Shown here piece after piece: positions 1 through 64,000 of a stretch of 64,000 bases of DNA. Position numbers and translations under genes: made by a program. The number at the start of each line of letters is the position of its first letter. The stretch's first letter is position 1. This DNA is from Bdellovibrionales bacterium (GTDB taxonomy: Bacteria > Bdellovibrionota > Bdellovibrionia > Bdellovibrionales > UBA1609). Below the pieces are notes generated by a model. That model worked only from the letters and a program-made list of their open reading frames with translations. It did no database searches and was not told where the DNA came from. Location: assembly GCA_965199825.1 (NCBI GenBank), contig OZ241329.1, positions 736,001 to 800,000 on the forward strand, written 5' to 3'.

Positions 1-526
1 TTAATGCATCAATCAACTTTTCAGCAACGATGGCCGCGGTCTCTGCGTATTGATGTTTGAATTCATCATCCGCTTTTGAACTGAGAATCCAGCCCATTCT
101 ATCAAGATATGGCAGACTGTATCTCTCTGCATCTGAACGGAACGTGACGAGTCGCTCGAGGTCGCGTGCCAAAGGGCTTCTCTGCTCAGATTTGGGAGGG
201 TCAACGTGTCCGTTTAATATCTCTTCGGTGCGAACCTGTAGTGCTAGCACAGTGAGATCTCCGATCACTTCATATACCGTTCTCATCGTTTCTAAAGATA
301 AGTATGGTCGCTCAAACCGATTCTCCATCAAACCTAAGTAAGATGCGTGATCTAAATAATAAACAGGATCGTATAAATCAAATGGCTTTGGCTCAAGTAA
401 ATCGTAATTATTTAGATAGTAATTGGCAATTGCACGAATCTTTGCAGGATCATTAGGCAGCGGCAGCTGAGTGCCACCAACCTGGGCAAAAGCAATAAAC
501 GCAATAAGCTGGAACAACCATGTCAT
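1..526 (-). CDS. Hypothetical secreted protein (partial, runs off the window start)
   Basis: Not in the ORF track. ATG at 526 follows a GGAG RBS. It reads MTWLFQLIAFIAFAQVGG... with no stop before position 1, and has a hydrophobic N-terminus. Confidence 0.65.
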   Translation of the reverse strand, partial: MTWLFQLIAFIAFAQVGGTQLPLPNDPAKIRAIANYYLNNYDLLEPKPFDLYDPVYYLDHASYLGLMENRFERPYLSLETMRTVYEVIGDLTVLALQVRTEEILNGHVDPPKSEQRSPLARDLERLVTFRSDAERYSLPYLDRMGWILSSKADDEFKHQYAETAAIVAEKLIDAL

Positions 527-614
527 AAAAGCTCCGACTGTTAGACTAACGGGCTAGCTCGTTCTTGTTGAGTTGTCAAAATGAAGACGATGGGTCAATT
601 GTATATGGAATGTT

Positions 615-674
615 TCGCAGCTCCGTGAGGACACGGATGTGGCGACCAAAAAAATTAAGAGTCGTCGTGCCCGC
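615..674. repeat. REP-like hairpin plus a GCGGGCACGAC motif
   Basis: Stem TCCGTG(622-627)/CACGGA(632-637) inside TCGC...GCGA, followed by CCAAAAA as at 61751-61775. GTCGTGCCCGC lies at 664-674. Confidence 0.4.
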
Positions 675-767
675 CCCCAATTGATGAGTCTCCATATACA
701 GTTTGGAAATCAGAAAATTTGAATTGCGTGATAAACAATACCGCTATAATATTTTTACTCAATATAT

Positions 768-2390
768 CTATCTAAAGTATGAACCACATAACTTTGCACG
801 GTCAGGTTCGTACTGGAGAAGATATTTTTTTTGCTCTTCCAAAAATTTAAGGTCTGATATTTTATGTACGCCCTCTCCTTCTTTTAAACAAAAAACACTG
901 ATTGTTTGAAGTTGATTTTTATTCGAAGAGTCTGAGACCATTTGCTGAATCACTGGATTTCTCATAAGTGAATTTATTATGAGATCCGCAATTTGTGCAC
1001 CGTAAACAGGGCGCAATCCCATATCAATTTTTGAAAGGCAGAGATTTACTGCCGTTCCCGATGTTTCGCGACAACCATTGCAACTGCGTCCATTGTAGCC
1101 TTGCAGAGCCCAGCTCAGAGAGTGATTAGAATCAATAGCATTTTGCGATCGCCTCTTTGCATATTTTAAACCCAATAAACTTTTTGTTTGCGCGATTGTT
1201 TCTGAATTCGAGTTCGCTACATCCGATAGCACGTCCACACAACACTGGCCTTCGGCTTGAGCAGAAATGTCTAGTTTCAGAGCGGTCGACACCCAGTTAT
1301 TTTCTTTGCATAACCTAGTTTTTTTGACGTTGTTATTGCTCGGTTCGATCAGTGCTAAAACAGGAACTACTTTTTGTCTGCTGAGAACCCCTTTACATCC
1401 TTTTTCATCTTTACATTTAAGGATCGATAAATCCTCTGAGTTACTTATTCTTTCTTCTAAAGAGACTCTTTCTTCATGTATGTCTGATGACTGCTTAGCC
1501 ATCCCCATTATTAATGCGGCTTGTTTCTCTGATAGATTCGATTTCCCGCCCACATATGAATGTTTAGCGACCAACATTCGTGCAGTAAATAGACCATCGT
1601 CTTTTCGACCGAGCTCAAGATACTTTTCCTCAAAACTTGTAGAAAATGTTTTTGAATACTGGGGTTGAGGATTTAGATTACAATTCATCTCAGAAACCCC
1701 AGCAATTTGATCAATAGGCATCAAGCCATACTGTTCACTGTAATATCCAGAATAAGCTTTGTCTTCGCCCTGCTTAATATCCAGAGGTGGGTTTTCCAAA
1801 AGAACGATAGCCAGAGCCATAAATGGATCAAGACCTAAGGCAATCGCTTTATCTATCAAGTATTGAATTTTATTTTTATCGTAGTTGGTGGCGGACTTGT
1901 TAGATAGCGGGCCACGGAATGGATAAGTTATAGCGATATGAGCATCATCTTGAGCGGCCGAAGAACAATCGGCGAGCAAAGCTTGCTGCTTGGCCATTGC
2001 AATACCGAATTTCGAGGAAATTGGATTCTGAGCTGCTGTTGCCATGGCTGCATTAAGCACACGATTCGTGTTACTTACTAGAATAGCGTTTTTGTTAATT
2101 TGAGAATTGCAGTTGCGACATTCTGTTTTTTGCAACGACGAACTTGAGATTATCTTTTCATTAGATGTCGGCAAACTTAGCAGATTAGGTTTATAACTGT
2201 AGGACATCAATTTTCCATGCTCATCACACTTAAATTCCATATCGTAAGCATTAACAAAATGGGCGGAACCAAAATAAAATATAAACAAAAGATAAACATT
2301 CTTAGCAAAAATATTGTTCACAATTATATTGTACAGCTGAGGAATAGCTAAGAGATCAATCATATCAGGGGAATAAAAAATTTTGACCAA
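768..2390 (-). CDS. Secreted protein with a split lytic transglycosylase (SLT/lysozyme-like) domain; true start probably downstream of 2390
   Basis: SLT-like motifs in order: GLDPFMALAIVLLE, YGLMPI, ALQGYNG, YGAQI. Signal-like stretch LLFIFYFGSAHFVNA. Confidence 0.5.
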   Translation of the reverse strand: MVKIFYSPDMIDLLAIPQLYNIIVNNIFAKNVYLLFIFYFGSAHFVNAYDMEFKCDEHGKLMSYSYKPNLLSLPTSNEKIISSSSLQKTECRNCNSQINKNAILVSNTNRVLNAAMATAAQNPISSKFGIAMAKQQALLADCSSAAQDDAHIAITYPFRGPLSNKSATNYDKNKIQYLIDKAIALGLDPFMALAIVLLENPPLDIKQGEDKAYSGYYSEQYGLMPIDQIAGVSEMNCNLNPQPQYSKTFSTSFEEKYLELGRKDDGLFTARMLVAKHSYVGGKSNLSEKQAALIMGMAKQSSDIHEERVSLEERISNSEDLSILKCKDEKGCKGVLSRQKVVPVLALIEPSNNNVKKTRLCKENNWVSTALKLDISAQAEGQCCVDVLSDVANSNSETIAQTKSLLGLKYAKRRSQNAIDSNHSLSWALQGYNGRSCNGCRETSGTAVNLCLSKIDMGLRPVYGAQIADLIINSLMRNPVIQQMVSDSSNKNQLQTISVFCLKEGEGVHKISDLKFLEEQKKYLLQYEPDRAKLCGSYFR

Positions 2391-2629
2391 AGTCGGGCAA
2401 AAGGATCAGACAAATGATTCCTGCTAAGCGCAACTAAAGCCCTTACGCTTTTATTGGTATAGCAACCTGCAGAATTACAAAAAGCGAACGAAGGTGCACT
2501 CCGACTTTAGATTTTTCGATCAATCAACTGCTGTTAAATTTTGCGCAAGAAATGTTATATAGCCTCGTGTCTCCACCAAATGCCCCACAGCCAACCTCCC
2601 CTTCAATCGGGTTAACTCATAATGTAAAT

Positions 2630-3541
2630 TTAGAGTGGTTTGCGTAAAGACAATTTCAAAACAATGCCTTTTTCATAGGGCCCACGATGACCAGCATTAA
2701 AGTTTTTGAATTCAACATATCGAAAAAATTTACCGTCGTAGATTATTGAGAGATCCTCATTTGACCAACTCAAAGTTTCGACAAGTTTTAAAAATAAAGA
2801 TGGATTTACAAAAGCTGAAAACACGATTTGTCCGCCAGGTGCTGTAACACGGTAGGCTTCTCGCAAAGTATCATAAGCGAGTGACGACCAAGTTGGTAAC
2901 CAAGCTCGCCGCCAGCTCCCAAAGATTACAAAATTATTGATCAACATGTGACTGAGTACTGATGTGGCCCAACCGTCAGGCAGAGGGAGTTGAGACGAAC
3001 TTGCGGCTATCAGCCGTCCTGAGGAACCATAACGATTTAAAAAGTTACGAAGGGAATCCCCCGCTTCGCATTTTGGTATGGGGTTCAAGCCATATATGGG
3101 ATCGATAGCACAAACATGTATGTTCGGAATCTCGTTCAAAGATTTGAACAATGGACTATAACCTTCTCCAAGGAGAACGACTCGTGGACCGAGGTCAGGC
3201 AAATCTCTTTCCCTAAAATTGAGATTTTTTAAGATCGTTTCTAAGTCGTAAACTTTAGCGCTTGACCTTCCATTATTAAAAGTTATGCCCCCATCCGGTT
3301 TGCTACTATAACTTCCCAAGATCGTGCTGCAATTGACTGACGCGAAAACCGGAGTATGACTGTAAGAGATCAATAAGGATACAAACAAAAAAAAAGTACT
3401 GAATGTCTTCTGATTGCGACGCAGAGAAAGTTTCGAAAGCTTACACATACTCATTACAAGAAATTTGCAATTTACAAGCCCAGGTAGAAACAGTTTTTTA
3501 CGACTCAAAAATTTCAATACAAAGCTTAGTATCAAAAACAA
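2630..3541 (-). CDS. Class I SAM-dependent methyltransferase-like protein with a signal-like N-terminus (start uncertain)
   Basis: VVLLGEG motif I, AIDP, QLPLPDG, LREAYRVTAPGGQIVF. Confidence 0.6.
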   Translation of the reverse strand: MFLILSFVLKFLSRKKLFLPGLVNCKFLVMSMCKLSKLSLRRNQKTFSTFFLFVSLLISYSHTPVFASVNCSTILGSYSSKPDGGITFNNGRSSAKVYDLETILKNLNFRERDLPDLGPRVVLLGEGYSPLFKSLNEIPNIHVCAIDPIYGLNPIPKCEAGDSLRNFLNRYGSSGRLIAASSSQLPLPDGWATSVLSHMLINNFVIFGSWRRAWLPTWSSLAYDTLREAYRVTAPGGQIVFSAFVNPSLFLKLVETLSWSNEDLSIIYDGKFFRYVEFKNFNAGHRGPYEKGIVLKLSLRKPL

Positions 3542-3572
3542 AATTTAAAAAATTTTTATATTGGAATCGTTA

Positions 3573-3780
3573 TTCGCAGTTTTTGCTGCGAACGAAGGCA
3601 TTAGGTCCTCGTGTCCCCACCAACACACCTGCATCCATGCATACAACCGGCTTGACCGCTCAGCAGGCCATCCGGGCCTGCTGCCCCACATCCAATCCTC
3701 CCTTTGGTCGGATCAGCTGCGGGTCGCGTTCAACCTTCTCGTCCCTCAGCCCATGAACCCTTCGTTGCTGCGAACGAAGG
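3573..3780. repeat. Hairpin-rich, GC-rich tRNA-linked element bounded by a 16-bp direct repeat
   Basis: TTGCTGCGAACGAAGG at 3583-3598 and 3765-3780. Stems at 3573-3592, 3630-3641, 3661-3683 and 3759-3780. 3741-3752 is an inverted copy of tRNA positions 3826-3837. Confidence 0.6.
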
Positions 3781-3819
3781 TATGATGTGTCTTCACTATT
3801 TTAGTTCTTAATTTTATTT

Positions 3820-3896
3820 TGGTAGGGGCTGAGGGACTCGAACCCCCGATCCGCCGGTTATGAGCCGGCTGCTTTAACCAACTAAGCTAAGCCCCC
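3820..3896 (-). tRNA. tRNA with CAT anticodon, probably tRNA-Ile2 (lysidine) rather than Met
   Basis: Cloverleaf GGGGGCTTAGCTTAGTTGG...CTCATAA...GTTCGAGTCCCTCAGCCCCTACCA. The anticodon arm resembles Ile2, and the position right after rpoD matches ileX. Confidence 0.9.
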
Positions 3897-3909
3897 AGTT
3901 GGTTTTTTG

Positions 3910-5733
3910 CTATTCGATAAAAGTTTTTAAAACTTTGGAACGACTGGGGTGTCGAAGCTTGCGCAATGCTTTGGCTTCGATTTGCCGAATCCGTTCACGA
4001 GTCACGTTAAAATCTTGGCCCACTTCTTCAAGTGTATGATCCGAGTCTTCGCCAATTCCAAAACGCATGCGAAGAACTTTTTCTTCACGTGCAGTCAGCG
4101 ACGAAAGCACACGGCGAGTTTGTTCGGCCAAATTTAAATTCACGATGGCTTCGCCTGGGTTGATCACTTTTTTGTCTTCGATAAAATCACCAAGATGCGA
4201 ATCTTCTTCTTCGCCCACTGGAGTTTCGAGACTGATCGGTTCTTTGGCAATTTTTAAAACCTTGCGGACTTTGTCTACAGGCATATCCATTTTTTCGGCG
4301 ATCTCTTCGGGCATAGGCTCACGACCAAGCTCTTGCACGAGATACCGTGAGGTGCGGACCAGCTTGTTGATGGTCTCGATCATATGCACAGGAATACGAA
4401 TGGTGCGGGCTTGATCGGCAATGGCGCGAGTGATCGCTTGGCGAATCCACCATGTGGCGTAAGTCGAAAATTTATATCCACGACGATATTCAAATTTATC
4501 AACAGCCTTCATCAAACCGATGTTGCCCTCTTGGATTAAATCCAAAAATTGCAGACCGCGGTTGGTATATTTTTTTGCAATCGAAACAACAAGTCGCAAG
4601 TTGGCTTCAACCAATTCGGATTTGGCTTTGTCGGCCTCGCGCTCACCTTTCCAAATGGCGGTGTAAGTATCGCGAATCCATTCGAAACTCATTTCAGAAT
4701 CATCGCCTAAACGTTCGATTCGGGTTTGGGCATCCCGCGACGACACAACAAAACCGCGAAAGGTGTTAAAATTGAGGCCGGTGTCTTTGGTCATCTTCGC
4801 CACTTCTTGGTCTGAAGATTCGATTGTTTTGTAGCGCGCAATCAATTGTGTGACGTCTTTGCTAAATGTTTTTTCAACAGCTTCGCGAACACGTCTGCGC
4901 AGTTGGGTCATGCGAGTCACAAGGTTTTTAAATTTAATGACGATGCGATTAATCGTTTTACGATTAAAGTTGATCGATTCAAAATCGGCCATCAATTCGA
5001 GATTGATTTGTGTGAGCTCTTCTTGAGCCAATTTAAATTGTGAGGTCGAAGGCGCATTGTCCTTCATCAGGCCAAACGCTTTGACCGATTTTTTTTGGTA
5101 GCGCTTGACGTGGCCGATGAGCTCATGAATTTTTTCGATGTACTCTTGTTCGTCGTATTGAGTTTCTTCATCTTCGAGTCCACGAAAAATCGCTTTAATT
5201 TTTATACGGCCCTCATCCAAACGTTTTCCGAGTTGGATGATTTCGTTGGTCCCAATCGGCGACATTAAAATCGCACGTACAATTTCGCGCTCCCCGTCTT
5301 CGATACGGCGGGCGATTTCGACTTCACCTTCGCGAGTCAAAAGAGAAACTGAACCCATCTTTCGCAAATAAAGTCGAACGGGATCATTCGAGCGAGTGTC
5401 TTCTTCGGTTTCGGCTTCTTCCTCTTCTTCTTCTTGTGAAGCGGCGGGATCGGCAAGAAAGAAGGAATCTTCTTCGTCGTCTTTCTTTAATTCACTCGCA
5501 TCTGAAATTACTACACCAGCGGTCTCAAGACCTTGCATCAGATGATCAAGGGCTGTGGCCGAAATAATCTCTTGAGGGAGTTGCTCGTTGATCTCCGCGA
5601 TCAATAAGCTGCCCTTATCTTTGAAGATTTTTGTAAATCGAAGAATCTCTTCCTTAATCGCTTCTAGTTGCTGTTCTAGGGTCATTTCATTCACCTTTGA
5701 TGAGGACTCGGAAGAAGTCTGTTTTTTTGCCAT
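3910..5733 (-). CDS. rpoD: RNA polymerase primary sigma factor sigma70
   Basis: [66 protein letters not shown]. Confidence 0.99.
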
Positions 5734-5753
5734 TTTTCTTTACTCCAGCCAGT

Positions 5754-7577
5754 TCATGTGGGTTCAGGTTCATTTTTTAGCGCCTGCCTGTCTCGTTGGA
5801 TATTCATAATCTGTTCCAACTGGCCTAACTGGTCCGTAGCCTTGAGACCGCGCAGGTGCGATGTGATCTGCTTTTGTTTGATCCGCAAGTCCGATTCACG
5901 AATTTTTCGCGAGCAATCGGAGATCAATTTTTTAGCCCCCTCCCGAGAAATATCCACGAAAGGTTTGTCGAGATGCAAACTCACGGTGGACGATGGCTTT
6001 ACTTGCGTTGTTAAGAGACCTGTTAATTTATCAAAATTACTCGGCATTTGTCTATAGATGCGCTCGATTCGATTAAAAATCTCAACGAGGGCTTTGCTTG
6101 CAAACTGACTCATAATGTTACTTGCTAAGATTTCGTCAAGATACTCGGCTCGCAAAAGCGCAAGATTTAAGAGCTCAATTTCTGCTCGCGGTGCCTTTTC
6201 AACCGTGACAAGATCGCTGGGCACGTCAACCGGAGGCGCCACCGTTTGAGAAGTTTTTGGCGCCTGTTTGGGCACACCTTCCACATTTTTACGGAGTGCC
6301 GAGGCCACCCATTTTTGGGGAAGATTCAACCAGCCCGCAAGTTCGTGGCTATACAAATCGCGCAATCGCTCATCGGGTGAAGCCATCAAAACGGGGCCAA
6401 GGATGTCCAAAAGTCGAACTCGATCCGCCTGCGTGCCAGAAAATCCTTTCATATATTTTTGAATCAACAATGAAAAGAGCTCGGGCGCTGAAAGAAGTAA
6501 GCCTTTTAATTTTTCTGGACCATTTGCTTTTAAAAATTCATCGGGATCTTGGGATTGCGGAAGAATCAATGCGCGTGGAAAAAGCCCTTGCGACAATAAA
6601 ATCGGAGCCGACCGCTCGGCTGCCGCTTGGCCCGCGTTGTCGCCATCAAAGAGCACCACCACATTTTGGGTGTAGCGCTTGAGCAACCGCGCATGATCAA
6701 CAGTCAAAGCGGTACCTAAGGTGGCCACCACATTTTGAATGCCGGCCTCATAGAGCGCTAAATAATCGGTGTAGCCCTCAACAACGATGGCCTGATCTTG
6801 AGCACGAATAAATTTGGCTGATTCATTTAATCCGTAAAATAGTCGGCCTTTATGAAAAATGGGCGAATCCGAACTGTTTAAATATTTTGGCGGATCCTCA
6901 CCTAGAGCGCGCCCTCCAAATCCGATCACGTCGCCAGCCACCGAAAAAATTGGAAAGATCAATCGATTGCGAAAAATATCAAAATATCCAATTTGTGATT
7001 TTGTGCTTTTTTTGACGAGACCCAGCTCGGCTGCAACATCGAGCGGAATTTTACGCGCCATAAAGATCTTTGTCAGTTGATCCCAAGATTCCGACACATA
7101 ACCGATTCGAAATCGCTCCACCGCATCTTCAGAAAATCCTCGTGCCTTAAGATAAGTTCTGACCGAATGATCTGGGGGACAGTCTTTGAGCCATTTAACA
7201 AAATGCTCACTCGCAAATTTTGCGATCTTCATTTGTAGCTTTTTTTTATCGCCTGAGGGTTGGAACCCCGATCCGGTTTCTTGCGGAAGAGCGATCGCCG
7301 CGCGGTTAGCCAAATACTCCACCGCATCAGGAAAATTGAGACCCTGGATTTGCTCAAGAAAAGTAAAGATGTTGCCTGATTTTTTACAACCAAAACAGTA
7401 ATAAACTTGTTTTGTTTGGCTTACCGAAAAGCTTGGCGATTTTTCGCGATGATCCGGAAAGGGACATAGACCATTGAGGTTTGAGCCCGAGGGTTTGAGC
7501 TGAGTAAATTGACCGATAATATCGACGATATCATTCGCATCGCGAACCTTTTCGATAAAATCCGAATCAAATTTCAT
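5754..7577 (-). CDS. dnaG: DNA primase
   Basis: CPFPDH...CFGC zinc finger, KYLNS, VEGYTD, FDGDNAG and DPDE Toprim motifs; lies upstream of rpoD. Confidence 0.98.
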   Translation of the reverse strand: MKFDSDFIEKVRDANDIVDIIGQFTQLKPSGSNLNGLCPFPDHREKSPSFSVSQTKQVYYCFGCKKSGNIFTFLEQIQGLNFPDAVEYLANRAAIALPQETGSGFQPSGDKKKLQMKIAKFASEHFVKWLKDCPPDHSVRTYLKARGFSEDAVERFRIGYVSESWDQLTKIFMARKIPLDVAAELGLVKKSTKSQIGYFDIFRNRLIFPIFSVAGDVIGFGGRALGEDPPKYLNSSDSPIFHKGRLFYGLNESAKFIRAQDQAIVVEGYTDYLALYEAGIQNVVATLGTALTVDHARLLKRYTQNVVVLFDGDNAGQAAAERSAPILLSQGLFPRALILPQSQDPDEFLKANGPEKLKGLLLSAPELFSLLIQKYMKGFSGTQADRVRLLDILGPVLMASPDERLRDLYSHELAGWLNLPQKWVASALRKNVEGVPKQAPKTSQTVAPPVDVPSDLVTVEKAPRAEIELLNLALLRAEYLDEILASNIMSQFASKALVEIFNRIERIYRQMPSNFDKLTGLLTTQVKPSSTVSLHLDKPFVDISREGAKKLISDCSRKIRESDLRIKQKQITSHLRGLKATDQLGQLEQIMNIQRDRQALKNEPEPT

Positions 7578-7593
7578 AAGCTCCTAAGCGATT

Positions 7594-8046
7594 TTATGCG
7601 CCGGTCAGACTTGCTTTTACAATCTCACTTACGAGTTTGTTGTCGGCAGTCCCTTGGGTACGAGCTTGAACTTCTTTGATGACTGCACCCATTTGTTTAA
7701 TGGATGTAGCACTTAAGGCATTGATGACATCTTTGATTGTAGAACGAACCTGATCTTCAGACAGTTGCTGGGGTAAATAAGCTTCGATTAATTTTAATTC
7801 TGCAGATTCTTTGTCCACCAGATCCTGCCGATTGGCTTTTTGATACTGGTCGATAGATTCTTTACGTTGTTTGGCCATTTTTTTAACAACGGCCAAAATA
7901 TCTTGTTCTGTAATAGCTGCGGGACGAGCTTCGATTTCGCGATTTTTGATGGCTGCCTGTAAAAAGCGAATTGCATCCACCTTGAGTTGATCTTTGCTTT
8001 TCATGGCCTCTTTAAGGTCAGACATCAAATGTTCGCGAAGAGTCAT
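7594..8046 (-). CDS. GatB/YqeY domain protein
   Basis: [30 protein letters not shown]; typical position between rpsU and dnaG. Confidence 0.95.
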
Positions 8047-8246
8047 AAGGTTGGACCCATTTTCTTCTGTTTCTTAATTAAACGCTTACGTGCTGCTATC
8101 GACTTTTTCTTGAGACGCACACTCGGTTTTTCAAAGTGCTCGCGCTTTTTAATTTCTGAAAGCAAACCAGATTTTTCACAGGCTTTTTTAAAACGACGGA
8201 ACGCTTGTTCAAAGCCTTCACCATCGCGGATACGAATCACTGCCAC
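8043..8246 (-). CDS. rpsU: 30S ribosomal protein S21
   Basis: [22 protein letters not shown] start at 8246 inferred. Confidence 0.97.
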
Positions 8247-8322
8247 AACCAATCACCTGCCTCTCAGATTTTTAAAAAAAGAACTTTCGTGTTTACTCTG
8301 TTGATTGTAGCAATAGCAAAGC

Positions 8323-8808
8323 ATGACGCAACAGTCAAAAGATGAAGTGATAATGAGCCGAGCTTTAGAGCTGGCACGAATGGCCCAGGCGCAAGGCGAT
8401 ATTCCGGTGGGTGCAGTGATCGTTCGTAACGGCGTGATCATTGCTGAATCCTTTAACGAAAAAGAATTTAGCCATTCTGCAACCTACCATGCCGAGATTT
8501 TGGCGATCGAGCGGGCCTCCAAATTACTTAAATCTTGGCGCCTGACCGACTGCACCCTTTACGTCACCCTTGAGCCTTGCGTGATGTGTGCAGGAGCCAT
8601 TATTCAGGCGCGTTTAGAGCGCGTGGTGTTTGGGTGTACCGATCTCAAAGCCGGTGGGATTTCATTATTTTCTATTTTGTCTGATGCGCGTCTGAACCAT
8701 CGACCCGTGGTTGAAGGGGGATGCCTCGCTGCACTGTGCTCGCAAATTTTGCGCGAATTTTTTATGACACGCCGAAACCAACTGCGCCTCGAAAGGGCAC
8801 AACTTTAG
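8323..8808 (+). CDS. tadA: tRNA adenosine(34) deaminase
   Basis: PVGAVIV, HAE, TLYVTLEPCVMCAGA, LNH. Confidence 0.93.
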   Translation: MTQQSKDEVIMSRALELARMAQAQGDIPVGAVIVRNGVIIAESFNEKEFSHSATYHAEILAIERASKLLKSWRLTDCTLYVTLEPCVMCAGAIIQARLERVVFGCTDLKAGGISLFSILSDARLNHRPVVEGGCLAALCSQILREFFMTRRNQLRLERAQL

Positions 8809-8822
8809 TCCCTGAAATTGAT

Positions 8823-8849
8823 CAAGTTTTGGCTAATTTCTGACGATAA
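8823..8849 (+). promoter_or_regulatory. Putative sigma28 (FliA)-like promoter
   Basis: CAAG-N15-GACGATAA versus consensus TAAA-N15-GCCGATAA, immediately upstream of the ATG at 8857. Confidence 0.35.
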
Positions 8850-8856
8850 CTTGAAT

Positions 8857-11800
8857 ATGCTTCAGAGGATCCCGCTTGCGCTTTTATTGCCGATTTTGTT
8901 GCTGCTGAGCGGTTGTATCAAATTAAACCAATCTTTTTTAAGTTCGAGCTCACCCACACCGCGGGTGTTATCGGTTGAAGAATCGACGGTGGAATTTGCC
9001 ACCGGCAACAATTTTCTAAGCTGGAGTTTTGGCGCACAATCGACATCGACCCAAATTAGTTTGGGATCGCAAATTGAGGTGCGCCTCACTACTCGAGATC
9101 AATTTGGAAATGTTTTTGTTTCGCGCGCAGACTTATCGCCAACTTTTGAAGTCGCGGGTGGCTTAAGCCAAGGCAGTTTTTCTAACGTCACCGACAATCA
9201 TAACGGAACTTATACCGCTACCTTCACCGCACACACGTCGGGGACACCTTCGGCGCTTCAGGTGAGTATCGGAAGTGTGTCGGTTCCCCAAACACCAGAG
9301 ATCGTGGTTGTGTCTTCGCTCTTAGTTTTAAGCACGCCCACAAATTTTTTAACAAACCACACTACGGCTCATGTGACCGGCACGTGCACCTCGGGACTTT
9401 CAGTCTCCGTGAGTGGTGCAGGCCTGGTAGGAACTCCCAGCGGCAACTGCACGTCCTCACAGTTTGATATCGTCGTTACATTCACTACCAACGACGGTTC
9501 AAAAGATTTTGTAATCTCACAAACCGGGACAGATCAAAACACCAGCACTCTTTCGCTTTCTTTTATTTTGGATACCACGCCTCCGGTTGTGAGCTTTTTG
9601 TTGCCGCAAGCCAATCAGTCGTTTTCTTCGGGTTTAACTCTGACCGGCGCTTGCGAATCTTCACCAGGGGTTGTTACAATTGGTGGATCGGGCTTGGTAG
9701 GTCAAGTCACAACCACCTGTGATCTCAATCAATACACTCAATTTGTTTATCTTTCTTCTGGCGATGGAACAAAAGTTTTGACCATTTCGCAAACCGATCT
9801 TGCGGGCAATGTCAGTGCTTTACTTAGCCGTTCATTTATTAAAGACACACTTGCACCGGTAATTACCGAAACGACGCTACCTTCGATGTCTTATTCCAAC
9901 ACCAACTCGGTAACCTTTGGTGGAAGCTGCGAAGCTTTATTGCCCATAGTGGTTTCGGGTTCAGATACAGGAAGTTTTGCTTGCCCTAATACCGGAACAT
10001 GGACTTACGCCGTCACTGCGGTGAGCACCGATGCGGTTCGTAATTACACCTTTAGCCAAACCGATGCGGCAGGAAATTCGGCAAGCGTTGGTGCGGGTTG
10101 GTTTCGAAAAACCACAACTCCATTGTTTACTTTGGATCAAAACCCAACCGTGACAACCTCGAGCAACTCAGTCGTGTTTAGTGGAAGCTGTGCGATTGGA
10201 TCGAGCATCGCGATAAACGGAGGGGCGACTCAGAGTCTCTCATGTTCGGGTGGTGCTTGGTCTTTAACTGCGACAAGTTCGGTTGATGGAACGTTCAACT
10301 ATACGTTTATTGAAACCGATCAGGCGGGCAACACCAAAACACTGAACAGCACTTGGACTCGGAGTACACTTGGGCCAACCATTACAATTGATCAATCAAG
10401 CCCGATTCTCTCGGCCTCGGGCTCTGCAACATTCAGCGGGACTTGTTTTTCTGGTGGATCGCCAATCCAATCCTTTAATGTAACAGGTGCCACAAATTCG
10501 ACGATTGCCTGCAACAGCAATGTGTTCACTTACATCGCCACAGCCACAACCGATGGAACTTACAATTATGTTTTCACCATTGTGAATACCGCGGGATTGC
10601 AGTCGAGTGCCGCGATCACCTGGAAGCGAGATGCCTCAGCCCCAATTGCAACTTCATTCTCGATTAACGGTGCATCTGCGGGTTCAAGTAACAGTCCCTT
10701 TGTCACTGCCGCTTTTCAAGCCACCGACAATTTGACGTTTGTAAATAGATTTTGTGTAAAGACAGATAGTGCGCAACCTTTGGTCTCGGATGCCTGTTGG
10801 TATCCTATTAACGGTCCACAAACCAATGTGGTTCCATCAAACTCGGTGAGTGTCTCTGGATATAACTTTCAAGTGGGCATCACACCCTCTTCTTATACCG
10901 CCTATTTATGGTTGATGGACAGTGCCGGCAACATGACGAGCAATTTAAATATACAAGGTCGCGATATGGCAACCGTCAATTATCAACCGCTTGCTGCACC
11001 CACCGTAAATAGCGTGATCGTTGGCAACGCCGATGTGATGAACGGCGCAATCGCTGAGCGCACCATCACCGGAGGTGCTAACGTCTTTATTCGTTGGAAT
11101 GCTCAAGGCGCCTCTCTGGGTTCGAGTCCGGTGAGTTTATCTTTTACTACTGACGATCAAAATTGGAATGTGATCACCAACGGCCTTAGCAATGGCAATA
11201 CAGGTTGTAGCTCGATCACTGGCACCGGGACTGCGAGTCCCACAGCGACCGGATGTTACAAATGGGTTTCTGGTTCACCGTCGCCCAATTACTACAAGAT
11301 TCGTGTTTCGATTTCGAATACCGCGGGCACAACGACCTTTGCCAATTCTCTTCCGATCAATTCGTCGTCGCTGCAAATTTTGGCGGGAAATACCGAAGCA
11401 GGATTGAACGGTTCTGCTCAAAGTGCATTTTTTAATTTTAATCCCTATAACTCTACCGACATTGCTCTTAAGTCCGACGGCACACTTTTTATTAATGATG
11501 CCACCTATGGAATTTTGTTTGTGAATCCGAGCGATGGACGACTGCAAAAATTGATTGGGCTTGGGGCTTTGAGTGCAGGCGAAGGTGATAACGGCTCGGT
11601 GGCTGCTGCAAAACTTTTGGCGCCGCGAGCTCTCAATTTTGATTTTCAAGATCGATTGTTGATTGTTGATGATACCCGCATTCGCCGCGTGGACTTAAGT
11701 CAAAGTCCACCCACAATCACCACACTGATTGGTGGTGGGACTGCAACAACAGATACCGTTGCGGTGGCCAAAAATTTAAGTCTTGCAAGCCCTGGCAACG

Positions 11801-13452
11801 TGAATGCACCGCTTAAAGTTTTGCCCAATGGCGATATCTATTTTTATTCTGAAGGTTACGGGAAGTCTTCAAACCACCGCATACGACATTATTCTGCATC
11901 ATCTGGCGGGATCACAAGTTTGCAACCGAATGGTACCGCTAATCTTGGTACTTTTTCAGTTACTCCAGCCAACTGCAACATCACCGGATTTTTTCTAAGC
12001 TATGATCCGGTTTCGAGTTTGCTCAAAAAATTTGTGATCCAGACCCAATCCAATCCGGGCGGAAGTTATTATCCAAACTGTAATTCGATCTCGAGTTATT
12101 TTGGAAACAGTTATGAGATTGATCCAATGAACGGCGCAATTTCAACCGAACCCACCTATTCGTTTGCTGATAATAATCTGACCGGAAGTGACACTTCTGT
12201 TGAAACTGGCGAGGTGCCTTCAAAAGATGGGCATGCTTATCTTCGCAACTCCTCTTTGTTGCGCAAATATGACGACACCTCGAGAACATGGACCACTGTT
12301 CTCGGAACAGGAACAAGCGGAAGTTGCGTTGATGGAACCGCCGCCGCGTCTTGTGCGGTTTCTTTGACCGGTGCTTATGTTGATTCCCATAGTAATGTGT
12401 ATTTTGCCGATGGCGGACTGATTCGATCTATTGCCAATGGCAAAGTGGTCACCATTTATGGTCAGACCAGTTCGTTTGGTGATGGCGGCGCAGCGGTCAG
12501 TGCTCGCTTTGGTCAAGTGGTGAGCATTGAACAACGAAACGACGGAGCCTTTGTTCTGCTCGATACCTTGACCAAAAAGTTTCGCAAATTTTTAAGAGGC
12601 GGCATGATTTCCACAATTGCCGGAAACGGTGGCGATGGATTTCCAACCTTTGGGCAACCCGCGATCAACCAACCCCTTTCAACATTTCGATTTTATGGAT
12701 TATCACTGCAGCCTGGATTTTTTATTGATCCGTCGACAAATGATTTGGTGTATTCGACCACTGGGCCGCTGATTGTTTTATCGGATTCAACTGGCACATG
12801 GTCTTCATTAAGCGGGTCTAATTTAGCGGTGACCGATCCGGCTGCCAATGGCGCACGGATTTCACAAATCAATGTGACCACACAAGATATTCCCACTCGA
12901 TTGGTTGGAGTAAGTGCAACAAGTTTTCTTTACTCAGCTGCCGATCACTCAGGAAATGTTCAGCGCACTGACGTCAATTACTCAACCGGAGTAAATACTT
13001 TTGATTTATGGCCAAATACCGGCGCGAGCTATTCGTTATGTCCTGATGGCACATCGGTCCAAGCGTGCGCGGGATATCCCACATCAGGTATCAATTCTTT
13101 TGATCCGGTCAATAGCCAATGGCTTGAATTGATCGCAGACAATATGACAATTCGCTCGTATGGAAGTAGCGGGGTGATTTCGACTTTAACAACACTTTCA
13201 AATCCAGCCACGGGTTGGGTGTTTCAACGTAGCAACTCAAATCCTTATGTCTTTTATTGTTCGAGTGCGACCAACACCATTATCCGTCGCAATATTGCAT
13301 CGAATACCGAGACCGCCCTCCCCTGGCCGATCGCTTCGATTCAGTGTGCACCCTATAATTTGATTTATGATTCGACAGCTCACAGCGTGGTCTTTCCATT
13401 TACTCAAAATGGATTTTACGGCGTGGGCGAGCTCCTCAATGTTGATCCTTAA
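8857..13452 (+). CDS. Large surface lipoprotein/adhesin: invasin/filamin-like domain, Ig-like repeats and NHL (teneurin-like) propeller
   Basis: Lipobox LLLSGC, DNHNGTYTATF, repeated [QE]TDxAGN Ig motifs, NHL-type GDNG/GDGGAAVSARF; Ser/Thr rich. Confidence 0.75.
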   Translation: MLQRIPLALLLPILLLLSGCIKLNQSFLSSSSPTPRVLSVEESTVEFATGNNFLSWSFGAQSTSTQISLGSQIEVRLTTRDQFGNVFVSRADLSPTFEVAGGLSQGSFSNVTDNHNGTYTATFTAHTSGTPSALQVSIGSVSVPQTPEIVVVSSLLVLSTPTNFLTNHTTAHVTGTCTSGLSVSVSGAGLVGTPSGNCTSSQFDIVVTFTTNDGSKDFVISQTGTDQNTSTLSLSFILDTTPPVVSFLLPQANQSFSSGLTLTGACESSPGVVTIGGSGLVGQVTTTCDLNQYTQFVYLSSGDGTKVLTISQTDLAGNVSALLSRSFIKDTLAPVITETTLPSMSYSNTNSVTFGGSCEALLPIVVSGSDTGSFACPNTGTWTYAVTAVSTDAVRNYTFSQTDAAGNSASVGAGWFRKTTTPLFTLDQNPTVTTSSNSVVFSGSCAIGSSIAINGGATQSLSCSGGAWSLTATSSVDGTFNYTFIETDQAGNTKTLNSTWTRSTLGPTITIDQSSPILSASGSATFSGTCFSGGSPIQSFNVTGATNSTIACNSNVFTYIATATTDGTYNYVFTIVNTAGLQSSAAITWKRDASAPIATSFSINGASAGSSNSPFVTAAFQATDNLTFVNRFCVKTDSAQPLVSDACWYPINGPQTNVVPSNSVSVSGYNFQVGITPSSYTAYLWLMDSAGNMTSNLNIQGRDMATVNYQPLAAPTVNSVIVGNADVMNGAIAERTITGGANVFIRWNAQGASLGSSPVSLSFTTDDQNWNVITNGLSNGNTGCSSITGTGTASPTATGCYKWVSGSPSPNYYKIRVSISNTAGTTTFANSLPINSSSLQILAGNTEAGLNGSAQSAFFNFNPYNSTDIALKSDGTLFINDATYGILFVNPSDGRLQKLIGLGALSAGEGDNGSVAAAKLLAPRALNFDFQDRLLIVDDTRIRRVDLSQSPPTITTLIGGGTATTDTVAVAKNLSLASPGNVNAPLKVLPNGDIYFYSEGYGKSSNHRIRHYSASSGGITSLQPNGTANLGTFSVTPANCNITGFFLSYDPVSSLLKKFVIQTQSNPGGSYYPNCNSISSYFGNSYEIDPMNGAISTEPTYSFADNNLTGSDTSVETGEVPSKDGHAYLRNSSLLRKYDDTSRTWTTVLGTGTSGSCVDGTAAASCAVSLTGAYVDSHSNVYFADGGLIRSIANGKVVTIYGQTSSFGDGGAAVSARFGQVVSIEQRNDGAFVLLDTLTKKFRKFLRGGMISTIAGNGGDGFPTFGQPAINQPLSTFRFYGLSLQPGFFIDPSTNDLVYSTTGPLIVLSDSTGTWSSLSGSNLAVTDPAANGARISQINVTTQDIPTRLVGVSATSFLYSAADHSGNVQRTDVNYSTGVNTFDLWPNTGASYSLCPDGTSVQACAGYPTSGINSFDPVNSQWLELIADNMTIRSYGSSGVISTLTTLSNPATGWVFQRSNSNPYVFYCSSATNTIIRRNIASNTETALPWPIASIQCAPYNLIYDSTAHSVVFPFTQNGFYGVGELLNVDP

Positions 13453-14843
13453 TTGAGATCGACAGTGCTGTCTGGGGCTTCGGCAAATGAACTTCCGGCT
13501 GCATTTTGAGTGCTCGCCGCAGCAGAGCCATAAGAATAAATCACAGATTTTTTAGTCGCTTTAAATCCAAAACCACCATTGTCGTGCGAAAGCGCGCCGC
13601 TGCCTTCCACTGTCGAGTTGGTATCAGCACCTATTCCGTCGAATTTATTAAACGCAGTTTCAACTCCATCGATGTTTGCTCCGCTGCCGCCTGATACCAA
13701 AATTCCGCCAGAGTTATTATTAAAGTGCGCGTGAGAAAATTCGATATAGCCATTTTGTTTCACCAAGCCACCATAGCTTTGGCCGTTTTCTGCATGAACC
13801 AGGTGCGCCCACATCGAGGCGGAAGTCTGTGCTGCAAACCCGGCAACTTGCGCATCGGCTCCGTAACTTCCATCGACGTACATTGACGCCGAAGACTCGG
13901 CGAGAAAATTAAATCCTAAAACAACGGTGCCCCCAAACTGATCCAGCGTAATATGTGATGCGGTAATGCCCCGGCACGAGAGGCAAGTGATGTGGGAATT
14001 AAATCGCGCAAGAAAATTCACATCGCCAGAATTATTGACCTCGACGCCATTGTCGTTAAAAATACTTGAGCCGTTATCTGCAAGCTCACCATAATAACAA
14101 TTGTTTATGTGTATATTCGAACCAACACGAATCTGAGATCCCGATCCTGTGGCCTGAATCCCCGCTCCGTAAGCTTGGAGATTCCAATCCGAGCGGCCAA
14201 TTCTGGCGCCAACGCAGTTGATGGACAATCCATCAACTAAACCAATACGGCCACCATCCATTGCGATAAAAGCATTTTTATTGTTGGTCGCATCAAAATT
14301 TAAAATCACTTTTGAGAGATCACTTTGGTTTCCCAAAATTTTAACATTTCCATATTGCGGGTTATTCACAATAAATTGATCGGGCACCACATAATTGCCA
14401 TCCGCAATTTTGATTGTGACGATCGCGCCGCCAACAATATTTTTGCTGTCGAGATAAGCCTTGGCCGCAATCAGAGTTGGATAATCCGCAGGAACATTCA
14501 GAGTTACACTGGTTGTGATGTCATTTGCTGAAATGGTGCTTGGTGTTCCATTTGCCCCGATGCATGTTGGAAAAGCAAAGGAGCCCGAAAACACGCCGTC
14601 TTTACACACCCGTTTTTCAACCGCGCATTGGCCATCAGCCGTTGCCTGGGGTGTTTGATAGGCCTCGATCTCGGCATTGTCAGCGACCGGAAAGCCATTG
14701 AACAAACAGTTAGTGCTGAGCGCAATTGGAGTTGTGGATGAGCTGTCGAGAGACATTGTTCTCAATGAGCCGCAATTTTGAAAGCTCAAGATGAGAACCG
14801 CTCCAGCTAAAAGCAATATTTTCTGAGGTTTCGATTTTGGCAT
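13449..14843 (-). CDS. FQNC-type lipoprotein with a Cys-rich module and a right-handed beta-helix (pectin-lyase/tail-spike-like)
   Basis: ILSFQNC, CLFNG...C..EKRVC..G.FSGS...C module, VPADYPTL...IKIADGNY, then Asn/Gly-rich coils. Confidence 0.65.
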   Translation of the reverse strand: MPKSKPQKILLLAGAVLILSFQNCGSLRTMSLDSSSTTPIALSTNCLFNGFPVADNAEIEAYQTPQATADGQCAVEKRVCKDGVFSGSFAFPTCIGANGTPSTISANDITTSVTLNVPADYPTLIAAKAYLDSKNIVGGAIVTIKIADGNYVVPDQFIVNNPQYGNVKILGNQSDLSKVILNFDATNNKNAFIAMDGGRIGLVDGLSINCVGARIGRSDWNLQAYGAGIQATGSGSQIRVGSNIHINNCYYGELADNGSSIFNDNGVEVNNSGDVNFLARFNSHITCLSCRGITASHITLDQFGGTVVLGFNFLAESSASMYVDGSYGADAQVAGFAAQTSASMWAHLVHAENGQSYGGLVKQNGYIEFSHAHFNNNSGGILVSGGSGANIDGVETAFNKFDGIGADTNSTVEGSGALSHDNGGFGFKATKKSVIYSYGSAAASTQNAAGSSFAEAPDSTVDLN

Positions 14844-14994
14844 GTGTCATCATACCATAATGCAACACCGGCAGAGAAATCAGCGATCTGACCTTGGACC
14901 ATTTTGATACGCTGTTGGCTTGGGCTAAATGCTTAAATTTCATTAGTGACTGAAAATGAGAATGCTGATAGTCCTGCCGACTCCGAAAACCTGC

Positions 14995-15084
14995 GGAGAG
15001 GTGGCCGAGTGGTTTATGGCACACGCCTGGAACGCGTGCGAAGGTTCATCCCTTCCGTGAGTTCGAATCTCACCTTCTCCGCCA
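14995..15084 (+). tRNA. tRNA-Ser(GGA)
   Basis: GGAGAGGTGGCCGAGTGG...CTGGAAC..., long variable arm, GTTCGAATC...CTCCGCCA. Confidence 0.96.
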
Positions 15085-15160
15085 AATTCTATTGATGTTT
15101 CATTTTGTCTTCATGAACTGTATACGCAAGATCACCAACGCAATGATGGTGAGTAATGGT

Positions 15161-15289
15161 TTAAACCAATCTTGCTTTTAGGCCTTTTGATTTCTGAATC
15201 GCAATAAATCGCTCTGCATGATCGAGTGTCGGAAAATTTCTGGTAAGGCTCAGCCCTTCTCTTGTTTCGTAAATGACTGTGTAACCCAT
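15161..15289 (-). CDS. Small hypothetical protein (42 aa)
   Basis: AGAGGAA RBS before the ATG at 15289; MGYTVIYETREGLSLTRNFPTLDHAERFIAIQKSKGLKARLV. Confidence 0.5.
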   Translation of the reverse strand: MGYTVIYETREGLSLTRNFPTLDHAERFIAIQKSKGLKARLV

Positions 15290-15475
15290 ATTCAATTTCC
15301 TCTGATGGATGAGATTAGCAATTGCGCCCATTCTAAGATTTAAAAATCTTTTTTCAATGCCTATCTTCGAATCTGCTTTGGTATGAATTGTTAGATGCAA
15401 TTTCCAGTGGCGTTATAAATTTTATTGGAATTAGATTTTGGATCTTAACTCGAGTTGTTGTGTGAACAATGGTAG

Positions 15476-15769
15476 TTTGAGTGGGCACGACAACTTTGAG
15501 TGGGCACGACAACTTTGAGTGGGCACGACAACTTTGAGTGGGCACGACAACTTTGAGTGGGCACGACAACTTTGAGTGGGCACGACAACTTTGAGTGGGC
15601 ACGACAACTTTGAGTGGGCACGACAACTTTGAGTGGGCACGACAACTTTGAGTGGGCACGACAACTTTGAGTGGGCACGACAACTTTGAGTGGGCACGAC
15701 AACCTTGTGTGGGCACGACAACCTTGTGTGGGCACGACAACCTTGTGTGGGCACGACAACCTTGGGTGG
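15476..15769. repeat. 19-bp tandem repeat array with no spacers
   Basis: 12 x TTTGAGTGGGCACGACAAC (15476-15703), 3 x CTTGTGTGGGCACGACAAC (15704-15760), then a partial CTTGGGTGG. Confidence 0.98.
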
Positions 15770-15774
15770 TAAAC

Positions 15775-17007
15775 TTAATGCGCCGGGCTCGGTGCCCAAC
15801 TGCCCAGTGCGGGCTCCATTTCTTTTTGGATCTTTACTGGCGTGCTTTCTGGATCATGTTTTTGGAGCCGATTTTTAATTCTGACAAAGTTTACTAAAAC
15901 GGGCTCAAGAGTTTTTTTGTCAAAAAAGAATATCTGATCGACCAATAAAAAATTTTGATCAACATCGTCATTTTCGTCGTTTTGATCTTTAAGAATTGCA
16001 TCAAAAACCAACTCTGTTTTAAGGCTGCGATTTTGTCCTGAGGCTTCGAGCAAATCATTACGCAATTCTGTGGGAACAATCTTTGTCATACCGATATAAA
16101 TTAGAGCTGCAGGAAATTGATCCATTCTTTTAAGTAAACTGAAAATATTTTTATAAACTTTTATTAGTTTACTGGTCCTTTGACTCTCATTATGGTTTTT
16201 GAATCGATTGCGCGCGTCTTCGGAGACTATTCCCATGATGTAGGGATAACTGTTTTTAATTCCTTCGTACCCAAAAAATATGAACAAGACTGCCGTGTAG
16301 AGCAGATGGTCTTTGTCTAGAACCGCGGCCAGGCCTTTTGTAATTGGCTGTGAGAAAACGTAAATCCAAAAATTGGCTATTACAAAGTAGTGAGCTTGTT
16401 CGATCAGACGTATTCTACTAAAATAAGAAAATTCCTTTTCAATCGCCGGTTGGATTTGAGCCTCGAGAAGATCAGTAGCCAAGAATAATTTTTTGAAATA
16501 ATCGAGAATGTTTTTTTCGCCTCGAACTTCGTAACCGAATGCGATCGCATCTTTTGCTTCGACAAAGTCATTTTCGAGTTGGCCTATACGACCAACCAGT
16601 GTTGAGATAGTGATTTCATTTGCTGGTGACCAAGCGATTTTCATCGGATCAAGAAAGCTTGCGCTCACTTCGTGGTCGTTTAAAGTTTTAAAATCAATTT
16701 CACTCACTTTTAAAACTCTGAGCAAAAGTGTTGTGAGACTTAAGGTGTGAGCAGTTCTGTCGAGAGATTTCCAAACCTTCTCTATCAAATTTAATTTTCG
16801 CCCATCAAGCTCGCGAACTGCCGATAATGTCACGCCGTCCATATCGCGCAAAAAATAATGCAGATCTCCATGGTACTGCCCAGCTGATTGAGGCCCGGTC
16901 ATTAAGATTTGAGAGCAAAGGGATATTCCATGAGGCGCCAATTTTTCTGCAGCTATTGACGAGGATGCGAGGGTGAGGAAGACAAAAAAAGAGATTGATC
17001 TCATCAC
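15775..17007 (-). CDS. Hypothetical secreted/membrane protein
   Basis: 410-aa ORF with an AGGAAGG RBS, a signal peptide and two internal hydrophobic segments. Confidence 0.75.
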   Translation of the reverse strand: MMRSISFFVFLTLASSSIAAEKLAPHGISLCSQILMTGPQSAGQYHGDLHYFLRDMDGVTLSAVRELDGRKLNLIEKVWKSLDRTAHTLSLTTLLLRVLKVSEIDFKTLNDHEVSASFLDPMKIAWSPANEITISTLVGRIGQLENDFVEAKDAIAFGYEVRGEKNILDYFKKLFLATDLLEAQIQPAIEKEFSYFSRIRLIEQAHYFVIANFWIYVFSQPITKGLAAVLDKDHLLYTAVLFIFFGYEGIKNSYPYIMGIVSEDARNRFKNHNESQRTSKLIKVYKNIFSLLKRMDQFPAALIYIGMTKIVPTELRNDLLEASGQNRSLKTELVFDAILKDQNDENDDVDQNFLLVDQIFFFDKKTLEPVLVNFVRIKNRLQKHDPESTPVKIQKEMEPALGSWAPSPAH

Positions 17008-17069
17008 GCCTTCCTAACGAGAGCGCTCGACAAGTTCAATGCATTAAATCGCCTCGATCAATACAAAAC

Positions 17070-18776
17070 TTAATTATTCAAAAAAACCACAACGGGTTTT
17101 GTCGACAAAGTCAGACTCAATTGCTTATTGGTTAAGTTTGCGGGGGCACTCGTGCCGGCAATCAAATCATAAACAGAAACTGTTGAAAATGAATTACTGA
17201 GCTTGAGAGTAATTGCAGTGCTCGCTGGAACCGTAGTGCTCCCCGTTTGGAGGCGATCACTTTCGTTCCAAATCACAATCGCATATTGCCCGGACGAGGA
17301 CTGCAAAAGTAATGAGCCTGCCCGCTCTGGCAGATTGCTGATTGAATATTCGATCGGCTTTAAAGAAAACGTTTTTGAGTTTGGGCCAGCGTCAGCAAAA
17401 GCATTCATTAAATTATGAATTGAAACCGCTGCTGGCTTTGGTTGATTGTTTCCGTCAAAAAGTCCCCAATGGTTCTCCCTATTGGCGTTAGACGTATCGT
17501 TATACATATCGAGCAATTCATAAATGTAAACTCTTGAAATTTCATTGATTGCCGAATCAAATATTGTGTTCAACGTGAGGATTGCCTGTGCATCGAATGT
17601 GACACCATCTGCGGCAGTTGCCGTATTGAATCCAGCTTCAGTGATGATTTCTGGACTTAATCGATTTGCTCCGTATTCAAGAAGATTGGTATTCGAAATA
17701 TACCATCCGGGTTGATAACCACCAAACCCATTATTTGCATAAGGATGAATGTTTACAAAATCAGAAATACCAGATCCATAACTTTGGTTTGTGGCTGGTG
17801 CGCCGAGCGAATATAAAATTCCAGTTGTGTAATTTAACACTGCCACACCATTTGTGTGCGGATCAGCATGAACCGTTTGATATAAATCTTTTTGGTAGGC
17901 GTCTGCAGCCACTTGGCCGGACTGGCCCTTGTAGGTGAATGGAAAGTTCGCAATCTCGTTAGGACCTTCAACTGCTGTTACAGAATTGGGATATAACGCC
18001 AGCATGTCGTCGAGATCCGCAACAAAACTCACAGGATCTGGGTTTGTGCTTGTCGCGCCTGCAATGAACTGCACACCCATGCCCAAAATTAATTGGTAAG
18101 CACTTTTGAGTGCGGTGTCTGTTGAATTTTTTGGATAGAGTCCATCACGAACGAATTTAATATTGAGGTAATTGAGATTGTTGGCAACGTTCTGATAATT
18201 TGTATAAGCGTTGCCTTGAATATTTGCACCCAAGTGAATTTGCACGCCGATTGAGTTTTTGAAATCGGCATAGCGAATGGCTGCAATCTGAACTTTGTCG
18301 GCACATGTTACGTTCAAAAATCCAGCATTTGAACCGTTTGGATTGGGTTCATTTTCGCAGTTTGTGCCATTAAAAGTGATCGCACATGTTTGAGTTCCTG
18401 TGCATGTGCTTGCGGCATAATTCAGGCAGCTGGTGTAAGCCGAGCCGCCGCCATAGCCTGAAGCGGTGACATTGATAAATCCAGACTGGCAGCTTACCGC
18501 AACGGTCTGGCCCTCAGCACTCCAACCGTACATGCATGAACTTTGAGTCGCGCAGTGTGTGCCAGAGGCAATGGATCCTGTACCTGCCGTGCCTGATAAA
18601 ATAGGGGTTGTGGTTGTCACATAACGAGCAACACTATCAGAGGGATCTGGAGCGGTACTTGAATTCGCAATTGCAAAAGATTTTATGCTCGAAAAACCTT
18701 TGCTACAATTTTGAAAAGTGATGAGCAAAAACGCGAATGCAAAAAAGTACAGCGTAACAACAGACCACTTTTTCAT
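17070..18776 (-). CDS. FQNC-type lipoprotein: SUEL/galactose-lectin-like domain plus clan GH-A glycoside hydrolase
   Basis: LITFQNC. AEGQTVAVSC..G.I.V...GYGG...C.G...C...EP.P...L.V.C matches the SUEL pattern. VEGPNE (acid/base), ITEAG (nucleophile), YIYELLD, ENHWGLF. Confidence 0.7.
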   Translation of the reverse strand: MKKWSVVTLYFFAFAFLLITFQNCSKGFSSIKSFAIANSSTAPDPSDSVARYVTTTTPILSGTAGTGSIASGTHCATQSSCMYGWSAEGQTVAVSCQSGFINVTASGYGGGSAYTSCLNYAASTCTGTQTCAITFNGTNCENEPNPNGSNAGFLNVTCADKVQIAAIRYADFKNSIGVQIHLGANIQGNAYTNYQNVANNLNYLNIKFVRDGLYPKNSTDTALKSAYQLILGMGVQFIAGATSTNPDPVSFVADLDDMLALYPNSVTAVEGPNEIANFPFTYKGQSGQVAADAYQKDLYQTVHADPHTNGVAVLNYTTGILYSLGAPATNQSYGSGISDFVNIHPYANNGFGGYQPGWYISNTNLLEYGANRLSPEIITEAGFNTATAADGVTFDAQAILTLNTIFDSAINEISRVYIYELLDMYNDTSNANRENHWGLFDGNNQPKPAAVSIHNLMNAFADAGPNSKTFSLKPIEYSISNLPERAGSLLLQSSSGQYAIVIWNESDRLQTGSTTVPASTAITLKLSNSFSTVSVYDLIAGTSAPANLTNKQLSLTLSTKPVVVFLNN

Positions 18777-19134
18777 TTAAAGATCCAATCCCAGCCTGTT
18801 GCATTTTTGGTAACTCATTTTGATCATGATCTCTTAAAGTTTACAGGTTGGTGCTGATTTAAGCAATCGTAGAGGTACGGTTTGGTCCGTATTTCAGATG
18901 ATGATCTTGAGACATATCAATATGAGATTCAAAAAAGACGTAAGCACTTTTGGTTGTGAGCGAAGGTATCTTTTTCTTTTTGATTAAACACGCACGCCCC
19001 TCTCACTTCGACACGTTAATCGAATGAGCACTTTCAAAAACATCATCAGCTAAGGTCATTGTGGCTATGGGCTCCTGCCACACTCTTTGCAAATATAAGA
19101 AGCAGTAGGATGGTGCACAGTGTTTCAATTTGAG

Positions 19135-21639
19135 ATGTTAAAAAAGATAATACTTCTGGCAAGCCTACCTCTCATGGTGACTGCATGTAGCAAACTTAAA
19201 AGTGTAGCTGCCTTGCAAACCTCATCGACAAGTGCGTCACTCGGCACAACAAACTGCATCAGCTCACAAGCGGATCAAACAACCGTATTGAACTCCACCG
19301 ATTTTTTTATCACTGCGCAAACCAATTCAAATGCTTTAGCAGCTGCAACAGAGTGCCTTATTAATATCAAATCAGAGACAGCCTTTCTTGCAAAACAAAA
19401 TTGGAGTTGTGATTCAACTGCTCACGTATTGGATTATATAAACATCTGTAAAAACAAAGTTTCGATTTTGATTTCACAAAATAGCTCACAGACTTGCCCT
19501 GTTCTAAACGGGACCGGCCAACAAACGTGGGATTCAAATGGCTGGAGCAGTTGTCAAATTAGCCAGTGTGCTTCTGGCTTTGTTTTGCTCAACGGCTCTT
19601 GCCAACCCCAAGTGTGTAACCCCAACACCACACAAAATTGTGCTGTCGCAAACGGATCAGGATCGCAGATTTGCAATGTCTCTGGAACAGCTTGGGGTCA
19701 ATGTAGCGCAGCTCTGTTTTGTACTTCAGGATTTAATTTGCAAGGGGGCACATGTGTTGCAAATGTTTGTGCACCCAACTCACAACAAAGTTGCAGCGCA
19801 AACAACGGCACCGGAACACAAAGCTGCAATAGCAACGGATCGGCATTTTTAAGCTGTGGCAGTCCGACCAGTTGTGATTCTGGATTTCATCTTCAAAACA
19901 ATTCTTGTGTACAAAATATTTGTTCGCCTCAATCTCAAGAAACTTGTGGAGTGGCTAACGGCGCGGGCTTGCAAGCTTGCAACAGCGATGGATCAAGTTA
20001 TGGCGCATGTCGTGCGACATCGTGTAATTCTGGATTTGTTTTAAATAACGGCAGTTGTGCTGCATTTTTAAATCCTGGTCTTGATGGAAAATTTTTGGTG
20101 GGCTACCAAGGTTGGTTTTCGGCTCAAGGCGACGGCGACCCCTACACCACTCCAACAAATAGCTGGAGCCATTGGTCACAGTGGCAAACAGGTGCACCAA
20201 ACTTTGGCAACACCACGGTTGAAATGTGGCCTGATGTTTCTGAATACTCACAACTTTATCCAACAGCTTTCACCTTACAAGATGGCAGCCCAGCAAAAGT
20301 GTTTAGCTCTTATGATTTTAGCACCGTGCTCACCCACTTTAAGTGGATGCAGCAATACGGGATAGATGGAGCGGTACTTCAGCGCTTTACGGTGAGCAAA
20401 CAATTTGGACCTGACTATCAGACTTTTACCGCGCAAGTTGCACGCAACACCGTCAATGCCGCGCAAGCGACCGATCGAGTATTTTGTGTGTTGATCGATA
20501 CCGCGGGCGACAACGTCGATTCGATTGTTCAAAACGTGATCAATGAATGGCAATATGACGTGAACACTCTCCATCTCACCGACAGTCCAAATTATTTACG
20601 TCACAATGGAAAGCCGGTTGTTTATCTCGCACAATTTGGAATCTACAGTCATGCGGCGCCAACAGTTGATCAGGCCGCACAGATCATTCAGTTTTTTAAA
20701 AATGCGGGCGTGACTGTCGTTGGTGAAACTCCTGCGTATTGGAGAACACTCGATCATGATTCTCAAACGGATCCACGCTGGCTTGATATTTATCATAGCT
20801 ATGATGTGATTAACCCCTGGACTGTAGGCACATATCAAACCCAATCCCAAATTGATGATTACATCAACAATGTTGTTGTCGGTGATCTTGCAGACACGGC
20901 CGCACACGGTCAGCAATATATGCCGGTCATTTACCCAGGATTTTCAAGATCAAATTTGTGTGGTCAGGGCAATACCAATTGCCCCGAAGGCGTAAATTTT
21001 AATGTGATCCCAAGACAGGGCGGCCAGTTTTGGTGGAAACAAGCGTACCAATATAAAAAAGTGGGCATTCGTATGATGTATGCGGCGATGTTTGATGAGG
21101 TGGACGAAGGTACCGCCATTTTTAAAATTGCCCCAACACAAAAACTCACTCCTGCTCAGACTCCATTTTTGAGTTTAGATGCCGATGGGTTTCAACTTCC
21201 CAGTGATTGGTATTTGCAACTCGCAAGACAAACTGCGGCGATGCTCAAAGGACAAATTGGACTTTCCCAGTCGATCCCACTCCAGATGCCAGCGTCGGTT
21301 GCAGCACCCACGAATCCCAATGCGCAGATGCTTTATTCAAGAGGCAGTCTCTCGCTTCATTCGGATCATTACATTCAGAGATCTGGCTTTGTGCTCTATA
21401 TGCAAAATGATGGAAATTTAGTTTTAAAAGATCCAAATGGAGCAAACCTTTGGTCTTCTGGGACAGCTGGTCTTTGTATGAGCGGCCAAACCTATCAAGA
21501 TTGTTTAGTTGTGTACCAAGACGATGGAAATCTGGTGATCTACAATACTGTTACGGGTGCTGCGCAATCTCTTGGCGGATATGGCAGTTCAGCCTTGTTA
21601 TTTAATCGCGAAATCTCGACACCCTTACTCTTTGAGTAA
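19135..21639 (+). CDS. Lipoprotein: Cys-rich repeats, GH71/GH99-like glycoside hydrolase and a bulb-type (B) lectin domain
   Basis: Lipobox MVTAC; about four C..NG.G.Q.C....W..C...C.SGF.L....C repeats; GYQGWF, HFKWMQQYGIDG, YMPVIYPGFS, AMFDEVDEGTAIFK; QNDGNLV/QDDGNLVIY. Confidence 0.78.
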   Translation: MLKKIILLASLPLMVTACSKLKSVAALQTSSTSASLGTTNCISSQADQTTVLNSTDFFITAQTNSNALAAATECLINIKSETAFLAKQNWSCDSTAHVLDYINICKNKVSILISQNSSQTCPVLNGTGQQTWDSNGWSSCQISQCASGFVLLNGSCQPQVCNPNTTQNCAVANGSGSQICNVSGTAWGQCSAALFCTSGFNLQGGTCVANVCAPNSQQSCSANNGTGTQSCNSNGSAFLSCGSPTSCDSGFHLQNNSCVQNICSPQSQETCGVANGAGLQACNSDGSSYGACRATSCNSGFVLNNGSCAAFLNPGLDGKFLVGYQGWFSAQGDGDPYTTPTNSWSHWSQWQTGAPNFGNTTVEMWPDVSEYSQLYPTAFTLQDGSPAKVFSSYDFSTVLTHFKWMQQYGIDGAVLQRFTVSKQFGPDYQTFTAQVARNTVNAAQATDRVFCVLIDTAGDNVDSIVQNVINEWQYDVNTLHLTDSPNYLRHNGKPVVYLAQFGIYSHAAPTVDQAAQIIQFFKNAGVTVVGETPAYWRTLDHDSQTDPRWLDIYHSYDVINPWTVGTYQTQSQIDDYINNVVVGDLADTAAHGQQYMPVIYPGFSRSNLCGQGNTNCPEGVNFNVIPRQGGQFWWKQAYQYKKVGIRMMYAAMFDEVDEGTAIFKIAPTQKLTPAQTPFLSLDADGFQLPSDWYLQLARQTAAMLKGQIGLSQSIPLQMPASVAAPTNPNAQMLYSRGSLSLHSDHYIQRSGFVLYMQNDGNLVLKDPNGANLWSSGTAGLCMSGQTYQDCLVVYQDDGNLVIYNTVTGAAQSLGGYGSSALLFNREISTPLLFE

Positions 21640-21692
21640 GGCCTTTACTTTACTAGTTGCGCAAGCCAAAGGGCCCACCTAAGCTTTTGGCT

Positions 21693-22556
21693 ATGAAAAT
21701 CAATTTAAGACTTCGGCTTCTGGTTTTTTCGCTCGGACTTACGACATGTGTTCCATCGTCGAATTTTACCGCATTCGGTGGACAAGCTCAGCTGCCGCAA
21801 ATCCTATCGACTTCATTTCGAAATCACATATTTCAAATTATGGGGACGCAGCTTCAAAACATCACGAGCCTCAAGCTCAGCCAAAATAATTCTGATATTC
21901 CAATTTCAATTCTAAGCAAGACTCCAACCTCTGTGTCTGCAAGCTTTGACAGCAATTCAGTTCTTTCCGCAAGTGCCCCCGCCACGCTTGTTGTCAATTC
22001 TCCGCAAGGCTCATCAACAGCTTTATTGACCGTGGATTTAAGTAACACGTCGGTCGCCAATTTTAATTCAACAGGTATTGCCGACACGGCTCCATCAACG
22101 CTTCTTACTTTAAGTGCTGATAGCAAAGTTGGAATTGGAACGACCTCACCCACGTCTTCGTTAACGGTGGCTGGACCGATCGAGTCCACACTGGGCGGAA
22201 TAAAATTTCCAGATGGTTCAAGTCAGACAAGTGCTTTGGCAACTCAGCAAGCATTTGCATTGTCGTGCAGTTTTAATTCCAGTAACAATCAAACAGTTTG
22301 TATCAGATTAAATACCCTTACCGGTGCAAGCGTTTGTTCTTACAATGTGGGATCTGGGGCTTGGACCGCGTGCACCAACTCACCTTTTACCGCTGACGTG
22401 AATGCGAACTATTCGATCTCTTGTTCTTTTAACAGTAGTTACAACTTTACGATTTGTGTTCGGCTTAATAATACGACAGGCGCTTCGATTTGTAATTTCA
22501 ATAACAACAATCCGTCTTCAGGCACATGGTCAGCTTGCGCTGGAAATCCCTTTTAA
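21693..22556 (+). CDS. Secreted fibre-like protein (VGIGT motif) with a duplicated Cys-rich tip
   Basis: KVGIGTTSP...LTVAG.IEST.GGIKFPDGS.QT phage-fibre-type segment; two copies of SCSFNSS.N.T.C.RLN..TGAS.C...W.AC...PF. Confidence 0.65.
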   Translation: MKINLRLRLLVFSLGLTTCVPSSNFTAFGGQAQLPQILSTSFRNHIFQIMGTQLQNITSLKLSQNNSDIPISILSKTPTSVSASFDSNSVLSASAPATLVVNSPQGSSTALLTVDLSNTSVANFNSTGIADTAPSTLLTLSADSKVGIGTTSPTSSLTVAGPIESTLGGIKFPDGSSQTSALATQQAFALSCSFNSSNNQTVCIRLNTLTGASVCSYNVGSGAWTACTNSPFTADVNANYSISCSFNSSYNFTICVRLNNTTGASICNFNNNNPSSGTWSACAGNPF

Positions 22557-22563
22557 AGAAACT

Positions 22564-24051
22564 ATGCAGAATCAAATAAAAATTATTTTATTGAGCGTTG
22601 CCATATTGAGCTGTAGCAAGCTGCAGTCTTCGACAAGTTTGTCGGGCTCTTCAAATTCGGCAGCCTATTTTTCGCCAAGTTTGAGTGATTCGTTCGATAC
22701 CGTGGTCGCTTCTGCAACCCCAACAGTGGATTATGTATTTGGAACTTCGGCGGTTGCGGGCCCTGCGCAAACTGCGATTACCAATATTTCTCAACTCGGC
22801 CAAAACTTTAATCCGTTTGCCGATTTTACCGGTCAAACTCTGATCAATAGCGAACTTCAACGGTACCAACCTTTTAGTTCGTCATCCAATTTTGTTTTTG
22901 GATCGGGATCTCTCAATCTCAATGCCACGCTCGACTCGGGCGGCACGGTCGCACCCACTCTTTCGTGTCACACTTATGGATTTACTCCTGGCAGTGCCCA
23001 AAACTTTAGTTCGAACACCCGCGATTGTGGATCGACACCTTCTGCCTCGATTATCGTAGGCCAAGTTGCGGTGATTCAATACAGCGGGATTTACTATGTC
23101 AGCGCTGTGGATTCATCTTCGGTGACTTTGATGCCTCTTTTTAATTCCAATATTTCTCAGACGTACAATTCGATTTTGACATTTTTGCCTTGGGCTTATG
23201 CCACCCTAAGTGCGGATGCCAACTCTTCGAGCTGTCTCAATTTTAGTAGCTTGCCCTCGAGTGTTTCTGTTGGGCAATTCGTGAGCTTTATTTCATCCGG
23301 CGCCCAAGACTCTAATGCTTATGGAACAATTTCGATCAACTCAGTCTCTACAAACTCTATTTGTTTAAATTCGCCACAGTCACAGAGCAATGGCACCGGT
23401 GTGCTGTTTACTCCACCGATTCGCAGCGCACAAATCTGGTCAAAAAATTATTGGATACCTGGGGTTGACGGTGTCAAAACAATCGCTGCAGAACTCACGG
23501 TCATATTACCGAATACATTTGGTGCCGCGAGAGGATTTTCCAGTTTTTCTAGTTTGAACTCATCCACTCCGCTTGGCGCGTGGCCCGCATTTTGGCTGTA
23601 TTCTGGCAATTCGACTTCAAGCCAGGTGACACGCGACTATTCCGAAGTGGACGTGATTGAACTCATCATGAGTTCGACACAAGATTTTGGAACTTACACT
23701 TCAAATCTCCACGGTCCGAGCACAGGTTCGAACCTTTATATCAATCAAACAAATTCTAGTTATAACTGGTCGAATGATAAAACCTACTACTACGGCCCTC
23801 TCCCCACCAACACAGTCCATAAGATTCAATTGGTGATGACCGAAACCCAGGCGTTTCGCTATTTTGATGGCGCGTTGATGAAGTCAGACAATTATCAATG
23901 GACCTCTGGAGACTCAGCCCAAATCGCTGCGAACCTTGCGATGGGAAGTGCTTCTCCAAATTTAGCCGCAACTTTGATGTTTCCGGTTTTTGACGGCGCA
24001 TTTCCGGTATCGATGCAGGTGCAAGAACTCAAAATCTGGGCGCAAAGATAA
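22564..24051 (+). CDS. Lipoprotein with a GH16-like (LamG jelly-roll) domain interrupted by a large insert
   Basis: Lipobox AILSC; NSELQRY, then about 240 aa of insert, then SAQIWSK, WPAFWL and catalytic EVDVIE (ExDxxE). Confidence 0.7.
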   Translation: MQNQIKIILLSVAILSCSKLQSSTSLSGSSNSAAYFSPSLSDSFDTVVASATPTVDYVFGTSAVAGPAQTAITNISQLGQNFNPFADFTGQTLINSELQRYQPFSSSSNFVFGSGSLNLNATLDSGGTVAPTLSCHTYGFTPGSAQNFSSNTRDCGSTPSASIIVGQVAVIQYSGIYYVSAVDSSSVTLMPLFNSNISQTYNSILTFLPWAYATLSADANSSSCLNFSSLPSSVSVGQFVSFISSGAQDSNAYGTISINSVSTNSICLNSPQSQSNGTGVLFTPPIRSAQIWSKNYWIPGVDGVKTIAAELTVILPNTFGAARGFSSFSSLNSSTPLGAWPAFWLYSGNSTSSQVTRDYSEVDVIELIMSSTQDFGTYTSNLHGPSTGSNLYINQTNSSYNWSNDKTYYYGPLPTNTVHKIQLVMTETQAFRYFDGALMKSDNYQWTSGDSAQIAANLAMGSASPNLAATLMFPVFDGAFPVSMQVQELKIWAQR

Positions 24052-24124
24052 TTGTGAGTCAGTACCAAGGATAGACTTCGCCCCCATTATCAAATAAGCC
24101 TTTGAAGCTCACAATTGGAGCAAA

Positions 24125-25399
24125 ATGAATCGGCTGGTTTGGTTTAGGTATGATCTGCGCGTCAGCGACAATGAAACATTAGTTGAGGCAATCAAAAATG
24201 CCTCTGGATCAATATATTTTGTTTATGTCTATGATCCGAAATGGGAAGAACTCACTCCCGAAGGCTACCCCCGCTTTGGAAACTTTAAAAAGAAATATCT
24301 GGCTCAATCCTTAATTGATCTTAAAAAGAAATTGCAGGCATTGGGTGCTGATTTGATCTGCATCTCGGGTGATCCCAAAACACTTATCCCTGCGCTCTGT
24401 CAGGAACTCGATGTCAATCACCTGTACTGCTCGCAATTAAATTCATTTGAAGAGCATCGCGATGAAATCGAGATTGAGCAGCGGCTCGAAAAAACCGAAA
24501 TTCATTTATTTGAAACCCAAACTCTATTTTGTCGCTCGGATTTAAAAGATTTTAATTTTGATGTGCCCGCAAGTTTTTCTAAATTAAGAAAAGCGGCCGA
24601 AAGGCACTGGTCGGTAAGACCTCCTTTAAAAGCTCCCACAAACATACCGCAAGCGGGACCCACAACTCGTTCGAGCTGGAACTTTGAAGAGTTATTGGGG
24701 CTGCCTGTTCCTGATCGTGGGATCGTGCTTGAGGGGGGCGAGAGTGCAGCCCTTAAAGAAGCTCACACATTTATTTGGCAACATGATGCTCTTAGAAAAT
24801 ACAAGCAAACCCGCAATGGATTGATTCGCCACCGCGACTCCTCTAAATTTTCGGCACCGCTCGCGCTGGGCTGTTTTTCTTCAAGGCAACTTTATGTTGA
24901 GGTTCGGCGCTACGAAAAAGAGCGAATCGCCAACCTCTCAACCCTTTGGTTTTTGTATGAGCTGTTATGGCGAGACCATTTTCAGTTTGCAGCTCTTCGG
25001 CGAGGCCCGCATCTGTTTACAGACAAACCCCGCGGGGAATCAAAAGGACTCTCCCAAAAAGAAGAGACCGCGGCCTTCGAGGCCTGGCGATTAGGTCAAA
25101 CTAAGAGCTCCTTTGTGAATGCCGCAATGATTGAACTCTCCACCACCGGTTGGATGTCGAATCGTATGCGCCAAAATGCCGCAAGTTATTTGGTTCATGA
25201 TCTCAAAGTGCGCTGGCAAAAAGGTGCAAGATGGTTTGAGTCGTGTTTGGTCGATTATGATCCTTGTTCCAATTGGGGCAATTGGGCCTATATCGCAGGA
25301 GCTGGTACAGAAAACTCGCCGCATATATTTGATGTGGAACAACAGCGCGAGACTTTCGATGCCGATCGTTCGTTTGAAAAACTTTGGCTCAATCATTAA
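24125..25399 (+). CDS. DASH-family cryptochrome / DNA photolyase
   Basis: VWFRYDLRVSDN, YKQTRNGL, SSKFS, ELLWRD, GWMSNRMRQN, DYDPCSNWGNW. Confidence 0.92.
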   Translation: MNRLVWFRYDLRVSDNETLVEAIKNASGSIYFVYVYDPKWEELTPEGYPRFGNFKKKYLAQSLIDLKKKLQALGADLICISGDPKTLIPALCQELDVNHLYCSQLNSFEEHRDEIEIEQRLEKTEIHLFETQTLFCRSDLKDFNFDVPASFSKLRKAAERHWSVRPPLKAPTNIPQAGPTTRSSWNFEELLGLPVPDRGIVLEGGESAALKEAHTFIWQHDALRKYKQTRNGLIRHRDSSKFSAPLALGCFSSRQLYVEVRRYEKERIANLSTLWFLYELLWRDHFQFAALRRGPHLFTDKPRGESKGLSQKEETAAFEAWRLGQTKSSFVNAAMIELSTTGWMSNRMRQNAASYLVHDLKVRWQKGARWFESCLVDYDPCSNWGNWAYIAGAGTENSPHIFDVEQQRETFDADRSFEKLWLNH

Positions 25400-25444
25400 G
25401 TGATTGTTGTGGACGTTTAAAAATGTTTTTTGCATCATCAAAAA

Positions 25445-25873
25445 ATGAAAAATGATTTTTATGCCAAAGGACTTCGCTTCGAATGCACGGGCTCGGGCAA
25501 GTGTTGCGTCTCACATAACGGCTACGGCTATGTTTACCTCACCAAATTTGACCGCAAGCGAATGGCCAAGGAGTTAAAACTTTCGACCCTCGAGTTTACC
25601 CGCAAGTATTGCGAAAAGGTCGACGGTATTTGGAAATTAAAAGGCGATCAAGATTGTATATTTTTAAAAAACAAACGCTGTTCTGTTTATGAGGGCCGCC
25701 CCACCCAATGTCGAACCTGGCCATTTTGGCCTGAGCTGATGAATGCAAAAACATGGACCGAAGAAGTTGCAACATTCTGTCCTGGCGTAAACAAAGGAAA
25801 TGTACACGAAGCTACCGAGATAGAAAAAGTGTTGCAAGAGCAACTCCGCAGCGAAGCGGCTTACGGAACTTAA
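25445..25873 (+). CDS. YkgJ/UPF0153 cysteine-cluster protein
   Basis: FECTGSGKCC, CIFL...CSVYEGRPTQCRTWPFW, CPG. Confidence 0.9.
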   Translation: MKNDFYAKGLRFECTGSGKCCVSHNGYGYVYLTKFDRKRMAKELKLSTLEFTRKYCEKVDGIWKLKGDQDCIFLKNKRCSVYEGRPTQCRTWPFWPELMNAKTWTEEVATFCPGVNKGNVHEATEIEKVLQEQLRSEAAYGT

Positions 25874-25902
25874 AACCCTTTCAATTAAAATCAGGAAATA
25901 CA

Positions 25903-26304
25903 ATGACGACCGAAATTGAAATGCTGATGTTTTCGATTCTACTAGGAATTGCAATGCTATTGGCCGCAGCAGGTGGAGCCACAATCCAGCGCGGTTTAAA
26001 GTGGAACCTTGGTGCGCGTGATAAGCATCCACCCGAGCTGACCGGCATTGCGGGTCGGCTTGAACGCGCCTTTCGCAATTTTTTAGAAACTTTTGGTTTT
26101 TTTGCAGCCGCAGTTTTGGTTTGCTTAGTCCTAAATATCTCAAACTCAGCAACTTCAATCGGAACCCAACTTTATTTTTATTCGCGTGTGATTTATATCC
26201 CACTCTACGTGGCGGGCATTCCCTTGTTGCGAACGATGGTATGGACGTGTTCACTCATTGGTATTTGTTTAGTGATTTATGCCTCCATGAGTTCGGCACT
26301 TTAG
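25903..26304 (+). CDS. MAPEG family membrane protein
   Basis: GARD, RLERAFRNFLETF, YFYSRVIYIPLY, LRT; hydrophobic helices. Confidence 0.88.
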   Translation: MTTEIEMLMFSILLGIAMLLAAAGGATIQRGLKWNLGARDKHPPELTGIAGRLERAFRNFLETFGFFAAAVLVCLVLNISNSATSIGTQLYFYSRVIYIPLYVAGIPLLRTMVWTCSLIGICLVIYASMSSAL

Positions 26305-26441
26305 GGTTTTTTAAATCCACGACTCAAACCAGAGCCAACCAAGTTGGGTGTTTGCACTTTTAAACTTAGATTATTTGGTCCAACTCTTTTGGTCTAAATA
26401 TGAATTATCAGCAAATGATCAACAAGCCCCAGTGAACCCAC

Positions 26442-26954
26442 TTACGAGGATAACCCGCGATCACAACTAATGATCACAATGTGCTTAATCATTTTTGACC
26501 ATTGGTCCCTCTTGACCGGAGAGTAATTATAAAGAGGATCTTCAGGACTATCCCCTGGCAAAACGCCTTCGTACTTTAACAAACGAGTGGTTAAATCAGC
26601 AGGGGCTCGTTGTGAAGGGTCAATTTGATAGCGGCACGTATCGATCATACCTCTTTCACCAAAATGAATTGTGCCTTCGTCGGCCATTTTGACCGTGCCA
26701 TCGAGATTAATAATGTGTGAAAAAAGGCCTATTCTAAGTTCGGCTAAACATTCTTTTAAGGGAAAATCGGTTGCATAAGGATCTTGGGGTTTGTCTGGTG
26801 ATGGAACTGTATTTAAAGAGATTCCGATGTGGTTCGTCTCAACATTATCGGACAGTGCGGTACAATTTGAATCTGGCGCCATTTCAGCTGCCTCGGCTTG
26901 ATAAAAACAGCTGATCAATGCTGCAACCAAAATCACACCCAAATTTTTATTCAT
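26442..26954 (-). CDS. Hypothetical secreted protein
   Basis: Signal peptide (...YQAEA), RBS and an upstream sigma54-type promoter. Confidence 0.7.
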   Translation of the reverse strand: MNKNLGVILVAALISCFYQAEAAEMAPDSNCTALSDNVETNHIGISLNTVPSPDKPQDPYATDFPLKECLAELRIGLFSHIINLDGTVKMADEGTIHFGERGMIDTCRYQIDPSQRAPADLTTRLLKYEGVLPGDSPEDPLYNYSPVKRDQWSKMIKHIVIISCDRGLSS

Positions 26955-26983
26955 TTTTAAACCGCCCTTTGATTGAAAAAAAT

Positions 26984-26999
26984 TGCACCTCCGATGCCA
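26984..26999 (-). promoter_or_regulatory. Putative sigma54 -24/-12 promoter
   Basis: TGGCAT-CGGAG-GTGCA on the minus strand with correct GG/GC spacing; predicted start site lies just upstream of the RBS. Confidence 0.5.
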
Positions 27000-27111
27000 A
27001 TAGTGAGGAGACTATCTACAATACATTTCAAATACTGAAACCTTTGCCAAAAATTGTTTTGCAGCTCGCCTTTTATTTGCGCGCATCAATGAGGCTAAAA
27101 GTTAAAAAAAA

Positions 27112-27459
27112 TTATTTTTTATTAGAGTTACAGATCGATTGAAGTTCGTTCTCAGACTGCGCCACTCGCGATGTGGATTCGATATGTCGAATAAAATCGG
27201 CCTTCAAATCATTGAGGCCTTTTAATTCAAATTTATAAATGGCTTGAGCTTCTTTTGCCATCGCTGTGCCTTTGCTCATCACTAGGGCTTGATTCTTCTC
27301 GATGTCGGCAATCGCTTTATTGATCACATCTAGATCCTTTACAAAAAGGTTTCGGATTTGATAGGCCGAAGCTTTTTCTTGTACAAGATTGCATTGATCA
27401 GCTGCCAAACTTAAAACAGGTGTGGCGAAAGCGATAACAAGAGACAGATAAAACTTCAT
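27112..27459 (-). CDS. Hypothetical secreted helical protein
   Basis: GGAG RBS; signal peptide MKFYLSLVIAFATPVLSLA. Confidence 0.7.
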   Translation of the reverse strand: MKFYLSLVIAFATPVLSLAADQCNLVQEKASAYQIRNLFVKDLDVINKAIADIEKNQALVMSKGTAMAKEAQAIYKFELKGLNDLKADFIRHIESTSRVAQSENELQSICNSNKK

Positions 27460-27488
27460 TTCAACTCCAGTGTGAAAATAAAGTTTTA

Positions 27489-27504
27489 TGCAGAGATGAT
27501 GCCA
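27489..27504 (-). promoter_or_regulatory. Putative sigma54 -24/-12 promoter
   Basis: TGGCAT-CATCT-CTGCA on the minus strand, 30 bp upstream of the ATG at 27459. Confidence 0.5.
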
Positions 27505-27531
27505 CAAGCAAGAGGCTCGTGGCTCTTCATC

Positions 27532-30186
27532 TTATTGCGGAAATGAAGCGGGCTTCGCCTGCGGTCCTTGGTCCGAAGCTAAGGGTAAAAACCCGATGGC
27601 AGCGTACACTGGCGAGTTCGAGGGCATCGCATAATTGCCGATCGCAGCCCCTGAGAAGCCCGGATTTACAAACGACGGTGAACTATCCACAATTGGATTT
27701 GTGTTCGCAATCGCAGTCCCTTGGGCAGAAAAATAATTGTTCTGCGAAACATTTGGCAGGGCTGATCCACCTTGAGTCATCACCGTAGACCACAGTGCAG
27801 CGGGTGCAGGGTTTGCGAAGTAAACAATATTTTTCTGAAACGTGTTCGAGTTCATTCCATAACTTCCGAACTCAGGATCATCTTGGTAAAGACCAATCAA
27901 CGAGCCCGATGAAAGATCTAAAATATTGTTGGTAAAGGTATTATGATCCCCACCGTGATATTGAAGAGCCGTTTGCCCGCAGACGCGGCAGGTATTGCCA
28001 GCGACTTTGACGTTCGAAGTTTGATCATCGAGATAAATAGAATGAGTATTAGTTGTGAGCGACCCTCTTCCTACAGTGTCTATAATATTATTTGTAATCT
28101 GATAGCCTGTCGCTAAATGTGTGCGGTCCAAAATATAAATCGCGCCTGAGTCATCCGACACCGTGAGCGTATTCACAATGCGGTTGCGATCGATCACGTT
28201 ATTGGTGCTTGTCTCTTGCGAACCGGTTCCGGCCGCAAAGCTAATTCCAGGTCCACCAAAATTTTGGATAAAATTATGTGTAACGGTTGAGTTGGTAATA
28301 TGAAAGCTCATAAAGACCGCTGCGAGATAGGTCCCATTGCCGCCGCCGCCATTGAAGGTATTGCTATCAACCGTAATTTTGTCGCAGTAGTAATTGGCCT
28401 TTACGCAGTTGGTGGTGCAATTCAAAAAATTATTCCATCGCACAGTCACGTTATTTGCGGCCACAATAGAAAGACCAATGCCGACATTTTGAATGGTGAG
28501 ATTTTCGATAACCATGTTGTTTGCGCCATTAAAAATCACTCCACCATTTCCGCCGCCGTCAAGAATCGCGGTCTCGCCCGCAAAACCGACCCAAGATTGT
28601 CCGCTATCGGCGCTCGAGAGTGTAAAGCTATTCGCAACCGAAAAAGTTCCTCCGCGCAAAGTCGCAACTTTAATGCTTGAGGATTCCATCGCAGCTTGAG
28701 CTTTTGCCAAAGTTTTGAAGGGTGAGTTGATTGAGCCTGGGTTTGAATCATTTCCGCTGGTCGAAACATAGTAACTTGGGATCGAAGACACAACGGGTGG
28801 AGGGGCAACGACAGGGGGTTGTGTAATGACCGGAGGTGAAGTTGAAACGGGCGTTCTTACCGGCGTCGAGTCGCCAATGGGGGTTGCCGCATATAAACTT
28901 TCGCTGTTTGGTCCAACGATTTTCATAAAAGGTGAAGAACTCATAAAATAAAGTGTCGATCCACTATGTCCGCTTGAGTTGGTCGCCCAAAACGGCTGTC
29001 CATTTTTGTAAGTCACCAAATTGCCATCAGCTTGAAATGTGATATTACATCCGCCACTCACACAACTTGACGAGCTGCTCGACGCCCACAAGGCTGCGCC
29101 CGTGCTCGTCTTATAAGCCACAAAATTTCCATCGGTTTGAAGGGTAAAGTAGACTTCTCCTACCGTTACGCGGTTTCCAGAAAGAAGATTAAATTGACCA
29201 CCAACATAAGTGACCTGACTGGAGCTCGAAGACGGTGGAGTGACAACCACAGGAGCAGGCGATGGTGTTGGGGTAGGAGTTGGCGTAGGTGCGGGCAAGG
29301 GTACAACCGGAGTCGACACAACTGGTGATGAGACCAAAGGCGTTCCAGTAAATAGATTCTCTTTATATGGCCCGACTATTTTAATGTATGGCGCTGAGCT
29401 TGATAAAAAGAGGGTTGAGCCTGCATGTCCACTCGAATTGGTCGACCAAAGAGGTTGGCCGTTATTGTAAATCACCAAATTTCCATCTGCTTGAAATGTC
29501 ACTTTACAGATTCCGTTAGCGCAGCCCGATGAAGTTCCAGTTTCCCAAACTTTTGCACCGCTGCTGTCTACCGCAATAAAGTTTCCATCAACCTGCATTT
29601 TGAATGTGACGTTGCCAATACTGCGACTTGCGCCCGACACCAAATCAAATTGACCACCTAAAAAATTTTGATCTGCCGAAGACACCGACGCCACCGTACT
29701 AATAGCAAGAGTTCCAACATAAAGGTTGCGGTCTTCGGGAGCGTCGTAAGCATCATTGGTAAACCCAATTGCGACAACATGATTGCCCGAACTAATCTGA
29801 GAATTGATTTGGTAATGAGATAAAGATGTCGAGTTCACATTAAAGCTTTGCACAACAATTCCATCAACCAAAATTTGCATGATGGGCCAAACGCCGCGAT
29901 CAACCGAACCAAATGCGGTGACATCTAAAAGATAATTAGCAGCCTTAGGAAAATTGACAGAACTTGAAACTGTGCCGTTGGACCACAAATTAAAAGTTCC
30001 ATCACCATTCGCCGCACCCGTTGTTGCAGACATATCAATAGCTCGCACCGTTGCAACCGGTGTGGGCGATGAGGCGAGCTGTGAGGCATTCACATTTGCG
30101 CCACCCAATGGGTCTGAGGACTTGGCCGTACAGCCAGTAAATAGAAACAAACATGAGACGGCCAAAACAAACATGGATTGAGTCAT
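27532..30186 (-). CDS. Lipoprotein: CBM60-like module, two B-lectin domains, Pro/Thr linkers and a right-handed beta-helix (pectin-lyase fold)
   Basis: Lipobox LFTGC; FTNDAY...DRNLYV; four QxDGNxV motifs; PTPTPTP; YYVSTSGNDSNPGS...PFKTL; DSGAIY, IYLDD. Confidence 0.78.
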   Translation of the reverse strand: MTQSMFVLAVSCLFLFTGCTAKSSDPLGGANVNASQLASSPTPVATVRAIDMSATTGAANGDGTFNLWSNGTVSSSVNFPKAANYLLDVTAFGSVDRGVWPIMQILVDGIVVQSFNVNSTSLSHYQINSQISSGNHVVAIGFTNDAYDAPEDRNLYVGTLAISTVASVSSADQNFLGGQFDLVSGASRSIGNVTFKMQVDGNFIAVDSSGAKVWETGTSSGCANGICKVTFQADGNLVIYNNGQPLWSTNSSGHAGSTLFLSSSAPYIKIVGPYKENLFTGTPLVSSPVVSTPVVPLPAPTPTPTPTPSPAPVVVTPPSSSSSQVTYVGGQFNLLSGNRVTVGEVYFTLQTDGNFVAYKTSTGAALWASSSSSSCVSGGCNITFQADGNLVTYKNGQPFWATNSSGHSGSTLYFMSSSPFMKIVGPNSESLYAATPIGDSTPVRTPVSTSPPVITQPPVVAPPPVVSSIPSYYVSTSGNDSNPGSINSPFKTLAKAQAAMESSSIKVATLRGGTFSVANSFTLSSADSGQSWVGFAGETAILDGGGNGGVIFNGANNMVIENLTIQNVGIGLSIVAANNVTVRWNNFLNCTTNCVKANYYCDKITVDSNTFNGGGGNGTYLAAVFMSFHITNSTVTHNFIQNFGGPGISFAAGTGSQETSTNNVIDRNRIVNTLTVSDDSGAIYILDRTHLATGYQITNNIIDTVGRGSLTTNTHSIYLDDQTSNVKVAGNTCRVCGQTALQYHGGDHNTFTNNILDLSSGSLIGLYQDDPEFGSYGMNSNTFQKNIVYFANPAPAALWSTVMTQGGSALPNVSQNNYFSAQGTAIANTNPIVDSSPSFVNPGFSGAAIGNYAMPSNSPVYAAIGFLPLASDQGPQAKPASFPQ

Positions 30187-30319
30187 ATCTTATTAGTGTA
30201 GGCCGATTGTTTAGAAGTACAAATCTAAACCAACATCTTGGGTCAAGGTGAAGCGTCTTATAATGGAACATTGACTTTCATACTGGATTTCAATCTCATG
30301 AAGTGACGGAGGCCTCTCA

Positions 30320-32050
30320 ATGTTTTCCAATAAGTGTTTTGTTTTAGTTATTTGGGCGAGCTTATGCGCATGCGGGAAGTTAAGCGCAGTAGGCACAAGC
30401 TCAACTTCTTCACTGCCCTCCGTCTCGATTGCCAATGCCTCTACCGCCCAGGGTTCAAATTTGATTTTTCCGGTCACCCTCTCAGCGGTCTCGTCTCAAG
30501 ATGTAACGATCAATTTTCAAATTAATCCAGGAACTGCAGCGGCTGGAGTTCAATACACCGACACCAGTGGAACCGCCACCATACCCCATGGTCTGCTTTC
30601 CACAACGATTTCGGTGCCCACATTAGAAGACGGAATAGACAAGGTCTCGAGTTCGTTTTCGATCACCTTAAATTCAGCGACTCATGCCAGTGTCGCCAGC
30701 GCAACTGCAACCGGAACAATCAATGATGCCACTCTGCTATTCAATTTTATGGTCCCTACCCTCTCAAGCTCTCTTCAATTTTCTAGGTCATCAACAGCTT
30801 TTGTTTATAACAGTTCGGGTATCCTGACTTCGGTTGCGGCAGATACACCCCGATTTAGTTACGATCCCACAACTCATGCGTTGCGAGGGCTATTGATCGA
30901 ACGCAATTCAAGCAATCAGGTGTTTTACAGCGAAGACTTTAGTCAATCTAATTGGGCAAAAACCAGTTCGACAGTGGTTGCAAACTCCGTCACTACACCT
31001 ACTTTATCCACAAACAGTTTAGATCTCACCGAAAGTAATTCGTCTGCGGTTCATTCTTTATCACAAGTGGGTCTGTCCTACACAGCGGTCCACCCCATTA
31101 CTGCCTCTATTTTTGCTAAAGCGGGTGCACGCACCAAATTACGATTGCGCGTGAGCGATGGTACAAACGGGTTTTACTACGACTGCGATCTCTCGGCCAC
31201 TGTGACGATAACCACCTCCTCTGTGCCGGCAGTTGAAGGCTCAGTACTTGCCTCCGGCACCAGTGGATCCCTCTCAACACTAAAAACTGCGGGCGTTGCA
31301 GGCGGCGCAGGAACGATCGATGCAGGCTCAGGGTGGAGACGGTGTTGGGTCTCCGGGGTGATGCCAACGAGTGATGTGGGAACCAATAATGTTTTGATGA
31401 AAGTTTCAATCGTCAACGGCTCATCCGAATCTTACCTAGGTGATGGGACTTCAAGTCTCACCCTGTGGGGCGCACAATATGAAGAGTATCTTTCTATTCC
31501 CACCAGTTATATTCCGACCGCGGCAACCAGCGGAATTTCGCGCAGTGCCGATATCTTAACTGTTGCACCACTTGGCAGCTGGTACAGCGCTGGTGATTTT
31601 ACCGCAAATGTCAGTTATATGCGGCGCTGGTTTGAAAAGCCCTACGATCCAAACCTCGGAGTCTCAACTTACCCAACCGCATTTTTATTTTACAACGCAG
31701 GCTCGTTGAGCAATCGGTTTGGTCCACAGTATTCGAGCGATGGAACAAATATTTTGTTTAATTGGTTTACCGGTTCAAGCTTCGTCACGGGTGCAAACAC
31801 TGCGGCAAACCAAAACGTTCAGGGACAGACCTATAAAGTGGGTGTGAAACGTTCGGCTTCAGCAATCAGCATTGCTGTAGGTGGAAGCGCACCAAGTGTT
31901 GCGAGCGGATCGGTCACCTCGAACAGCGTCGATACACTGGGGCTTGGAAATACTTCGGCCAATGGCGATGGACTCAATGGATACTTGCAGCGCTTTTCCT
32001 ATCGGCCAAGGGCAGTACCAGACACCCAGTTTAGCGCTTTAACTCAATAA
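30320..32050 (+). CDS. Lipoprotein: Calx-beta domain plus phage spike/fibre-type LamG-like region
   Basis: LCACG; F.VTLS..S...VT....GTA.AG..Y....GT.TIP (Calx-beta); FSRSSTA...PRF.YDP...GLLIE..SSN, WGAQYEE, PTSYIPT...RSAD. Confidence 0.7.
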   Translation: MFSNKCFVLVIWASLCACGKLSAVGTSSTSSLPSVSIANASTAQGSNLIFPVTLSAVSSQDVTINFQINPGTAAAGVQYTDTSGTATIPHGLLSTTISVPTLEDGIDKVSSSFSITLNSATHASVASATATGTINDATLLFNFMVPTLSSSLQFSRSSTAFVYNSSGILTSVAADTPRFSYDPTTHALRGLLIERNSSNQVFYSEDFSQSNWAKTSSTVVANSVTTPTLSTNSLDLTESNSSAVHSLSQVGLSYTAVHPITASIFAKAGARTKLRLRVSDGTNGFYYDCDLSATVTITTSSVPAVEGSVLASGTSGSLSTLKTAGVAGGAGTIDAGSGWRRCWVSGVMPTSDVGTNNVLMKVSIVNGSSESYLGDGTSSLTLWGAQYEEYLSIPTSYIPTAATSGISRSADILTVAPLGSWYSAGDFTANVSYMRRWFEKPYDPNLGVSTYPTAFLFYNAGSLSNRFGPQYSSDGTNILFNWFTGSSFVTGANTAANQNVQGQTYKVGVKRSASAISIAVGGSAPSVASGSVTSNSVDTLGLGNTSANGDGLNGYLQRFSYRPRAVPDTQFSALTQ

Positions 32051-32287
32051 ACTGTTTCGATTTAAGACGTCGAATTCTACTACAAAAAAAGAACTTTCCG
32101 CCTTTAAAACTGAACTCTTTAAAACCAAAAAGGCTTGTGTTCCTTAAGAGTTCAGCCGGAATCAAAACGCAAACTATCAAACAACTAAACATATTTTTTT
32201 GATAACAGTTCCAAATTCAACACCGCCGACCAACACAGCTTAAGTGCTTGATCAAAGGAGCGGTATCGAGATTGCTCAGTCAAGGAC

Positions 32288-33034
32288 ATGAGCAAAACTA
32301 TTTTTATTCAGAGCTTGTCTCTTTTGGCATTAATTCTTTCGACTCAAGCTTGCTCGAAAGTAAATTTCAATACAGGTCAAAATGGCAGCGCAGACAGCCT
32401 TGCGATTTCAACCCCACTCTCTCAAACCGACAACTCCTCAGGTTCGGCACCACAAATCACTCCACCTTCTGCTGATCCTTTTCCAGCAGACGGTCAGTTT
32501 GCCGAATGCTTTTATCAATTTCAGTTTTCACATGACCCGGTTGCATTTTTAAATCCAAGAAATGTGCAAAATTTTGATGCGGAATTTATTAATCTGATCC
32601 AAAACGCCAACTCCGATATTGATGTCAAATCAAAAGAGTTGGACCAAGTGAATTCGGTTGAAGGCAATGTGGTTTTTGATTCGCAAGAAGTAGGTTTAAT
32701 CAGCGATGTGGCAAAGTCGGTCACAGGATCTGCCGAATGCATTACCCAAATCCAGAATGTTGCAAAAGATGTGAGCGTTTCAAACCAAAACTTAAAATCG
32801 GGTGAAATTGGTCAAATTCATAATGTCGAAGGCAATGTGGTCGTAAACAATTTTAATGTAAACAACATCCACGATATCCAAGGCTCACTCGCATTAAATA
32901 ACAGCAACGTGATCGAGCTTGCAAACGTTGAAGGCGACGTCATCTTAACAAACGTTCGAGTGCGCTACTTGCATAACGTCAAAGGCCATATCAGTTTGAT
33001 CAATTCTGTAGTGGAGCAAAGTGATCAAAATTAA
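32288..33034 (+). CDS. Lipoprotein with a beta-solenoid-like repeat region
   Basis: Lipobox STQAC; repeated [IL]xNV[EK]G[ND]V units. Confidence 0.65.
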   Translation: MSKTIFIQSLSLLALILSTQACSKVNFNTGQNGSADSLAISTPLSQTDNSSGSAPQITPPSADPFPADGQFAECFYQFQFSHDPVAFLNPRNVQNFDAEFINLIQNANSDIDVKSKELDQVNSVEGNVVFDSQEVGLISDVAKSVTGSAECITQIQNVAKDVSVSNQNLKSGEIGQIHNVEGNVVVNNFNVNNIHDIQGSLALNNSNVIELANVEGDVILTNVRVRYLHNVKGHISLINSVVEQSDQN

Positions 33035-34218
33035 TCTTTGCGAAACCAGATCTCGGTTAAAAAATAAATAAATCCAACAGTCGGCAATGCCGACCCGACG
33101 ATTGAAGTGAGCGCCCAACCACCCTTATCAAAAGACCAGGCTCCGATAAATGAACCAAAGGCTCCACCCACAAAAATCACAGCAATATACAAACTGTTAA
33201 GTCGAGCCCGCAGTTCAGCAGGAAGAGCAAAGATCTCGCGCTGACCCAATACAAGGTTTGCACTCACACCCGCATCAAGTAACACCGCACCCAGCGTGAG
33301 AAGTCCGATGGAAGTTGGTGTGCCGAGACTTGAAAATCGAGTGAGCAAAAAAGAAATCGCTCCAGCTAAGAATGCACAGGCTGTTGCCCGATCTGTTTTA
33401 CCTCGATCGGCCATGCGACCAACGATCGGAGCTGACACCGCACCCGTCACTCCTACAAGTGCGAATACCGCAATTGCTGTTTGTGAAAAATGAAAGTCGG
33501 GACCCAAAAGCAAAAGCGGCACCGCGGTCCAAAACAAACAAAACGATGAAAACATGCAAGCCTGATAAATCGCGCGACGCCGAAGCACCGGATACTTCCA
33601 CAAGAGGGTCGACATGGATTTAAGGAGATCAATATATTTTAGTGACAAAGCTTGTGGCTGCCTTGGCGGCAAAACAAAATAGAGAACCCCAAAAAGTAAA
33701 ATCATGAGTGCTGTAGAAAAATAAAATACCGAATGCCACGAGACCAGGTCAGTTAAAAAACCCGCGATAGGGCGAGAAAGCATGATCCCAATCATCAGCC
33801 CACTCATTAGATTGCCAACCACCTGCCCGCGAATTTGTGGCGGCGAAAAGTGGGTGGCATAAGGAACAATGATTTGGATCGCCGAGACCCCCACCCCTAA
33901 AAAAAATGCCGCCATAAAATAAGTCACAACTTGGGTTGAAAATCCGATCGCCACCAAAGCAAACGTTGCCACACCGATCAGCGATAAGATCACCCGTCGA
34001 TTTTCGACAAGATCGGCGAGCGGCACCAAAAATAAAACTCCGCAACCATAGCCAATTTGTGTGAGGGTCACCACTAAGCCTGCAGACGACAATTCGAGCG
34101 CAAGAGATTTGGCAATCATCGCGGTCAGAGGCTGAGCGTAATACAGATTCGCCGCAAGGATACCCACACTCACTCCTAAAAGGAGATTGAGTTTTTTAGA
34201 CAGATTTTGATTATTCAT
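33031..34218 (-). CDS. MFS transporter
   Basis: ANLYYAQP, TQIGYG, PLADLVENRR, RGQVVGNLMSG, RARLNSLY; about 12 TM segments. Confidence 0.93.
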   Translation of the reverse strand: MNNQNLSKKLNLLLGVSVGILAANLYYAQPLTAMIAKSLALELSSAGLVVTLTQIGYGCGVLFLVPLADLVENRRVILSLIGVATFALVAIGFSTQVVTYFMAAFFLGVGVSAIQIIVPYATHFSPPQIRGQVVGNLMSGLMIGIMLSRPIAGFLTDLVSWHSVFYFSTALMILLFGVLYFVLPPRQPQALSLKYIDLLKSMSTLLWKYPVLRRRAIYQACMFSSFCLFWTAVPLLLLGPDFHFSQTAIAVFALVGVTGAVSAPIVGRMADRGKTDRATACAFLAGAISFLLTRFSSLGTPTSIGLLTLGAVLLDAGVSANLVLGQREIFALPAELRARLNSLYIAVIFVGGAFGSFIGAWSFDKGGWALTSIVGSALPTVGFIYFLTEIWFRKD

Positions 34219-34268
34219 ATTGGAAGACCTTAGTCTTTAACGATGCCGAGGGCAAGATTGCGATCTGT

Positions 34269-34997
34269 TTAGTTGAGCTTTTGTCCACTTAACAAAATCT
34301 GACAACCAATCTCCTTGCCGCCTTTTTTCAGCGATGGCAAATGGGTTTCAAAATTTTTAAAATAAGCATTTGCCTCTAAGTGCTGAACTTTTAGTATTGA
34401 TCCTAAATATAACAGAATGGTGTAACCAATGCTTTGTGCGGGTGATATCGCTAAGCCTTCAATAGTGAGATAAAGGGCTTTGATTTGCCAATTCTCCCGA
34501 CGACTTCTTAAAATATTTTTAACAAGATCAAATATTTTTAAAGCGTTTTGGTTGTCTGCATTGTGACCGGTCGACCAAACCCCTCGCTCAAGTTTTTGTC
34601 TTAAAACGAGTTCGTTAAAAACTTCAAGCTCGTCGTCCGAATGCTCGGCTCCGATATTGAATATCCCACGCAATGCTAAAAGATCAAATTTTTCAAAAGG
34701 GACAACGGAATCGTCCAGCGCAAACGCGCGCTGGAAATTAAGAAATGCTTCTAAATAAAATTTATTGTGTAGAGCGTTCCATCCAATTACCGACGAGGTT
34801 TCTCTCATCAAACTCTGTCCCTGACGTCTGGTTTCTGGAATATCCAAGAAGCCCCGGCCCTTTTCGAGATCATAATGGAGTTGATCAAGCTCCATTCGGT
34901 ACTCCGTCGAACATTTAGGACCATGCCACCAGGGTTGCGCAGCGGCCGAAAGACTAAAAAAACTAACAAACAAAAATGATTTAAGCTGTAGCTTCAC
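34269..34997 (-). CDS. Hypothetical secreted protein
   Basis: Signal peptide; start overlaps the end of the upstream MFS gene; C-terminal GCQILL. Confidence 0.7.
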   Translation of the reverse strand: MKLQLKSFLFVSFFSLSAAAQPWWHGPKCSTEYRMELDQLHYDLEKGRGFLDIPETRRQGQSLMRETSSVIGWNALHNKFYLEAFLNFQRAFALDDSVVPFEKFDLLALRGIFNIGAEHSDDELEVFNELVLRQKLERGVWSTGHNADNQNALKIFDLVKNILRSRRENWQIKALYLTIEGLAISPAQSIGYTILLYLGSILKVQHLEANAYFKNFETHLPSLKKGGKEIGCQILLSGQKLN

Positions 34998-36156
34998 TTT
35001 TTGTCTCTTTAAAAATGGTTAGAAACATTGTAGCTCCAAGGGATGCCAATCCTGCGAGAATAAAAAAGGTGGTGGTAAAACCTAAATTTTCGGTACCAAA
35101 CCCTTGTGCTAATGGACCAATAAAACTTCCCATCGCAAGCATCGTTTGGGCAAGCCCCATCAAGGTATTAAAGCCGCCCTTTCCTTTTGTAAGGTCATGA
35201 GCAATCAGGGCAATCACAACTCCATAAATTCCAGAGCCAATCCCATCAAGGGCTTGAATTGCGATCAATGCGGTTTGATTCGAGGTCAATGCGGTAAGAA
35301 TAATTCGTACAGGAAGGGCAAAAAATCCGATCAAAAATAAATTCTTACGCCCCATTGTGTCGCCATATTTACCTGCGAGCAAAGCCACCGGAATCATCAC
35401 ACCCTGCGAAATTAAAATTGCCACACCCGCGAGATTGTCATTACCGCCTAGTTTTTTGATGTAGAGGCCAACCATTGGAAGGATTGGCGCATTGGCCGCA
35501 TGAAAACAAAAAACACAACCGAGCAAAATCAAAACCTGTGGATTTTTAAGAGGGTTTGCTGGTTTTGTTTCAGAGTCGGCTTGTTTTTTTGTTGGATTGA
35601 GATCACCACTTTTGATCATGCTCAATGCGAGTGCCGCAATCACAGAAGAAAATGCGGTGGTATAAAAAATGGCTTCTGTCCCAATGAGTTGAACAATTGC
35701 TAAAGCAAAAAGTGCCACAACAATTTTGCCCGCATGATTCCAGGCCTGATTCATTCCTGTTATTGCAGAAAATCGTTTGGGTCCTACGAGCGCCATAGCA
35801 AGAGTCGCTAAAAGCGGCATGTAAAACGCACTGCTTGCACCTGCTGTAAACATTAATGATTTAATCATCCAAGGGGTTTTGGTGAGTGGCAGCAAAACAA
35901 TGCTTGCTCCGGTTAGAAGCGACATTCCGGCTAATAGACCTCGATGCGCTTTTACCAAATCACAAATGTAGCCCGCGGGGGCTTGAAAAAATAAAATGCC
36001 AAGACCAGCCATTGCGGCGGCAACGCCGACTTCGCTGTAGCTCCAGCCTAAACCTTTAAGATAAACAGCTAAAAAGGGTGTAACCACAGCGGCGATTTCG
36101 GCGAGAAAAAAATTAGTTGCGTTAAGTGCGACAAGACTTTGTTTTGATGTAGACAT
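34981..36156 (-). CDS. MFS transporter
   Basis: LNATNFFLA, NQAWNHAG, FHAANAPILP, GRK, QALDGIG, FN. Confidence 0.92.
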   Translation of the reverse strand: MSTSKQSLVALNATNFFLAEIAAVVTPFLAVYLKGLGWSYSEVGVAAAMAGLGILFFQAPAGYICDLVKAHRGLLAGMSLLTGASIVLLPLTKTPWMIKSLMFTAGASSAFYMPLLATLAMALVGPKRFSAITGMNQAWNHAGKIVVALFALAIVQLIGTEAIFYTTAFSSVIAALALSMIKSGDLNPTKKQADSETKPANPLKNPQVLILLGCVFCFHAANAPILPMVGLYIKKLGGNDNLAGVAILISQGVMIPVALLAGKYGDTMGRKNLFLIGFFALPVRIILTALTSNQTALIAIQALDGIGSGIYGVVIALIAHDLTKGKGGFNTLMGLAQTMLAMGSFIGPLAQGFGTENLGFTTTFFILAGLASLGATMFLTIFKETKSEATA

Positions 36157-36232
36157 GAGTTTACGTACTACAGAAGCGTATCAATAGCTTCTGCAAATTC
36201 ATGCCATGAAAAAACAATTAAAGGTGCCAGCT

Positions 36233-37402
36233 TTAATTCTTAATTACAAATTTCACACACTTATCTTGTTTCTTTTGCCACATTTCATAGGCATTGGCGG
36301 CCTCATCGATTCCAATTCTATGTGTGATCAAAAAAGTGGGATCAATTTTATCTTCAAGAATCAAATCCAAAAGTGGCTTCATGTACTTTTGCATATGGGT
36401 TTGACCCATTTTAAAAGTGAGACCTTTTGCCATTGCCGCACCAAAAGGCATTTTATCAAGCAGGCCACCATAGACTCCAGGGATTGAAACGGTTCCACCT
36501 TTGCGACAAGCAAGCATTGCTTGGCGGAGCGCAATGGGACGATCCGTCTCCATCATCAACATCGTTTTTGCTTTGTCATAAGCCACTTGCACACCCGTTC
36601 CATGAGCTTCCATTCCAACAGCATCGATACAACTGTCTGGACCACGCCCACCAGTTCGAGATCTCAGTTCGTCAAGCACATCGAGTTCTTCATAATTGAT
36701 AGTTTCAGCACCACAGTAAGTTTCGGCCATCTGAAGGCGCTCGGGAAATCGATCGATCGCAATCACTTTTTCTGCACCCAAAAGATAAGCACTTTTAATG
36801 GCGAATAATCCAACCGGACCGCAACCCCAAACTGCCACGGTGTCGCCACGTTTTATTTTGCAGTTTTCGGCAGCCATATATCCCGTAGGAAAAATATCAC
36901 TTAAGAATAAAACTTTTTCGTCTTCAATATCGCGCGGGACTTGTAAAGGTCCAACATCGGCATAAGGAACCCTTGCGTATTCGGCTTGGCCACCAGCATA
37001 TCCACCATAAAGATGTGAAAATCCAAACAGCCCTGCAGTGGATGCTCCGTTTGCTGTCTCGCAAAGCTCAGCATTTGGGTTGCTGTTATCACACAATGAG
37101 TACTCATCTTGTGAACAATGGTAGCAGCTGCCACAAGACAGTGTGAAAGGGACCACCACTTTATCGCCCACTTTTAATTTTTTAACATCCTTTGCGACTT
37201 CAACAACTTCACCCATAAACTCGTGACCAAGAATATCGCCTTTTTTCATCGTCGGTACAAATCCACCATACAAATGAAGGTCAGATCCACAAATTGCGGT
37301 GGTGGTAATCCGGATAATCGCATCCCCATGAGCCAAGATTCTTGGCTCTGGTACATTTTCGACTTTAAGACTGCGAGTCCCCTGCCATGTTACTGCTCTC
37401 AT
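36233..37402 (-). CDS. Zn-dependent alcohol/formaldehyde dehydrogenase (YbdR/FdhA-like)
   Basis: ICGSDLH, GHEFMG, CGSCYHC...[21 protein letters not shown]. Confidence 0.95.
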
Positions 37403-37411
37403 AAAATCTCC

Positions 37412-37960
37412 TTAGTGGGTGTAGTTTTGGCCACCACGAGGTTGGCCTTCTGTTGTTGCGATAAATCCGACTTCCATTAATGCTTTTAATCGTCTTAAAT
37501 CTCTCTTCACCACTTGCTGGGGGGATTCGTTCAATATTTTTTCGATAAAATTTGTGACAACTCCACCTGGAGGTTGATAGGTGCCTGTGACACAGACGTC
37601 TGTGCCGCGACCGAAGCTTAATTCTTTAAAAGTCACATCGCCCACATGAGCTACAGTTGAGCCCTCGAGCGATTTCCAAGCAATCAATGATCCTGGAATA
37701 TCTTGAATGATTTCGCTTTCCCACGTCACACCAATTTGACCCTTGAGAGCAGACCAACTCCAGTTCGACGTTTTATCGTCACGAACTATAATTGATGAAA
37801 GATGCGACATAAACTGGGGAAGATTTTTTTGATCGCGCCAAAATTTATAAATCTTTTCGGCCGAGGCAAGTATGGTCAGTGTACTTTGAAACTGAATTCC
37901 ATTTTTTATCTCTTCTGTGAGCCTTGCAGTTTGATCAGACTTTGCGGATTGCTGTTGCAT
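37412..37960 (-). CDS. SRPBCC (cyclase/dehydrase) family protein
   Basis: YKFWRD..NLPQFMSHL, WESEI, IAWKS, YQPPGG, DLRRLKALMEVG.I.TTEGQ. Confidence 0.9.
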   Translation of the reverse strand: MQQQSAKSDQTARLTEEIKNGIQFQSTLTILASAEKIYKFWRDQKNLPQFMSHLSSIIVRDDKTSNWSWSALKGQIGVTWESEIIQDIPGSLIAWKSLEGSTVAHVGDVTFKELSFGRGTDVCVTGTYQPPGGVVTNFIEKILNESPQQVVKRDLRRLKALMEVGFIATTEGQPRGGQNYTH

Positions 37961-37988
37961 GATGAAGCTCCTTTTTAATATTCATTGC

Positions 37989-38004
37989 TGCAATGAGAGA
38001 GCCA
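37989..38004 (-). promoter_or_regulatory. Putative sigma54 -24/-12 promoter of the SRPBCC-dehydrogenase operon
   Basis: TGGCTC-TCTCA-TTGCA on the minus strand; AAGGAG RBS just downstream of the predicted start site. Confidence 0.55.
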
Positions 38005-38118
38005 CGTTCAATTCGGCCAACATTTGAATTGGTATTGATTGTGCGGGGCAGTTGTCCCTTTCACGTCTCATTTCTCTTATTGTCTCCACTCTCACTTTAA
38101 GTTTTGTTAGATAAAATT

Positions 38119-39366
38119 ATGGCTCGATCGAAAAGTTTGAGTATGGCAACAAAACTTTATCTTATCGTTGGTGTTCTGGGCGCGCTGATCACTCTCGAAA
38201 TGTTTGCCCTCCAATTTTCATTAAACAAATTCGGAGTCGTTCGCCTTTTACTCGAAAATCAAACCGCACTCGTCGGCGAGATCTCATGGTTTGAGCGCGT
38301 TACAACTGCAATTGTTTTTCCAATCGTCCTGATTTTCACGGTGTTGGCGGTGATTTGTCATATGCATGTTGTGCGCAATCTTGTTTTTAGATTGAACACA
38401 TTGAGTCGGGCTGCCGAAATGTTGGGGCACGGCGATTTTTCTTATCGCATCAAAGGAGAAGTCGAAGACGAGATTGGGCAGTTCGCCTACTCGATCAATC
38501 GCATGGCCTCAACTCTTGAGCATTTTTATCGAGATCTTGAAGGTGTTGTCGCAGTGCGAACGAAGGAATTGACCGACCTCGCATTAGATAACGAAAACCT
38601 CTATAAAAAAACAAAAAAAGCCCTTAATGAGCGTGATGATTTTTTAAGCATCGCTTCTCACGAACTCAAAACCCCATTGACCGCATTGATCCTTCAACTG
38701 CAGATGGCCTTAAGAGCCGAAAATAAAAAACCCGATCAGGGTCAAAGTGCACTTGTCGAAAAGTCATTAACCCAAGCAAGCAAATTAGCCGACTTGATCG
38801 AACAATTGCTCGATTTGACGCGCATTCATTCGGGTCAATTTAGTTTACAAGTTGAACCTTCCGATTTTTCGGCGATTGTGCTCGAAGGTATCCAGCAATT
38901 TCAGATCGAGGCGCGTCGAATGGGAATCACCCTTTCGCTCACAGGCGACACCCAAATTTTGGGCAATTGGGATCCTTTAAGATTAACTCAAGTAATTTCG
39001 AATCTTTTAACTAACGCTCTCAAATACGGTGGGCAAAAACCAATCGAGATTCACGTGAGCCATCACTCAGGAAATGCCATCCTTCAGGTTCGCGATCACG
39101 GCGAGGGCATCGCAAAAGAAAGTTTGCCCACAATCTTTGACCGATTCGAAAGGGTTAAAAATCCGATCGCACGTCCAGGACTAGGGCTTGGTCTTTATAT
39201 CACGAAGCAAATTGTTGAAGCTCACGGTGGTTCAATCAAGGTCAAAAGCGAAGTGGGTGTCGGCACAACCTTTACGGTGAGTTTGCCTTTAAATAATTAT
39301 AATAAGAAAGCAGACGATCGTTTTTTGGAAACTTCACCAAGGCTTGCTCCTCCAGAAATGCTTTAG
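38119..39366 (+). CDS. Membrane sensor histidine kinase (HAMP-HisKA-HATPase)
   Basis: Two TMs, DEIGQ HAMP, ASHELKTPL, NLLTNALKY, DHGEGI, GLGLGL. Confidence 0.95.
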   Translation: MARSKSLSMATKLYLIVGVLGALITLEMFALQFSLNKFGVVRLLLENQTALVGEISWFERVTTAIVFPIVLIFTVLAVICHMHVVRNLVFRLNTLSRAAEMLGHGDFSYRIKGEVEDEIGQFAYSINRMASTLEHFYRDLEGVVAVRTKELTDLALDNENLYKKTKKALNERDDFLSIASHELKTPLTALILQLQMALRAENKKPDQGQSALVEKSLTQASKLADLIEQLLDLTRIHSGQFSLQVEPSDFSAIVLEGIQQFQIEARRMGITLSLTGDTQILGNWDPLRLTQVISNLLTNALKYGGQKPIEIHVSHHSGNAILQVRDHGEGIAKESLPTIFDRFERVKNPIARPGLGLGLYITKQIVEAHGGSIKVKSEVGVGTTFTVSLPLNNYNKKADDRFLETSPRLAPPEML

Positions 39367-40783
39367 CCTCACTCAGCTTATTTTGTTTGATCAAAATTCC
39401 GGCCAAATTTTCAAATGCTAGATAATAGTCACCGTTAGCAATACTCTTTTGATAACAGTCTTGGGCCTCGCTCAACTTATTTTCTCGCTCAAAGGTCGCA
39501 CCTAAATTATTCCAGTTTGTGGTCCAAATCGGCTTATACTCAATCGAAAGTTTAAAATGCTCTTGAGCTTCTTTGATGAGACCTCGTCGAAAAAGTTCAA
39601 CCCCTAAATTGTTCTGCAAAATATAGGATTCAGGATCAACCCTCACATCATGAGCATAAAGAGTAAAACCATCTTGCCAATCGAGTGAACGTGAATAGGA
39701 TCGAACTGCAAATGCGAACCCGCAAACCCAAACAAGTGGGATATATTGCTTTTTAAAATTACTAAATAAAAATCCCAAGAGTCCAACCATCGGAAAATAA
39801 AACCAGCGATCCGCCACTGTTCCATCAAGCGGAATTATGATTTGCGAGTGCAGCCCCAACCCGATCAACAGCCAAAATAAAAAAAACAGCGAAGATTGCT
39901 GTTTGTGTCTAAAATAAATAAACCCAAGGCTTGCCGCAATGAGTGCAATCAAAACAAAATATAAAAATGCGGTGGACACATCGTGGATTACCCAGTCTTG
40001 GGTGCCGGTAAGATGAAGTGGAAAAACAAAATCGGCAAAATAATGAAATATTGCTTTTGTGGAAGTCATCATTCTCCCAAAAATCGACACTTGCCCAATG
40101 GCCACAATTTTATCCGACGCATGAGTGAGGCCTGCTCCAAAAAAACGCAAAAATAAATATCCCAAAGCGACCCCAAATACAGACAACCGATATCCGCGAT
40201 GCCGACTATGGCAAAAATATCGATCCACTACCAGTGCCAAAAACAAAAATAATGCACCTGACTCTTTGCTTAACAATGAAAGCAGAATAAAAAAGGCACT
40301 CCAATAGAGCTGTCTTTTAAAGACAAAAATCAAACTCAATAATCCGAAAAACAAAAACAGTACGTCTTGGAGATCTGCAATATAAACCACAGCCTCGGTA
40401 TTCATCGGATGAACCAAAAATATGAGGGCCGCAAAAAATGCTGAGCTGATCGGAAGCAAAAAACAAAACATCAAATAAATGAGGTAGCTATTGACCGCAT
40501 GGAGCGTGATTTGAAAAAGATGAAACGGCACTGGACTATTTGGTGCGATTTGCCACAGAAGCGCATAGGCACTCATCATCAAAGGTTTAAAATAAATACC
40601 TCCCAGCTTATCGCTTCCCGCCCCATTCATTGTTGACATGGTAAAAAATTGGGGAATATTTTTGATGCTGTGGACCTTTTGATTCAATAAAATTTGTTCC
40701 TCATCGTCCATCACAAATTCATTGCTGACAGATCGGCCATAAATGACAAATGCCAAACTTAAAAACACAAAGAGAAATTTCAT
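39272..40783 (-). CDS. TMTC-like GT-C protein O-glycosyltransferase with C-terminal TPRs
   Basis: FVMDD, YFKPL, FHLFQITLHAVN, FLVHPMNTEAV, LLSKESG, ADRWFYFP, W.D..TL, then TPRs (NNLG, WNNLG, ENLA). Confidence 0.8.
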   Translation of the reverse strand: MKFLFVFLSLAFVIYGRSVSNEFVMDDEEQILLNQKVHSIKNIPQFFTMSTMNGAGSDKLGGIYFKPLMMSAYALLWQIAPNSPVPFHLFQITLHAVNSYLIYLMFCFLLPISSAFFAALIFLVHPMNTEAVVYIADLQDVLFLFFGLLSLIFVFKRQLYWSAFFILLSLLSKESGALFLFLALVVDRYFCHSRHRGYRLSVFGVALGYLFLRFFGAGLTHASDKIVAIGQVSIFGRMMTSTKAIFHYFADFVFPLHLTGTQDWVIHDVSTAFLYFVLIALIAASLGFIYFRHKQQSSLFFLFWLLIGLGLHSQIIIPLDGTVADRWFYFPMVGLLGFLFSNFKKQYIPLVWVCGFAFAVRSYSRSLDWQDGFTLYAHDVRVDPESYILQNNLGVELFRRGLIKEAQEHFKLSIEYKPIWTTNWNNLGATFERENKLSEAQDCYQKSIANGDYYLAFENLAGILIKQNKLSEAKAFLEEQALVKFPKNDRLLSYYNYLKANSP

Positions 40784-40831
40784 TTTGCCATCATATCTTG
40801 CCTGCAATAAAAGTTAAGTCTAGAAGCGGAT

Positions 40832-42610
40832 ATGGCTGTTTTAATTTCTGCTTTTAAAATCGAAAAAACTTTTGGCGCTCAAGTCTTGTTTGAGGATCTC
40901 ACTTTTTCTATCGAGAGTGATCATCGTGTTGGACTCATTGGACCCAATGGTGCTGGAAAGTCGACTCTTTTAAAGATTTTAAGTGGTCACCAAAAAGTGG
41001 ATGCAGGCTCCATCAGCAGGGCAAATCATTTGTGTTTAGGTTATTTGGAGCAAAATCCGGTTTTTGATCCAACAGACACCGTATTTACCGCGATCATTAG
41101 TGGAGCCGAAGATCCTTATGATAGCGAAACCTTGAGCTTCGCAAGCGAACTCGTTTCGAGATTAAATCTTGAATCCACCGAGGCTGGGAGTGACCGGTTG
41201 GTCAGTGAGCTTTCGGGTGGCTGGAAAAAGCGGGTGGCACTTGCGCGCGAACTTGCCAAGCGACCAAATCTTTTGATGCTTGATGAACCGACCAACCATT
41301 TGGATCTTGAAAGTATCGAGTGGCTCGAAGATTTTTTAAATGAACAACCGCAACTTGCGGTTTTGACCGTGACCCATGATCGACTCTTTTTGCAAAACAC
41401 CTGTAACACCATTTTTGATTTAGATCGTCGCAATCCCGATGGGCTTATCAAGTTCTCCGGGTCCTATGCCGACTTTACCGATTTTAAAGAAGCCAATATT
41501 ACCGCGCTTAAAAATTTGGAATTGAGTCGTAAAAATCTTTTGCGTCGAGAAACCGAGTGGCTTCGCCGTGGGGCCAAAGCCCGACAGACTAAACAAAAAT
41601 CGAGAATAGAGCGAGCTGGAGATTTAAAAGACCAGGTCGATCAATTAAAAAATCAAAATCTAGATCGCCGCATCGATATGAACTTTGGTGAAATTGATCG
41701 CAGTCCAAAAAAATTAATCGAAGCCAAAAATATCACCAAGCGATTTCATGATCGTACGTTGTTTGAGGATTTTTCTTTTTTGCTTGGACCAAAAACACGC
41801 CTTGGAATTTTGGGTAAAAACGGATGTGGCAAATCCACTTTAATTCGGATTTTATTGGGCCTTGAGCAACCGGATGAAGGCACTGTCACCCAATCTGACC
41901 AAGTGAAGTTTGCGTATTTTACTCAGCAAAAGGATGCTCTTGATCCAAAGTTGTCTTTACTCAAGTCGATTTGTCCTGAAGGAGATTATGTTCATCTTCA
42001 GGGACAGGCGATTTTTGCCCGATCTTACTTAGCCCGATTTCATTTTCGCAAAGATCAGATGGATATGCCCGTCGGCAAACTCTCAGGTGGCGAGCAAAGT
42101 CGAATTTTGATTGCCCAACTGATGCTTCAAACTGAGCCGGTTTTAATCCTTGATGAGCCCACCAATGATTTGGACATTGCCACACTTGATGTGCTTGAAG
42201 ACGCTTTGCGCACCTTTCCGGGCGCAGTCATCTTGGTCACCCATGATCGCTATTTTATGGATCAAGTGGCCAATCAAATATTGGCATTTAACGACGAAGG
42301 TGAAATTTTAAAATTTGCAGATTATTTCCAATGGGAATCTTACTCGCAGCAAAAAAAACTGGAGCCCGCACCCAAATCGCAAAATAAAAAAGCGAACACC
42401 CAAAAGCCAAAGACGGGCTACAAAGAGCAACGTGAACTCGATCAAATGTCACACACGATTGAGCTTGAGGAGCAGCATCTTACAGATCTCCAGGCCCTGC
42501 TTGAAAATTCAAAAAATATTGCAGAGCTTGGTCAAGCCATCGCCGATCAACAAAAAAAGATCGAAATACTTTATAAACGTTGGGACGAGTTGGAACAAAA
42601 ACCACTTTGA
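40832..42610 (+). CDS. ABC-F family ATPase (Uup-like)
   Basis: Two ABC domains (GPNGAGKST/LSGGW/LDEPTNHLD; GKNGCGKST/LSGGE/DEPTNDLD), WLRRGAKAR linker, C-terminal coiled coil. Confidence 0.93.
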   Translation: MAVLISAFKIEKTFGAQVLFEDLTFSIESDHRVGLIGPNGAGKSTLLKILSGHQKVDAGSISRANHLCLGYLEQNPVFDPTDTVFTAIISGAEDPYDSETLSFASELVSRLNLESTEAGSDRLVSELSGGWKKRVALARELAKRPNLLMLDEPTNHLDLESIEWLEDFLNEQPQLAVLTVTHDRLFLQNTCNTIFDLDRRNPDGLIKFSGSYADFTDFKEANITALKNLELSRKNLLRRETEWLRRGAKARQTKQKSRIERAGDLKDQVDQLKNQNLDRRIDMNFGEIDRSPKKLIEAKNITKRFHDRTLFEDFSFLLGPKTRLGILGKNGCGKSTLIRILLGLEQPDEGTVTQSDQVKFAYFTQQKDALDPKLSLLKSICPEGDYVHLQGQAIFARSYLARFHFRKDQMDMPVGKLSGGEQSRILIAQLMLQTEPVLILDEPTNDLDIATLDVLEDALRTFPGAVILVTHDRYFMDQVANQILAFNDEGEILKFADYFQWESYSQQKKLEPAPKSQNKKANTQKPKTGYKEQRELDQMSHTIELEEQHLTDLQALLENSKNIAELGQAIADQQKKIEILYKRWDELEQKPL

Positions 42611-43779
42611 CGCCAGAGCGCTTACGCTTTCAATTGGGTGTGATTTGTCTGTTGGCTTTTGCCGGTGTGTTGTTTCTGTGGCAAATCGAAACACCCATCA
42701 AACCCAACTATGACGAAGCTCACTATGTGCCCGCATCACGCGCGCTGTTAGCGGGTCGATTTGCCAACCGAGAGCATCCTCCACTGGCCAAATATTTTAT
42801 TGCGGCTTCGATTTATTTTATCGGTGATCACCAATTGGGATGGCGTCTGCCCAGTGTGATTTTTGGCATGATCAGCCTAGGTGCGGTGATTGGTCTTTGC
42901 CAGGTGGTGTTCCAATCTTATTTTTGGAGCCTGTGGTGCGGGCTGATCACACTGTTTAACTTTGTTCTTTTTGTTCAGGCGCGAATTGCGATGCTCGACA
43001 CTCCCTTTGCCGCATTTTTGATGCTGGGATTTTTATTTTTGGCCAAAGATTATTTTGAGGATAACAAAAATGCTTCTTATTGGGCTGCACTTTTTTTTGG
43101 TTTAGCCTTAGGCACAAAGTGGGCGGGGCTTCCCACAATAGGTCTTAGTTTTTGGTGGCTCAGGCACAATAGAATAAAAAGCGCACTGCTGCTGGTCGCG
43201 ATTTATTTTTCAACATTTATCCCTGTTATGTTTTTGGCCGATGGCACAACCCATATTTTTGCTCTTCAAAAAGAAATGCTCGATCTGCACTTGGGATTAA
43301 AAGCAGGACACAATTACAATAGCCATTGGTGGCAGTGGCCATTGCTCTTTAGGCCAATGTGGTATGCTTTTGATCAAGAACTCGGGTGGGTGCGCGGAGT
43401 TTTTTTGGTGGGCAATCCACTTCTATTTGTGAGTGGTTTTTTGGCTGCTGTGTTTTTGGTTTTTCAATATATTTTTAAATCAAAAATCCGGCACACCTTT
43501 GTTTTGTCGCTTTATATCTTTAGTTTTTTACCGTGGGTGGCGTTTCCGAGATCGACCTCGTTTTTTTACTATTACTATCCGGCCGCGCTTTTATTAGGCC
43601 CCCTGCTTGTGGCGTGCTTTAAGAATCTTGAAAGTCGAAAGCTCAACATCAAGCTGTGGGCCCTTGTCTACTTGATGGTCTGCCTCTCGCTTTTTGTTGA
43701 TTTTTATCCGATTCTTGCTGGGGTTCCCCTTCCGCAAGGGACCTTTCAACGTTGGGTTTGGTTTAAGAGCTGGCTATAG
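42607..43779 (+). CDS. PMT-family (GT-C) protein O-mannosyltransferase-like protein
   Basis: YDEAHY, EHPPLAK, GWR, RIAMLD, GTKW, HNYNSHWWQWP, GNP, FFYYYYP; TTG start overlaps the ABC-F stop. Confidence 0.85.
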   Translation: MTPERLRFQLGVICLLAFAGVLFLWQIETPIKPNYDEAHYVPASRALLAGRFANREHPPLAKYFIAASIYFIGDHQLGWRLPSVIFGMISLGAVIGLCQVVFQSYFWSLWCGLITLFNFVLFVQARIAMLDTPFAAFLMLGFLFLAKDYFEDNKNASYWAALFFGLALGTKWAGLPTIGLSFWWLRHNRIKSALLLVAIYFSTFIPVMFLADGTTHIFALQKEMLDLHLGLKAGHNYNSHWWQWPLLFRPMWYAFDQELGWVRGVFLVGNPLLFVSGFLAAVFLVFQYIFKSKIRHTFVLSLYIFSFLPWVAFPRSTSFFYYYYPAALLLGPLLVACFKNLESRKLNIKLWALVYLMVCLSLFVDFYPILAGVPLPQGTFQRWVWFKSWL

Positions 43780-44555
43780 CTCCACGAAGGTAAACTAAAT
43801 TTATATTCTAAAAATTCAACCTCTGTGGAGATCAAACAAGGGCCCTTGGCTTTGATGGTCGAACCATAGAGCACGTCCCCTATCAAAGGATTTTTCTCAT
43901 ATGCTAGTTGCGCACGAATCTGATGAGTGCGTCCCGTATGAAGCTGAATTTTGAGTTCGTAACAATTGGGATCATAGGCCCGGCTCTCCAAAACCGAAAG
44001 ATGGCATTTCAATGTTCCTGAATCCGAAATGATCTTGGGCTGGAATCGGCTCTGCTCCATCATATGATGAAGCTCCCCAGTAAAAGAATTTTGAACTAAG
44101 GCATGATAGATCTTTTTGATTTCACGATTCATCAAAACCTGATTAAACTTTTTTTGAAACTGCGACGTGCGTGCAATCAGCATCAAACCTGAAGTGGAAA
44201 TGTCCAGCCGCTGAGTAATAAACAATTTTTGATTCAAATCTTTTTCGAGCACACTCAAAACATTTTCGTGAATATTATCGAGCGTGGGATGCACAGGAAC
44301 AAATGCGGGCTTATTGACGATCACAAATTCGTCATTCAAAAACACAATGGCATGTTTAAGGTTTGAGATTTCATAGCGACGAGGTGTGGTGTGAAGCCGC
44401 ACAAGGTCGCCTTCATTTAATAAGCGATCTTTCAGTTCGCGCTTTTGATTGATGTAGACGCTCCCAAGTTCGAGCAGCTCTCTCTGATTGCGAGTGATCA
44501 AAAATTCGCTCAACCAGATAGGCTGTTCCATTTTAAAAAATTCAGCCTTGGGCAT
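43746..44555 (-). CDS. RluA-family pseudouridine synthase
   Basis: VNKP, QRLDISTSG, KIYHAL, TGRTHQIRAQL, PLIGDVLYG. Confidence 0.92.
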   Translation of the reverse strand: MPKAEFFKMEQPIWLSEFLITRNQRELLELGSVYINQKRELKDRLLNEGDLVRLHTTPRRYEISNLKHAIVFLNDEFVIVNKPAFVPVHPTLDNIHENVLSVLEKDLNQKLFITQRLDISTSGLMLIARTSQFQKKFNQVLMNREIKKIYHALVQNSFTGELHHMMEQSRFQPKIISDSGTLKCHLSVLESRAYDPNCYELKIQLHTGRTHQIRAQLAYEKNPLIGDVLYGSTIKAKGPCLISTEVEFLEYKFSLPSWSYSQLLNQTQR

Positions 44556-45462
44556 GGCGACGGACCGAAAACAGCATCGATACTCCAAGAATGCCCAAGA
44601 TAATTGCCAAGGACCATTCGATTGAAAGCTCAAAGGGCAATACTGCCATCTTCATACCAATAAAAATCAACACCACACCAAGCCCATACTTAAGATAATG
44701 AAATCGATCCATTATTTTGGTTAAAACAAAATACATCGATCTTAAGCTCATGATGGCAAAAATATTTGAGGTAAAAACAATCAAGGGTTCTTTTGTCAGT
44801 CCGAAGATAGCCGGGACCGAATCTAGCGCAAAAACTACATCCGATATTTCAACCAACAATAAACACAAAAACAAATTGGTAAATAAAAGTTTAGTATTTT
44901 CACGAACAAAAAAGGTTGGAGCTTTTGAAGAACTTAAAGGGAGCAATTTTCTTAAAGTCCGCATTGCAAAACCATCATTCAAATCTTGGTCTTGATTTTC
45001 TTTGATCACTAAAATTTTAAATCCGGTGTAGATCAAAAATGCACCAAACACCTTCATCACTAGTGAAAAGTGGATTAGGTAAGATCCCAATCCGATAAAA
45101 AGCCCGCGAAATAATATTGCACCAAAGATTCCGTAATTTAAAATGCGCGACTGGATCTGCTTTTCGATATTGAAAAACTTAAAAATCACAATAAATACAA
45201 AAAGGTTATCGATCGATAAAACCTGCTCCATCACGTAGCCACCAAAAAACTCGAGTGCTAATTTTTTAGCTTGAATCGCATCGACAGCTCGAGAGGTATA
45301 AAAATAAAGACCGAGATCAAATACAACTGCCAAAAAAAGATTTAAAGCCACCGATGTCACCGCTTTTTTAGGTGGGCTTTTGATTTCGAAAATTAAAAAC
45401 GCAACAACCGCTAAAGAAAAAAGTGGGTAAAACCACCAGATATTTTCAAATGGAAAAATCAT
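44542..45462 (-). CDS. TerC/Alx family membrane protein
   Basis: LSIDNLFVF, YGIFGAILFR, DVVFALDSVPA, TSNIFAI..LR. Confidence 0.93.
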   Translation of the reverse strand: MIFPFENIWWFYPLFSLAVVAFLIFEIKSPPKKAVTSVALNLFLAVVFDLGLYFYTSRAVDAIQAKKLALEFFGGYVMEQVLSIDNLFVFIVIFKFFNIEKQIQSRILNYGIFGAILFRGLFIGLGSYLIHFSLVMKVFGAFLIYTGFKILVIKENQDQDLNDGFAMRTLRKLLPLSSSKAPTFFVRENTKLLFTNLFLCLLLVEISDVVFALDSVPAIFGLTKEPLIVFTSNIFAIMSLRSMYFVLTKIMDRFHYLKYGLGVVLIFIGMKMAVLPFELSIEWSLAIILGILGVSMLFSVRRHAQG

Positions 45463-46013
45463 TAAGCACACACTTCCTTTAACACTCGAATGTAGAGTCT
45501 TTGTTCTACCTCTGCAGTTTTGTTCCGTAGACTCTCAAGGTTCTCGTTCGCACTCAGCGCAAAGCTTTCCTGGGCATAGATGGGCCCCTCGTCAAAATTT
45601 TCGTTCACCCAATGAACGGTCGCCCCCGAGTGCGATTGTTTTGAATTCAAAATTGCATTCAAAACATGATGGCCATACATGCCGTGCCCACCAAATTTAG
45701 GTAATAAGCTCGGATGAATATTCAAAATCTGCTTTGGGTATTTTTGCACCAATCCGTCAGAGAGTTTTTTTAAGTAACCCGCCAACACAATAAAATCGGG
45801 TTTGAATTTATCGATCGCAATCTCAACAGATTTTGGATTTAGAATCACTTGGTGCTCAATATTTAACCTTCGTGCACGCTCGATCGCAAATGCCCGCGAG
45901 GTACTTGCGATCAATTGAATCACCTGGGCGTTGATTTCACCACTTTGGCAAGCGCTCACGATGTTTTCAAAATTGCTTCCAGAGCCCGAAGCCAAAACGA
46001 CCAACCTCTTCAT
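45462..46013 (-). CDS. purN: Phosphoribosylglycinamide formyltransferase
   Basis: ASGSGSN, LAGY, NIHPSLLP, SGATVH...D.GPI. Confidence 0.93.
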   Translation of the reverse strand: MKRLVVLASGSGSNFENIVSACQSGEINAQVIQLIASTSRAFAIERARRLNIEHQVILNPKSVEIAIDKFKPDFIVLAGYLKKLSDGLVQKYPKQILNIHPSLLPKFGGHGMYGHHVLNAILNSKQSHSGATVHWVNENFDEGPIYAQESFALSANENLESLRNKTAEVEQRLYIRVLKEVCA

Positions 46014-46103
46014 CGCCGAATCTTAGTTCGGAAAGTTTTACCGGAGCAATGACAATTTCCGGCACAATCACATCTTTGCATCCAGCCTTAATCCAGCTAA
46101 GCT

Positions 46104-46119
46104 TGGCACTTGCGTTGCT
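46104..46119 (+). promoter_or_regulatory. Putative sigma54 -24/-12 promoter
   Basis: TGGCAC-TTGCG-TTGCT, a near-consensus match; AGGAG RBS at 46136-46140. Confidence 0.65.
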
Positions 46120-46146
46120 CAATATGTTTCTTTCTAGGAGTGATTT

Positions 46147-47094
46147 ATGCGCACAGGATTGTTGCTGATCTTATTATCGGTTGTCGGTTGTGGACAAAAC
46201 GCCTCTGAGCATTTGAAAATTGCTCGGCCCCAAGCAAACTCGCGTCAGCAAATGGCCGTGAGCAAAGAACCACTTGTGGGATCTTTATTTATTATGGGCA
46301 CGAGCGGTCGATATTGTTTGAATATGGCGGCAGTTACAGACTCACTCAAAAAAAAGGGTGATGACCTTGTTCGCCTCAACCTCAAAAATTTCAAAATATT
46401 GAATGCGAGTAACGAACCAATTATCGATAAGCACTCAAACCAACTGTTTTTTAAACAACGTGGTCAGCTGATTCTTGATCAGGCAAAAGCGAGCACAATC
46501 GATCAGCCCGAAAATGCCAATTTCCGAAACTTTTTAAGCTTTCATCAAATTGATTGTTCAAAAGCAACTTTAGATCTTGGCGAGCAAATCCGCGAATTTG
46601 ATATTGACCAGGCCCCACTTCAAACAGCTGCGGTCGTTGGAAATCGTAATCAACAATCTGGATTTAAATTGCCTCAAACCACTCAAGGGTCGATTCGTTT
46701 GTTTGACCGCAAAAACCGCGAAGAGTGGACCTTTACTCTTAAAAATTCATTTCTTGAACTTCAAGTGACAGAAAGTCCGAGCACAATTGAAGATCGCTTG
46801 GCTCATTGTCCTCCCACAGTGACCGCTAAAATTCAAAAAACCTATCGCTTTGATTGGGGCAGAGCGCAGTCTCAAGATCTTAAAATCGGCGCGTCTCTAA
46901 CTCAAAGGCTCATCGATCTTGGTGGAACTGAAACTGTCTGGTCACAAGCCTATGTTCAAAAAACAAAAAAAACCGGAACCCTATCGCAAGCTGCAAGTGA
47001 CAACCAAATCAGCGAAACTCTCTACAAAACTTACACAGAAAATTTGGAAAAGTTTGAAGTTCCAAGCTGCGAACCCGAAGCCGCAACAAAATAG
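46147..47094 (+). CDS. Hypothetical lipoprotein
   Basis: Lipobox VVGC, strong RBS, 315-aa ORF. Confidence 0.75.
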   Translation: MRTGLLLILLSVVGCGQNASEHLKIARPQANSRQQMAVSKEPLVGSLFIMGTSGRYCLNMAAVTDSLKKKGDDLVRLNLKNFKILNASNEPIIDKHSNQLFFKQRGQLILDQAKASTIDQPENANFRNFLSFHQIDCSKATLDLGEQIREFDIDQAPLQTAAVVGNRNQQSGFKLPQTTQGSIRLFDRKNREEWTFTLKNSFLELQVTESPSTIEDRLAHCPPTVTAKIQKTYRFDWGRAQSQDLKIGASLTQRLIDLGGTETVWSQAYVQKTKKTGTLSQAASDNQISETLYKTYTENLEKFEVPSCEPEAATK

Positions 47095-47141
47095 ACCGAT
47101 CGTCTTGTGCTTCAGTCCGGCATCAGCTAAGTAACGCCACT

Positions 47142-47846
47142 ATGCTTATTTTGTTTATGATGCTGCAGCTTTCGTTTGGCTGCTCTATTCTGTCTTTTCC
47201 ATCACGGTCGCCTTACGATCAAATTCTCTTCTCTGCCGAACGCTCAGAGTTGGCGCCATTACTCAACGCCGATCAAGCGACCACCAAAAAATTTGTGTTT
47301 TTTTTAGAAGAACTCTACAAACACAGCAAAGATCCCGATCAGTTTTTGAGAAACTTAAAAAGAATTAGCTTTTCATTGGAATCAAACACTCTCCCCGCGA
47401 TTCATAACGATGGGCATATTATTTTGCCAAAAATTCTAAAGCATAATCCATTGGCTCTGGCCGAAGCCTACCGCACTGTTTTTTTAATAGAAAATGGCGA
47501 CCTCGCAACTTCAACCTTTAGGGCTCAATCTCGTTTGGAAATTGCCTTAAACAGCTACGCCGCAGTTTATGAATTTGTTCGCGAGGTCTACAGCAACGAA
47601 GACTTTCAATTTATCGATAAAAATTTAAGCGGCCCCACTTATCAGGTGGATCTCTATCAGGGTTATTCTCAAAAACCGTTCTTTTTAGATCAACCAACCT
47701 ATGCCTCAACCATCGCCGAGGATTTTGAAACCAAAAAACAAATTAAACAGACCAGAACAAATTTAGCTTTAGGTTTCGGAGTATTAGGCTACGGTATAGC
47801 TACTGCCGGTGGAATCGGCTATCTCGTCTACTATCTTACACATTAG
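47142..47846 (+). CDS. Hypothetical exported protein with a C-terminal membrane anchor
   Basis: Short hydrophobic N-terminus and a C-terminal Gly-rich TM segment. Confidence 0.65.
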   Translation: MLILFMMLQLSFGCSILSFPSRSPYDQILFSAERSELAPLLNADQATTKKFVFFLEELYKHSKDPDQFLRNLKRISFSLESNTLPAIHNDGHIILPKILKHNPLALAEAYRTVFLIENGDLATSTFRAQSRLEIALNSYAAVYEFVREVYSNEDFQFIDKNLSGPTYQVDLYQGYSQKPFFLDQPTYASTIAEDFETKKQIKQTRTNLALGFGVLGYGIATAGGIGYLVYYLTH

Positions 47847-48660
47847 TCCGAGACAGATAAAGAACCCGAAGCACAGCTGCGTACAACAACTCAGCAGAAG
47901 CCAAATGCAAAACCGTAATCACGGGCGGCGCAAGATAAAGCACGTTCGAAATTCCCAATGCCACCTGAATCAAAACCAGAATCATGATTTGTCGCGACCG
48001 TAAAAGGAGTTCTCCGGTTGAGCGCCTTAAGTTCCAACCCAAACTTAAAACCAAGATCAAAACAAGATAGGCACTCAGGCGATGAAGCACCTGAAGTCCA
48101 ATGCTCCCTTGCAGAGTTGGAATCCATTCTCCGTGACATAAAGGAAAATCAGGGCAGACCAAAGCCGCATTGTGCGAGGCCACACTTCCGCCCAAAAGAA
48201 TTTGCACATAAACCGCTAACAAAACCAATAAAGGTAGAGGCTTGATCGCACCAAATGATTTTTGTTTAAGAGAAAAATAAATCCAAATTAAACATCCAAA
48301 AAGAGCGGTTGCGAGGCCTAAATGAAGTGTGACCACATAAGCCTGAAGTTCGAGCAAAACGGTCAACCCACCCATTGCCACCTGAAACAAAATCAACACC
48401 AACGAGACAAGAGCAAGTACTCGGTATTCGGTTTTGATCAGCCTTCCGCACAGATAAAAAACACCAAGCGCCACCACGCCCGCAATCGCTCGATGAATAA
48501 ACTCGAGATACACTAATGGATGAAAATCAGGAATAAAATCGCCAAAACACAGTGGCCAATCGGGACAAGCAAGCCCGGCCTTGAGCGCACGCACGGCTCC
48601 ACCTAAAACAATCAGTTCAAAAGTCAGAATACAAAGCCAACGATAATATTTTATGCCCAT
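47836..48660 (-). CDS. ctaA: Heme A synthase (COX15/CtaA)
   Basis: GLACPDWPLC, EFIHR, LHL, CPDFPLC, LHR. Confidence 0.92.
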   Translation of the reverse strand: MGIKYYRWLCILTFELIVLGGAVRALKAGLACPDWPLCFGDFIPDFHPLVYLEFIHRAIAGVVALGVFYLCGRLIKTEYRVLALVSLVLILFQVAMGGLTVLLELQAYVVTLHLGLATALFGCLIWIYFSLKQKSFGAIKPLPLLVLLAVYVQILLGGSVASHNAALVCPDFPLCHGEWIPTLQGSIGLQVLHRLSAYLVLILVLSLGWNLRRSTGELLLRSRQIMILVLIQVALGISNVLYLAPPVITVLHLASAELLYAAVLRVLYLSRTNV

Positions 48661-49523
48661 AAATAAAAAAACCATCTGTCAAAAACTGGGACCCCTAAAA
48701 ACACCAACATGCTTAAATTCGTCCAAAGAAAAAACGAGAGCCAGCGCTGCTGACCATGACTCTTAAAATAAATCCAAAATTCATAGAGCATTTTTAAACA
48801 CAATGGAAAAACCAAAAGCAGATAAAGCACATTGGCTTTTAAAAACCACGGAGACAGCATCGCAACACCCACATAAACAAAAACATAAAGGCCGATATGA
48901 TAAAGGGCTTTATCCACCCCAAGTTTAAGAGGCATGACCGGAAATCCTCCCCGCCCATAATCCTCGGCATAACGAATGGCCAAACACCAAAAGTGAGGCA
49001 TCTGCCACAAAAACAAAATTAGAAAGAGGTAAAGACATTCGGGCGAAAAAATATGTTGGCTGTTGACCGAATATCCAATGACCACCGGCATCGCTCCTGG
49101 CAATGCACCGGGGACTGCACCAAACACCCATTTTCTTTTCCAGTAGAGAGTATAAAATCCGTTGTAAAGCACCACAGTTAGAATTGTGAGAAGACAACAT
49201 AAAGTATTTAGAAGCAGCAGCGCCAAAAATCCGCTGACCAAAAAAATTATGGCAAGAACGATGCCCTGCCAAGGTGCAATCAGACCCTGAGGAATGGGCC
49301 GACCTTTGGTGCGATCCATTAGCTTATCAATCTTCCACTCTTGAACTTGATTGAGTACAAAACTTCCGGCGCAAGAAAGATAAAGCCCCACCATCAAAAG
49401 AGCAATTTCGGCAAAATCAACTTTGCGTCCAAGCTCTAAACTCATCGCATAACCCGCAAGAGCACAAACAAGCGAAAAGAGGATAATGCCAGATTTGGTG
49501 AGCGTCGAATAAGCTTTGAACAT
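48651..49523 (-). CDS. ctaB: Protoheme IX farnesyltransferase
   Basis: LTK, D.LM.RT..RPIP, YTLYWKR, GA.PGA.P, FLWQMPHF, DY. Confidence 0.93.
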   Translation of the reverse strand: MFKAYSTLTKSGIILFSLVCALAGYAMSLELGRKVDFAEIALLMVGLYLSCAGSFVLNQVQEWKIDKLMDRTKGRPIPQGLIAPWQGIVLAIIFLVSGFLALLLLNTLCCLLTILTVVLYNGFYTLYWKRKWVFGAVPGALPGAMPVVIGYSVNSQHIFSPECLYLFLILFLWQMPHFWCLAIRYAEDYGRGGFPVMPLKLGVDKALYHIGLYVFVYVGVAMLSPWFLKANVLYLLLVFPLCLKMLYEFWIYFKSHGQQRWLSFFLWTNLSMLVFLGVPVFDRWFFYLWA

Positions 49524-49670
49524 GGGCTTATTTATACCGACCTCTTGAGCGAAAACGAAGCTCTTTGATCAAGCGGCGCAAAATACGTCACCGCATGAAT
49601 CGATTTCGCAAACCGTGCGTTTTGGTCCAGCTTAAGCTGGAACCAAGTTTGTATTGAATGAGAGATACGC

Positions 49671-50129
49671 ATGGAGGCGGAAATGATTCGTTTAAGCTCA
49701 CTTTTGGTTTTAAGTTTTGTTGTGATTTCGTGCTCGGGTCGCCAAGGTTCTAAGGGTGATCCTGAAGTCAGAGAGTCGGCCGTTCAAGGTCGGTTTCAGC
49801 TGATCTCTCGCCGCTGCTCAAGCATTCGAGAAGTCCAGGATGGACTTAATTTTCGACGTGGTGATTCTGTTTTTTTCCATTTCGATCATCTTGGTCGCTA
49901 CACGATTGATATACTTCTACGTGGCCAGACCGATGTTCAACAAGGCAGCTACCGCGCTTATGGAACTACCCTCTTGATGACCGATGATGGTCAGCCCTAT
50001 GAGCGCGCGGTCACGGTTGAGCCTTCACCTCGTGGAAATTACTTAACACTGATCTCACAAGATTTCGAACGGGGCTACTGCCCACCTGGCGATAAAGTCA
50101 TATCAATTCTACAAAGAATTCGTCATTGA
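49671..50129 (+). CDS. Hypothetical lipoprotein (lipocalin-like beta-barrel possible)
   Basis: Lipobox VVISC; GRFQL...GSY pattern. Confidence 0.65.
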   Translation: MEAEMIRLSSLLVLSFVVISCSGRQGSKGDPEVRESAVQGRFQLISRRCSSIREVQDGLNFRRGDSVFFHFDHLGRYTIDILLRGQTDVQQGSYRAYGTTLLMTDDGQPYERAVTVEPSPRGNYLTLISQDFERGYCPPGDKVISILQRIRH

Positions 50130-50178
50130 ATTTTTAGAGCTCCCTCGCTAATTTGCACAGTTTTGCAAGGGAGCTAAA

Positions 50179-50688
50179 TTGAGATTATTGATTGTTTGTT
50201 TTCTGTTTTTTGCCAAAAGTTCTTTTGCCAACATCGATCAACTTCGAGCCAAATTTAAAGTGGGCGAAGCTCTTATCGGATTACACCTTCACGGTCAAAG
50301 CGAAGAAAATTTACGCACACGAGGCTTTGAAATTATCGAGCCCGACTTGGACCAGTATTTCGAAGCTTTAAAGTTTGGTCAGATGAACAATGACGACCCT
50401 CGAGAGCTCAAAGCTTTGTGGACAATATTTAATAAGACAGTGCCTGCCATTACGGAATACACAAAAGGTCCACACTTTAATTATCATAAATTTTTAGCCT
50501 GGATCTTTCTTCTTCGTGATTTCACTATTAACTACAAGCCGCTCACTGAGTATCAATACGCAGCCCATGTTCAAGCTCACGGAACGACAAGCACTGCGCT
50601 TCAGCTTCTTAGTTTAGAAGAGCGTGCAAACATCATTCGCACCGAATTCAACAAGCTCGTCGATCCCTGCAACGAAAGTCTGAAGTGA
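50179..50688 (+). CDS. Hypothetical secreted protein
   Basis: TTG start with AGGGAG RBS; signal peptide ending SSFA. Confidence 0.65.
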   Translation: MRLLIVCFLFFAKSSFANIDQLRAKFKVGEALIGLHLHGQSEENLRTRGFEIIEPDLDQYFEALKFGQMNNDDPRELKALWTIFNKTVPAITEYTKGPHFNYHKFLAWIFLLRDFTINYKPLTEYQYAAHVQAHGTTSTALQLLSLEERANIIRTEFNKLVDPCNESLK

Positions 50689-51383
50689 GATTTATTGTTG
50701 GTGCGATTGTTACCGCGGGCGTTCTCGCTTTGGTGGTGGCGTATCAGGATTTTAAAAAGCTTCAAAGTGCGGTGGGACTTCGACCGTACTCTTTGTCTCT
50801 CAATTGCCAACAATGGTATCGACCAACCCAATCTTTTTCGGACTATCTCAAGATCATACAGGGAAGACTGTTTACAAAATCGCCCTTTGAATTTTTAAGT
50901 TTAGATATTCAAGGAGGTAGTCCGGTCGCCTACAGCGCAAAATCACATACGGCCGTGATGAAGAATGGCTACATCTTTCACAACTCAGACTATGCGGTAT
51001 ATCAATCCTACACCGATATTCAAATCAACAAAGCGAGTTTACAAACCCCCTACTCGCTGATTTTTAATAAAACGTCACACCACAACAGTTTGCTGACCAT
51101 AGTAAAAAGCAAGCTCGGCTACCAGGTGGCCTTTCAAGAAAGCACGCCGCCAATTCTTTGCGAGGTGAGCAAGGATCAACAAAAGTGCTCAACCGGAACT
51201 TGGACTAAGGCGTTGGATGTCTCGCCTCTAGCTCGAAATGCCATTGATGTTTTTTGTCAAAATCAAAACGACCAATCCAAAAAGCATGAAGCTCTTCGCA
51301 CCGAGCTTCATGCATGGTGCGAGAGTGATTTTTCATTTGATCAAAATTTAAAATTGCCGTGCGAGCTTTTTAAAGGTCGTTAA
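50685..51383 (+). CDS. Hypothetical exported protein
   Basis: GTGA overlap with the upstream stop; N-terminal TM; six Cys. Confidence 0.65.
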   Translation: MRFIVGAIVTAGVLALVVAYQDFKKLQSAVGLRPYSLSLNCQQWYRPTQSFSDYLKIIQGRLFTKSPFEFLSLDIQGGSPVAYSAKSHTAVMKNGYIFHNSDYAVYQSYTDIQINKASLQTPYSLIFNKTSHHNSLLTIVKSKLGYQVAFQESTPPILCEVSKDQQKCSTGTWTKALDVSPLARNAIDVFCQNQNDQSKKHEALRTELHAWCESDFSFDQNLKLPCELFKGR

Positions 51384-51681
51384 GGATCACAGGTCGTGAA
51401 AAGATGTCGGCCATACAAAACGTAAACATCACGAGCAAAAAGAAAACCGAGCCCACAAGAATTACCCGAAACAATTTGTCGTCGTATTTGAGATGCATAA
51501 AGTAGGAAGCAACAAGCACCGCTTTGACCGTGGCAATTGCCATCGCAATTAGAATGTGGAGCACATGATCCATTTCGGTGAGGCCCGCAGCCACAGTCAA
51601 AATAGTGAGGACAAAGAGTCCTCCTAAAATATTTACGTAAGTTTTAAATGGAATCAAATGGTGGTGAACGGCTTTGCTCAT
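51370..51681 (-). CDS. coxD: Cytochrome c oxidase subunit IV
   Basis: IATVKAVLVASYFMHLKYD. Confidence 0.9.
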   Translation of the reverse strand: MSKAVHHHLIPFKTYVNILGGLFVLTILTVAAGLTEMDHVLHILIAMAIATVKAVLVASYFMHLKYDDKLFRVILVGSVFFLLVMFTFCMADIFSRPVILNDL

Positions 51682-51688
51682 GAGGTCC

Positions 51689-52330
51689 TCACTTAATTAG
51701 ATAAAGCAGTGGAAATAAATAAATCCAGATCAAATCGACCAAATGCCAAAACAGTCCAACACCTTCGAGTGGAGTGTAATAATGCTCGCTAAATTCACCG
51801 CGATAAGCTCGGATCAAACACCAAGTAATCAATCCCATCCCGATGATCACGTGCGATCCATGAAGACCCGTCATACAAAAATAAAACGAAAAATAAAGTG
51901 CGAGGTTTGCATGCTCTGCACCTTGATAATGAAATAGTCGGCCAGGCTCTAGACCCAACTCAAACTTGTGATGATACTCAAAAGCTTTTACTGCCAAAAA
52001 GACAAAGGCACAAAGAAGTGTGACCCAAAGACTGGCAATGGTCATTTTTCGATTATTTTGGCGCGCGTACCAAATGCTCATAGCCATGGTAAATGAACTA
52101 AACAAAAGAACGATAGTGTTGAGCGTTCCGAGCTTCCAATCCAAAAACTTAGCACCCTCAGAAAACATCTCGCCATAAATGCTGTGATAGATGATGTAGC
52201 CCACAAAGAGCCCACCGAACATCAGGATCTCGGTGGCTAAGAAAATCCAAACACCCAGCTTGGTGGCTTGGAATTCATGTTCAGCATCTTCAAAATGATG
52301 GGCATAAGGATGTGGATTAGCGGTACTCAT
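51689..52330 (-). CDS. coxC: Cytochrome c oxidase subunit III
   Basis: [34 protein letters not shown]. Confidence 0.95.
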
Positions 52331-53927
52331 AAGGTCCTGCCGATACGGTGGGTTGAATTAAAAAGTTTTCGTGTGGTGGTGGCGATGATGTTTGCCATTC
52401 TAATGTTCGCCCACCCCATGGATTGTCGGAAGCTTTTTCGCCTCTCATCATTCCATGAATGATAACGCCGAGTGCGACCAAAAAGCCAACCCCAATTGTC
52501 CATGCCCCAATCGACGAAATCTTATTTAGATTTTCGTATTCAGGCAGGTAATCGTAATACCTTCGCGGCATTCCCATAGCGCCCAAAATAAATTGGGGGA
52601 AGAAGGTCACGTTAAATCCAACAAAAATTAAAACAAAACTAATTCGTGCTCCAAAATCGCTACACATACGGCCAAACATTTTTGGAAACCAATAGTAAAT
52701 CCCGCCCATAATCGCCATCAAGGTCCCACCCACCATCACATAGTGAAAGTGCGCAACCACAAAGTAGGTATCGTGAAAGTGAACATCCACCGCGATGGTC
52801 GCCAGAATAATTCCGGTCACTCCACCGATGGTGAAAAGGAAAATAAATCCAAGGGCAAACAACAATGGGGCATCAAAACGAATCGCACCCTTGTACAAGG
52901 TTGCGGTCCAGTTAAAAACTTTGATGGCGGTCGGTACACCCACAAGCATGGTCAAGAAAGAAAAGATCACGCCCGCAAGCTCGGACTGACCACTCACAAA
53001 CAAGTGATGTCCCCAAACAAAAAAGCTGACCGCTGCAATCCCGATACTCGAGAACGCAATCGCTCTATAGCCAAAAATTGTTTTATGCGAAAAGGTCGCA
53101 ATCAATTCGCTTACAATTCCCATTGCGGGGAGGATCATGATGTACACCGCAGGGTGTGAATAAAACCAAAAGAAATGCTGAAACAGAATCGGATCGCCAC
53201 CGAGGGCTGGATCAAACACTCCGATGTTTAAAGTGCGCTCAGCCACCAGAAGTAAAAGTGTGATCGCAAGGACCGGAGTGGCCAGCACCTGAATCACCGC
53301 GGTGGAGTAAAGTGCCCACACAAACAAAGGCATGCGCCAAAAAGTCATACCGGGTGCACGCAATTTGTGGACGGTCACAATGAAATTGAGACCGGTTAGA
53401 ATACTCGAAAAGCCCATTACAAACGCACCGAGCACAAGGAGTGTTGTGCCGTTATTTGTTTTGATGCTGTAGGGAGTGTAGAACGTCCATCCGGTATCAA
53501 CACCGTGATAAAAAAGCGAGAAGAAGGCAATCCCTGCGCCGACAATCAAGCAATACCAACTCATCAAGTTGACCCGCGGAAATGCCACATCCTTTGCGCC
53601 AATCATAATCGGCAACATAAAGTTTCCGATAAAGGCAGGAACCCCCGGGATGATCACCATAAACGTCATGATCGCACCATGGAAGGTGAACATCTGATTG
53701 TAAGTCTGAGCGTCGACGATAGTTGGACCGCGACTAAACAATTCCACTCTGATGAGCATCGCAAAGACCCCACCAATAAAGAAGAACGTCAGCACCGCGA
53801 TCATGTACAGAATTCCAATGCGTTTGTGATCCAGCGAGGTCAGCCAACTCCACAGCCCTTTGCCGTGGTTGATGTAGGACTCTGCGCTGTGAGCATCACT
53901 ATGAGTGTGAGCGGTGGACATGTTCAT
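52317..53927 (-). CDS. coxA: Cytochrome c oxidase subunit I (A2 type)
   Basis: [24 protein letters not shown] (YS motif of A2), [19 protein letters not shown]. Confidence 0.98.
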
Positions 53928-53933
53928 GTACTC

Positions 53934-54893
53934 CTAATTTTTCAAAGTTTTTAAGTAAGTCACTACGCCCGACAACTCTTGTTCATTGAGTTGCCCAGCA
54001 AATATCGGCATCACGTTTCTCGGAAAGCCTTTAACCACTTTCGCATTGGGCTGCAAAATGGATTCGCGAATGTAGTTTTCATCAGCGATCAATTTTTTGC
54101 CGTCATCAAATTCCCGTTCTTTACCAAAAATATTGGCAAACCCAGGGCCGACCTTGCGATCCAAAGTTGTGTTGTGACAAACCGAACATTTTGCCGAATA
54201 AATCTTTTGTCCAATTTGGGCCAAGTCGAGTCCCTTGTAAGGATCCTTCTCGAGCCACTCTTCATATTGCTTGCGTGTGACCACATGGATTTTTGCCAAC
54301 ATTGACGAGTGGGCCATCCCGCAATACTCCGTACAAAACACTTGATAGTCGCCAACCTTATTGGCCTGAAACCATGTTGCCGAATATCTTCCTGGTACCA
54401 CATCCTGTTTGGTTCTAAATGCAGGAATATAAAAACTATGGATCACATCTCGCGATGTCATAATTAATTTTACCGGAGTATCGACAGGAACATAAAACTC
54501 GTTACTGACTTTGCGACCGCTCAGATAAACAAATTCCCAACTCCATTGCTGTGCGAACACATGGACTTCCATCGCCTCTTTGGGCGAAGTGCGGAGTTCT
54601 TTGTAAACCCACCAGCCCCAACCAAAAACAATCATGAAAACAACAAAAGGAATAAAGCTCCACGCAAATTCCAACACATTGTTGTGTGAAATATAGGCGC
54701 CAGTTTGACCTTCAAATTTGCGACGATATTTGATTGCGAAAAAAACAAATCCACCGATAACAAACACACAAGAAATCAAACTCGCCCACAATAAAAAGGC
54801 GTAAAGGCCGTCGACGTATCCTGCAACCTTACTTCCTTCAGGCGGCATAAAACTCGAACCGGCAAAAGCATGACTTAAAAACAAGCGAATCAT
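53934..54893 (-). CDS. coxB: Cytochrome c oxidase subunit II with fused cytochrome c (caa3)
   Basis: QQWSW, DVIHSF, CTEYCG.AHS.M CuA motif, C-terminal CSVCH. Confidence 0.96.
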   Translation of the reverse strand: MIRLFLSHAFAGSSFMPPEGSKVAGYVDGLYAFLLWASLISCVFVIGGFVFFAIKYRRKFEGQTGAYISHNNVLEFAWSFIPFVVFMIVFGWGWWVYKELRTSPKEAMEVHVFAQQWSWEFVYLSGRKVSNEFYVPVDTPVKLIMTSRDVIHSFYIPAFRTKQDVVPGRYSATWFQANKVGDYQVFCTEYCGMAHSSMLAKIHVVTRKQYEEWLEKDPYKGLDLAQIGQKIYSAKCSVCHNTTLDRKVGPGFANIFGKEREFDDGKKLIADENYIRESILQPNAKVVKGFPRNVMPIFAGQLNEQELSGVVTYLKTLKN

Positions 54894-55711
54894 GGAGCTT
54901 CTCCTTTGGGTGACTTACGACGCCACATTGGGATAAGAACCAATCCCAATACCACTACGATGAGTCCTGCTCCCACACGCATCAAGTTGAATGCGTAAAG
55001 AACATACTTGTTTTCGTTCGGGTCGAAGTGAAAACAGAATAAGATGAGTTTGTCGACAAGAGTACCAATTTTTCCGTTAGAGGCCTCGACTAAAGACATG
55101 CGCACCGTCTGCGGATTAAATTCGATTCCATAAAGATAGCGCGAGATGCGGCCTTCGGGTGTGATCACATAAGCAGCCGAGGCATGCGCAAATATTTTTT
55201 GATCTGGATCCCAGTGAAATTTAAATCCCACACTTTGCGAAATTTTTTGGATCTCATTTTCTTTACCCGTTAAAAAATGCCAACCGTTTGATGAGTTGCG
55301 ACCATACTCTTTGATGTAGGCCAATTTTTTTTTGAGGGCGAGCTCTGGCGTTTCGTGAGAGTCCATACTCACCGCTACGATTTCGAATTGCTCGCCGGCT
55401 GTCCAATCCACATTTTTAAGTGCGGCAGTTAAACCGTTAAGATGATAGTTACAAAGGCTTGGGCAATCGTAATAAACGATCGACAACAAGACCGGTTTTT
55501 TTCCGGTAAAATAATTTTTAATTTTTACGGTCTCGCCCGCATCATCAAGAAATTCGGCATCGAGATCGATGGCTTCACCTAAGTGTTCATCGATGGTGAC
55601 ACCTTCGAGTTCCTTAGGAGTTTTTTCGGCCAATAGAGGTCGATCCTTCATCGGAACGTAGGCGTGAAGTTGAGGGCACAACAAAATAAGGAGGAGACAT
55701 AATTTGGACAT
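54890..55711 (-). CDS. SCO/SenC copper chaperone
   Basis: YYDCPSLC, WHFLTG, FAH, SRYLYG, LFCFHFDP. Confidence 0.9.
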   Translation of the reverse strand: MSKLCLLLILLCPQLHAYVPMKDRPLLAEKTPKELEGVTIDEHLGEAIDLDAEFLDDAGETVKIKNYFTGKKPVLLSIVYYDCPSLCNYHLNGLTAALKNVDWTAGEQFEIVAVSMDSHETPELALKKKLAYIKEYGRNSSNGWHFLTGKENEIQKISQSVGFKFHWDPDQKIFAHASAAYVITPEGRISRYLYGIEFNPQTVRMSLVEASNGKIGTLVDKLILFCFHFDPNENKYVLYAFNLMRVGAGLIVVVLGLVLIPMWRRKSPKGEAP

Positions 55712-55725
55712 TTGCAAATCCAGCT

Positions 55726-56265
55726 TTACTCTGCCGTCTGTGCGAACTTCTCGAGTTTAGCGGCATCGTCGGGGACTTTGTTATTTGTAATGGATCGCAC
55801 AAAGTGCACCAGAGCCCAACGATCAGCCTTTGGCAAATGTTTAAAGGACGCCATTGAAGAGCCTTCAATTCCGTGTTGAAGCACCGAAAAGAGACCTACA
55901 GAATCGCCGCCTTTTTTCCATTTTCCTTCGACCATATTTCGTGGTGGAGGATTAAGCCCAGCTCCCGCAGGGCCATCGCCTTTACCCTCGGCGCCATGGC
56001 AAACCGCACAGTTGGTTTGGAACACAGCTTTGCCGTGTGAAACCAATTCGGGCGAAGATTCCCATAGCTTTGCAACCTTCGAGATATCGGCATCGGCAGC
56101 TGGCTTGTCAGCAGCCAACGTTTGTTCGGGTGCAGCCTCAGGAACTTCTTTAAGATCGATTCCCTTATTGCCATAAATAATAAACGCAAAAAAACCTAAA
56201 GAAAAAACAACCGAGCCCAAGAGAGCAAGGAATCCGCCACGATTGTAAGAGTCGGGATTTTTCAT
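55726..56265 (-). CDS. Membrane-anchored c-type cytochrome
   Basis: N-terminal TM, CAVCHG, GDGP..L.PPPRN, SSMASF. Confidence 0.92.
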   Translation of the reverse strand: MKNPDSYNRGGFLALLGSVVFSLGFFAFIIYGNKGIDLKEVPEAAPEQTLAADKPAADADISKVAKLWESSPELVSHGKAVFQTNCAVCHGAEGKGDGPAGAGLNPPPRNMVEGKWKKGGDSVGLFSVLQHGIEGSSMASFKHLPKADRWALVHFVRSITNNKVPDDAAKLEKFAQTAE

Positions 56266-56300
56266 ATATGAGCCTCAATAATCTTTCTTGAACACAATAC

Positions 56301-56933
56301 TTGAGTGAGAACGAGCGTTCAACTAGCATTTTGAAAGTGATCAAAAACTATCTCGATAAATCTAAATCTGTTTTGCTTGTTGGACCCTTTGCGAGACTAG
56401 TCCCAGCTTCAAGTAAAAAAATTTTTGTCGATGGCGGTGCTCGGCTGCACAAGAGCGGATTGGTTGTGGGCGATGGCGATTCGTATTCTGGACCCCTCGA
56501 CGTTGAACTCCCCAAACGAAAAGATTACTCTGATTTTGCCTTTACCCTACGCCACTTGCCCAAGCACATTTCAGAGGTCAAAACGGTTGGTTTTTTGGGC
56601 GGCCGCCGCGATCATGAATGGATTAATTTGGGCGAGGCCCACCGTTTTTTAAAGAGTCGAAAAAACACAACCTTTACCTTCGATCACAGCATCACCGGAT
56701 TTTCTCAAGGTCGTTTTGATTTTAGAAGGAAGGGTTTGTTTTCACTACTCGTTTTTCAAAACACCCAACTTGAATTGAGCGGAAAATGTGAGTTCAAATT
56801 TCGTGGGCGATTGAAAGCACTTTCGAGTCATGGTTTGAGCAATGTGGGCTCTGGAAAAATAAATCTAATAACAACTGGTCCAGCATTTTTATTTTTCGAG
56901 TCGGAGAACTCGCCGCTCAATGGGTTCGGCTGA
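56301..56933 (+). CDS. thiN: Thiamine diphosphokinase-like protein (start uncertain)
   Basis: VDGGA, GDGDS, KDYSDF, GFLGGRRDHE..NL, GLSN. Confidence 0.75.
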   Translation: MSENERSTSILKVIKNYLDKSKSVLLVGPFARLVPASSKKIFVDGGARLHKSGLVVGDGDSYSGPLDVELPKRKDYSDFAFTLRHLPKHISEVKTVGFLGGRRDHEWINLGEAHRFLKSRKNTTFTFDHSITGFSQGRFDFRRKGLFSLLVFQNTQLELSGKCEFKFRGRLKALSSHGLSNVGSGKINLITTGPAFLFFESENSPLNGFG

Positions 56934-57356
56934 TTTTTCAGAAGCCGGAACGCGGGTAAAGGGCGCATATTTTTGGTCAACTAACTTTTTGGTCTGCTCC
57001 ATTTTTTCAACCAAACTCACCGCACCTTCGCTCGACTCGCTCTTGATTGTTTTTTTGGTAAACCGTTCTTCGACCTCTCGACCTTGACCCGGAAATTTAT
57101 ATTTTACCTCGGCACGCAGCTCATTGTATTTTTGGACCAGCTCTTCGAGTTGCTTGTGACTTGTTACCAACTGCTTCATGAGCTCAGGACTCGAGCCCGC
57201 GTTTCCAGGTTTTTTTAGTAGATGATATTGCTCTTCGGCCTCGTGAATTTTGGTTTCAAAATTCCTGAGTTCGATAAATTTTTTGATATATTCATTTGTT
57301 TGCAATGTGGTGTTGGCGAAGACCAGATTTAAAACGAGCAAAATACATTTAAGCAT
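56889..57356 (-). CDS. Hypothetical secreted coiled-coil protein
   Basis: Signal peptide; last gene of the secA operon with overlapping stop/start. Confidence 0.7.
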   Translation of the reverse strand: MLKCILLVLNLVFANTTLQTNEYIKKFIELRNFETKIHEAEEQYHLLKKPGNAGSSPELMKQLVTSHKQLEELVQKYNELRAEVKYKFPGQGREVEERFTKKTIKSESSEGAVSLVEKMEQTKKLVDQKYAPFTRVPASEKSAEPIERRVLRLEK

Positions 57357-57906
57357 GCTGTTCCCATGAAATCTCTAAGGGTGTGCTTTTTAAAAAAAAC
57401 ACGATCATCGACGCCTTGACCGCGCTGATATCTTGAATTCGAAGCTGGCCTTGCTTTACACTTTGCAAAAGCTCGGGCACATCAAACAAAAATTTTCGAT
57501 CCGAAAGAACGCTGACAACTTCTTGCCGAAGCTCCGAGCTATCAATTCCTGAGATGGTTAAAGTGTAACGAAGATTTCCATCGCGTTGGACCGGAGAGTC
57601 TTGAAAGGACTCTAGCAAGGACTCTTGCGGCTCTTCAACAGGTGGCTCTTCAAACAGTGTTTCTTCGTAAACCGGTTCTGATGGCAAGGCCTCAACAAAA
57701 GGTTGCTCTGCTAGGGGCTCGTCAAATTGATAGTCTTGCTCAGGGGCTTGTTCGACAAAAGGTTCGGGCTCAGGGGTTTGCTGATCTTCATCAAGACTGA
57801 CCACCCGTCCATCCATTTCGAGAAAAACAACTTTGCGGCAATTTGAACATTCGGTGAGACCAAAATCATCACCGATATCGTTCTGGCAGTAGGGACAGAG
57901 GGCCAT
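57349..57906 (-). CDS. Zinc-ribbon protein with an acidic Pro-rich linker
   Basis: CPYC...CSNC N-terminus, E/P-rich middle, globular C-terminus. Confidence 0.75.
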   Translation of the reverse strand: MALCPYCQNDIGDDFGLTECSNCRKVVFLEMDGRVVSLDEDQQTPEPEPFVEQAPEQDYQFDEPLAEQPFVEALPSEPVYEETLFEEPPVEEPQESLLESFQDSPVQRDGNLRYTLTISGIDSSELRQEVVSVLSDRKFLFDVPELLQSVKQGQLRIQDISAVKASMIVFFLKSTPLEISWEQHA

Positions 57907-57915
57907 ACTTTAAGG

Positions 57916-60576
57916 TTAGGTTTTTTTACCGCGCTTTTCAAGCCGACGACGATCGGCTCGGTTGAGCTTTAGACCTTCATCTTGTTGGGGACCAATCGAA
58001 AACTCGCGCCGTGGACTGCTTTGACCCGGCTGTGGTGCGATTGTGCCTGTAGGCTCTTCTGCGCCTTCATAATTGAGATTGAGATCTTCGATGTGGCGCT
58101 GACGTTCGGCCAAATCTTTTGCGGCTTGCTCAGGGGCAACAATCTGAATTTTTAAAAGTTTTTCGACCGCTTCGTTACGAATCAAAACATTGAGTTCTTG
58201 AAACATCGAAAAAGCTTCTTTTTTGTATTCGATCAAAGGATCTTTTTGAGCATAACCTCTAAGATTGATTCCCTCTTTTAAATGATCGATGCGCTCCAGA
58301 TGCTCCTTCCAATATCCATCAATGGTTTGGAGCAGAATCATCCGCGACACCTGATCAAAAAAAGTGTCCATCGTGGCTACTTGTTTGTCGTAGATGCGTT
58401 TGACTTCGGCCGAGACAAACTCGGTGATTTTTTCTGAAGGCCACGAGGTCGCTTCTTCTTCATTGAGGCGCACACCAAACTGCTGTTGCAGCGCTGTACT
58501 TAAACCTTTGAGATCCCAATCTTCGCGTTTGATTTGATCGTTGGCGAAATTATCGAGCAGATCTGAGGTCACATCGCTCAACATATCCAAAACAGTTCGG
58601 TCGACATTTTCGCCGCGAAGAATTGCCTTTCGCATATTGTAAATCGCTGTGCGCTGCTGGTTCATCACATCATCGTATTCGAGCAAATGTTTACGCACAT
58701 CAAAGTTGTGACCTTCGACTTTGCGCTGAGCACTTTCGATTGCACGAGTGACCATGTTGGCGGTGATCGGCTCATCTTCGGGAAGATTCAGAGTATTCAT
58801 AATTTTTTGGATGCGCTCGCCATTGAAAATGCGCATCAAATTGTCTTCGAGTGAAAGATAAAATTTGGAAAGTCCTGGATCCCCTTGTCGACCCGCACGA
58901 CCCCGCAACTGATTATCGATCCGGCGCGACTCGTGGCGCTCGGTCCCGATAATGTAAAGACCACCGGCTGCGACCACTTCTTTTTTCTCGGCATCACATT
59001 GTTCTTTGAATTTCTTGGTCGACTCTTCGATTTTTTGCGGATCCTCTTGGCCAGTGGAGCGCGCCATAAATTCTGGATTACCACCAAGCAAAATATCTGT
59101 TCCACGGCCAGCCATGTTTGTTGCAATGGTCACGGTCCCCTTGCGGCCCGCCTGCGCGATAATCTCGGCTTCACGTTCGTGATGTTTGGCATTGAGAACA
59201 TTGTGGGTGATGCCGTCATTTTTGAGTGAGCGCGAAAGTTTTTCAGATTTTTCGATACTCACAGTCCCCACCAAGATCGGCTGGCCGAGCTCGACTCTAG
59301 ATTTAATATCTTCGGTGATCGCCTTAAATTTTGCTCGCTCAGTTTTATAAATCACATCGTTGATATCAGTTCGACTGATCACCCGATTTGTTGGAATCAC
59401 GTTTACATCAAGATTATAAATCTTTTTAAATTCAACCGCTTCGGTCTCGGCTGTTCCGGTCATGCCCGCAAGTTTGCGATACATGCGAAAATAATTTTGA
59501 AAAGTAATGGTCGCAAGAGTTTGATTTTCGTTTTTTACACTCACGCTCTCTTTGGCTTCGATCGCTTGGTGAAGTCCATCGCTCCATCTTCGGCCCGGCA
59601 TCAAGCGGCCCGTAAACTCATCAACGATCACGATCTCGCCATCTTTGATCATGTAGTCCACATCAAGTTGGTAAAGATGATGGGCTTTTAAGCCTTGATA
59701 AATATGGTGAAGAATATCGATGTGATTGGGATCGTAAAGATTGTCGATGGCGAGGAGTTCTTCCACCTTGTGGTTGCCCTCATCTGTGAGTGAAGCGGTT
59801 TTCGATTTTTCTTCCATCACAAAATGCACATCGATCTTGAGATGGGGAATGATTTTGTTCACTTCGTGATATTTGTCGGTGGATTCGTCTTTTGAGCCCG
59901 AGATGATAAGCGGAGTTCGAGCCTCATCGATCAAGATCGAATCGCACTCATCGACAATGGCGAAGTTGAGTTCGCGCTGAACCATTTCTTCGAGCGAAAA
60001 TTTCATATTATCGCGAAGATAATCAAACCCAAATTCATTGTTTGTTCCATAAGTGATGTCGGCGCCATAAGCCTCTTGGCGCTCGCGATCGCTTAAGTCG
60101 TGAACGATGGTACCGGTTGTCAAGCCCAGCCAATGGTAAAGCTGACCCATCCATTCGGTATCCCGTTTGGCGAGATAATCGTTTACGGTGATCACGTGAA
60201 CGCCGCGCCCCTCGAGCGCATTGAGATACACAGGTAAAGTGGCAACAAGCGTTTTACCTTCTCCGGTTTTCATCTCGGCAATGGTTCCGCGGTGCAGACA
60301 AATGCCACCAATCATTTGTACATCGTAATGGCGCATTTTTAACACGCGGCGAGAAGCCTCACGACAAACCGCAAAGGCCTCGGGCAAAAGATCATCTAAA
60401 GTTTCGCCATTTTTGATGCGCTCTTTGAGCTCTGGCGTTTTGGCTTGAAGTTCCGAATCGGACAGAGGCTGCAATTTGGCCTCAAAAGAATTAATCTGCT
60501 CCACCAATGGGCGCAGTTTTTTCATGTCGCGTTCGTGCTTAGTTCCGAATAATTTGGCTAAAAAAGATGAAAACAT
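57916..60576 (-). CDS. secA: Preprotein translocase ATPase SecA
   Basis: [63 protein letters not shown]. Confidence 0.99.
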
Positions 60577-60611
60577 AAGTTTTAGAGAATAGTCCTTTCA
60601 AGAAGAAATGT

Positions 60612-61091
60612 CTAGGAAGGGTCAAAGTTCAACTGCCGAAGACCTTCATAAACCACAACCGCAACTGCGGTTGCGAGATTTAAACTGCGTATTTTGCCGA
60701 GCACCGGAATCGTCATAATCTGGTTTTTGTATTTTTCTAAAATCCAATCTTCAAACCCCACCGTCTCTTTACCAAACACCAACCAATCGCCAGGTTGAAA
60801 CTGTGTTTGATAGGCCGACTTTGCATGCTTCGTTTCAAAAAAATGAACACGCGAAGGATCCTCGACCTTTTTCCACCACTCATCCCACGTTTGATGATGA
60901 GTCCACTCGAGATGTTGCCAATAATCAAGACCTGAGCGCTTCAAATTTTTGTCGGTAATTTCGAAACCCAATTTGCCCACAAGATGAAGACTGCACCAAG
61001 TTCCAACACAAGTGCGACCAATATTTCCGGTGTTCTGCGGAATTTCGGGTTCAATCAGGACAACATGAAAAGAGCGATGCGGATATTTCAC
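60612..61091 (-). CDS. trmL: tRNA (cytidine/uridine-2'-O)-methyltransferase (SpoU family)
   Basis: EPEIPQNTGNIGR, RSGLDYW, FGKET, RSLNLA. Confidence 0.93.
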   Translation of the reverse strand: MKYPHRSFHVVLIEPEIPQNTGNIGRTCVGTWCSLHLVGKLGFEITDKNLKRSGLDYWQHLEWTHHQTWDEWWKKVEDPSRVHFFETKHAKSAYQTQFQPGDWLVFGKETVGFEDWILEKYKNQIMTIPVLGKIRSLNLATAVAVVVYEGLRQLNFDPS

Positions 61092-61180
61092 ATAGGAGCG
61101 ATAGACTTCGAAATGATTTTAGGTCAAAGGTCGACAAGCCTTGTCATTTGGGATATGAAAAATATTTTAGGGGTAATAGC

Positions 61181-61543
61181 GTGCAAGATCAAATCACGTA
61201 CATGGGTTACATGTGGGTTCAAATTGAAGATGGAATTTTAACTTTCGGTATCAACGAGTCAGGACTCGATGAGTTTACCGAAATCAATGCGGTCGATTTG
61301 CCTGCCGAAAATGACAGCGTCGAACCTGACGAAGTCTGTGGCGAGATCGATACCGATCAAGGCCCAATGAATTTATATTGTCCGGTTCAAGGCAAAGTTG
61401 TCGAGATCAACGAAGCGGTCGTTGAGAATCCTTCGCTCATTCAAGAAGATTGCAACGGCGATGGCTGGTTATTTAAAGTTGAGGCAACTAACTCGAGCGA
61501 CGTGGATGAGTTTGCTTCGGCTTCGACTAATGATGCGGATTAA
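61181..61543 (+). CDS. Glycine cleavage H-protein homologue lacking the lipoyl lysine
   Basis: WV...G...GI, VDLP, LYCPVQGKVVEINE..V.NP.LI..D..GDGWLFKV; ESVK is replaced by DTDQ. GTG start at 61181 after AGGGG. Confidence 0.8.
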   Translation: MQDQITYMGYMWVQIEDGILTFGINESGLDEFTEINAVDLPAENDSVEPDEVCGEIDTDQGPMNLYCPVQGKVVEINEAVVENPSLIQEDCNGDGWLFKVEATNSSDVDEFASASTNDAD

Positions 61544-61555
61544 CGTATTCAAATA

Positions 61556-61610
61556 TCCTAAAAGCTCAGACATGCGGTCGCCATTAGGCGATCCGAACTC
61601 GCTTTTAGGA
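61556..61610 (+). repeat. Structured hairpin element, copy A
   Basis: TCC-TAAAAGCTCAGACATGCG-[GTCGCC ATTA GGCGAT]-CCGAACTCGCTTTTA-GGA. Confidence 0.75.
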
Positions 61611-61750
61611 CATTCGAATACTTAAACCTTGGGGATGGTTTTTTTGTGAGATTTTTTTGACGATCATGCCCGGACTCAGATAAATATATTTTGTTGTTCT
61701 TATGATCGAATAACTTAACAAAGCTACAAGTAAATTGTCAAAGATGCTAA

Positions 61751-61775
61751 TCGCGACTGACGTCGCGACCAAAAA
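61751..61775. repeat. REP-like palindrome
   Basis: TCGCGAC-TGAC-GTCGCGA followed by CCAAAAA, like the element at 615-650. Confidence 0.4.
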
Positions 61776-61825
61776 GCAGCCTCATTGGACCGTAAACGAA
61801 ACTAGGCAGTTGGACTGTATTCGCA

Positions 61826-62290
61826 TTAACGGTTGTTACAGCGCAGATCTACAATTTTGTCGTAGCGCTCATTCGTATTAGGCAATATTCGAATACTGAG
61901 TGTATGAAATTCGACTCCCTGAGCGACGGTGCTTTCGTCTTTCGAGTTAAAATCAGGCCAGTGATTACGCCAGCTGTATCCAAATTGCTCACAAATTCTG
62001 CTAAAAGCGTCATACGTCGACTTTACAACAAACTCTTGCCCATTTTCCTGAATCCTTACGTTTTTCAATAAAGCACCTCGAGACGAAGGCTCGATCGATT
62101 CGACGACAAAAGAGTTATCTAGCTGCATGACCGCTTGATCATAGGCCTTGACGATTTCCGTCGCTGGGACCTCTGCCGATTGGCTCGAAGTAGTCTTAAC
62201 TGAAATTGCGTTGGCAACGCCTGCGACCATAAAATTCAATGTAAGTATCAATAAATAATATTTTACAGATTGAGCTTTTCGTTGATTCAT
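61826..62290 (-). CDS. Hypothetical secreted protein
   Basis: GAGG RBS before the ATG at 62290; signal peptide ending GVANA. Confidence 0.7.
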   Translation of the reverse strand: MNQRKAQSVKYYLLILTLNFMVAGVANAISVKTTSSQSAEVPATEIVKAYDQAVMQLDNSFVVESIEPSSRGALLKNVRIQENGQEFVVKSTYDAFSRICEQFGYSWRNHWPDFNSKDESTVAQGVEFHTLSIRILPNTNERYDKIVDLRCNNR

Positions 62291-62435
62291 TGAGAACCTC
62301 TTTTGTTTAGGTCTCATTCTGCAAACGCTGGACTACTTTCTTAAGCCACTAATTCTAACCTACTCGCCGCGATGGCAATCTTAAGATTTTAAATTACAAA
62401 ATACGGCATTTTATGTCTGAAAAATGTCTCTTCGC

Positions 62436-63110
62436 TCAAAATTTAGTCACCGAAAAACTTTGGGACATCAGTGGCATAGGCGCAGTCATTTTTGCAGCGA
62501 AGGACTGCTTTTGCTCCGGGCACGATTTTTTGAGTGGATCGTTTTTTGATAAAGCGGTTCGAGTGTTCTCCACCATTGTTTCTTGGATGGTTGCCGTACG
62601 CCTTAATCGCTGACTCAGGAGATCACGCGAGCGTTCGAAGTCTTTAAATTCTTCCAAAGTCATAGCAAACCGGATGTCCACCTGAAGTTCATCCCCAGCG
62701 TTATAAAGTCGTGCCCGCTCTTTGAGTTTTTTTGCAGGCGACGCTTTTGCCACTTCTTTCTCAAGTGCGCGCTTGGAGCCCTGTGCAAGTTTCAACCAAT
62801 GCTCGGCATTTTTAGGCGTGATCACACTGCAAATTCGATTGGCTTTAGAGATCGAAAGCTGCCCCGAAGCGATTTGTAATTTGAGCTCAGGGATCAAGGC
62901 ACATTTTTTAGCAACTTTATTAAAAATACTGATGAGCTCTTCAGTCATATTGAGCTTGTTGCAGGTAAAATCAAAAAGTGATCGACTCCCATAAACATAA
63001 TGGGTTTTTGCTCGCCAAACATTTTCGATTGAAAGCACCAATTCCGCATCTGAAATATTTTTGACCGACACAGCCTTGAGTACGCGAAAATAAATTTTTT
63101 GATGATCCAC
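62436..63110 (-). CDS. DUF222-like N-terminal domain of the HNH-endonuclease-associated family; HNH domain absent (truncated or degenerate)
   Basis: AGGAG RBS. ELV..I..V......YGSRSLFDF....L.......KVA......PEL...I.SG.LSISKA..I..VIT..N...W, then RDLLSQ and KNDPLKK, where full-length members continue into CxxC/HNH. Family assignment is by eye. Confidence 0.6.
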   Translation of the reverse strand: MDHQKIYFRVLKAVSVKNISDAELVLSIENVWRAKTHYVYGSRSLFDFTCNKLNMTEELISIFNKVAKKCALIPELKLQIASGQLSISKANRICSVITPKNAEHWLKLAQGSKRALEKEVAKASPAKKLKERARLYNAGDELQVDIRFAMTLEEFKDFERSRDLLSQRLRRTATIQETMVENTRTALSKNDPLKKSCPEQKQSFAAKMTAPMPLMSQSFSVTKF

Positions 63111-63346
63111 AATTCGCTCCTACTTAATAAAGCGAAATCTATCAAAAAAAATATCCACTGCAAATTGATATAAATAAATATTGTAGGTTATTGATCGGGC
63201 GAAATTTCCGGTGGTGGCTTTTACTTTGTCAAAAAAATTTGAGCGGGCACGACTCTTTACGTTTAACGCTGAACTCAGCGACACTAACCTATTTTAAAAA
63301 ATCCCAATCTCAACTCGAACACGATCTCTAGACTAAGGAATTAAGA

Positions 63347-63423
63347 GGCTTAAAAGCGAGTTCGGCTTGGCACGCGATTGCGCAGGCAATCGAGTGCCAA
63401 ACGCATGTCTGAGCTTTTAAGCC
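63347..63423 (-). repeat. Structured hairpin element, copy B (inverted relative to A; overlaps the spoVR stop)
   Basis: Minus strand: GGCT-TAAAAGCTCAGACATGCG-[TTTGGCACTCGATTGC CTGC GCAATCGCGTGCCAAG]-CCGAACTCGCTTTTA-AGCC. Confidence 0.75.
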
Positions 63424-64000
63424 CCTTGATTCCCCATTGGCTGACTTAAAAACTGCGAGCCATCAAAACTAACGATTCTTTTATCACCATCAACGATAGT
63501 GGCGACATGGACGGGTCTGCTCCAAATTGCAAAAAGATTTTGTAAGGTCGCATTCATATACTCGCCCTGCATTTCGATACCTTCGTACATGTGCTGAAGC
63601 AGCAGCTCACCTCGATTGTTAAAGTTGGCATCGACCACCGAAATTATGGGTTGGCCAAAATTGGTAAGCTGAAACAAAAACTTCTTTTTGATCAGCTCAA
63701 AATCGCGGGTGTCGACTTCGTATTGGTTGGTGCGCTTATTAAATTTGTAAACAAACATTTTATTTTCGACACAGAACTCTTCGGTCAAAAATTCATCGAT
63801 AAACGTGACGTCGTTGTAGTGCTTGCGGACTTCAAAAATTTTTTTGCGGCCAAGGCCTGTTTGTTTGTCCCAGTTCTTTTTTAGAGAAATGTCGTTGCAC
63901 TCTGACCATTCTCTGCCGAATTGGCCTTTGTTCCAGCGCATCTCGATATTGCGAAAGAGTTCGATGCCCACTTTATAGGGATTGAATCCTGTGGGCGACA
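63417..64000 (-). CDS. spoVR: SpoVR family protein (C-terminal part; starts beyond the window)
   Basis: NPYKVGIELF..IE, YNDVTFIDEFLT, NFGQP.I.V.D.N...GELLL.H. Confidence 0.9.
   Translation of the reverse strand, partial: SPTGFNPYKVGIELFRNIEMRWNKGQFGREWSECNDISLKKNWDKQTGLGRKKIFEVRKHYNDVTFIDEFLTEEFCVENKMFVYKFNKRTNQYEVDTRDFELIKKKFLFQLTNFGQPIISVVDANFNNRGELLLQHMYEGIEMQGEYMNATLQNLFAIWSRPVHVATIVDGDKRIVSFDGSQFLSQPMGNQGA

Follow-up and report, generated by a model that had tools for sequence, protein, structure and literature searches.

For many bacterial hairpin repeats the mobiliser is not known. ERIC (IRU) elements share a 127-bp consensus with conserved ends and are associated with a TA duplication, and the attC sites of integrons are strand-selectively folded DNA with little sequence conservation, found in arrays with small cargo genes. 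CGTC-tagged REPs are hairpins of 20–40 nt with an unpaired terminal CGTC/TGTC tag, an 8–9-bp stem, a loop of 4–5 nt and a CCA tail (available text of PMC3733652). REPINs conserve their ends and flank a RAYT gene (available text of PMC3116915 and PMC2817692). In the NTS/SRM repeats, which are dispersed hairpins, Ssn nucleases of the GIY-YIG type read one DNA strand by both structure and sequence (available text of PMC11893778).

Here we investigated two hairpins in a window (the whole stretch of 64,000 nucleotides that was analysed) of a Bdellovibrionales genome. They are copies of a dispersed repeat that has no genes of its own and is spread patchily across the order. On balance we favour the reading that the loop of this repeat is recognised on folded single-stranded DNA by a putative trans-acting protein, with nicking or binding and fold-back copying of the arms.

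Two hairpins and the interval between them

The initial annotation described two perfect inverted repeats around a 1.87-kb unit. Both were confirmed, with arms at 61559–61583/63395–63419 and 61593–61624/63334–63365. The two halves of the internal loop are the same in copies 1 and 2 and the inner stems are different, as had been noted. Outer stems were indeed present, but their extent had been given too short; anchored extension yielded 27 and 19 nt. The placement at stop codons held as well, since according to Pfam the stop of a GCV_H gene precedes copy 1 and that of spoVR precedes copy 2. The left arm of copy 1 includes the last 7 nt of the gcvH-like gene and the spoVR-side arm of copy 2 the last 17 nt of spoVR. 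Each copy folds as one rod, with z-scores of -7.3 to -8.7 over both strands, and 0 of 200 shuffles were equally stable on either strand (both with RNA parameters). Neither rod was called in a terminator scan. On the proposed folding strand the inner hairpin of copy 2 ends in a c(GCAG)g tip.

Features of the hairpin pair and its surroundings (positions in the window)
Feature	Position	Strand	Remarks
GCV_H-family host gene	61148..61543	+	stop anchors copy 1
Hairpin copy 1, whole rod	61537..61629	- (predicted folding strand)	outer arms about 27 nt
Core of copy 1	61564..61602	-	internal loop GCGAGTTCGG / CGCATGTCTGAGC on folding strand around 6-bp inner hairpin
163-aa ORF	61826..62317	-	hydrophobic, signal-peptide-like N-terminus seen in sequence
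Truncated DUF222-like/HNH family gene	62436..63110	-	HNH domain lost
CGGGCACGA repeat at truncation point of DUF222-like gene	62517..62525	+	further copies 62709-62717, 63244-63252
Hairpin copy 2, whole rod	63337..63433	+ (predicted folding strand)	arms 19-21 nt
Core of copy 2	63356..63414	+	same internal loop as copy 1, long inner hairpin
spoVR-like host gene, 3' part	63417..64000	-	stop anchors copy 2

In the family the gcvH-like gene and spoVR lie side by side and converge. At 5 of 29 relatives' loci the two genes abut, and different inserts occupy this place in other relatives. As the two genes are directly adjacent in relatives, the 1.87 kb is an insert. Within the DNA fetched, neither the cargo nor the DUF222-like protein had a match in the 29 relatives' loci or in 10 metagenome loci. 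The 163-aa ORF has no Pfam family and no paralog, and an Atlas search was blank; it is a bystander in a variable interval.

The neighbouring 224-aa ORF had been annotated as an HNH-less DUF222-like gene. The lack of HNH was borne out, as the ORF is a 3'-truncated paralog, at 89% identity, of an intact gene with HNH that lies at a distance of 6 kb; the DUF222 identity has no Pfam match behind it, only an Atlas lead (12% of one cluster). The gene belongs to a family of 27 paralogs in this genome. Its homology to the intact paralog begins and ends at TCGTGCCC, not at the hairpins, and TCGTGCCC is a separate repeat with 361 matches versus about 38 expected. The truncated gene belongs to a repeat system separate from the hairpins.

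A dispersed repeat with a constant loop and variable arms

The hairpins do not form a stand-alone pair. Pattern searches with a stem filter gave 35 candidates in this genome, of which 15 were kept by eye as copies. A covariance model built from 39 copies, 9 of them from this genome, returned exactly the same 15. When the model was applied to the order, with at most 35 candidates scored per genome, the family was found in 27 of 121 genomes, this one included. A strict pattern was positive in 4 of 40 relatives and in only 2 of 300 other genomes of the phylum, and strict patterns therefore undercount the family. The closed genome G027 holds at least 35 copies. A pattern scan of genome contigs matched at least 122 stretches, most of which were stemless and dismissed as chance; true copies were located in Bdellovibrionota, Dependentiae and one Luteibacter genome. 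In viral contigs this form of the core gave 4 matches, 0 with stems, and BLAST searches against plasmids and phages resulted in chance-level matches only. The present genome is that of a predatory bacterium.

Read along one strand, the core consists of (G)CGAGTTCGG, an inner hairpin and CGNATGTYYGAGC. The loop columns were invariant in the 39 aligned copies, which is partly a result of how the search pattern was constructed; the covariance-model matches include core variants. Among these aligned copies 16 of 18 outer pairs carried two-sided changes. The number of cells with such changes was 214 versus 103 in shuffles, and 0 of 500 shuffles reached 214. Sliding the partners by +1 gave an equally high covariation score, since a register shift of one base is present in many copies. 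The description of a covarying family with a constant internal loop was thereby upheld: the loop is constant, and the stems vary yet stay paired. The outer arms vary in length between about 12 and 75 nt and are not the same from locus to locus. In genome G234 two copies lie 1 kb apart; their cores are identical, and their arms, each about 50 nt long, are for the most part unrelated. In G178 and G225 copies are nested in one another, facing opposite ways.

Insertion takes place behind genes. The 3' end of a gene lies on the GCTCAGACA side in 14 of the 15 copies in this genome, four of the 15 following tRNAs, and in 31 of 38 scorable copies of other genomes excluding G027. By simple ORF calls the arm overlaps the upstream ORF in 12 of 49 copies, both window copies among them, and 28 of 49 arms begin within the upstream ORF or at most 10 nt from its stop. 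These 12 arms mirror the last bases of the host gene. In the overlapping cases the element itself could have supplied some of the stops. All eight tRNA-adjacent arms begin close to the end of the tRNA, at most 7 nt beyond it or 12 nt within it, and the copy at tRNA-Leu has A and T tracts like those of a bidirectional terminator.

A filled and an empty site could be compared in a congeneric pair of genomes. In G003 the core sits directly behind a TAA, within a carrier of about 210 bp, while G333 lacks it; the native terminator-like hairpin downstream is kept in both. At a site occupied in both genomes the arms had changed on both sides together. In this pair of genomes the arms travel with the carrier of about 210 bp, which is conserved, so arms are not always made locally.

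With regard to replichore, 6 copies in this genome face one way and 9 the other, which gives no rule. The orientation tracks the upstream gene, as the 14 of 15 copies indicate, and the proposed folding strand is consequently the transcription template, which is not usually exposed; this counts against a reading on single-stranded DNA. Same-direction arrays of copies, interleaved with small, mostly secreted-looking variable genes, were found in G027, G030 and this genome, and often end with a single inverted copy. The spacers recur within tandem arrays, a pattern expected of plain duplication. Many copies are solitary between core genes.

The folding strand, the candidate mobiliser and competing explanations

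A permuted form of the core was sought by swapping its two halves. The form TGTYTGAGC-NNN-GCGAGTT occurred in unrelated phages and bacteria, namely in prophage-like and small viral contigs and in Xanthomonadales-area and Bdellovibrionales genomes, and the stem that closes it often lies on the other side; the host labels of the viral contigs are our reading of the contig genes. In viral contigs the permuted loop was capped as GC-GNA-GC in 119 stretches, versus 48 for all 60 other triplets together. By loop class these were 119 GNA (4 triplets), 11 GNB (12) and 37 HNN (48); after removal of duplicates 61, 10 and 35 were left, of which 27, 0 and 5 had a flanking stem. All four bases were present at the N of GNA. 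As DNA, GNA triloops and Py-GA-Pu tandems have very high stability; as RNA they are unremarkable.

In the unpermuted copies, inner tips of the type c(GNA)g, c(GNAB)g or c(GNNA)g were found in 17 of 43 cases on the proposed strand versus 2 of 43 on the other, although the remaining 26 of 43 tips are not of GNA type, which counts against the single-stranded DNA reading. G·T readings of outer-arm mismatches favoured the proposed strand by 80 to 17, a count that is inflated by related copies and stands at 5:5 in this genome. By genome group the lean was to the proposed strand in 10 of 14, with 4 ties and 0 reversals. A crude wobble count of the inner stems had the opposite sign, 49 to 34. Taken together, the GNA rule, the tandem G·A pairs and the wobble bias suggest that the DNA folds as a single strand, the one opposite the upstream transcript. 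The constant loop apparently works on one strand only, in two circular permutations.

The motif was also encountered in small replicons. Nine distinct loci of filamentous phages, which are kin, all had it on the sense strand of rep/zot; VGJphi and VAI1 did not contain it. It adjoins Rep_trans genes and sits within a Viral_Rep ORF in small replicons. In ColE1 the match GAGCGTAGCGAGT was located at 1332–1344, between the annotated replication region and rop, where 6 of 200 shuffles reached one match with up to one mismatch. In phiX174 only chance-level matches were detected.

On the reading that we favour, the strand GCGAGTT...TGTYYGAGC would fold by means of tandem sheared G·A pairs and GNA-type tips, and the loop or its close vicinity would be nicked by a site-specific single-strand nuclease or an enzyme of HUH type. 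Such a nick would set the hairpin moving and would also start the copying of one arm into the other by fold-back; the arms would stay matched in this way, and the far arm would come to contain the end of the host gene. Of the two convergent host genes in the window, each would then have a copy of its own, with the genes between as passengers in a variable interval. More tentatively, the loop may be a permutable single-stranded DNA module of tandem G·A pairs and pyrimidine mismatches that is read, across phyla and small single-stranded replicons, by one putative protein or through the DNA's own chemistry; nick-driven fold-back would then write host gene ends into mirror-image arms and so make palindromes with no need of a dedicated transposase.

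Profile searches, which divergent enzymes can escape, did not find a mobilising or binding protein. Y1/RAYT, Y2, integron integrase, Ssn-size GIY-YIG, DUF222-HNH and bacterial reverse transcriptase were each missing from at least one complete or near-complete carrier genome. A hairpin copy was present at 0 of 36 transposase or integrase loci (Y1, Y2, integrase), 34 of which were Y1. For Y1/RAYT there was no match in G027, G002, G019 or G003, and all 17 Y1 genes of the present genome lie more than 10 kb from any hairpin copy. Those strong Y1 matches of G333 that were read look like IS605-type elements, and the ends of the G003 carrier matched none of 14 Y1 loci. Y2 was found in 1 of 5 carriers, and integron integrase exceeded the TIGR02249 cut-off in 0 of 5. 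PF01541 matched only frames of 514–655 aa in G002, G003, G007, G019, G027, G030 and this genome; the same scan gave a 123-aa frame in G034, and the Pfam model may miss divergent Ssn proteins. A search of this genome for an autonomous parent, with core halves flanking a gene, recovered only pairs of known copies and one chance pair. Pfam scans of 57 neighbours of the permuted core and of 29 proteins from arrays or cargo showed 2 phage integrases and 2 Rep_trans, and apart from these no mobility family recurred.

The initial annotation had offered two kinds of explanation. Its second, a mobile or invertible cassette with ends served by the DUF222/HNH family, is now largely refuted and of very low probability. 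An inverted pair does bracket an insert that is missing in relatives, so that part of the idea holds, and two neighbouring copies each precede a DUF222-like gene. The hairpins as DUF222/HNH-linked ends did not stand: just 2 of the 27 paralogs adjoin a copy and the other 25 have none nearby, the breakpoints of the truncated gene fall at TCGTGCCC, and G027, with all its copies, and G007 gave no match to the DUF222-like protein. Assembled reads and single contigs pass unbroken through each window copy, with the reservation that contigs drop rare variants, and no inversion or excision joint at the hairpins was seen among the 15 joints listed out of 48. Of the first kind of explanation, recognition of single-stranded DNA gained support, and structured RNA at the sense-strand 3' end was weakened by signals on the opposite strand. 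According to the RNA version, the rod would form in the sense transcript, where it would serve termination or stabilisation, and its loop would be read by an RNA-binding protein. The position of gene 3' ends on the GCTCAGACA side, the good folding of the sense strand as RNA and the tracts at the tRNA-Leu copy would all suit it. We nevertheless regard it as unlikely, as the GNA rule of the permuted tip holds on the opposite strand, UUCG or GNRA tips were seen in 0 of 43 inner hairpins on the sense strand, the arm wobble bias runs contrary to that strand and the native terminator-like hairpin is retained downstream at the filled/empty pair. An Rfam comparison, as had been proposed, returned no family at or above the gathering threshold; Flavo-1 (RF01705), searched in 5 genomes or records, gave one sub-threshold match, located elsewhere.

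Folding on a single strand is also part of an attC-like explanation, in which the sites would take up small cargo genes and rearrange them between convergent core genes. The same-direction arrays with small cargo genes in three genomes and the conservation of structure with little sequence resemble such a system. The attC pairing RYYYAAC/GTTRRRY is absent from the sequence, no integron integrase was over the cut-off in the five carriers, many copies stand alone between core genes and the repeated array spacers look like plain duplication, which makes this explanation quite improbable. We give equally little weight to a priming or host-factor signal of the primosome-assembly type, which would help single-stranded intermediates to become double-stranded and ride as a passenger on different mobile hairpins and small replicons. 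The ColE1 match and the positions near Rep_trans genes and within a Viral_Rep ORF fit such a signal, and a PriA-loading ssiA signal lies behind the ColE1 origin (available text of PMC3167613). The 13-nt ColE1 match was specifically sought and comprises the GNA tip only, without counterpart in the Bdellovibrionota form, and the chance-level matches in phiX174 and the lack of the motif in VGJphi and VAI1 speak against it too. Finally, the sense transcript could be reverse-transcribed into the folding strand, as with retron msDNA, which would explain a folding strand antisense to the upstream transcript. PF00078 had a match in 5 of 5 carriers first tested, but 17 of 41 genomes have one anyway, the enzymes look unrelated and 6 of 6 loci read had no adjoining copy; the sole match of this genome lies on a side contig of 12 kb and by our reading of its class resembles the pol of a eukaryotic retrotransposon. 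Such retro-mobilisation is very improbable.

If the loop is indeed read on single-stranded DNA, about 20 constant bases are enough to describe the recognised part, a short and defined bait for pull-down experiments, and the reader could be a new site-specific enzyme of Ssn or HUH type. The arms would record an arm-to-arm copying that extends into host genes, so that the origin of perfect palindromes could be put to the test. Should the loop only be a stable fold kept by selfish repeats, the result would be an orderly new repeat family of modest interest.

Comparison with described hairpin repeats

To our knowledge neither the K-turn nor any known ribozyme or deoxyribozyme core fits the hairpin core. 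No description of the repeat was found in the literature covered, with subscription papers and figures lying outside that coverage. With ERIC/IRU and other MITE-like palindromes the copies share the form of rods of 100–200 nt behind genes, an orientation bias and nested insertions, but a terminal sequence is common to ERIC copies and not to these. A TA near the cores is self-symmetric and therefore uninformative. Unlike attC sites, the copies described here have neither R''/R' boxes nor IntI, and many are solitary.

CGTC- and GTAG-type REPs are likewise extragenic palindromes with clusters and inverted dimers, and those with the CGTC tag, which may read TGTC, have no linked transposase (available text of PMC3733652). 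The rods found here differ in that they are 90–200 nt long with variable arms and no tag at the arm ends, and their TGTY is internal and flanked by further stem. The motif words were absent from the available text and 4 supplements of PMC3733652. With REPs and REPINs the repeat has in common gene-less, extragenic hairpin units, tandem clusters that repeat their flanks, presence or absence between relatives and a probable single-stranded intermediate (available text of PMC3116915 and PMC2817692). In contrast to REPINs the centre is conserved and the arms are not, the GTAG/GGAG head at a fixed arm position was absent from 15 of 15 copies, and no copy accompanies any of the 36 transposase or integrase loci scanned.

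The NTS/SRM repeats come close in sequence as well: the NTS consensus tip is GC-GMAV-GC, and the TGTY start of the permuted form resembles the HGTC of SRM (available text of PMC11893778). As given there, the degenerate SRM formula fitted 0 of 15 copies. A small single-domain GIY-YIG protein had no match in seven carriers, and what stays constant in the present repeat is an internal loop with a variable stem on either side, which occurs in two permutations. By the signs that were compared, the copies fall outside NTS/SRM, REPINs and CGTC REPs. We concluded that they represent a real and apparently undescribed variant of gene-less hairpin repeats, which would seem to work most like NTS/SRM and to behave in the genome like REPINs.

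The second repeat and the DUF222-like/HNH genes

A second repeat, CGGGCACG, has 361 matches in the source genome (G000), against about 38 expected genome-wide. Upstream of DUF222-like/HNH genes it is found in tandem arrays, and such arrays also adjoin at least one Y1-like gene. The HNH genes themselves contain the repeat in their coding sequence (KKSCP and ERARY codons), and in the window the homology of the truncated DUF222-like gene to its intact, HNH-bearing paralog starts and ends exactly at CGGGCACG. The repeat and its associated genes are possibly a separate repeat-nuclease system.

Coordinates of the repeat, gene and hairpin features
Feature	Location	Coordinates
CGGGCACG, window copies	window	62517-62525, 62709-62717, 63244-63252
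CGGGCACG, example sites elsewhere	G000:C1	246223-246820, 257827-258051, 474500-475236
GcvH-like gene	window	61148-61543
GcvH-like gene, gcv operon	G000:C1	1631585-1631977
Reverse-transcriptase match (L591)	G000:C2	130-3363
HTH/retron-like RT pair, G019	L025	8481-9768
Hairpin with mirrored arm, G450	L614	1-300

Host genes, hairpin arms and arrays

Hairpin copies, the dispersed gene-less rods with a constant loop core, follow both GcvH-like genes of the source genome; for the gcv-operon gene a tRNA-Leu intervenes. In another genome, G450, the far arm of the hairpin mirrors approx. 17 nt of a neighbouring stretch resembling the 3' end of a tRNA. ARAGORN called no tRNA at the mirrored sequence, which sits at the contig edge. 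The clearest indication that host sequence was copied into a hairpin arm comes from this copy. In the Dependentiae genome G354 (L388, L392, L397, L399) the hairpin core forms the opening module of an approx. 250-nt composite, which contains additional conserved hairpins.

Between core genes of G027 (L011-L016, L631-L633), same-direction hairpin arrays alternate with small genes, the majority of them secreted-looking, and frequently end in a single inverted copy. The layout is cassette-like; an integrase for these arrays was looked for and none was found.

Y1_Tnp paralogs and reverse transcriptases

Y1_Tnp (RAYT-like) paralogs were detected at 17 loci of G000:C1, as weak matches of 169-218 aa. 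Genome G001 has 16 such paralogs and no hairpin copy. The sole reverse-transcriptase match in G000 looks like a Ty3/Gypsy retrotransposon pol, and because of this resemblance the 12-kb contig that bears it is probably eukaryotic contamination. Three genomes carrying hairpin copies share a similar pair of an HTH gene and a retron-like RT of 300-330 aa (L594 in G027, L595 in G002, L025 in G019). In G019 the pair lies 1.7 kb from a hairpin copy, within what looks like a tRNA-linked island.

The permuted motif in filamentous phages

In six Vibrio-type filamentous phage contigs (L162, L472, L198, L211, L212, L224) a GC-rich hairpin is located approx. 60-100 nt 5' of the permuted motif, in which the two core halves are swapped; in some of these contigs the hairpin has a TAGTATTAC-like loop. 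This GC-rich hairpin is a candidate for the nick site.
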